Part shown: positions 1-50,416 of the stretch, piece after piece
Numbering within the stretch: the first letter of the stretch is position 1
Layout: each line of letters opens with the position of its first letter
NCBI GenBank assembly: GCA_001938485.1
Contig: MQRK01236397.1
Coordinates: 1-50,416 of the forward strand
Reading direction: 5' to 3'
DNA length: 50,416 nt
Source: Girardia tigrina
Lineage: Eukaryota
The notes under the pieces: generated by a model
Databases searched by the model: none
Told to the model about the DNA's origin: nothing
Seen by the model: the letters and a program-made list of their open reading frames with translations, nothing else
Translations under genes and position numbers: made by a program

Positions 1-648
1 AAGATATTTCAAGTTACTTAGATTATCCAATCCTCTGATAACACTGATTGAATTATAGTGCAAATTCACTGTCGAAATGTTCGATCTCAATCGAAAATTC
101 ACGACGTCACTTATACCGCAATCGATAAAATTCTCTTCGATAACGCTTTCCGATTCGGATTCCCAGGGCGAAAGTATTTCATTCTTACTGGTGGACAATT
201 GGTTTAAGTCCTTATTATCAAACCGCTTATTGATGCTCGTNNNNNNNNNNNNNNNNNNNNNNNNNNNNNNNNNNNNNNNNNNNNNNNNNNNNGTACTCTC
301 GAATATACCACGAACAAACCTCAACCAACTGGGCAACAACTTCACTGCACGGTTCATTATGAGGACTTTACAACTGTACAGAGAGACTCCGAAAGCATTT
401 CCGCTCTTTCGCGAGATTTCATACAGAATCTGCTCAAGATTCGTAACGAATAAAATTGTTTCAATATCGTTTAACTATTAATATCGTTTAATTATTATCA
501 TTTATTTTATTATAAATAAATAAATATACTATATAAATTTTATTAAATATTAAATAACACTTATTATAAATATGATTATTAAAATTATTATTACGACATT
601 TACAATTATATATATTACAAATATAAGGATCCTGAATATTATTACCTT

Positions 649-1262
649 TTAATGTATGGCCACAATCATCTCCTGACCTGACAGAGCCTCGAAGTTTGAC
701 GCCTTCTCTGTATCACATCCCGTCGATCGTGTTTCATCAGTTTCGTCAATTCCAGTCATTGGATGTCGATATTGATTTTCTCGTCGGTTATACTGGATCT
801 TGTTTTGGTGACTGGGTTGTATTGTTTCGTCTGTCTTGAAGCATTGATATCCGAGGTGACCTTGAGCTCCACACACTGAACATTTTAAATATGGACACTC
901 TCTTCTAACGTGTCCAGACCCTCTACATCCAAAACAACTTTTTGCATCCATAACACATTACATTTGAATAATCCATGCTTCATGTTTGTTGTCTTGAATA
1001 TCCCGTCATTGGTTTGAATATTTCTTCGTTGATGTTGTTGTTGAAAATTATTTGTGAATACCGTTCGTTCTTTCAATGTATCGGCATATATTTTTCGTCT
1101 GTAGATATTGGCAACTTCAAATGCTTGGATTTCTGTTTTAATAATATCCATCTTCTCTATAACTGCTTTGATTGAATCTTGAGATTTAACTTCTTGAAGA
1201 TAAATTTGAGTTTTGACACTGGCATCTTCTACACAGCTACGGTTTATTCCATGATAATAATC
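649..1262 (-). mobile_element. LTR-retrotransposon gag remnant with two CCHC zinc knuckles
   Basis: CFGCRGSGHVRREC and CSVCGAQGHLGYQC (two CX2CX4HX4C) in ORF 649-951. The helical gag-like ORF 885-1286 precedes it in another frame (frameshift). Confidence 0.75.
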
Positions 1263-1993
1263 TGGAAAATAAAATGTTCTCTGCAATGGAACATTAAATG
1301 ATCACTAAAAATTCATAAAGACAGGAAACAGAAACAAAATTAAATTTTTTTTCAGTGTAATTTAATACAGCATTTATAAAGTTTATCGGATAGACGAGGT
1401 TCAGGATGTTAAGATAATGCAATGGAATAACACGGCTTAAGTAACGATTGTGTTCGAGACACACCGATATTAATCTTATCCGTAACAGTACAGGATTATA
1501 ATCATATCCTAAAATATTTTCTTTAGGTTTCTTGAATATTCTACTCCAGCGAATTAAAATTGTTTAAGCAAAGCTACAAACTATATATTTGTAATTAACT
1601 GTTAAGTTCATTCAGACACTAAATTAAGTTATGCAGTCTTATAGCATAATCTCGTGCTACATGTTCCTTATCAGTCATATAATGTAAAAAACAATTAATT
1701 ATTCAAACATACAATATCAATTACAAATTTCATTCATTAGACAAATCTAAAATATCATTTCAATATTTTTATTTTAGCTAATACATTACAAAAAATGCAA
1801 TTTTAAATTACTATAAATTACTACATATAAAATTCTTCATAAAAAAATTACAGAAATTCAAAAATCATACAAGATTGCTTACTATAAAAAAGCTAACATT
1901 AACGTTAAAGTTTATTCTTATTACCATCAAATACAATGTTAACAATAAAAATGCAGCTTTACAACAATATAAATAACATAAAGTAACATTTTA

Positions 1994-4900
1994 TTACAAA
2001 TAGAAGAGCCTATCATTCATTAAATTGCTCGGCTCAGCTTTCAAATTTTGGCCTACCATGTATGCTAATTTATGCGCATACATACATGGAGCTGGAACTC
2101 GGACAGTTCCCGGCCAGTTGTAATATATATGGCAAGTTTTATAAGCCATTAATTGCACCTGATGAGGAGTATACTTCGAATTGTCATAAAGAATAACATA
2201 ATGTGTCGGAGTAACTGTTCCTTGTCGAACAGACTGAGATACAAGAAAGAAATCGTACAGATTTGCACGTGTCACTGTGTGATCGACAACTGTTCCAGGG
2301 TTTGGATTGCTCACTTGTCCCTTGATTTTCGGATCGCTGACATAAAGTCGTGTATTAATTCTTTTTTGAACAACATTGTAAACCATATTTGGTTTATAAT
2401 CAGCACTAAAAGATTCAAATGCTTTCAGGAATTGTTCAATCTCAGTCTTTTGAACCAATCCCAATTGACCATCACTAACACCATCACGATACATGAAGAT
2501 TGTGTCAGGAAGGAAGTTATTCTCCTCAAAATATGCCTTCAAAAGACTGATCATGCATGATTGTAATACATCGACAATCTCCTGATGGGGTCGTTGAAAC
2601 GCTGATTTCGAGAACCATCGCGTACAGAGAGCATTTGTAGACCCAACAACAGCTCCAACACTTTTACCCCCGCCTTTTGATCGACCTCGAAGCGGCGAAT
2701 CATGCCAAACATCCAAACCGACGGCCATAAATTTTTTTATCGGAATTTTCACTGCCCACAATTCTCCACCCAGTTTAGCATTGATTTGAAGAGCAATGTT
2801 TACTGCAACACTGTTCAATTTTGGTCCTTCTTTTAACGTTTGACCTAACACAACTTGACTCGGTACTGGACTGTCCACATAGCAAAACTTCTTGATAGCG
2901 TTATATCGATCCTCCCGAACAGCAGAAAGAATAGTAACTACTAATTGAACCCCCGAAGTAACATTGCGCTTCAGTTCTTTCAAATATTCCTCTGTTCGAT
3001 CATTATTCATTTCTATGAGTTTCGGATTCTTGAACATTACACCTACTCGAGGAGCTTTTGTCATCAGAGCTTGTAGTAAAGCTTGAGCTTTGGTTGCCAA
3101 ACTTTTCGGAGCAATTAGAACCCAATTTTCAATTCGAATTCCGCCAATTACTTTATTGTGAGCCAACGCTTGCTTAAACTCTGCGTTATCTCCGGCACTG
3201 ACCGATGATTCATTGCCGAAATAAATCATCTCCGGATTCATTTTACAGGCATTAATGTTGACTGTATCTCGTTCAATAGAAATACCCCAATAACCTAGCA
3301 ATTTATTCGCTTCTTCGCAGTTATAAATGTTATCAACAAATTCCAGAAGTGCTTCATGTCTCTTTTTTGGGGTAACTCGACAATGTTCATGTAACTCACG
3401 CATTAAACGGAAATCTTTGATCATTTCATCGGTGAGTCCAGTTAACATACACAATTCTGGAATTAGGTACACCATATTATCTTCAGGTTGTTTTGACACC
3501 GATCCTTTAGGTACCCTTGGAGCTTTGCTTTTCGTTTTGCTGACTATCATCGGTTGTTCAAGATCGCGAATTTGTAAGCCATACGTATTTCTACACAAAA
3601 TCAAATTTTAATTAATGTTATTTATTTTAGTAATCGTACTTGAAATAATCTCGATAGCTGATTTTCTCACCTCCTTTATCGAATTCACTCATGCAATTCT
3701 TATTCCAATCAATATCTGTTATTCTATAATTTCGATTATTGTGTGGTGTCAAAACAATTTGGCCAAGCAATTGATTGATACACTCCGTTTGCATTTGACC
3801 TTTATTAGTGGCGGATTTATTAATTTCCATCATTATGTCATATACACTATCATTTCGTATGACCTTGTGTGACACATCACATTGTAGCAACAAGCCGCCA
3901 TCAAAATTCTGAATACTGGTGACATAACCTGGCCAGATCTCCATCCTGAAATCAATTTAAGTTTTAAAATATTTTTGATGCAAAATATTAATTTTTATTG
4001 TATATGAATATTCTAATACATTTTATAGAAAAGATGATTAAATAATAAATAAATCTCTAATAAAAACAGATGTAACCGTAACGAGGTATATTTTTAAATT
4101 ATACAAAAAAATAACAATGTATGTTTATTAAGCCCTTTACCATGGAAAAACTTTTTTTAGGAAACTGTGTAATTGTTTTCTTTCATTATTTGATTTATGC
4201 TGTCCTGACAAAATAAATCATCATTGTGAGTGAAAAATAGTTGACATTTTGAATTTATGAGGTAAATATAAAGGCAATTTTTGGTATTTTTTCAAATTAA
4301 GCCCAAGATTTAATATGACGAGTTAACTCGTGACACACGGTAAAGGGGTTAACAAAATTTTAGTTAAAATATTTTAATGACATTTGTTGTTTTGAAAAGA
4401 TTTGATTAAACAGTATTGGTTGTAAAATAATTCCTCTTAGTGACAATAAAAAGAAACCTTTAAAAATTAATGCACCTATTCGCAGTCAGAAATTCCACCT
4501 AGGCATTTACTTCATACATAAAATGTTATGATTTTCATATCGATTTCGATTTAATTTATCAATGAAAATTTGTCTAGTTAATTAATTTATAACTTTTTAC
4601 TCATTTAAAAATTTTGTAATTATTAAAGATTATAATTTATTAACGCGACGAATGTCATAAAAATGTCCTAAATACTTAAGGATCTTACAAATGATGTATC
4701 TGTATGTACTGAGCTTGTGTTTAGATTTTTTCTACTCATATAAAATAATATACATTTCATTGCAAAGTACCTATTAGAATGAACCCCACATGCCTTAAAA
4801 TTAGTTACATTATGCGTTTAAACTTATGTACATATTTCAATCCAGGAATCTAATCAAAAGTTTTTGTGACATTTCTGAATAGAGAACGGAACATTATGAT

Positions 4901-6072
4901 CACAAATCAAAATTCATATAATCGAAAAGCAATAGCTTTAATTAAACCAACCTTCGTCGATCAAGAACAATTTTCTTTTCCGGATAGAAGTAATCTCTAC
5001 CGATTTTCACCATTCTTAGTGAATTCTCAATCCGCTTAAACAACACATTGTAAACCATTGGACATTCACTGAAATTCACATTATTCGTGAACACAATTTT
5101 GATATCGACCGGAGTCTTATCGGTCGGTTTCGTTCCTTTAATAATCTTCAAAAATAAGAATTATTAAACTTATTTAGTATCAACAAAAATCCACATACAT
5201 TTTCTTTACTTTTCAACAATTGCGGAATATAGAGATTCATTCCATCGAACGCTCGTGCTTCTTTGACGACTCCCAATTCAGCTTCAGTGAGATTTTGAAT
5301 AATTTTAATTCTCATCAATCGTGAATCAATCGGTGGAGCAAACGACACGTGATATTGATAGATATGCGGTTGAGTAGTTCTCACTTTCACGTAATTGGCG
5401 CTTAAACTCAAACCCGGTGATATCTCGTTCCTCGTGGCAGCCGGCTCCTTGATAGGTACCGGATGCTCTCGTCGTCGGAATCGTGGCTTCTCGCTGTTCT
5501 CGAATTTCGATTTATCGTCCGACGATGAAATCGTCATTTTATCGTCGCCGGAAATTTTCATTTCTTTCATTTCATTTGAAATCTGAAAAAGAATTAAAAT
5601 AAATTCAAATTAATCGATTTTTTTTAATTTTCCAGACTTCAGATGGGGTGGAAATGGAGCATTCTCTGTGGGAACTGAGAAGACCGCGACCGCGTCCGAT
5701 AACTTTTTTCGGTTGTCCGGGTTCTTCTGATTCGATAATTTTGTCCGATTGTCCCGAAGACGTCGTCAAACTCGACGGATTACTCAAACCTCGGCCTCTT
5801 CCGATACAAGACAGGGGACGCTTAACGATACTGACGTTCTTGTTTTCGATATCACTGTCTTGTAATTTTGGATTGCTACGAGAATCACCGCTGGAAATCG
5901 AACTCGATTCTGTCGTTTTTTCGGCCGAAGAACCCGGTGGTGGAATGCCCAATTTGTTTAATGCTTTATCTTCCAGTGATTCCACAGAAGGAACTGGGAC
6001 GTCTTTGTTTAGAAATTTCTGCATCAAGAGGCCGCGACTGCGACCTCTACCGATCCCGCTACTGCCAGACAT
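1994..6072 (-). CDS. piwi: PIWI-clade Argonaute, planarian SMEDWI-3/PiwiC-like (5 exons, ~971 aa)
   Basis: Exons 6072-5638, 5582-5199, 5145-4952, 3945-3640 and 3590-1994 join by GT-AG introns (55, 53, 1006, 49 bp) into one 2916-nt ORF. The N-terminus has three GRGR motifs. PAZ: VLTPHNNRNYRITDIDW, YLIPELC. MID: RYNAIKK, PSQVV, QINAKLGG. PIWI tetrad: GLDVWH / QE / YRDGV / YAHKLA. It ends RLFYL. The paralog assignment rests on recalled N-terminal style and length. Confidence 0.96.
4132..4348. mobile_element. TTAA-flanked (piggyBac-like) MITE in piwi intron 3
   Basis: TTAA|GCCCTTTACCATG ... CACGGTAAAGGGG|TTAA, i.e. short TIRs with TTAA on both sides. Confidence 0.65.
4675..4895 (+). repeat. Dispersed ~220-bp repeat, copy 1
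   Basis: Colinear with 40492-40715; shared blocks GGATCTTACAAAT, ATTTCATTGC, AGAATGA, ATCCAGGAATCTAA, GAGAACGGA. Confidence 0.75.
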
Positions 6073-7104
6073 GATAAGTAATAGAATCAATAAATATCAA
6101 TGGCCGTCTGTTATTTAAACAAAATTATTTTATTATTAATAGTGCACTTTTTAGTTAATATTATTCAATTTAAAAAATAATGAATTTGTATTTTAATTTT
6201 TTTTTAAAATCATTAAAACTTTATTTACATTATTTTAATTTGAGAATTTATCAATGGAGAGGCATACTAAAGTATATTTTATTACATAATGAAAATTGCT
6301 TTAAGATAGCATCGACAAAAAGTGATTATAAATAGTAATGTCAAGAATTGGTAATTTAAATTTGCATCTTAGATAAACTGAGATGTCGAGTTTTTACTCT
6401 ATTAAGTAGTGTCTTTAAAAATTATCAATAATGTTAAAAAATAAGAACAAGTTTTTTATTTTTTTTATTTTCAAACAGTACTATAACCTGTTTTTTTAAA
6501 GATTTCAGCTAAAACTTTCTTACTTTTTAAATACTCTAAATTTAGAAATTCTATGCTAGTAATTTTTAGTTTAAATCTACTCTTAATAATTAATATCAAT
6601 GTTAAAGAATTGATTAATAACATAAAGATTGCTTTTCAATTAAAAATTAGAATTTCAAATTTTCGAATTATAATTTACACAAAGTATAATAATGTTGAGG
6701 ATCATTACATCAGTCCTAGAATGAAGGGAATGTATGAAAGAGCATGTATAAATGTTTTAAAAATTATTTTTATTTTTTTACCCTTTTGAATAAACTAAAT
6801 ATGTCGAAAATTTAAAGTTAATATTGTTTTGAAAAAATGTCAATAATTGTAAAAACAGATATCAAAAAGTACTTTAGAAGTTCATTGTTTTATACACCAT
6901 TTAATTGAAATTCAATAAATAAAAAATGTAATTACTTTTCGTTAATAGTTTTTAAAATAATAAACATTATATTTCATTTTCTTAAATTGTATCGCAAAAG
7001 ATAGTTTTTTATTTAAATTATAAAATTTTAGTAAATTGTTTTTGAAATAATAAAATTTGTGTTTCGTTTTCGTACATTTTATGGATTAAGTAAAATTTAA
7101 ACCC

Positions 7105-7260
7105 CAAGGGACCTACTTTTTACTTGTATAATTTTTGGGAACTCCTTTTTTACAAGTGTAATTTTGTGGGGCATACTTTTTTTGTAATTTCTGGAGATTT
7201 ACTTTTTATCCGAGTATTTTTTATGGGATTACCTTTTATTTATATAATTTTAAAATGTTT
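7105..7260. repeat. Degenerate ~30-bp minisatellite
   Basis: About 5 recurrences of a GG(G)A..(T)ACTTTT....TAATTTT-like unit. Confidence 0.5.
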
Positions 7261-8939
7261 ATTTTTTTATTCTTGTTATTTTTGTTGAGTTCTAGTTGTG
7301 TTTTATGAAAAAATTAATAAGAAAACGATGATTTTATAAAAAATTTTTTATATATTTACAGTTTACAAGTAATAATATTCTATAAGTGAGTAATATTTTA
7401 TTGACCCCTGGCCGATTTTATACTTAGGAACCGAGAGCCTTAGGGACAACTCGGGTTGATTAAATATTTAAAAGTTCAGTACACACTTTACAGTGTGTTA
7501 TTATATAAAAATATACTAATTTAAAATTAAAATTTATCTTCAAGGATTACTTTTATAATTTTTCAGTCTTGTTTTAGTTCTCTCATTTAAGGTACGCACT
7601 ATTTCAGTGTGACGATCTTATTCTGAATCTTCCACAATTTGACTCGATTTAAATATAATTTGACAGATAATTTATGCGACATCTAAACTAAGCTACTTGT
7701 AAATAACTTCTCGTTTTTCTTTTTACTCTTTTAAAATAAATTTTCTAGTCTCTCTTTGAACTTAAACTCTGAATAATGACCTTTTTATATAATTTTTTAG
7801 GTACTTTCTTTTTTAAATTAATTGTATTTATTATTTTTATTCTTTTGTTGATTATTTCATCTTATTTAATCTAAATTTACTTTTCTTTTTTTATTTAAAC
7901 TTTTCTATTTTCTTTATTTATTTATATAAAAAAATATAATTTTATCTTTTTTATCATAAATATTGCATCTATGAAAAATATAATTGTTTACTAATATTTA
8001 TTAATTTAAACAAATATATAATAAGTTATAAATTTTAAAATATTACCTCAACATTTTTTTACTTGTGTAACGGTTATTTTGCTTGAGTAACAGTTACAAA
8101 AAGAAACTTTAGAGTCACATTTAAGTAGCATATTAAAGGCAAAAGATAGATCCATTTGATTGAATATGTCGAAATCCGTTGTTTCTTCAATCCATGTTTC
8201 GGATCTTGATCCTATCCGTCGAAAAAAGCAACTTTCGGCGCAAAATTGTCCTGCGCTGATTGAGGAAGATTTGCGCAAATTCTTCTTCTTTCTTCTGTTG
8301 GGGTATCGAGGTGATATTTAAATTAAAACGAAAAATCAAAAAAAAGAAGTTCTTTTAATAAAATATTTATTGAAGATCAAAATATTTACACAGATTTTGA
8401 AAATAACTTAACCTTATTTATTAGAATTTATAGCTTGGGTAGAAAAGAGAAACGAAATTCGCTTACTCCTAGGTTATTTTAAATATATATAGTATAAAAA
8501 TAACAATATTACCCTCGATTTATGGTGAGAGATATTACCGTTAGTTTTACTTATGAATGAAATTATAGTTTAATATGAACCGAGAAAAAACCGATTTACA
8601 GCGATGTGTTTAATCGGAACAATAAAAACTTACAGTAAAAATACAATGTAGATAAATATTGGTAATGATAATGATAACTTATTCGTGTACAAATAGTATC
8701 ATCATCTGGGACTGGATTTAAGTTGAAATGAAACAGATTGAATGTCTTTTATAACTGGGATTGTCAAATTATAATTATTATCATGAAATTTTCAGTCGCT
8801 TGGTAAGTAGAGTATTATTGTATATTTTGTACTCAAATTCGAATTTTTTATTGATTAATTTTTAATTTTATATTATGACTTTTATAATAATTCTTTAACG
8901 CAATAATTATTATCTCTTCTTAATTTCGTAACTTTATAT

Positions 8940-9175
8940 CGGTAACCAGACAATTTGACACAAGGCAATTCGACACACGTACAATTCGACACAATTTTTT
9001 CAATTCGACATATTTTTCATTCAATTCGACATATTTTTTAATGGGACAAATATTTTATTTCGACACTTAAATTTCGATTAGTTTTTTTTAATTCAACACT
9101 TATTTTTAATTCGACCAATAATTAAAATGAAATATTTTCATTATTACTACACATTTTTTGAAACTCGACATTTTC
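8940..9175 (+). mobile_element. DNA-transposon (MULE-like) terminus with subterminal AATTCGACA repeats
   Basis: Begins CGGTAACCAGACAATT, a 15/16 match to the reverse complement of the MULE end at 19306-19321. About 8 copies of (A)ATTCGACA follow. Confidence 0.6.
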
Positions 9176-9297
9176 AATAACTATATTTTTAGTTCAATTC
9201 AATGACAAAATATCAATTTCATATGAAAAAAATCAATTTTTATGAAAAAATATGTATTTAATATAAAAATATCAATTTAATATGAACTAATGTTTTC

Positions 9298-9877
9298 ATG
9301 ATCCCTCAGAGTTCAATATCCATACACAATAACTTGTTCTGAACCATCCTTCGGTCTCTGACTTAATACACGTCCAATTGCTGAAAAACTGGCATCTGTA
9401 TCCAGAATAATTTCACGATCCATATCTGGAAAACATAATACTGGAGTTGTTTTAGTTTTTTGAAACTGGTTTCGCATTCATCCGACCAACAATATTCATC
9501 CTTTGAGGAGCAAGCCGCATATAACGGACTTGCAATCTGAGCAAAGTTCTTTATAAACCGCCTGCAATAGTTGGCGAAACCGAGAAACGATCGTAATTGA
9601 GTTACACACTCCGGTATTGGTGCCTGAATAATTGATTTAATATTTTCCTTGTTTGTCTCAATGCCTTGTTTGCTTACGACATGTCCTAAGAATTGAACTT
9701 CTGTTTCTTTTACCTTACAATTGTTTTGGATTTATCTTTAGACCTGCATCACATATTCGTCTAAAAACTTCTTCAAGTCTGTTGTCGTGTTCTAGTTCTG
9801 ATGTTCCATAGACTAGTATATCATCCAAGTATACTAATACACCTTTATAAACCATATCACGAAAAATCTCATGCATA
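9298..9877 (-). mobile_element. Ty3/gypsy pol fragment (RT C-half + RNase H N-part), disrupted
   Basis: Minus-strand translation gives VLVYLDDILVYG, QFLGHVVSKQGI, LRSFLGFANYCRRFIKNFAQIASPL, TPVLCFPD and ILDTDASFSAIG, with stops and frameshifts. Confidence 0.93.
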
Positions 9878-9896
9878 AATGAGATTGATGATGTAA

Positions 9897-12190
9897 TTAG
9901 ACATAATTACTGGGTACTCCCCATTGATTCCTTTTTTCAATGTTCCTGTATTCATTATCATCAATCTTTTCTATATCTGGATTAATTGGTTTCATTTCTT
10001 TAAATTTAATAAATGGATAGGAAGGAAGAGGTGTTAAATTCGCAGATGGATAGTATAAATTTTGATCCAAAGTTTCTTGATTTCTCAAAATTTGAATTTG
10101 ATTTTCATATGTCGTCCAGTCATTTTTGGATACACCTGTTGGTTGAGCTTGATCTATACTTGTTATTTCGTTTCCATTATCATCTTCATTTCTTCTTCCA
10201 TCACTCGTTGTACTTGGATCACTAAATGAATCATCTGAATTTGACTCAAATTGTACCTTTTTATTTTTTCCTTTCCGATTTCGACGACTTTTATATTTTT
10301 TACACTGTTTAACTGTTGTTTTTAATGAGTTAATTTCTTTACTATGGTTATGGATAATTAAAAATTTTGCTAAAGTGGGTATACATCCAACGATCAATTG
10401 CCAAGATACACCAACCATTGTATACAATCTATAAGTCGACAGAACGTGTGTTAAGACAACTTTTAACAAAACGTATATCACATAAACACCAATAAAGCCT
10501 GCATATGCCTGACCAAAGAAAACAAATTTTCCCCAAATCTTTTTTAGAGTATTACATGCTGCTTTTTTATAATGATCAACACTTAAAAATTATCATAATT
10601 AACCTGACCAACACCTCCTGGTAGGACAGTCTCAACAATTTCTGTTATAACTCTTTCTCGTTTTGAAGGAAACAGTAAATTTCTTCGAGCATCCTCCACT
10701 TCTTCAGGCAAATAAATACCTGTTGTAGACATTTGATCCAAAGATGTAAAGTTTATAAGATAATCCAATTTTGTCAATTCCAATTTTTCGACATTTTTTA
10801 CATCTTTATTGTTTGGTAACGAAATCCACGTGTCAGGAGTCACTCGATATAATGGGGCTGTAATATCATTGCAATGTAGTAATACTGGTTTAGTACCATT
10901 TTCAGTTAAAACTCTTGTTATAGGTTCCACATACCTTAATTGTCCCTGATAATTCACTGGGAGTTCGTTAGTATACTGATTGAGCTTAATTAGTTGAACG
11001 GAAACTTCTTTACATTTATAAGTATATAGGACTTCTCCCATCACTCTACCGAATACCCCATTTTCTGAAACTAGCATTGGTGTTACTAGGCTTGGATTTG
11101 TGAAAACTAAACCTATCCGGTTTTTCAAAATTTCCATATTTAGCTTACAATCATTCAATATTACTTCTCGATAAATATTCTCAATGGTAAATTGGTTAAA
11201 ATGAAATGCAAAATCAATTTTATTACTTTGATATTGTGATAATTTCACATCAGCGTTATGTACAATTCCAGCATCTGGAAGTTTTTTCTTTGGAAACATA
11301 TAAACCTTTATAATTCGTAGTGTAAATCATTTTTCCACAAAACTTCTGTTTATCTTTCCTAATAAATCTCATTCCATCGGATGTAAGCGAGGACATTAAA
11401 ACAGTTGCTAATTTCTTTTGAATTATTGGATATGCCTTTCGAGTTTGGTACTTTTTTGGCTTTAAAATATCCGGTCTTTCTCTAATTTGCATTCCCTGAG
11501 CTTCAATAAAGTCTGCTGATTTCAAAAATGCCAAATTGCACTCTTTGTAATTAACATTATACAATAAAACTGACTCTCCAGTCTGACAATTTGTTTCTCT
11601 AAAGTTGCAAAATGGATGTGATTTTCCCGTTGCATCGTCAAATATTCCATCAAATGTTCTTAATTCTGTTTGATACTTTTCCGAAATCATAATTTTTTGT
11701 ATAATTTTTCCTCCCAATTTTACAGGTTCACCTTCACAATCACCATTTACATCTATAACTCCCTTTCTAACAACTGATTCTCTCATAATTGCTCCTTCTT
11801 TAGCTGCGAGTTTTAAAGTTTCATCAATTTTTAATTCTTTCGTTTGAAATGCAGCTTCACAATTTTCAGGTAATATCTTCACAGGTCTGGGAATTGCATT
11901 TATCTTGATAATAGAAGTATGACTCCATTTTCCACAATGATAAATATAAGTTGCTCTTTTTACAATACATTCCCTTACTTTAGCTCTACGAAATCCAGAT
12001 TCCTGATATAGATGATACAAAACATTTGTTTTTTCTTGAATATGTAATTGGTAAGCTTCTGAACATTCTGCTATATCTAGAAGAGAATAAATTTTACCGA
12101 CTTCAGCCTGAGAACAATCATACGCTACAAAAGCTTGTGTTTGATTCATTCCAAGAATAATAAATAATATTAAAGTAAACCACCATAATT
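9897..12190 (-). pseudogene. Chuvirus-like class III envelope glycoprotein (env), near full length, 2 frameshifts
   Basis: Signal peptide LWWFTLILFIILGMNQTQA, then FVAYDC..YSLLDIAEC, ECIVKRATYIYHCGKWSH, GEVLYTYKCKEVSV, NELPVNY..YVEPITRVL..GT, and a C-terminal WGKFVFFGQAYAGFIGVYVIYVLLKVVL..YRLY TM region. ORFs 11256-12599, 10583-11299 and 9897-10481 join through frameshifts at an A-run (~11285) and a T-run (~10587). Confidence 0.85.
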
Positions 12191-12569
12191 TTGAAGTTTT
12201 TTCTTTATTAAATACATGTTTTGTCTTATCATTATTAATATTATCAATACTTTTCATAGCTTTTTGTAAAAATGATTTATCTATTCTTGGAGTCAATGAT
12301 TCTTGGATTTCACAAATACTTTCTATTTTCATGTTATTAACAATTTTCTCATTATCAATACTCTCCAGAGGTACTTCTGGTTCACATTTTATTTCATTTT
12401 CGGTGATCATTGGTATAATTTCGTTAGTATTCCTCATAACATTATTATCCATAAAATTTTTATCATAATCATTAATATATTCTCCCAAGAAAATCACTTG
12501 AATTTGATTTATTTCACCATCTAAAATACCATAATCATAAACGTAATCCTCATCTTCTTGTGTTCGAAA

Positions 12570-14420
12570 ACGTTCGATCTGCCGTCGGTTGGGACGCATA
12601 AGATTGCTTGAGAATCGTCATTCCATTGGCCGACTGCTTGGGTTGCAATTCGTGTTTCCAGTGAATAGTCTATCCAAGAAAATTTTTCGGTGGAACCTTC
12701 ATATCTCTTGCCCCCCCCATTTATAATCACACATTCTCCCTCTTCTGATCAGTCATGATCAGAATCATTAATTTCACCCACAATCAAACTCATCACACCT
12801 TTTTTCCTTTCTTCCCAAATACAACATTCAACATCATTCAAAAACTCAACTTCACATCATTCTTCATTCACTCACCAACGTTTGATATACCTAATTTTAT
12901 TTTATTCCCCTGTATTGTGAATCTCAGCCACCCAGATCGAAATACCTCCGCAATATTTACTCTTGATCCTCCAGTTAATCTCTTGCATAATCTTATTTAT
13001 ATGATATCGAAACTCATGGGTTTTCGTGACTTTCCTCTCTCCATCTGCCATCACATTTCCAATATGTGTTTCGAATTTCAAAATTTCTGCGAATGCTCAG
13101 CCAAATTCTTTATTGAAATATCTCCCGTTTTCTATTCTGTGGAAGCTCTCAATTTTGTATTCTTTTTGATTCCTTTCCATCCTACAAGCAATCTGTGAAA
13201 CAAAATAGCCAAGGAAATCAGAGATAGCGAACAGAACAAACACCAATAAACCAAATACACAAGAACCCAAACCTCCATGAGCAGCTTTGTTTGGATCCCC
13301 AGATCTCTTTAGACCTCTGAATTGAGCTTTATTACAAACGTCTCGTTTTTCGATATTAAACATCTCTTTCGGTACTCTCTGATCTAGACTATTCATTTTT
13401 GCTCCAATTTCTTTTGTATTGTTTATCATTTCGATCCATTTACACGTTTTAGTGATATCTTCGCAGTCACTTTCCTATTTTTGTTCGTTATGGAAATCGT
13501 GAATTGATAACGTTTCGTTGAGATTCTGATCCATTTGTAATTCTTCAACACTCACAACTTCAGTTGATTTATTCTGGGTTTCATTCTCTTCAAAATTGTC
13601 ATTTGACGAAATTACTGTTTCAAAATTGTCAACAATTGATTGATCAATTTGAATTTCAGACAAGTTCTGATGATCAACACTAACTTCGCAGATGTCTTTT
13701 CCGTTGTGACTCTCAAACTCCTTTTCGAATTCAACTGATTCTTGAAATTCGTTTTCGTGTTTTTCGGTGTTTATTTCCTTTGGAGAACTTTTTTCCGTAT
13801 GACCCATCTGTGAGAAAATTTGATTATCTGCTCCGAATTCCGCTAACCGTCTCTGCAATTTCCAATCATTTTCTGTGAGTCTATTTCCTCGTCAACTGTA
13901 GAATCTTTAATATGCTCTTTCTTTTTCTTTTCGTTTTCATTTTCATTTTATTCGATAATAACTTCATCATTAACATTTTCAAACACTCTCAACTCATCAA
14001 GAACTTCTATAGATTCTTCTTAATGCTGATCTCTTTTTTCTCTTGTTCAAGTGATTCTTGAACCATAATCTCTTGTTGTTCGACCGTAATTTCTTCGGGA
14101 TGTTGAGGAGGATTCTCAGGAGACTCTTCTCCATTCTCATATTCCTTGATTTGTTCCTCGATTTCCCTGTGCTCACAATGTTCCTCTTGCTCATCCTCAA
14201 CTACCTTTTGCATTCGATTTTCATGTTCCAACATTTTGATTTCGTTTTCATTAGATACATCTTTAATTTCCATCGACTGTTGAACACTTTCTTCAATTTT
14301 ATTTTAATATTTAATTTAATTAATATTTAATATTTAATTTAATAATTTTAATATTTATTCACACACATAACCATCATACCACGAACTTCGATAGACGAGC
14401 TGGTGCTGGGCCCATTTTTG
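12570..14420 (-). mobile_element. 5' internal region of an LTR retroelement: disrupted E/K/N/Q-rich accessory ORF with a hydrophobic segment
   Basis: Fragmented ORFs 14007-14273, 13475-13858, 13097-13429 (GSCVFGLLVFVLFAISDFLGYFV) and 12521-12730 lie downstream of an LTR end and PBS at 14403-14420. Confidence 0.6.
14403..14415 (-). promoter_or_regulatory. Primer-binding site complementary to the anticodon arm of initiator tRNA-Met
   Basis: Minus strand reads ...CCGTCACA-AAA-ATGGGCCCAGCAC. The plus strand GTGCTGGGCCCAT equals the conserved eukaryotic tRNAiMet segment ending at the CAU anticodon. Confidence 0.75.
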
Positions 14421-14840
14421 TGACGGTACAGCTCGTCGATCGAAGCTCGCATGGAATTTGGAAAAATAGTCAAAACGCTTGCTTATCTATTATTTATTTT
14501 TGTAATGACCTCTTTTTATTTCGACATCAATTTGAAGTTGGCGTGTGTGTGTACGTGTGATGGAATAACTAATGGGTCTCTGATTTTTTTTTGTTATGTG
14601 ATTTTTTCTTTGAGAATGAATGTTTTTTGTATTATTATTTATGTTATTTTTTTATATTTAACATTTCATTTTTGTCATATCTTTTAAATTAATTATTCTT
14701 ATCCATCACTGAATATTTCAAGTGATACAGAAATATTTGTGATCGATAAAAATATTGATGGCAAATTAATTTAAACAATAGTTAAAATAACAGATTTGTC
14801 GTCCCCAAAATAAAAGGAAAACAAATTTGTTATATTTACA
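14419..14840. mobile_element. LTR sequence(s), TG...CA, with an outward-facing PBS on each side
   Basis: Starts TGTGACGG at 14419 and ends TTTACA at 14840. A PBS abuts each end in opposite orientation. Confidence 0.6.
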
Positions 14841-14841
14841 T

Positions 14842-16290
14842 TGGTGTCAGAAGTGGGATGAACTCACAAAAACCCACATTTTCATTACATCTTTAATCAC
14901 AACAATCAAAATTACCTTATCATAAATATCAAGAACTGTTGCTTACTTAGAATAAATTTTACAAGTACAACTATCTCATTTTAAGAAATGCCTCCATACA
15001 AAATTAAATCCCCAGTACATAAACAAACTTTCTCAAACACAATACAACATTTAACAAACAATATACCAAACTATACAAACCATATTCGTTTTCAGGTCAC
15101 AATTCGTTTACAATTCACAAACAACACATTACAACATATAACAAACATATAACAAAAATAATATAAAAAAATAACTCAACATATAACAAAAATTCAAATA
15201 TTAAAACACTACAAAAAATTAATCGAAAATGCAAATATGTAGATTTTGAACCACTTGGTCCAAAAAATTGTAAAAATTGATAATAACATCCTAAAAAAAA
15301 GAAATTTCAGATCTCAAACGATACTTAAAAGAAAAAAATCAATATCCATAAAAGAAGAAACAGAAAACCATAAAGGGATTCTAGAAACATCAATAGAAAA
15401 AAACATGTTCTGCTGGTACCACACTAAGTTTAAAGGCAATGCACCCTTGCTCATTCAAACAAAAAAACATGCACAAAAACCAAGGATTCGAACGTTTTAC
15501 AACTCCAAAATAAAAAAGTTCATAAAAAAGATTATGTGGAAGAGATAAGAACACTGATACAAAAATGAGAAATCTTTTATAAAATATTGACTGTAACAAA
15601 ACCAAAACAGAATTTTTCGAAAAAAAGCAAGCAACACAAACCCAAAAAACCATATCCATGACAAAAATTATCAGAAAAATCTCTTCAAACTAGTAGAGAA
15701 AGAAACACTTACAAACCAAAACTTTCGATAAAGAAATACAAACATAATCAATATTAATTAGAAAATTCAGAGATAATTATTCACAAACCAAAGACACGGA
15801 ACACAATCAATTAAAACCAAGACTCCGAGAAATGTATACCAACCCATCAATAAATAAAAATAAATCAATTCAAACGAACATCATAACCATAAACAAAACT
15901 CAAAAATCAACAGACGTAATCGCGGAAAAGCAAAGCAACATCAATTCAAGTAGAGAATTCGAAGAATCAATAATGAAACCAAAACAAGATTTTGAAAAGA
16001 ATGAACAACACAGAAATAAACACAATAAATAACAACAAAAACTAAGTTAACAATTCAAACTTTGAAAAAGAAAAGATACTCATGAATCAAAACGTTTTTG
16101 AAATTGGAAAAGAAAATAAGGTAGAAATATATAAAGATTTTCTAGCATTGGTTAAAAACAATGTTAACGATACTTTCGAAGGACCCTATCAAATAATGGA
16201 TCAATTAAACAAGTCTTTTATTTTAAACATAGAAGGCAAAGCAATAACAATCAACTTTCTGTTCGACAAAGTCACAAAATGAAATAAACT
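14842..16290 (+). mobile_element. Degenerate non-autonomous gypsy element (tRNA-Leu PBS, gag and integrase-tail remnants)
   Basis: PBS TGGTGTCAGAAGTGGGAT at 14842-14859 (complement of the tRNA-Leu 3' end). Gag-type CWYHTKF motif at ~15410. Integrase GPY/F tail FEGPYQIMDQLNKSFILNIEGK at ~16175-16245. No RT is recognisable. Confidence 0.75.
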
Positions 16291-16726
16291 TCGATGTTTT
16301 CGTAGGCATTGAATTTTCAATGACTATTCTAGTTTACTTACACATCGAATAACTGAACCAACATAATAAACATCCTACAAAATCTTCAGCAGATGAGGAA
16401 AGTCAACGGTAAATACAACCTCGGTTATCTCACATTTTTTCGTTCCCCATTGAATAAGAGATATCTGAGTTCTACTGAACATATAAATAAATCCTGCTTG
16501 AATTTTGTTTCATATATTATTTATATAAATAAATAATTATAAAAAAATCATATTAATTGAAAATAAATATTCTTGAGACTATCCAGCAACAGTAAATTTA
16601 ATAAAAAATAAACCAGCAGAAATTAATATAATTGAAAACAATTGAATGAATACAAATGCACTGTAAGGAATTAAACAAAACAGTGAATAATAAAGAATAT
16701 CACTAGAACAGAATCATGAACGATTC

Positions 16727-19581
16727 TTATTGCCAGGATCTATAGAGAGCTCTTCTGGCAGCCAATCTTTGGGTTACAAAAGCTCCAATTATCATACCAA
16801 TTGTGACAGTTGCGATAAAAAGATAATCAAAATCTTCCTTCAGAATATCATACATTTTACTTGGGGCAATTTGAGTAAAAAACAAATCTGTAACTAAGAT
16901 TAAATTCATGTGAAACAAAAAAAATCAGAACCTAATCCATAAACAAATACCAAGCTGGTAGATTCTAATCCAGATGGACCAGCATAAATATTCTTCACCC
17001 GAGCAACACTTTGATTATAATTGATGATATTGTATGTTCTTATGGGAATCTCAGGCATATATGGTTCTATTCCTTCCTCTCTGAAAAACTCGTATTATGG
17101 TTATGAGTGATACAACTAAATTACAATAATTCTGGAGTCATAATTAAATTTCGTCTCGGATCCAAAAGAGCTTTTGGTAATTCCATTATCCCTCCTGTTT
17201 CCAGAGCCACTGAACAATTTTTATTTTAATAGTCAAATGAATACTTAATATATAAAAATTGTTCTAAATGATCTTTGTTTCCTTTGGCGCTATTTTCGCT
17301 CCTAGTTCATCGGCATTAAAATGAAATTTTTAAAATTGAAATTATAGACTATTTTTCATATTTACTAATGACAACACCTATTTTAGTCTAATATTGTATA
17401 TCAAGTAATCAAGCAAATTATACGGAAGATTTTTTTTGTCCAGTCATTATCAAGAGTTCTGATTTACTGAAAATGACGCACGATGAAAAGAGTAATCCAA
17501 AGTGGTTAATTGCAGAACTTCAGATGAGAATATTAAGTGAATTAATTTAACAAACGTTTATAAAATAAACATATTTAGATTCTTTAAATTATTATCAGTA
17601 AGTTGATAATTCTAATTATTTTTATATATCCGGACGATGTTTTCCCTTGACTAATCGTTACTAGTGACACTGCATTACATACCAAATTTATATTGGATGA
17701 AAAAATAAGACAGGGGTCGGGTTAAATCAGTGAGAAGATAGAAAGTAGAAACTGTCAAACAAATATCCAAACAATACCGTAAATGTGGTAATGTAGAAGC
17801 TGAAGCGTTGGATGATAGTGTTTGTATCAGTAATAGATGCGTTGGAAGATTGGATCACCAATATAATATCGTCCAAGGTTAAATCGATTAGTGTTTTCTC
17901 ACCAGTTTACGAAATGTGCATGTGAGAATGTAATAAAAAGTTAACATGAGAAAATCAAATTGATAATCAAAGCTGCATATGTTTTGCTTTAACAATATTT
18001 TCATTTTTGAAAACAAGAGTGGAGTAATTTTTATCACTTCGACATTTATGATACATACATACATTAATCAGTGCCACATAATTTTAAAACTGTCAACTGA
18101 AATATTAAAATTTTATTGATTTTAAACTCTGTTTTTATAATTTAATTTTTGCAAAATTTTTAAATTAAAACATTAAATTATTCAGCAAATCGAAAATTTA
18201 CACCAACCCTTCATAGGAGGTAAAGTAAATTCCAATTCACTAATCCTTTGGTGAACAGGATACAAACAGAATCTTGGATATCGGTGACAAAGAATTGCTA
18301 CAGGGATTATCCAAGGACACAATCTTTGGTCATGGAACGTTTGACAAAGTACCAAAAATGTTCTACCAACTTTATACTTGGCATGCCAAGATTGGCAATT
18401 CCTATCCACCCTGCATCTACTTTCTCCTTTTGAATAAAACAAAGGAAAGTAATATTTCAGAATGTTTGGGATTCTTAAATTACTTGTTCCCAACATGGCT
18501 CCTGAAAAGATATTGGTTGATTTTGAGAAGGCGTGAATCAAGGATGCTATTTTGGCTTTTCCAATGGCTGAAGTCAAATGTTGCTACTTCCACTTGTGTC
18601 ACAGTCTAGTCCGAAAAATTGGTTCATTTGGTCTGAAAACTGAATTTGACTGCAATCCTGAGTTCAAGTTGCAGGTTAAGTCCCTGGCTGCTCTGACAAC
18701 TGTTCCAATCCAGGAAATAAAGGATGTCTACAAAATCATTGGCAAGGAGTTCATCAATAATGATGACGATCTGCAAGATATAACATTTTGTTGACATACT
18801 TCTTTTCCACCTACATTGAAGGTCCACTTGGTATGGATCCTAAGTTTCCAATAAGACTTTGGAACCATTATGATGCAGCTGCTAAAGGTTCTCCTAAAAC
18901 AACCAACTGCTGTGAAGGTTTCCACAATGAACTCAATGCCATATTCAATTGTAGTCCTCCTAATATTTGGTTTTTGTTAGATGGTTTGGCTAAAGACATT
19001 GCTTGTAACAGATTGACACTTGTCAATGTAGTGGCAGGAAAACTAGAAGCCTTGAAAAAAAAGTATGCTAACCTTAATGATCTTATTCAAACTGAAGTCA
19101 ATGGATACAATATTGAGGGGAATAAAATCAAGTATCTGAGGAAATTGGCAAACCTACAGTAATCAGGTTTATAAATAATTTTCAATAAATGATTTATGGA
19201 TTTCTCTATTTCTTTTGATTTTTAGCTTGTTATTTTAAAAATATAAATAACTGTTATTTTTGAATCGCAATTTTACTATTAAAAAATGTTTTAGTTAATT
19301 GACGCAATTGTCTGGTCACCGTTAAAATCAACCAACAACCAGAAAAATAATTTCAGTCAACAATATGAAATTTCCCAACCATTAAAATTTTAACCTACTG
19401 ACGGACTCTGCGAATTCACATTAATATTGAACTTATTTAAAAAGAGGGCTATAATTTATAAAGATAAGCCAGATTCAAAGAAGAAAAACATATTGGATTG
19501 AGCCACAGATAACGTTTGAATTTTGAAATTCTATTTTCTTTAATTTTATGGATAAATTTAGTACCAATTATATTAGGAATC

Positions 19582-19626
<45 letters not shown>

Positions 19627-19632
19627 NGAATC

Positions 19633-19678
<46 letters not shown>

Positions 19679-22600
19679 GTTAAAACAAATAAAAAATAAC
19701 TAACAAAGGACACTTTTTGAAGTTATTCCTTTTTCTGTTACTGACACGGACGCGCGACGAATATAAGTACCAACTATATAACCTTGTTTTAAAACCACTG
19801 GTCCAGTTAGAATATTATCATCCCCAGATTCTATTCGACTTCTCTGTTTAGAAGAAAATTTCTTTGTTGTTGCTCTTTCACCACCAAGGATTGATAAAAT
19901 GTCAAAACCACTACCAACATCATTTTTATTGGATTTGATTGAACGCTTCAGCTGTTCTATATCAACATCTTTGATTTCGTATATTATTGAATCTGGAATT
20001 TCATATGGTTCGTACAACTCTAATACAGCAATTTCAGTTCTATGAGACCGCAAATTTTGGAAAGAATACTTAATAAATGAAAATATTTTAAAAAGTTCAT
20101 TACATTAATGAAAATAATAAAAAGTACAAACAACAAAACTTTGCAATATATAAAAAATTACATCAAGGTGCATTCAAAAAACAATTACAGTTAAATGTCT
20201 CTTAACCGCCAAAAATTCTGATTTTTCTCAATTTCACACAAAAAATTTTTATCAGTCGCCAATTTCTGTTATCCGCCATTTTTAAAAAAGGGCCCAGTAC
20301 AGGTTTGGAGAATGATGGAATGATTGTACGTGTGAGAATGATGAAAACATTGATCCTGGATCAAAACATCCAGATTTTAAAGTTTATGTTAATTTTTAAA
20401 TTATAGTAAAGTTCCACTTAATAACCATTTTTCTTAAAAATGGTGGTTAACAGAAATTGGCGGCTGATAGAAACTTATGTGAAATTAAGAAAACTGAACA
20501 GTTTTCGGTCGATTTAACACGTTGACTATCGTGTGTATCATAACTGATACACACTTGTTGCGCTCAGTGCGCCGCGGGTATCATTTTGTATACACAAAAA
20601 ATATTTTTGTTCTGGACGTGTGTATCTTACCAGAGCACGTTTAGCATAGCTTTCTTAGTTGGTTGGTGTGGCGTGAAGTAACACACGTAGAAACTTAATC
20701 GGCTTCCCGGCGTCTTTATTTTATTTAGTAGTTTTTGTTTATCGCCAATTTTTTGTCAGATCCTATGTCAGATTTTGGCGGTTAAGAGGAACTTTACTGT
20801 AATAAAAATAAATTATATCGAAATTATTATAAATTATCCAGGAAATTATTTCATTTGTGTATATTTTCTTTATAATATATAGAAAAACAATTCAATAAAT
20901 TTTGTAAAATATTGATGATAATATTTTATAAATTTTGAGGATAAATTTATTTTGCATTTCACTCATAAGTTTAACCGACAATACTAAAATTTAATAGTTT
21001 TTATTTAAGTGAAAGAGAATATTTACTTTTAGTAAAGTTTTTTAAATTTATATAAAAATCCAGCTATTGTTTCTTACAAATTGAAACCTATATTATGAGG
21101 GATGATTTAAACATTATATATAAAAATATAATTTTGTAATTACTTACCAATTCATCCATGTATTTTGATAGACAACATGAAAATTATTTTTCATTAAGGA
21201 ACTAAAGTAAATATACTCTCAATATTAATCCTGAAATCTATAAATAAGCATTCAATAAAATCATATCACACTTAGAAGGAAAGCGTAACAGCGGCATGAG
21301 TGAGAATGGGAAACAAAAAGAATTGATTTTAGTTGGTAAGAATTCTAGACTACTTCCAAAATTCTATCTATTAATGGAGTTTAGACAGTGCAACTCAAGG
21401 AAATTAAATAAATTAAATTCATATTTCAGTAAGACATGTACACTGAATTGAATTATTCAACCTACATTATTTTAATAAATCCAACATATTTTTTAAAATT
21501 GAAATAGTAAAATAAAAATGTCAGTGTCATCCTTTTTAACATTTTAGAAAAGAAATACAACTTCATTAAAATAATTCTAATCGTTGTAAGCCATTACAAA
21601 TATATTTCGAAATATTAAGTGTATCTAGTTTAGATATCATAGCTCAATTATAAGATAAAGTAATGAAATGTAAATAATATTTATACAAAATTTACCACAA
21701 TCCAGTTTTCAGATTGAACAAGATTAATTGGTCCACTTGCTTTCTTGTGGACAGTACTGTAAACAATTTTTCCAGTTACAACATCAATGAGGTAGATAGT
21801 AACAGCACCTTTATATAAACATACATTTTCATTAAATGAAGAAACAAATTAAACTTACAGTTTGGATTCGAAGAATTTTTACTTTCAGTCACAAGAGACA
21901 AAAGATTTGGATTTAAATACTTATAAAGAACATTTCTATCAGAAAGAATTCTTCCAACAGAATGAACTTGTTCTACAAAATAACAGATAAAGACTCCAAA
22001 AATAAAAATGTATTAACGTTAAACTCAATGTATTTGTAAAAAAAATTTCAAAGACTTAAGTATCGATATTAACCCTAATCCAACTGGGTAGTTTCACTAG
22101 TGTAACCTAATGAAATACAAATAGGTGACATGGTTCAATAAACACTTTTTAGTAAATGTCATCACTTCAAACATGAAATGTGTACAAAAGACACTACCCA
22201 GTTGGATTAGGGTTAATGATATTTTCATAATCACTTGTTAATTAAGAAATAATGATAATAAAAACTTTCGTTAAAAGATTAAAAAAAAGAAATTGAATTG
22301 TGAATTTGTTTACGGTAAAGTGAACTTTTTGTCTGATAATCCGTGTTTGTGTGCACTTTGTGTGTGTTTATGAGTGTGTGTTGTTAAACACCTTATTTTT
22401 TATAAATTTACTAATCTGGAAATCAGATATTAACTCATTTATGCCCAAAGGGTCGTTAAAGACGCACATTATATTTTGAGAACCGCTGATGTATAATTTT
22501 TAAAAATATTTTCCCCTATATATTTGGAGGTTTTTCAACAACTTTTCATTGAAAAATTTAGGCAAATCCGACATCAATAGTTCTGGGCACAAATGGGTTA

Positions 22601-25600
22601 ATAAAGAATTTATTACACAATACTAAATAAGGTTAGTACCTGATATTGCTATTATCGAACCGGATTGCAGTTTATAGTAGTGAAGTCAAATATAATATAT
22701 TTATCACCTGTCTGACGACGAGAAAATATAAAGTGAGTCATATTTGACCTCTTTAAACTTCCGTAACAAGAACAAACGAGTTGAATAAGTTAAATAATAT
22801 TTTCATGGAATTGTTATTTGGAGATAAAATTGCAACAAATCATTGCATATTTTTTACACGAAATAATAATTTCCAGTAAATGTAAAGAAAGTATTTTTGA
22901 CAATAATATAGATAAATAAAGAGTAAACAGTCGAAATTTTAAAAAAAGCTTTAAAACATTATTATTTCGACATTTGTTTATAATTTTATTTTTTGTCTGT
23001 CCACATTATAATGTAATCAAATGATGCATTTTTCACAATTCGTTAACCATCCTTTGGCCGTGGACTCATTAAATTACAATAACAGTTTACAATAATTCTT
23101 GAAACCTTTCATTTTTTTTAGTTTTAATTTAAATATAGCATAAATAAAATTTGGCACTAGAAAACCGGCAATGAAATAATTAATCAATTATTATTATCAA
23201 TGGATTATAACAATTGCATTTCTAATTAATGAGCCCTCTGAAAATTGTACAGGTATTTTTTATATATCTGATACATTTTTGAAACTTATTTCCTCACGAA
23301 ACATTTTTTTATAAATAAATAAAGTCCAATTTATAAAAGTTGGAAAACAATTTATACAATAAATGGTTTTCTTATAAAATGAAATTTAAAAAAAATCGAA
23401 ACAAATAGTTAATACCAATTGATGATTTGAAAGCCACAGCAGCAATTTTTTGATCTTGTGGACTGAAATTCAATTTCCAAATCTCATGAGCAACATAGCA
23501 ATCATGATCATTGCTCTCTTTCAGCGAACAATGTCCTAATTTATATCTTTTAACTTCATAACCCACTACATAACCGAACTCATCATCGATTCGATAAATG
23601 TAAATCGGATAGGTGTCCAAAGATAAACGATAATCAAATGGGAAAATGTGTACCTATAATGAATTATCATATTAAATGATAAATAGATACAAATTAAACG
23701 ATAAGTTTAATTAAACATAAATATAAGTAAATAAATAAAGAACAGATATTCTGTATCTTTTTATCCAGGGTAATCTATTCGACAAACATCAACAATAAAA
23801 CTAATTTTACTCAAAATGCGTATGTTTAAATAACATGCTACTATTTCTGCTTACTTTGAGGGCATCTCCGTACTAATTAGAAATGAAAAATGTTAAATTA
23901 TTATTAAATGCTTTGTAACAATTAAAATGTGTTGCTAATTGTTAATAAAAATAAAGACTCCTTACTTTGAGATCTCTGTCCAAAATGAGTACCGGTTTAC
24001 TGTAAACATTCTCTTCGCTGACTGGTAATGGCAACATCGTCGCTTGGTAGATTCTATAATTCAGCACCTGAAGACTTTGCAGACTACCGATGATGGGATT
24101 AAATGTAAACAATAATGGATATCCAGATTTCTAAAGAAACATAATATTATCACAAATGGTACAATTACTTAAATAAGATACATGTAATTTAAACATTAGT
24201 TTAACTTTTTCTCAGAACTCTTTCTTATGTAAATAGTCAAATAGATCAAAAAATGCGTACAGTAGTATATTTTACATATATTATCACTGTAATATATGTA
24301 AATAGAATGAATTTAATGTTTAAGAATAATACTAAAATGATAAAATAATAATACTAAAATACTAAAAACATTTTAATGTCGATTGGTTAAAATAAAATTA
24401 ACATAAAGTGAAATGCATAATATACTAATAGTATATTATACTATATTCCCACATTATGTTGAGTATTTTGTAATTAGTAAATGTAACAAGAAGACGACAT
24501 TCAAAACTTATTTGAACTACAACATGCAGAAAGCACTGGATAAATTTTAAAACTGAATTTCCATTTTATTTAGGAAATACAGAACTGGAGGATATGTCAA
24601 TTTTTGTGGTTCCATACTTCCAATTTTAAGAAAATAGGTGGTGAATGGTGATTATATTCATGATAGATAACTGATACTTGTAGCACAATAAAATGCCATT
24701 ATCGACTTATTTAAAGTAGCTTCATCATTATTCTACAAATGGGCAAACATGCAAAGTTTCAGCTTAATAGAGCATTGGGAAGTGGTTGAAAAATCAATTA
24801 CAAGATTTTTACCAGACAAACAGACAGGTGACGCTTTAAAAAATCAGTTTATGATAAAAAAGTGTGTAAAAATGGAACCTTTTTCTGACTTTTATAAATT
24901 AAAAGTATTCATATTTTTTATTATTATTTGATGTGACCATTACATAAAAAAGGTTTTGTTTTATTTATGTATGGGTGGTATATTCTCAGTGTTAATTATA
25001 ACATTGCAACATAAGTTGAAGATAAATTAGGATTTGCCTTGAGACTATATATGAATGATAATAATAATACAAGCAATTACAGCGCATCGCATCAAAAGAA
25101 CTGCTTGAGGAGGATGCGGAAAATGAGCAGTAGTACGGAGAATAAATAATTGAACCCGGTTTTTACTAAATGGTACTGCATTGTGAATCAAATACCGCCA
25201 TACAATATCACCAGATGACGATTCGAGTCCGAAAATCTATTTCAGAAATAATATTAAGTCACATTTATCGATTTACACAAGTACCTTTCCAGAAGCAGTT
25301 GTAAGAACGAGCATTTTATGTAGATTAAAACTGTCACGTCGGAGACTCATGGCAATATTTGGATGAATTTCTGATGAAGTGTTATTATCGTTATTTCCAA
25401 CGTCTATCTGATCGTTTGATTCCTCTTCAACTCTGACATTAAAGTTATTCTTGTTTATTTTCGATTTCTCTGTGGAATAATATCGACCATTTGGCATTTT
25501 AGATTGTTTCAATTGTTCTTGAATGAAATACTAATCGATATTTAATTACACACTATTAGTAGATTTAGAAGAAATAACTTTCAATTGAGATAATTGTGTG

Positions 25601-28600
25601 CTAATTCGTTTGATAAATTTCTGTATTACATTATCTTGATTATGACCGAATTCCTCATCCATTTTCGCTTCAGTATCGGACACTGGTAGATCAAGCATTT
25701 CTGCTGCCACAACATCAGCTAATGATTCTTCTCGCATCCAAATCGCATCTCCTAATTTTATCAAGTTTTTATAATATATTTTATTAATAATTTATAAAAA
25801 ATAATTACATAATACTTAATGTCGGATTAATCGGTTGTAAATAGTTACTTTCAATTTAACATAAAAGTTTAATAAAGTGAGTGTTTTAGCTTCAGTTTAT
25901 TGTTCATTTAAGATTATTGTTAAGAGAACTCACACATTTGTCAGAACATTTATTATATTCCCAATTTTTATCATCTTTATGATGATCAACAGTAAGGCTT
26001 TCACTAGATTCCATCAATCAATTTTTCAATATCTCTNNNNNNNNNNNNNNNNNNNNNNNNNNNNNNNNNNNNNNNNNNNNNNNNNNNNNNNNNNNNNNNN
26101 NNNNNNNNNNNNNNNNNNNNNNNNNNNNNNNNNNNNNNNNNNNNNNNNNNNNNNNNNNNNNNNNNNNNNNNNNNNNNNNNNNNNNNNNNNNNNNNNNNNN
26201 NNNNNNNNNNNNNNNNNNNNNNNNNNNNNNNNNNNNNNNNNNNNNNNNNNNNNNNNNNNNNNNNNNNNNNNNNNNNNNNNNNNNNNNNNNNNNNNNNNNN
26301 NNNNNNNNNNNNNNNNNNNNNNNNNNNNNNNNNNAACATACAAAAACTACACAAAAACATCCACACACCAAATATTCCTCACAATTATAAAGCCCTGAAT
26401 CTCATCAATAATTAATTAGTAAATCAAAAAATTAATTTTTTATATATCCATTCTTTATGGAGACAGAACTCTACTTTGCCAACAAAGTTTTAATTAAAAA
26501 AATACTATAAACAGTTATTATAAACTACTTATAATTTATAAGTAGATATTTTTCAATTAATATTTTTTCCCATTTTGGGACCTTAAAAAGTTTTTTTCGA
26601 TCAAATTTTTACATAATCATTTGTAGTCATTATTAGTGGTTCTTGGGACATCGTCAGAATTATTAGTAGCAGACATTAAAACATATATTATACTACAAAA
26701 AATGTTTAAATCTAATATTTAAACAAATTTATTTTTTTTGAGAAACTATTTGTTTTATAAATCTTAAACCGATATAGATAAAAAATACTTATAAATATTC
26801 ATATTTGATTTTTTTAATTACTTATATAAATCAATTTTATATTACGATAACACTTTAAAATATTTAGTCGTTTCATTTAATTTTATTACTTTTTTAAAAA
26901 TCGTTTCACATAAAAAATATACACTTTTTTTACTTTTTATATTATATTAAAACTCTCAAAAAATTTTATTAGCAATTTAATTGATCTTCTTAATTTTAGT
27001 AATTTTATTTTTTTCAAACGTTACATTTAATTATATAAAAATTTTAATTTGTACATATTTAATATAACCTTCTTTCAAAAATTTTACTAACATTTTTAAT
27101 TCCTAACAGTCATCGAGAATGAGTAAGTGTGAAAAGTTTGAAGAAAATCGTGACACAATTTCAAGTTGAAATATGTAAAGATATCCTGGGATATACATTG
27201 AATGCTCAAAGCTATGGTCGTGTATAGATCTTTGACTTGTGTTGGAGATTATTGTTATCTACTGGTGCATCTGCCGTGACTGTGTCGGTAAGATTTGTCG
27301 TCACCGCATTTGATATCAGTGGGTTATATTGACCGGTATTGTGTTTATACCATGTCGAGTTGGAATATTTGATATTCAACACTATGCACATTTTGGTTAA
27401 ATTCTTTATAGTTGTACCTGAAAGATGTAATTTGTTTTTAAGCAGGTTATCATTATCGGCGGGCCAAGATCCTAAACAGCCGACAACAATTGCTCCTAAT
27501 ATTACAGTCCATCCTTTATGAGCCGCTTTTGCTTCAGTTAGCAGACTTTTATATTTCTTTTTGTTGTTATCTCTGGCATCTTTAAGTGCTTTGATTGTGT
27601 CAAAAGGGGTTTTTATATTTATAAGCCAGAGTTCTTTGGTTATAAATTTGTAAATCAACCCGGCTTCCCGACACAGACCAATCACATTCTCGATTCATGA
27701 TGATTTTTAAAATTGGTTTCTCTGAAAGTAAAGCATCTGTGACGATTTATGCGATTGCATTATGTCTCGCCTGTATCAGAATGCTGTTGGGTTTACACCA
27801 ACGTAGAATATGGATCTGTGTTTCTATATCTTGACCACATGCCCTGCACATCGATTGTTGCATTGGTTTTCTCGGCTTATAATTGGTTGGTAAATTATTA
27901 GTCCTTATGCTGTGGTAAAAGCGCCATTCCTCGATGGATAGTGACTCATTGTATAGTACTTTGGAGCTGAAGTTTTGTTCTGCCAATGAGATGGCTGACA
28001 TTCCAGCCATCCTTTGTTTGCTCCATTTGTCAAATTTCATTTTGTTATAGATTCTGTGCAAGTGGAAAGTTATATTGTCAATTGAATGTTCATTTAGTAT
28101 CATGGAATCATTGGATATGTGAACTTTTAAACAAATACCTAGCTCGTTGGTGACAAACTGAATTTGTAGCCCAATGCCTTTCAAGTATTTGATTGAATTC
28201 CGAATCTTGGTCCACCAAGATTTAAATCCATTCTCTTTGTCACCTGTGTTGATCCAGTTTAGGCAATCAGAGAGTGTCCATTCTTTTTTAGTACCGTGAT
28301 ATCTGTCTAGGGTGTTGAATAAATTGATAAATGTGACATGACGCGATGTTTCGCCAGAGCACACCATGTTCCTGTACGTTTGAATTAAAGATTGTATTGC
28401 TTATTCATCTCGGACAGAGACTAAGCCTAAACCACCTTTTTTCTTGTCAGTTTAAATGTAATCATTGGATGAATTTGGGAACGTTCCACAAATCTTCTTC
28501 AAGTAACGACGAATTTCCACATTAAGGCCGCTTTTAAAGATAGATTTCGTGGTGGCCATAATCTGTAAGTTCCCTGTTTGGTATATTATAGTTTCGAAAA

Positions 28601-29457
28601 TAGAAGGTGAATCGTGAGTGTATGAAGATTCTATACGCTTCAATTTTCTGCCAGGGAAATAATATTGATTTGGTTATTTTTTTCAAGTCCTTAATAGCTG
28701 ATAGAAATAGACGTTCAGGAGTGAATTTTGTCTTTCTGGTAAAATATACTCCGAGATAACGGTAACCTCCTTCATCTGTGACTATAGGTATTTGTATGTT
28801 ATTAATATGGATTGATTCATTCATAAGAGGAGTTGATAAATATCCACACTTGGCTGGGTTGAACTTCATAGAAGTCCATTCAACCATGTCACATGCAGAT
28901 GAAACCATGGCTTGTAAACAAGAGTTGCTGGTTGAAACTAGTGCAATATCATCTGCATATGCCAGACAAGTAATCTTAACAGCCTCGCTGTCAATACCAA
29001 AGGCATCATTATCTTGTAGTGCAGTCAAAATTGGATCAATGCCAACGCTGAACAGCAGCATGTAAAGCGGACATCCTTGTCTAACCCCATCCTGATTGAT
29101 ATGTCTTCAGTCGTACAATCATTGCAGGTATATGTTGATGAACAATCTGAGTACAGATTTGCAATGAGAGAGTAGGATAATGAGTCTAGACCTTTTCTTC
29201 TGAGAACTTCTAATATATGTTACATTAATATATATTACATTAATTGGTTCATTCCGGTTCGTTCTCCGTTCTTTGATTTGTCAAATTTTAGGGATTTTAT
29301 AGTTGTATCCAGAAACTCTTCGGCCACCACATTTAATAATTCGATATTTTTATTATTAAAGTGGTTAACCGGCATTTTACTATTTAATTCGACAATTTCT
29401 TTAGTTAAATGCGATAAGGCCTTGAGTAAAAAACCTTTAAAAATAGGTTTCTAAATT

Positions 29458-29493
<36 letters not shown>

Positions 29494-32400
29494 AATAAGC
29501 TAATAAAAAGAATAGAAAAAGAAAATAAGCTGCTTATTGTATAAATTATGCATCGAAATATTTAAAGATATATCGTTTGTACCACAAAATATAAGACAAC
29601 TTTTTGAAAATGATAAATTTCATTAAATCTAAGCTATTTTTCAAAATTTAAAATTGCAATGCCTTAACAATGTCCAATAGAAAAATTATAGAAATTACTT
29701 TGAGCAGTTAATTTCCATTTTCGCTAAATTAAGATTTAAATAATTTCAAAATTATAATATTTTGTGGAATATTTTACAAAGATTAAATTTTATTAAATTA
29801 AGATAAAATATTTTATATTTAGAGTTTATGTTAAATAAATGTTATAAAAATATCAAGAGTTTAAAATCAATATAGAATAAAAATAGGATTTTTACAATAA
29901 AGCTTGAAATTTTAAAATATTGAAGAACCATGTCGTTGTTTATTAAGGTGTTACGTTATTCATTTGGTAGTATTGGGTAAGACTGAAACTATGAGAACAT
30001 TTCAGAAACATTAATATAATTTATACATTGTTCTGTATTGTACAGTGAGAAATTTGTCAATGCTCGATGTAAAAAACATTTTACTTTCGAATCAAGTACT
30101 TAGATCTTGAAATATTAACGTCCTTTTGATTTCAATGCCTTTCTATTTGAAAAATTTAGAGAAATAAATTCAGACGATAGTTTTGTGTCATATCAAGAGA
30201 AGGAATGATCATTCACGACAAACATCACAGCATTCGTGTTTGTAGATACACAATTTGCTTAGGAACAACTAGAGCATTTTCGAACGGTTTGACATATGAT
30301 ATCAATTTTTTCCTTTACTGACAGAGAACGGTCTAAAAGGCTTCAAAAAGCAGATAAGTTGAAATTAGGTGTCGGTGAATCTTTGTGGCACCAATCTAAC
30401 TTTTTAACATCGTTATGACTGAAACAGCACCCTTGAAATCAGATTATCGTCATGTATAGGATTCAAATTGAATTTTCCAGGTATCATGTGAACCGACTCT
30501 AAATCGGTCCTAATTTTCAATTTTTTTTATCATTTTCCCATCCAGTTTATTGATTTTCATTATCTTGAACTTATGGCTGTAAAACAATTAAATAATATTA
30601 AAAAAATAATTATCAATGAATCAATAGTCATCTTTTTGGCTTGAAACAATTTAATATCTTGAACTTGTTGGATGTTTATTATAACCCGCAAAAATACGAC
30701 AAAGGTTGAGCAATAAGCAATCGAATATTTTAAATTTATTTTTGGTTTGGCCAATAATAAATTTACCACGTTGAAAATTAATGAAGAAATAATACCTTTT
30801 TGATTCCAGAAATGAAGGCCATTATCTGCAGTAACAAGAAATATTCGATAAGCTAAAGCACTATCTTTTTTTCTGAACAGAACCGGCTCCATCTATAAAT
30901 CTTCAATAATTTTTTCTATAAAAAATAATCATGATACTTTAATTGGACTTCCATGATGTTTCTGGAGTGTATATTGGTTCGTCAACTGTTTTATTTCCAA
31001 ACCGTCATTGATATCAATGAAATTGATTTCAACATTTTTTGTTTTCTTCAAAAATTAAAAATAGATTTTGTCAGAAAAGCACGAAAATTTTTTTACTTTT
31101 GTATCGTAATATGTTAGAGTCACTAAATTCCGTTTGTCATCCTGTTCCACAAATGAATTGATTTTGACCTATAGCAACACAATTGATGAATAATAAATAC
31201 TTCAAAATATTCTCATTTATTTTACATTTTCAATAGTGCGGACTAATTTACACTGTAAATTTGTGTCTTTGTCATTAATAATATGATAGAGATAAATAGA
31301 TTGATTGTTTTCGATTTGGCTCTGATCAGTACAAACAATCATAAATTTATCGGCGGAAAGAATCCTTAATGACTTAAACTCTTTCAATTTTCCAGGTTCG
31401 ATAAACGGTAATTTTATCTAGTAAACAAATAAAAATTAATTTAAGCTGTTGTGATGTCACAATTACTGGAATAGAGAGCCATTTCAAAGATGGTTGATTA
31501 AAATGTAATAAACTGATTTGAGAGAGTGAAAGATCGACACAGAAGAGAAGGCTATTGGTAGAGTAAACGTCGCACCTAAATGAATAAATTTATTAACTTT
31601 TAGTTTTAAAAATTAATAGAATATTGTTTTTTTAATTTAATATTTGAAAAAGTTTCTGACCCAATTAACTAACGGATATTTCCAAATAATATCCATATTC
31701 CAAATAGTATCCTTATTCTTAAAATACTCATATGGATACTATATAATACTATCCATATACATGTATTAACCAAAAAAATCCATATTAAATAAATTATATT
31801 AATTTAAATGCTTCTTTGAAACATTTGTTAATTAATACCAGCGGATTTAGATCATATAATTGTTTATCTGTTATCTTAACATAAATATTTAAAGAATACT
31901 GTTTACAATAAATATATAATACTAACAATAAATAAAATTTTTATTTTAAATTTACCCTGTTATGAAGAAGAATGCTATCACTATCGAATTTAAAAAAGAA
32001 ATCATTGCTTACATTGAAAATTAAAATAGTATTTACAAAACTGCAAAACATTTTGGCGAAAGAGATGGTTGTGTGTATTGTCCATCAATGTTTAGGTAAT
32101 GGTATAAAAGCAAGAATGCTATTAAAATCCGGTCAAATGCGATGAAACGAATTAAAGGCGGTGAAGAGAAAAGGTCACTGGGTGAATTATAAAATATATT
32201 GTTATCGGAAATTCTGGAATTGCGAACAATGAAAATAAAGTTTACCAGGACATTTATTGCTAATAGAGCAATTTCTTTGGGAAATGAAAATAATATTTGT
32301 ATAAATGGAAGCTGTCGATGGGTAGATGGATTTATGATGATATGTTGGTTGTCTTTAAGAAGGACAACCAACTTTACAACACTTTCAGATGATGTTTTGG

Positions 32401-35400
32401 TTGAAATGGTCTCCTCATTTATGATTTATCTTCAACAATTAAAGCCTAACATTAATCTAGCAAAAACCTTGCTGATGGATGAAACCTCTGTCTATTTTGA
32501 AGACAATAGAACACAAAATGTTGATCTTCAAGGAAGACATCATGTTGTTATGCGACCGACAGGATTTTCCACGATGAGAGTGACTGCTACTATTTCTGTT
32601 TTGGCCGATTGGAGAAAGGCCACGCCTTTAATTATTCACAAAGGAAAAGATTTAAAACCCATTGACAATCAAAATGGAGTTTTATCAACATTCCAAAATA
32701 AAACTTGGATCACACAAGAAATTATAATTAATTGACTTGATTTAATGTTTCCAGGATTTGATAAAAGCCCTGGCCGATGCATCATTTAGGATTCCTGCAG
32801 AATACATCTCTCTAAAGCAGTCAAAGAGCATTGTCGAAAACGGGGGATTTTAATGGTGGTTATCTCGGGGGTTTAACTCCCTATCTCAAGACAGGAGATA
32901 TTGGAATATTTAAGGAATTGAAAAACTTTGGGGCTTGTTCGCATATTACGTAACGCAAAAGGGGGGAAGGGTCAAAGATTTTGTTACGTTTTGTTACAGG
33001 GAGGGGTGGAGGGGGGCGAGAATTTGTTGCATAACTTTTAATTCATTTTCATGTCACTTGGAAGATTTTAGATAAGTGTCATATTTAGGATGGCTACACT
33101 TCAAAATTTTCTGTCACTACAATACCAAATTAAAAAGTTATTTGAAAATCTTTTGAAATCTCCTACTATGTATAAAATATTTATTTCTTTAATATTGTTT
33201 CGTTTACACCTTTGTATCATTCGCCAAATTATCTGTTTTAAATGAAACCAACGGCCTGATATATAACATTGTAAAATGGCACGTATTGCATTTTAGGGGC
33301 TTTTTCGAAATCTATAATAAAATTAGTCTTCTTCCTCGAATAATTTTATCAATGTAATCAATTGTGATATGCATTTTGCCTCTTGGATATTTTGTCTTTA
33401 GGATGTTTTACCTTTTGGATTTGTTGTTGCCTTTGGATATTTTGATATTAACCGAGTACAAGAAAAAAAACAGGAAGAGCGAGAGAGAAAGAATATGGGT
33501 ACTGCATGACCTTACCGAAGATAACAAAAGCGTTCGGACATTCTTAAAAAAAAATTATAGCCGACCCATTTTGAAACGAATTGTACATGACAACAGAAAA
33601 AGAAAAAAACAATGGTTATTGAAAAACCAAGTCTTCAGCTACCCTTCAAAAAGTATTGTTATGTGTTTGGTGGGATTAGAAGGGAATAATTTAGGGAATA
33701 AGCAAAAACTAGGAAAAACTGATAATCCAGGTCTATACTGTGACCAGTTTGGCCGTTAGAATGAAAACATCAAGAAAAAACGACCTAATCTTGCAAACAG
33801 GAGTAGTCTCACAACACGACAACGCCCAACCCCGTTCGGCAACAAAGTTCCGAAAAAAAATTCGGAGCTCATAACTTACCTTATCTGCTTATTCCCTAGA
33901 TCTGGCTCCGTCGGAGTATCATTTATTTCGATGGAACACTATTTAAAAGAAAAATATTTTCTGATGGAAATGAAGTAAAAGCTTCACTCGATTTGTTTTT
34001 CAAATCTAACGAGCAGAGATTTTATAAAAAAGGAATTTTTTGCTGTTGGACAAGTGACAAAAGATTATAGTAAAGGAATCAAATTTGGAAAATATTGTAT
34101 AATTTGTTTTTTTAGTAAAAAAAAAGGCTGAAACGTTCCGGTCCACCTAATATTTACAGGCGAATCAAATTTTGTCAGTGAGCTCACGATGACAATTAAT
34201 ACTAAAAATATTTAAAAAATAATATTTTTTAAAAGTATTATGGAATATTTGTTTTATTTCTATTTTTATAATTATTTTAATTTTTTCAAAATATTTCAGC
34301 TTACTTTTTTCGTGAAGGTAAAATATAATAAATAGTAAAGGAACGGATTAATCGTTCTTTTCAATTTCTCAAGTTTCGACAATTTTTAAAAATGCCTTTG
34401 AAACAGTTGACTTAAATCTCGAGAATCATAAAAACGTCGAGACTGAGCAACATTAAACACCTTTATGTGTTATTGAAGTTTAAATTAATTACTACTTAAT
34501 AATGCATATGAATATTCAAAGAACGTTTAGTTTAATATCAAAGAAAAATAGTGAAAAAATTATATTTTTTTATCATTTTAATAATTATTTAGACTCACTT
34601 TACTTTTAATGTTACATCAGACCGTGATAATTGCGGTGTTGGTATTATTTCACCAGATATATTGAAAAGATTTAGATGGAGTCGATTATCCCGTTTATCC
34701 AAAACCAATACTGCGTCAATTGACTTCATCAAAAATAGATCAATTTCCGAATGATCTTGAATTTCAGTGTTTCTTAAAGGAACATTACATTTTTATTTAT
34801 TTTGAAAATGAAAAAAAAATTCTACTCTATTTCTTTCATCCAATTGATATTCCCATTTTTCAATTTTATCGAATACAATTTGTTATTGATTAATGTGAAT
34901 ATATTATCTTAAAACAATTAGTTTGGAAACTAGTATAAAAATATTCAACGAACCCGAATCGATATGGCATTTGAGAAGAGCACTGAAATGAATTAATTAT
35001 TAAATACTAATTCAATAATACAAGAAAATCCTATAAATTAAAACTTTATATTAAATAGCTTTATTACATTATTTTCATAAAATTGAAAACTAATTTTTAA
35101 ACCTTATCCAAAACGAGGTAACTATTTATAGAAAATACAATTATTAACCCCAGATTTTTATAATATTTATACCATTTTTCATTATTTTTTATTAAGTCAC
35201 AAAATAATCTATTATAATTATCACTCCACTTATGTGCGCTTTCTTTCAAATAACATTTATTATTTATTATATTTTAATATTAAAATTATCAAAAAAGTAA
35301 TGAAAAGTATTATAAAGTCGCTGGGAAGGATATTTTCTCCTATATCAATCAAAATGGACAAATTAATCTCCTATTTAATACGGTTAACCATTTCATGAGA

Positions 35401-37354
35401 ATATTTCCAGTATTTAATCTTAACACATAAGCATAATACTAATCAATAAATTTTATACTAAAAAATCTACAAAAATAAAACGCTATTCTTATTGTATATG
35501 TAAATAGATGGAACGTAGACCGAAATAGCTACAAAAAAACGCTGTAGTTACACAACTCTGTTTAACTCCACTATTATACCTTCACAATCCAAACTATGTA
35601 GAAGTCTGCAGTAATTAAGCAAGTTAGTGTTTAAAGGATAATGCCCTCGTATTGGATATTATTCACAGTGAACATATACGTTGCAACCATGATTTTTTGG
35701 AGTTGCCGAAGGTGATCACTAAAACAAGTGTTATCGAAGTACAACTTTTGATAATAGTGCAGGTTCTGGTGTCACTTTCTGCAATAAAATATGGATGATG
35801 ATCATGCCATAAATCAAGACTCATCTTAAATCTCCAGTATATAATTTAAATAAACGAAATTTTTGATTTAATTATGAAATTTTGTATTAAATTAACATTT
35901 CGAACTTTTTTCAATAATTAAAATTAATCGATAACATACTATATAAAACTGTTGGGGATGTATTAAAGAACATATCAAATAAATAATTGATTGGTGAAAT
36001 GATATTATTTTTAAATATTATTTTAAACTAATATTATTTTACATCATCCAAGTTTTTGTAAATTTAGATGACAATTTTAAGATGCTCCATCTTGTTGAAA
36101 AATTAAATCTTCATTGACATAATACTTTGGATGAAACATTCCGTTAATATCTCGGTATGTTCTGTATAGTTCATTGTTTCCTCTATAAAGTGAAGTCCTT
36201 TGTTTGTCATACACCCCAAATCATTACACTCTGGTAATTTCATATAGGCTTGCCTCATAAGTTTTGCCTCAAAAAAACACCAAAATACAATAAAATATAA
36301 AATATTTTATCAATCATCCACGTCATGCAAATGCGAAAAGTAGTCGCCATTGTGCTCAATACATCTCAGCCAACGTCCAGGGAGGCTACGTATCCCATTT
36401 TGGAAAAAAAATCACGCGGTTTCTTGTCAACCAATGTAGAAGATCTTCGTTGATATCGACATAATTCTTTCCTCTTTGGAGAGAATAGAAAGTAGTCAGA
36501 AGGTGAGAGATCGGGGGAGTATGGTGGATGTGGTAGTACGGTGAATCCAAGCGCATTCAGCTTGTCCTTGGTCTTAGCAGCCGTATGCGGTCGAGCATTA
36601 TCGTGGAGATAATGAACAATGTGGTTCCTTAGTAACCGTCTGCGCCTCTGCTGAACGGCGATAATGAGACGATCCAGTTGAGTACAGTAGACATTGATTG
36701 TAGCATTTGAGGTAAGATATCTAACAAGAGCAGTCCTTTACTGTTCCAAAAGACGGAGGCCTGATGCTTTCGGTTTGTCAGTCTTCATGCCGGTGTTGCA
36801 AGTGGGTTTTCATCCGATTTTCTCTATGATCGCCTTCCTTGTCCCAGTAAACCCATATCTCATCGCAGGTGATGATTTGGGACAGGAAATCATTCAGGTG
36901 ATAACTATCCAATAGCTGTTGACAAATTCTTTTGCGATTATCATTGTTCTGTTGCATCAGAGCGTGTGGCACCCAGCAATTTTCCCAAAGTATCGGTATC
37001 CCATTGCATTCAAAAACCTTGGTTTTATCCTGATCAATTCCCTCTACAATGTTCCTCGTTGTTACACGCTTGTATTCAGTCAGAAACTCCATTATCTTCT
37101 CGTCTATGTCAAGAGACTCCTTTCGCGGACGAAAATTGGTAATCCACCTTTCACATGTTCTCTTTGAGACTGTTCCAACTCCAAGGGCCGTGTTAATTTC
37201 GTCAGTCATCTGTGAGGGTGTTAAATCCATTTTCAACAATAGTAAATTAATTTATGAATATCAGAGCGATTAAAATACATTAGGATGATGAAAATGTGCG
37301 AAATTTTCGAATGCTATTGTAGTGACACAAAATTATAATCGGTATTTATAAATA

Positions 37355-37405
<51 letters not shown>

Positions 37406-40400
37406 NNNNNNNNNNNNNNNNNNNNNNNNNNNNNNNNNNNNNNNNNNNNNNNNNNATATATATATATATATATTAAAATCCGATATTTCTTATTTATAAT
37501 TACAAAAATTCTCAGGCAATAAATAAATAAATTTAAATAATTTCCTTCATATTTTCTACGACTACGAACAATTTATGATTCCTTAAAAAAGCCGATATAA
37601 ATATGTCAGCTTTTCTACTGAAACGATCAACAATTCAAGCATTTGTTTTAATTTATTCCATGTAAAGTGTCACAGATTTAAATTTAATAAATATTATGAA
37701 TGAGATATCTTTTTTTCCAATGATAAATTTGATAAAACTCGGATTTCTTCCAATTCATATTCATTATTAATACCGTCCGTTTCAATCGGACATATTCCAC
37801 AATTATCATTCGACATTTTGCTATCGAACATGAACTCTGTTAATGTGGGCAATATTAACAATAAATACGTTGTTCCAGTCGTTGGAATGGCTTTCAACAA
37901 AAACCCAAGTGACGATTTAACTACTTCACTGCAACTATACGAAAATATGGAAGAAAAACTGTTGGTTATTCAACAGCGATCACCGGTCATAACTGGACTG
38001 AACAAACATTTTATTGAACTTCTTTTAGAGTTCATTCCAACTTTGATAGTAAAGAAAGTAAAGTTTTGTCGAGCGTTGCGTCATTTGAGAAACGATTTTA
38101 TGTCGCGCTCTTCTACCGCCTCTATCACAAAACCGATCCGATGATCGTCCGATCGAATCTCATCGCGAATTGTAAAAACATCGAAATCCTTTCCGTCCTC
38201 GCGGAATCCAGTTCACCGGCGTCGATTTTTTCGCCGAAGAATTCCGACAACGGCGGCAACGGTCGACCGAAATCATCGATCCTCGTATCGACAATTGAAT
38301 GCGCGACATCGGCCGCTCTGATCAAATTATCGCCCGATAATAGTCGATTATTATCGACTATTATTTTATTAAAACAAAAATTCATTTAGAACAGAAAATA
38401 AAAATTATTGGACATAAGTAGATCTCAAATGCTATTTTATCTAATTCTGATTTTATTTTAGGGATTAAAAGATAGATATAGTTAACATAGATATGTGTGC
38501 GACAAAACTTATGAGGCAACCCTATAATTTTGTTTAAATAGTCAGATAATGATGACTTAATACTAAGTCTTAAGACTGATTTTACATTTTTGCCCATAAA
38601 AATTTCAAAACGAGATTCGTATGAAAAAAAAGTAACTTAATTTCAATCATTTTGGTTCCATTTACTAGTCTTTTTCTTTTTGAATAGGTGTCAGAAACGA
38701 TTTGAATTTAAAATAATTCATTGCCTACATTTATATTATAATTTTTATTAAGTGTCAGAATTATTTTGAATTGAAAAGATGTCAGAATTCTTTTGAAATG
38801 GAGGAAAAAATTAAGTGCGAATAAAATTTTTATTATTTAACTTTTTTATTTAATTTCAAATTATTTTAGAATTGTATTTAGATAATCGTAAAATATCAAA
38901 ATAATCCATTTGTAATAACAGTAAATATTTATTATTTACGTGTCCGAATACATGAATTTTGGTAGTAATGTTAAATTAATAAAAATAATTGTAAATATTA
39001 TTACTTACATGAATTAATAGATAATCGCTGTCAATAACAAATTAATTTATTAAGCCTTTTTGAAAACCTCAACATTTATCCAGTATTCTACTTTTATATT
39101 AGATTAGTCAAAAAATTTCGACAATGATGTATTTTTCGATTTGAAAATAAGAAACAAAGACGACCTTTTTGAATTTTTTTGGTATACTTAGTAATGGGTA
39201 CCCATCAGTTTAAGAGTATAGACTAATGGAAAATTTTAACTTTAACATCTTCATTTTTTAATTCTGCTATTTTTTTCAATAGATTTAAAAATATTTTAAT
39301 TATTTTAATTTAAAATCTCTTAGAATATTTTTTTCAGTAAAAATTAGATGATTTTTTAAATAATTCAGTAAATTCTTTTTAAAATTCCTTTATTTAAATT
39401 TTAAAATATTTTTTATTTTTAAATTTTTTAAATATTTATTTATTATTTATTTTTAAAAATATTNNNNNNNNNNNNNNNNNNNNNNNNNNNNNNNNNNNNN
39501 NNNNNNNNNNNNNAAATTTTTTAAATATTTATTTATTATTTATTTTTAAAAATATTTTTCTTTGAATTTAAATCAATTTCCTCTTATTAAAATTTAAGCT
39601 GGGGTTTACTTTGCATCTATACTTGTTTTATGATCATATAATTTTTAGAATACTAAAACAAAAACAAATTTTAGTGAATTAAATAAGAGATAAAAAACAA
39701 TGGAACTCTAAAAATTTAATAGATAAATTTTCTTAAATAGTGAAAATTAGAGATAAAAATTACTATTTCAAATATAATTACTACGATAATTGCAACGGTA
39801 TATAAAAAAATCGTTTATTTGTTTCTCTTATGTTTATTTCGCTTTTTTTTGATAATAATTCCCCCTCCTATATTTTTAGAGTGTATTATATAAATATTGT
39901 ATTCATATATATATATATATCTTTTATTTAACCACTTATTATTTCAATTATATAATTTATAACGTCGTAACTTTAAATTTCTCAGTATTCTTTAATATTA
40001 TTTTTTTAAGTTCGGAAAGGCTATTTTGGCACATTATTCTGGATTAGATAAGTATGATACTTAGATTAAATAAAAATTCATAAAACAAGTAGGGATGCAA
40101 AGGAAACCTCAGGCAGAAAATTAAGTGTTATAATTTTGTATGTATTTTACGTGTGGTGTGCGTAGGATGAGTTATTTTTCCTTTTTTAGACTGTTACGGC
40201 CTTTCCCGGTCAGAAATAACACGTAGATAGTTATAAATTACATCATCCAATTGATTTAATTATTTTCATTTTGTTTATGATTTTATGTCAATCAATGTAA
40301 TTTTTTCTTGTTAATTAAGCTATGACTATTTTTTTATTAATTTATGATTACTTATTAATTATTTTGTGATTATATATTAATTAATTTGGGATTATTTAAT

Positions 40401-41413
40401 AATTAATTTGGGATTATTTATTAATTAATTAATATTTTTAATGCATCAAGTGTATAAATAAATAAAAATATAAAAAAAGTATAAATAAATGCTAAGGGAT
40501 CTTACAAATTATGGACGTGTGTGCCTTGCAAGTATACTTGGATTTTTTCAACCCCATCTATATAATATGACATATTTCATTGCTGATATTCCATCAGAAT
40601 GACCCTTAGATCCAATGAAATTGGCTAGATTACTTTTTTCTACTTGTTTACATATATTTCTATCCAGGAATCTAAGGAAATGCCTTTGCAGCATTTTTAA
40701 TTGAGAACGGATGTTAACTTAAATAGCTTATTATTAATGTATATTTTAAATTTTTATCTAAAATTTAATTGATAATATAATTTTAGATTATCAGTTTTAA
40801 TATTTAATTTGTTAAAAGTTATCGAGACTTTATTATTACATAAAATAATCAAAATAACTCTTAAAATTTCCTTTTCACAAAAACGATATTAACCTCTTTG
40901 CTTCAGTTTCTGTGATTTGTTTCTCCGAAATGATCGTCCCGATGATCGTATCCCAAACTTGCATCACTGTTCCTCCAGATACACCGATCAATGAAATCAA
41001 GTCTAACAATAAAACAACGTGAAATTAAAAGACAAAAATCAATTCAATACGATTTTTGCAATAATCAACTGATAAAATTGCATCATCTTCTTTCAGATGT
41101 TGTCTCCATTCTGAAAATTTTATGGAATTAAAAACGATTTTTTGTTTGCAAAAAACAACCAATATTTCCTGTATAAAGATTAAGCGCGGCGTGAACATTA
41201 CTTTCGGCAGTCAAAATAATTCTCCGGCTGGGAACATTTTGTTTTTCAATGAAGAAATATTTTATTTTACCGACATATTGTTTGTACCTATTTTTCTAAA
41301 AATTATTTGTTTTTTCTAAACGAATTAAACCAGTCAAATTTTCCAGCTTGATCCTCATACAATCCAATTGACGAATGAATTAAAAACGGTATTAGAAAGA
41401 CTCCAAGAAACAT
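16727..41413 (-). CDS. EMC1: ER membrane protein complex subunit 1 (23 exons, ~1068 aa)
   Basis: Exons: 41413-41331, 41287-41160, 41110-41051, 41002-40894, 34982-34954, 34907-34826, 34772-34599, 31575-31467, 31417-31226, 31168-31097, 31045-30938, 30892-30796, 25751-25579, 25530-25285, 25236-25081, 24130-23966, 23653-23416, 21972-21859, 21808-21696, 20068-19705, 17209-17125, 17080-16932, 16887-16727. All are GT-AG and phase-compatible (3207 nt). Motifs: signal peptide + LYEDQAGKFDW, WMREESLA, RDSFNLHK, SVGRILSDRNVLYKYLNPNL, LLDPRR, PSGLESTSLV, APSKMYDILKEDFDY + C-terminal TM. Exons 5-11 are less certain. Confidence 0.92.
18240..19321 (+). mobile_element. Mutator-like (MULE) transposase pseudogene with right terminus, in an EMC1 intron
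   Basis: (D>H)GTFDKVPKMFYQLYTWH, PCIYFLL, LVDFEKA, CCYFHLCHSL, YFFSTYI, LWNHY, PKTTNCCEGFHN across three frames; ends AATTGTCTGGTCACCG. Confidence 0.9.
19585..19672. repeat. (TA)n microsatellite
   Basis: Two TA tracts around a single N. Confidence 0.95.
20188..20799. mobile_element. Tc1/pogo-type MITE composite (TA-flanked) with internal inverted repeats
   Basis: TA|CAGTTAAATGTCTCTTAACCGCCAAAA ... TTTTGGCGGTTAAGAGGAACTTTACTG|TA. Internal IR: ~20251-20285 versus ~20435-20468. Confidence 0.75.
22073..22212. mobile_element. 140-bp piggyBac-like MITE
   Basis: TTAA|CCCTAATCCAACTGGGTAGT ... ACTACCCAGTTGGATTAGGG|TTAA, perfect 20-bp TIRs. Confidence 0.88.
22434..22597. mobile_element. piggyBac-like MITE
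   Basis: TTAA|CTCATTTATGCCCA ... TGGGCACAAATGGG|TTAA. Confidence 0.7.
27150..29220 (-). mobile_element. 5'-truncated non-LTR retrotransposon with restriction-like endonuclease (NeSL/Utopia-like), disrupted
   Basis: GVRQGCPL, CLAYADDIALV, MKFNPAKC, YRYLGV, KITKSILFPWQKIEAYRIFI, KKGGLGL, the CCHC knuckle CRACGQDIETQIHILRWC..RHNAI, and the RLE region INIKTPFD..IVVGCLGSW. Confidence 0.9.
29459..29490. repeat. (TA)n microsatellite
   Basis: Visible directly in the sequence. Confidence 0.95.
31962..32925 (+). mobile_element. pogo-family (CENP-B HTH + DDE_1) transposase pseudogene
   Basis: TIEFKKEIIAY HTH start, WVDGFM..LSLRRTTN, LMDETSVYFE, PLIIHKGK, a DSCRIH motif and a GGLTPYL..GDIGIFKELK-like end; contains stops and frameshifts. 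Confidence 0.88.
32930..33040 (+). mobile_element. PIF/Harbinger-like MITE terminus interrupting the pogo element
   Basis: GGGCTTGTTCGCATATTACGTAACGC followed by G-runs and TGTTACG repeats; the pogo frame stops here. Confidence 0.45.
33480..34151 (+). mobile_element. Highly decayed mariner element, 3' half
   Basis: IWVLHDL (WVPHEL-like), ILKRIV, an HDNA-like motif, DLAPSEYHLFR, and terminal TTCCGGTCCACCTAA-TA. Confidence 0.8.
36300..37290 (-). mobile_element. mariner (DD34D) transposase pseudogene
   Basis: CWVPHAL, IITCDEIWVYWD, YLHDNARPHTA, LPHPPYSPDLSPSDYFLF. Confidence 0.92.
37357..37472. repeat. (TA)n microsatellite spanning an assembly gap
   Basis: Visible directly in the sequence. 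Confidence 0.9.
37696..38100 (+). pseudogene. PSMG2: Proteasome assembly chaperone 2 (PAC2/PSMG2)-like N-terminal half, intronless, nested antisense in an EMC1 intron
   Basis: Frame of ORF 37818 extended upstream: YSLLIPSVSIGHIPQLSFDILLSNM..VGNINNKYVVPVVG..LTTSLQLY..LLVIQQRSP. After a frameshift comes VLSSVASFEKR. This matches the PAC2 pattern (TLLxPxVSVGNVGQLxxDLII..LVPMVG..QxRS..VIVLSS). Confidence 0.78.
40492..40715 (+). repeat. Dispersed ~220-bp repeat, copy 2
   Basis: Colinear diverged homolog of 4675-4895. Confidence 0.75.
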
Positions 41414-42656
41414 GGATGTTCAAAGATATTTTAGTTGTATAATTTATTTTGTAATATTAAAACAAACATCAAAAATTTGTACAATTAATTTTAGTAGTAA
41501 AATGTTTTTTAATTACTGTAATTATGTGAAAATTATTGTCTTTTCTATAATTTTAATTTAATTAGAAAAATTAATTAATTTATTCTAGTGGATTTTGGAA
41601 CAAGAATTAAAATTTTATTGTATTGATTTGTCATATAATTTTTTTGACAGACATGTGGAATATTATAAATAACTATCACAGAAAATATTGTTGAAAATAA
41701 ATAGTTGACAATATTTTCCAATGCTGGCTATTTCTAAAAGTTTCATATTAATGTTCATTAATTAATTCTAGAATAATAAAATAAACGAAAAAAATTAGGG
41801 ATAAAAACGTGAAAACAATTTATTCTGGTGAAATAAAAATTTACTTGAATAATCATTATAAACTTAAAAAGCTATTATTATTAAAATTTTATTTTGAAGC
41901 TTATCTAACGCAATGTTTCGTTAAGACTGTACCGTGTCATGGTAATTTATCGCAAAATTTGTGAAAAAAAAACACAATGTTAATTTCGAGCCCATCAACA
42001 CAAATATCATTCTTCTGTTTGTTTGGGAATTGTTGTAAAATTATCTAAAGGTACGGTTTCATTACTTCATGTCTAGTTTTATATTTTAATTGCTTTTATG
42101 TATGTGTTATCATGCGTTTATTTAAGTCATGGATCTACATAATTAACAATTATTTGCGGTGCCATGTACTTGTTGAGGTATGAATTTTATAAAAATAATA
42201 AAAGTATTGAAATAATAATTTTGTTTTAATTAATGGATAAAATAAGATTTTTACTATATTAAATATAAATTTTATATAAACAATTAAATTAAAATTAGAT
42301 AAAAAGGATGAATAATGTAGATTAAGTAGAAAAGTATTTTTCATAGAAAGATAATTAAATTATTTTAAAAAGTAAAGAAAGATTAAATTAAAGAAAGAGC
42401 TATAAAAGAAGAAAGATTTTAAAGAAAATGGGACAAAAAGAATTGTAATAAATTTGAAAGTTCAAAAGAAGAAGTCAATAATAAATTTGCGTAGTTATTC
42501 ATAAAAAACTTATTCATAAAAAACTCGCTTACTTATTATTTTGGATCAAACGGCTATTGTTAAGAAGGTTTAACTCGCGTGGTTACTGTTTGAAACGAGT
42601 ATAAAAAACTGATCACTGGATTATTGAGAGAGAATAGAATAAAACAAATCACTGGT

Positions 42657-42983
42657 AGTAGTGGGGAAATTAGGGAGTCGAAACCGTTTTTACTTTTTTA
42701 GAATTTTCCAAACGCGAACCACATTGAAAAAACGTCTAAATTCATCAAATTTATGCTAAATCTATGAATATTATCATAAATTTAAGAGTCGAAAATTTGT
42801 ACACCCGCTAACGCTCATGTGATAAAAACCCATTATATTTTGTGAAATTTTATCTGTAATTACATTATTTTTTTAGTTTATGTCGTAAGAAGGCTTTTGT
42901 GCTCGCTTCGCTCGCACGGTAATTCGCGTTTGGCAAATTCTAAAAAAGTTAAAACATTTTGACTCCCTATTTTCCCTACTACT
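42657..42983. mobile_element. ~330-bp element with ~60-bp TIRs and AGTAGT termini (Polinton-type ends)
   Basis: AGTAGTGGGGAAATTAGGGAGTC..TTTTTTAGAATTTTCCAAACGCGAA versus TTCGCGTTTGGCAAATTCTAAAAAA..GACTCCCTATTTTCCCTACTACT; internal GCTCGCTTCGCTCGC. Confidence 0.7.
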
Positions 42984-42999
42984 TGAAAAATCTTACTCT

Positions 43000-43875
43000 T
43001 AAAATTCCTTGAAAAATCGGTAAAAATATCCAAAATTCATGGAAATTCATGAAAAATCATCGAAATTTATGAAAAACCTTATCTGTGTCTCAGGTCGAGA
43101 AACCTTAAAAAATCACTAAATTACACCTAAAAACATCACTTTTTGTCAAACTAATAGAAACCTAAAATAAATCAATTTTTCATATTGTCATATTCCTCAT
43201 TTTTACATTGAAAATCCTTGAAAAATCGGTAAAAATATCCAAAATTCATGGAAAATCATAAAAAATCATTGAAAATCTTACAAAACCTTATCTGTCTCAG
43301 GCCGATGAACAGAAAAAATCACTAAATGCAGCCTAAAAACCTTACTTTTTGTCAAACAAACAGAAACCTAAAATAAATCAATTTTCACATTGTCTCTAAT
43401 CATATTTTTTACAACGAAAAACCTAGTAAAATCGGTAAAAATGAATAAAAATCAAGGAAATTCATGGAAAAAAACAAGGAAAATCATGAAAATCAACATT
43501 GACCTTTCCCTCAGAAAATATTAAAAGTCACTAAATTACACCTAAAAACCTTATTTTTTGTCAAACAAACAGAAACCTAAAATATATCAATTTTTCACCT
43601 TGTCATATTTCTACTTTTTCTAATCTGAAAAACGTTAAAATCAGTAAAAATGAATAAAAATCATCAAAAACAAGGGAAATTTATGATAATCAACATCCCC
43701 CAGAAAAACACTAAATTTAGGCAAAATTACACCTAAAAATGGCATCATTTCTAAAACTGAAACAAAACTAAAAATATTGACTTTTCACATCGACTCTAAT
43801 CATTTTTTCTAATCTGTAAATTCTTGTAAAATCAGTAAAAATGAATAAAAATCAAGAAATTCATAAAAAATTTAA
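43000..43875. repeat. Tandem repeat, ~205-215-bp unit, ~4 copies
   Basis: AAAATC(G/A)GTAAAAAT recurs at ~43013, 43222, 43428, 43637 and 43828, with shared ACTAAAT.ACACCTAAAAA and GAAACCTAAAAT blocks. Confidence 0.9.
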
Positions 43876-43939
43876 AGAAATATAAAAAGAAAAAATCGTT
43901 TAAGAAAAATAAATTGTTAAAAAAAAGCTCGAATATTCG

Positions 43940-46300
43940 AGAATATAAATGCCATGTTTGCAATAAAATGTTTTAAGAGGAAGTGCTTTAGTTTCTCATG
44001 AAAAATCGAGAGAGCATCTAACTAGAATTAGGGGTCTAAATGATGAAAATGCTAAAGAATGTGAAAAATGTGGAGAATGTTTTATGTTACCTGGTTATAA
44101 AGTGCATAATCTTGCTTGTGATGGAACAGTTAAGCCTAAATTAAAAACTCTTACAGCAATTGAAAACTATCGAGATTTCATGAATGATCCCCAAAATTTT
44201 AATGTATCTTATACTGATATAATTGTTGAGGAAAGAAAACCCCCATATACTTTAATAACTTATCTCAATGAATATAAAAAGGAAATAAGGTCTTCAATGG
44301 AAAATGTACTTAAAATTCTTTCTTTTCTAAAGATGAAAATTGTTGTTAGATTCACATTTACAAATGGTAAGGGATCTTTTCTAGATACGAGAATTGTAAC
44401 TCCTTTTATAATTTTGATTAGTATGAAAGATTTTGAGGAAACTTTTCAGGATATTTTAAATTGTCTTAAGGTTGATTATGACATACTTATAAATGAGCTT
44501 GGTGCGAGTGATTTAATTCTTTACTCAATTGATGAGATAGAAATATTTTATTGGAAGTTTTAATCGTTAATCAAATCCTAAGTTAATTAAATCCTAAGTT
44601 AATTAAATCCTAAGTTAAATTACCATTCAAATCAAAATATTTAATTAATATACAAAATGATAAATATACAGATGACTGTTTCTCATTATGGATCACTGCT
44701 TTTAGACATCCCGCAAAAGATCATGCTGCTAGAATCAATAATTATACTCCTTATTTACACGAGTTAAAATTATACTGGTATTAAAAAACCAATCGATGTA
44801 AAAGATATTCCAAAGTTTGAAAAGTTAAATAATCTAAGAATAGATATTTTTACACTTAAACCAATTGGAAAAGATGAAACAAAACGAGATAGTTGGTTAA
44901 TTGTACCTTTTAGAATTTCTAGAGTAAGTGAAGAATATGATGAAGTTTCTCTGTTATTATATGAGAATCATTGGATCTTGATCTCAAATTTTCAATCATT
45001 TGTGTAATAACTTCACAGATGTCTTACACTTATTTCTTACACTTACATGACAAAAGGCAATCTTATTTTACTTATCTTTTGCAAAGGTATTTGTGTTTTG
45101 GGGTATGAGTTTAACAACCTTTTGTCTTTATGTAATTTACATTTTCCTCTTCGTTTGTGATAAAAAAACATTCAATCTTATCTAATGCAATACTTTTTAA
45201 TTTTCAAATGCCTTTATGTTATGTAATAGTGCTTGATTATGTACCGATGAAATTTATTTTATTTTATTTTTTGTATTTTTATTATTTTATTTTATTTATT
45301 TATTTGAGTTTATTTTAACTGAAAGAAGAAGGAAGTCAAGAAATTACAAGAAAGAGCGAAGGAATTATATTATAGAAATTATATTATATATGACAATAAT
45401 ATAAATTCTAAGGCGAAATTTATATTATTGATTACCAAAAATAAATCAATAAAAAATTAAACAAACCAAGTAATTATTTACCGACGTTGTAATTACGGAA
45501 AATTATTAAAAGAGCAGACATCCCTTCTACTTCGCATCTATCAATCCAATAGAGGAATTACCCATTCATCTTTCACANAATCTATCTGACGATAGTTTCG
45601 GTAACAGAATCCTATTCCTTAATTTCGATTTCAAAGCAAAATATTAACCAGTCATTCCAGTATTATCGTAATTCAATTCCGACCCGTCTTCTGCAGCGAG
45701 TACACTAGTGTCGAAAGTAACTATCTTATTAACAGTAGGTTTCGTACATATTGTTCTATCGTTTGTGATTAAAAGTTACTTTTTATCGACTGTTGTTTTT
45801 TATTAAATTGCTAAATTCCTCTAAACAAACATTAGTTAAGTCAATTTAGTACATAACACTATATATCTGTTAAAAATCACTTTTTGTTCCTTTGTTTGTT
45901 TTGTCAGTGAATAAAGAGTGAATTTTAACAATTTGCATTATCACAATTTACCAATTCTCATATTGCAGGTCAGCATATTTGTAAATGATGTTTCAAAGTT
46001 TCAACATCAAAATCGGCAAGACAAAAACACTATGACAAATGTAGATTATTACCATTTTATAGAATCAACTTACTTCCCAAATATAAGGCATTTATGAAAT
46101 TTAAATACTTTGTTAATGTTCAAAAACCTTTAGTTAATATCAATAGAGATTTTGAAGCTATAAATCTTCATCAAAATATATTATATCAGTATGTTGATTT
46201 CCTTCAAGCAAATAAGTTAATGGAAGCATATAATAATTTTAATTATGTTGAATCTGAAACAGATGATATACAATTTTTAATTCTGCTTTACTGAAAATTG
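43940..46300 (+). mobile_element. Polinton/Maverick (adintovirus-like) protein-primed DNA polymerase B N-terminal pseudogene, interrupted at ~45005-45940
   Basis: C2H2-like YKCHVCNK..HEKSREH; ORF 44084-44563; LINIQND..DCF..HPAKDHAARINNY; YTGIKKPIDVKDIPKFEKLNNLRIDIF..VPFRIS..VSLLLYENHWILISNF. It resumes at ~45950 with HICK*CFK..KHYDKC and LPK..FMKFKYFVNVQKPLVNINRDFEAI (YADFE-like ExoI motif). Confidence 0.8.
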
Positions 46301-47415
46301 ATGGTAAATTTATGGATTTAAGCAGAGTTATGGCTTTTATTTGTTATACTGAAATACCTTTTGTTGGGTTACTTTTGGTGAACTTTAAATTTTTGATATT
46401 TTAAAAAAAATCATATTTATATTTTAGATAAAGTAAAAATAATGTTGATTAATTAAAATGAAATAATTCTTTAAAATAAAAATTTAAGTTATAGATAATA
46501 TATTTAATAATTAAAATAAATAAGATTTTTAAAAAAAATATATTTTATAGTAACATTTATACTAATTAAATCGAAATAATTTTTGTAAAAATATATAGTT
46601 CACAGATAATATATTACTTATTAAAATAAGTTTTTAAAAAAATTTAGAGTAATGATAATATTTTAATTAAATTGGGACAAATTTTTATAAAAATGAAGTT
46701 TTAAAAAAATTCACAATTAAATATCATCTTCGAAGTTAAAGAATATTCTAAAGACGATTTTGATATATTTTGTAACACTATTTAAAATTGTGAGAAGTGG
46801 TTGCAACATCTATATCAGAATTCATTTTTTTAAACACGAAAATTTATTTATATAACAATTCACATCTTTAAAACAAATTTTCCTGTTAATTTAATTTAAT
46901 TATCTCGACCCAAATTAATCCATTAAATTCTTTTCGGTTTAATTTTTAAAATCTTGAAAATTTATTTCGAAAATTTATTTCAAAAATTATTTAAACTTTA
47001 TTTTCAACATCAATTTTTAAAATTGCTTATTAAAAATATTTTTATTTATAAATAAATATTTAATATTTTTGTTTTCTTGACATTTTTAATTTTAATATAT
47101 TTAATAGATACATTAAAAGATATTTTTTATTTTTAAATAAATATTTTATTTTTTATGATTTTCTTTTATTACATCATTTTTAATTTTTTAAAATATTTAA
47201 AAACATTAAAAGATATTTTATTTTTAAAAACGTTTTTGATTTTTTAATAGTTGTTTAACTATATCCTTTTTAATTTTAAAATATTGAATAAGCATATTAA
47301 CATAAAAATATTTTACCCTTTAAATTAAAAAAAATAATAAACTATTCAGGCGAGATAAAAATTTAAATTAACCCTTCATAAAAATAAAATCATAATACTT
47401 TTTAATGTATAAAAT

Positions 47416-47601
47416 TGTTGGGTTATTAAAATTATCTTTAATTTCAAATATTTACTTTTAAAAACACAAATCTTAAATCTTTATCTTTAATCGTAAATCT
47501 CTATTCTTTATTCTTTTATCAATAATCTTTATTCAATAATTCACAATCAATAATCTTTACTCTTTGTTCTGACTCCAATGAATCAGAAGGGACTTCCAAC
47601 A
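47416..47601. repeat. LTR-like repeat (TGTTGG...CCAACA), copy 1
   Basis: High identity to 50174-50411; 6-bp terminal inverted repeat; internal ATCAATAATC repeats. Confidence 0.75.
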
Positions 47602-48435
47602 TAAATATATGAATAATGAACACAAATTCTTTTATGAAACTTTATTTCAAATAACAAATATCGACAAGTCAAAAATAATAATAATAATTCAATTCTTGAT
47701 GACAGAACAAAACACAAAACAATATTTCGTACGAGTTAATAGATTACAGTCAAAACTGTGAATTCTCCAAAACGAACGATATTGTACTCTTTAAATTATT
47801 AAACCTTCTTCTCCGATACAGGGTACTTATGGTTTAATAATATTTTCAAAAGAATAAAATAAAAATAAAATAAGTTTTTACGTTACTTGTTAACGCGACT
47901 TCTTCTTGATTAAATTTCTTGCAAATATTTTTGGGCAAACTAAAACTAGATTTGCTGTTGTTTATATAGTAATTTTCCTCAGCCTTGAAAATTGATGAGA
48001 TAAAACAAAGAGTAAAATATTTATAATTTTTGATGAAGTAAAACAAATATTTATAATTTTTAATTCCGAGTTTTGTTAAACTAAATATTATTTTATTTGA
48101 AATTAATAATTTTACCAAAAGAACTATTTTAAATTTTACTTATATAAAATTTTATCAAGAAGTGTTCATATGCTTTTTCCAAAACCCTCAAAATCTCTCC
48201 CCAATAAAAAAATATCATCCTCGATATTTAGACGATAGTCAAATATATTTAAAATATATTTTAATTAAAAATTTATAAATATAAAATATAATTTATAAAT
48301 AATTTGCATCTTTAAGGGCGCAATCATAAAATTTTTGTTTATATTGAGAAATTTAAAACCTAATATCCTAATCAAAACAAAAAAATAAAAGAATAACGAC
48401 TCGTTTTGGGAATCTTTTGTAATAAAAAGAATTAG

Positions 48436-48669
48436 AAATCTTGAATTTATTATTATTCTTCTTTTTAAAAGAAAGTTTTGCTCATTGTCGACGACAGTTG
48501 AATAATTAAAATTTTATTGGGTATTGTTTGTCTTGAATTTATTATTATTCTTCTTTTTAAAAGAAAGTTTTGCTTATTGTCGACGACAGTTGAATAATTA
48601 AAATTTTATTTGGTATTGTTTGTCTTGAATTTATTATTATTCTTCTCTTTAAAAGAAAGTTTTGCTCAT
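48436..48669. repeat. Tandem repeat, ~97-bp unit, ~2.5 copies
   Basis: TCTTGAATTTATTATTATTCTTC..TTAAAAGAAAGTTTTGCT recurs at ~48439, 48532 and 48623. Confidence 0.85.
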
Positions 48670-49039
48670 TTTTATTGTATTTAAAAAGGCAATAAATCTT
48701 GTGTGAACAGTAATTAATACTGCTTTCATTCTCCATTACTATATAAAAGGAAAATATATAAGTTATGCACAAATTATGTACATTGGGAAATTAGAGTGCA
48801 TAACAGTAAAAAGCGGTTGTTTTCAGATAACACGAACACTCCGCTCGCTAATCGCCGCCACACACCAGGCGATATTAGAATGGAAGTAAATTCAATTGAG
48901 GGGATAAAATCATCAATTCAAAATCTATAGACACGGAACACAATACCAAACAGGGATAAAGGGCACAAATGATTGAAAAGCAGTTCTATGACAAAATAAA
49001 TTTTTTTTATATTTATTTTTATTCATTTTTTTATATATT

Positions 49040-49638
49040 GATTAATTATAATAATAATAATAATAATAATAATTCGTAAATTAATAATATTATTAATAAT
49101 AATATTTATAATAATAAATGAACCATAATATAAAAAAATATAATATTGTAATAAAAACATTAATAATACTACTACTACGAATAATGATAATAATAATATT
49201 AATAATTAACAATATTAATACCAATAATAATATTAATAATATTCATAACAATATTAATACTAATAATAATACTAATATTAATGATGATAATATTAATATA
49301 ATTTATTTTAATTCACCCCGCTCGACGACGAGGACGCCGCTGGATGCCTGGATGCCGATGAGGACACCGCTGGATAAGTTTTTTTTTAAATTAAATATAT
49401 TTCGTTTTGTTTTATTTATAATTATAAATCATTTAGTAATAAATAATAGTGATAATGATAAATAATAATATTGTGATTACGAATAAAAAAATAATAAAGA
49501 TTACCAAACAAAAAATTATAATAATAATAACAATAATATTAATAATATTGATAAATTATTTTAATTATACTAGATAATAATAATAAATAATAATAATAAA
49601 TAATAATATTAATAATATTGATGATGATAAAGATAATA

Positions 49639-49680
<42 letters not shown>
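49040..49680. repeat. (AAT)n-rich low-complexity region ending in a (TA)n tract
   Basis: Visible directly in the sequence. Confidence 0.9.
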
Positions 49681-49685
<5 letters not shown>

Positions 49686-50173
49686 GAGGCGGTGATTTCC
49701 TTCGAGGAAAAAGGTTCTATACATACTTAAACCATGATATGGTCAACTGTTTATCATCACTGTTTAATATTTCATCTTAAGATCATTTGGTTCTTTAAAA
49801 TCATTCATAGCATGTGAATTTACTAATGTTTGCACTATGTTTATTTATATTAAAAATTTCATTTCAGCATTCCTTGGAAACAGTACGTTAACATGGTTTA
49901 CTCATCGATGTTTATTGATGCTTAACATAAGATATAATCCCAATCATGGTTTTCGAAAGTTTTAAAAATATTTTCACATTTCTTTACACCTGATCTTCTT
50001 AACCGTATATGAATCTTATTGCATCTTTTGTTAACTGTTTGTAAAAAAAATAAGCAACTCTCAGGTTGTAATCACTTGGAAATGGACTATAAAATATTTA
50101 AAAAAAAATAAATAAAAAATTTAATTAATCTAAACAATCAACACTAAATAAAAAAAATTTTTTATTAAATGAT

Positions 50174-50411
50174 TGTTGGGTTTTAAAATTATTTAAAATT
50201 ATCTTTAACTTCAATTATTCACTTTTTAAGACACAAATCTAAAATCTTTATCTTTAATCGTAAATCTCTTTTCTTAATTCTTTAATCAATAATCTTTAAT
50301 CAATAATTCTCAATCAATAATCTTTTATCAATAATTCTCAATCAATAATCTTTAATCAATAATCTTTTATTTTTTGATCTGACTCCAATTATTCAGAAAG
50401 GTCTTCCAACA
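50174..50411. repeat. LTR-like repeat (TGTTGG...CCAACA), copy 2
   Basis: Direct repeat of 47416-47601 with extra ATCAATAATC units. Confidence 0.75.
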
Positions 50412-50416
50412 TAAAT

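Follow-up and report, generated by a model that had tools for sequence, protein, structure and literature searches.

What kind of element does the viral-type glycoprotein gene between the EMC1 and piwi genes of Girardia tigrina belong to, and is that element still intact? In the analysed stretch of 50,416 nucleotides (contig MQRK01236397.1, positions 1 to 50,416; hereafter the window), a first-pass annotation had described a near-intact, chuvirus-like class III fusion glycoprotein spread over three consecutive minus-strand ORFs, and had proposed that a planarian gypsy lineage acquired it independently. The glycoprotein proved to be a real chuvirus-like env, but not a near-intact one. We consider it very probable that the window holds a dead, twice-frameshifted env fragment of 2.66 kb, derived from a high-copy, likely planarian, Ty3/gypsy family (family A) in which a class III env lies between gag and protease, likely within one polyprotein.

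The family-A fragment (9901..12558, minus strand, as are all its parts given below) consists of the end of the gag-side linker, env and the cytoplasmic tail, with both ends cut. All three env frames (11,259-12,617, 10,586-11,326 and 9,900-10,589) match the Pfam family PF24664 (Monjiviricetes_fusion) in order, over profile positions 7-169, 300-509 and 524-633 (E-values 3e-21, 2e-34 and 3e-17), far beyond chance. The motifs listed in the first-pass annotation are present: AYDC at 12,125, YIYHCG at 11,948, GEVLYTYKC at 11,038, TNELPV at 10,972 and IWGKF at 10,538. The linker part (12204..12558), which aligns to the sibling ORF L043:6907-7953, holds an acidic spacer and the end of a second ubiquitin-like repeat, recognized by its by-eye likeness to the first; the first repeat, seen in that sibling, has a weak Pfam ubiquitin match (E-value 2e-4, below the cut-off). 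A predicted internal signal peptide or signal anchor (12126..12203; codons ~144-168 of the first frame) is the sole hydrophobic stretch of that frame (KD 1.62), has a basic n-region and immediately precedes AYDC. It is followed by the class III fusion ectodomain (10540..12125), a membrane region (10353..10526) made up of a long hydrophobic stretch (10,431-10,526, KD 2.18) and a weaker second one (10,353-10,409, KD 1.74), and a basic/acidic tail (9901..10352). From the signal stretch to the protein end there are ~770 codons, as the sum of the three pieces.

As assembled, both frame breaks lie in homopolymers, as had been noticed: the first, near 11,285, in a run of A, and the second, near 10,587, in a run of T. 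The suspected loss of a conserved cysteine also stands, since the residue before TNELPV is Tyr in the window copy and Cys in sibling L034. In siblings the tail continues in frame into the protease; in the window the env stop codon sits at the breakpoint, ~26 codons short of the siblings' protease DTG motif. The window copy cannot make particles, and infectivity is excluded for it.

To place the envelope structurally, we modelled the ectodomain of a sibling rather than of the window copy (pLDDT 90.1). The best Foldseek matches of this model are chuvirus-type G (E-value 1e-37, TM up to 0.72) and HSV gB (E-value 5e-14, TM 0.45), as the first-pass annotation had anticipated. As modelled, the env is a class III fusogen whose nearest counterparts are chuvirus G and herpes gB. 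It has the class III fold and the Pfam family in common with Chuviridae/Jingchuvirales G, the top-ranked Foldseek matches being 16-22% identical. The first window frame folded without an alignment reached a pLDDT of 29.7, and a sequence search of solved structures returned weak matches to protease and centrin but none to a fusion protein. Protein relatives of env numbered 1,303 by HMMER (E up to 0.001) and just 2 and 1 in word-indexed searches.

The nature of the parent element becomes apparent from the siblings of the fragment. The genome holds at least 150 of them (151 matches, from 150 of 2,854 candidates scored in an assembly of 255,254 contigs). In DNA identity the fragment is 90-97% similar to near siblings in the main blocks and 69-82% to distant ones. 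Their order is gag (capsid, CCHC knuckles), ubiquitin-like linker, signal, ectodomain, membrane region, tail, protease, RT, RNase H and integrase, inside LTRs. The first-pass annotation was thus right in assigning env to a gypsy LTR element and in reading the internal signal as a sign of a polyprotein. The pol-env order it suggested does not hold, because the codons before the signal belong to the final part of the gag-side linker and own-family pol lies upstream of env in none of 37 siblings. In 22 of the 25 copies that could be read, the protease comes directly after the env tail, so the order is gag-env-pol; gag was found upstream of env in 9 of 19 readable copies and is missing in the other 10. 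The pol domains are RVP, RVT_1, RT_RNaseH, Integrase_H2C2 and rve, in that order, with no BEL/Pao family matched, and the gypsy assignment is by these domains, not by an RT tree. A conserved domain between protease and RT has no Pfam dUTPase match, and a dUTPase-like label would come from its position alone.

Linkage to LTRs was likewise borne out, with env inside LTR-bounded copies in gag-env-pol rather than the expected gag-pol-env order. Paired LTRs, 96-98% identical, are present in 3 of 10 siblings tested. In one copy the pair is 98.2% identical and 12.9 kb apart, with TG..CA ends, a 4-base target duplication, and PBS-like and purine-tract sites.

In L030 and L037 one natural frame runs through env, protease and RT without a stop, and in L034, L035, L036, L021 and L032 one does so through env and protease. 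The tail-protease junction is stop-free in 19 of 26 copies and the linker-signal junction in 6 of 13. From capsid to integrase, every one of the 19 junctions is read through in frame, without a stop, in one copy or more, the weak ones being capsid-CCHC (1/8) and RNase H-integrase (1/10, in frame in only 2/10). None of the copies with listed frames is open from gag to integrase, so that the single frame is assembled junction by junction across copies; the genome-wide listing of 'long open frames' includes many that are runs of N. The same layout is found in the single ORFs P0004, P0005, P0009, P0012, P0015 and P0151. Judged by these frames, family A is likely translated as one polyprotein.

Outside the fragment the window looks different. 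In all 37 sibling contigs examined, family-A similarity is confined to 9,899-12,558. On one side, across ~19 bases of filler, env is abutted by an RT/RNase H fragment (9293..9881, minus strand) of another gypsy family (family B), which shows 87-90% identity to 14 fetched family-B loci and only 27-41% protein identity to the env family's own pol. On the other side lies repeat DNA foreign to the env family (12558..14311, minus strand). Its larger part (12,725-14,311) is a likely BEL/Pao-derived repeat that carries an acidic insert (family X), 79-85% identical to 14 fetched siblings, with DUF5641 in one and env in none of these loci; the remainder (12,558-12,740) is repeated DNA unlinked to family X. 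The junction at 12,558 is absent from 39 other matches. Still further out, a fourth repeat family (Y; 14835..16309, plus strand) begins with a PBS (14,842-14,859) in the orientation opposite to env. The window contains no long direct repeat marking an LTR pair; the family-A LTR has no match near the env fragment and a weak one near 48,100, and gag was not found at the locus. The env fragment likely arose by deletion and recombination within a nest of retroelement remnants in the EMC1-piwi interval. A search with piwi gave a top match at 91%, and matches of named origin at 43-47%. At this locus the env fragment would make nothing, and the locus is no more than commonplace debris of retroelements.

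Such a mosaic might instead be an assembly artefact, in which short-read stitching joined different repeats and a more complete family-A element in fact occupies the locus. The fragmentation into 255,254 contigs, the N gaps and local duplications in sibling copies, and the lack of a bridging contig across either env junction among the run contigs listed all fit this explanation. However, there is no N at either junction, and the filler at the 3' join is unlike either side. The locus flank at 12,610-13,384 is covered in two DNA runs by contigs with 0-1 differences, and other family-A copies are likewise broken by insertions and deletions. We therefore regard an artefact as unlikely, and the family-level conclusion would stand even then. 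In the same runs, the summed depth was 37,000-388,000 over env versus ~130-190 on locus-identical flank contigs, which is not a copy number. One run, whose RNA status is a guess, contains a 2.7-kb sibling contig, which is not taken to demonstrate transcription. In two runs recorded as RNA, roughly one quarter of the words sampled are present.

Considerably less probable is the original proposal of a near-intact enveloped gypsy provirus that uses the adjacent RT/RNase H and LTR/PBS, its env having been captured independently from a chuvirus in planarians. It is true that the fold is closest to chuvirus-type G and that an RT/RNase H adjoins env in the same orientation. Yet that RT belongs to family B and the PBS to family Y on the plus strand, and no gag was found here; for this locus, as assembled, the proposal is refuted. 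As for independent capture, GAG-ENV-POL elements are described as not monophyletic, so that several captures are possible (PMC13524379). In our tree, however, the window env clusters with the env domains found in other gag-env-pol polyproteins, and the 35 stand-alone G proteins lie about 2 or more changes per column away. The tree is a quick version with no bootstrap, built from 51 of 108 eligible rows, with the first 35 stand-alone proteins among them; it shows separation, not the direction of transfer. In addition, the layout has been published for flatworms, nematodes and bryozoans (PMC13524379, PMC6431247), and the claim of an independent acquisition is not sustained.

Equally improbable is that the fragment was co-opted by the host, either as a syncytin-like env or as a source of regulatory sequence or piRNAs for piwi. 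In favour of this, the cuts on either side fall close to env, and the fragment lies just upstream of piwi, 3.8 kb away. Against it, env has two frameshifts and has lost a conserved Cys, its in-frame Met codons fall within a truncated linker, and there is no own-family promoter. Moreover, dN/dS of the window copy versus near siblings (median 0.29, n=22) is higher than that of sibling C200713 (0.17, n=20). At longer range, between subfamilies, the picture is one of constraint: median dN/dS is 0.11 for env (versus 15 distant copies) and 0.12 for pol (versus 6), which indicates long-term purifying selection on env in family A. Near siblings differ by a dS of ~0.13, and family-A copies in the assembly are decayed. 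Least credible of all is a stand-alone endogenised chuvirus glycoprotein gene (a non-retroviral EVE) or Polinton cargo: the window env does lack its own gag, pol and LTRs, but the architecture of its siblings, at least 150 in number and with the protease next to env in 22 of the 25 that could be read, refutes this reading, and the profile scan, which covered 12 of the 14 long window ORFs, found no viral L or N (nucleoprotein) match.

A gypsy family with a class III env between gag and protease thus remains the preferred parent, and its gag-env-pol design is already known from Burro (PMC6431247) and from flatworm errantiviruses (PMC13524379). The Platyhelminthes GAG-ENV-POL Ty3/gypsy errantiviruses with an HSV/gB-type ENV (Chary & Hayashi, PMC13524379) resemble family A in gene order, env type, multi-copy state and size, the listed spans being ~14.5-18 kb including flanks. 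Over env domain I, Smed_errantivirus_1 (PMC13524379) and the window frame match at 47 of the first 70 positions by a by-eye count; the likely planarian host is deduced from this match. Near-identical copies number 45 for Smed_errantivirus_1 and 215 for Smed_errantivirus_2, and the Smed elements have RT clade E and cysteine configuration C1a (PMC13524379). Siblings of family A have a gB-type env, gag-env-pol order, gypsy pol and LTRs with a PBS; around the window fragment the LTRs are absent. Elements in PMC13524379 were included on the basis of intact full-length ORFs, whereas the window copy is a frameshifted fragment and no sibling with listed frames is fully open. We therefore regard the window copy as a relic of a GAG-ENV-POL errantivirus rather than an intact member. 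The main text of PMC13524379 does not contain the words polyprotein, in-frame, ubiquitin or Burro, whereas env-protease read-through and a ubiquitin-like linker are seen in family A.

The giant planarian gypsy element Burro/GYPSM1 (Arkhipova & Yushenova 2019, PMC6431247) likewise has env in frame between gag and pol, and shares with family A the CCHC gag, a ubiquitin/SUMO-like motif before env and an extra protease-RT domain, which in Burro is dUTPase-like. Its env is reported to match mononegavirus fusion glycoproteins, and it exceeds 30 kb (PMC6431247), compared with 12.9 kb from LTR to LTR in family A. The Burro cargo (BCL2, MATH, BIR, ankyrin) had no match in the family-A pieces scanned, and family A is a compact Burro relative, not Burro itself. 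A continuous gag-env-pro-pol frame is reportedly found also in the NERVs, which unlike family A have nematode hosts. These elements (Sacco et al. 2022, PubMed 35550022, cited in PMC13524379) place env before pol in a metavirus. The mosquito element 'Anakin' (PMC7642597) differs in its carrier, which is BEL/Pao, while in family A the carrier is gypsy and env precedes the protease. By title, we found no relevant experiments on the envelopes of Burro or on particles in planarians, subscription journals lying outside the coverage of the search.

In an element that still functions, the internal signal would direct the ectodomain into the ER, and Gag would stay behind in the cytosol on the signal anchor. 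The membrane region, with a basic cluster after it, would return the chain to the cytosol, and therefore protease and Pol would hang from the Env tail until freed by the protease. Synthesized in a 1:1:1 ratio, Gag, Env and Pol would come together at a single membrane, and enveloped particles, likely passing between cells, would result. For particles and transfer between cells, the purifying selection on env is indirect support at most. This topology is derived from hydropathy only, and the second hydrophobic stretch after the anchor could also span the membrane, in which case Pol would be on the wrong side. More speculatively, and with rather low confidence, family A may be a compact enveloped retrovirus-like element active in living planarians, forming particles from a single Gag-ubiquitin-like-Env-Pol polyprotein, with Gag on a signal anchor and Pol on the Env tail, a packaging unlike that of retroviruses and insect errantiviruses, and spreading between somatic and stem cells.

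As a test of infectivity, the decayed window fragment offers no more than the intact Schmidtea copies already listed (PMC13524379). Family A as a whole does bear on whether gB-type envelopes of invertebrate retroelements make infectious particles, a point called unclear in PMC13524379. To the gag-env-pol design already published for flatworms it also contributes a large, compact example, one in which env-protease read-through, a ubiquitin-like linker and long-term purifying selection on env are directly shown.

The env fragment comprises three minus-strand reading frames (11,259–12,617, 10,586–11,326 and 9,900–10,589), which match successive parts of the Pfam Monjiviricetes_fusion profile (E-values of 3e-21, 2e-34 and 3e-17, respectively), in agreement with the first-pass annotation. 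The env motifs, membrane region and charged tail also lie where that annotation placed them, as does an internal signal-like stretch (codons ~144–168 of frame 1). Both frame breaks that it located in homopolymers are seen in the assembled window sequence, and the tyrosine preceding TNELPV, suspected to be decay, is a cysteine at the same position in a 94%-identical sibling.

The structure of the ectodomain was modeled for a natural sibling (locus L036) rather than for the window copy, using a 113-row alignment (mean pLDDT 90.1, pTM 0.74). In Foldseek comparisons of this model, the best match among solved structures was herpesvirus gB (E 5e-14, TM 0.45) and the best among viral models was the G protein of Tacheng tick virus 4 (E 1e-37), which we take to be a chuvirus; chu-like virus glycoproteins were also among the best viral-model matches (TM up to 0.72). 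The suspected kinship with both chuvirus-type G and gB was thus recovered and, judged by the model, the env of this Ty3/gypsy family (family A) is a class III fusogen.

The middle env frame has at least 151 matches in the genome (150 scored of 2854 candidates), with identities of 69–96% among the non-self matches listed. We fetched 37 sibling contigs, giving preference first to long open frames and then to closeness and long contigs. Gag, which carries CCHC knuckles, was located upstream of env in 9 of 19 copies, and protease directly follows the env tail in 22 of the 25 copies readable there. Env continues in its natural frame through protease into RT at two loci (L030 and L037) and into protease at five others (L034, L035, L036, L021 and L032), which favors the earlier suggestion of a polyprotein. 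The pol-env fusion envisaged with it did not hold up, as gag precedes env and own-family pol was found upstream of env in none of the 37 fetched sibling contigs. Homologs in LTR-linked elements, for which a search had been proposed, do occur: paired LTRs were detected in 3 of the 10 family-A copies tested. In contig C254850 the two LTRs, which have TG..CA ends, are 98.2% identical and are separated by 12.9 kb; the copy also shows a PBS-like site, a purine tract and target duplication of 4 bases.

The reading frame was followed between successive anchors along the capsid-to-integrase stretch, giving 19 junctions, and for every one of them some copy keeps the frame without a stop. The proportion of such copies varied from 19 of 26 copies (tail-protease) and 6 of 13 (linker-signal) to 1 of 8 (capsid-CCHC) and 1 of 10 (RNase H-integrase). 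Since none of the family-A copies with listed frames is open throughout, the single polyprotein is strongly suggested by sequence pieced together from junctions rather than read directly. The gag-env linker contains a ubiquitin-like domain (E 2e-4, below the cut-off) and, by eye, a second copy, inside the end of which the window fragment starts. The family-A integrase is extended at its C-terminus by ~500 aa, and this extension weakly matches fibronectin type III (L021:4343-5980, minus strand; L033:757-1515).

Pairwise dN/dS of the window env was 0.29 against 22 near copies (dS 0.13) and 0.11 against 15 distant copies, where dS (~1.6) is near saturation. The latter value, compared with 0.12 for family-A pol against 6 distant copies, indicates that, during divergence of the subfamilies, selection preserved env no less strongly than pol.

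In planarian Burro elements, an env that matches mononegavirus fusion glycoproteins is described as lying between gag and pol and sharing their reading frame (PMC6431247). GAG-ENV-POL gypsy elements with gB-type ENV are reported in Platyhelminthes, Nematoda and Bryozoa, with six listed for Schmidtea mediterranea; the genome table of that paper gives ENV-POL matches in two more planarian assemblies, left unannotated there (PMC13524379). By eye, the window env and Smed_errantivirus_1 of the same source agree at 47 of the 70 leading alignment positions, and this agreement is also the chief reason for regarding the host as a planarian. In our wider protein search, the gag-env-pol layout was also found within single ORFs. 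A quick env tree, built from 51 of the 108 eligible rows, places family A with the envs of these polyproteins and separates it from 35 stand-alone G proteins (SH-aLRT 100). This grouping speaks against a fresh capture, and hence against the independent acquisition proposed earlier, while the tree does not give the direction of transfer. Family A has a real class III envelope and is a real enveloped-type gypsy family of an already known design.

Among the related polyproteins, P0002 shows a BCL2-like segment immediately ahead of the signal (PF00452, E 1e-3, below the cut-off), and P0001 has one by eye only; both resemble that described for Burro (PMC6431247). Two to four aspartic protease-like domains follow env in P0003, P0005, P0011 and P0151, the last of which (4844 aa) also has ankyrin and C2H2 matches. 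P0004, a 2627-aa env-protease-RT-integrase polyprotein annotated in a Flavobacteriaceae MAG, likely reflects animal contamination of the bin.

The copy at the window locus is a dead fragment. Across the 37 sibling contigs, similarity to it is confined to 9,899–12,558. Having neither gag, pol nor LTRs, it cannot make any particle and is not the near-intact element it was taken for. The co-oriented RT/RNase H downstream (9,293–9,881, minus strand), initially attributed to the env element, is separated from it by ~19 bases of filler and belongs to another gypsy family: we fetched 14 loci of this other family, all of which lack env, and the RT/RNase H is 87–90% identical to them but shares only 27–41% protein identity with family-A pol. 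Likewise, the PBS (14,842–14,859) is on the plus strand, opposite to env, and heads a fourth repeat family. The junction at 12,558 is spanned by none of 39 other matches. The acidic repeat upstream of the env fragment is likely BEL/Pao-derived, and one of its siblings contains DUF5641. This multi-copy family (12,725–14,311, minus strand; L080-L093) encodes a protease and then an extended low-complexity region, acidic and containing a single hydrophobic stretch, that apparently replaces RT (frame of 803 aa in L085); polyubiquitin-like repeats lie upstream in L084.

There is a small chance that the mosaic is a misassembly, since none of the listed sequencing-run contigs bridges either junction; they diverge from the window at both, as siblings would. 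However, run contigs support 12,610–13,384 almost letter for letter.

The retroelement nest is bounded on one side by C-terminal exons of EMC1 (PF07774; 16,730–20,104, minus strand). On the other side, a piwi gene (1,994–6,096, minus strand) starts ~3.2 kb from it and encodes a GRG-rich N-terminus, PAZ and Piwi (best named matches Ago3/piwi-like, 43–47%). A decayed RT-bearing element (RVT_1; 27,212–29,106) and a mariner-type HTH fragment (36,778–37,251), both on the minus strand, lie elsewhere in the window.

For family A, our data establish the element order, read-through at most junctions, the fold and selection. The topology we propose draws on hydropathy and the positive-inside rule; its chief risk is a second hydrophobic stretch (KD 1.74). 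Gag, ahead of the internal signal, would remain cytosolic, the ectodomain would enter the ER, and the env tail would bring protease and Pol back to the cytosol. Signal peptidase and the element's own protease would release the parts. Equal amounts of Gag, Env and Pol would then be made at one membrane.
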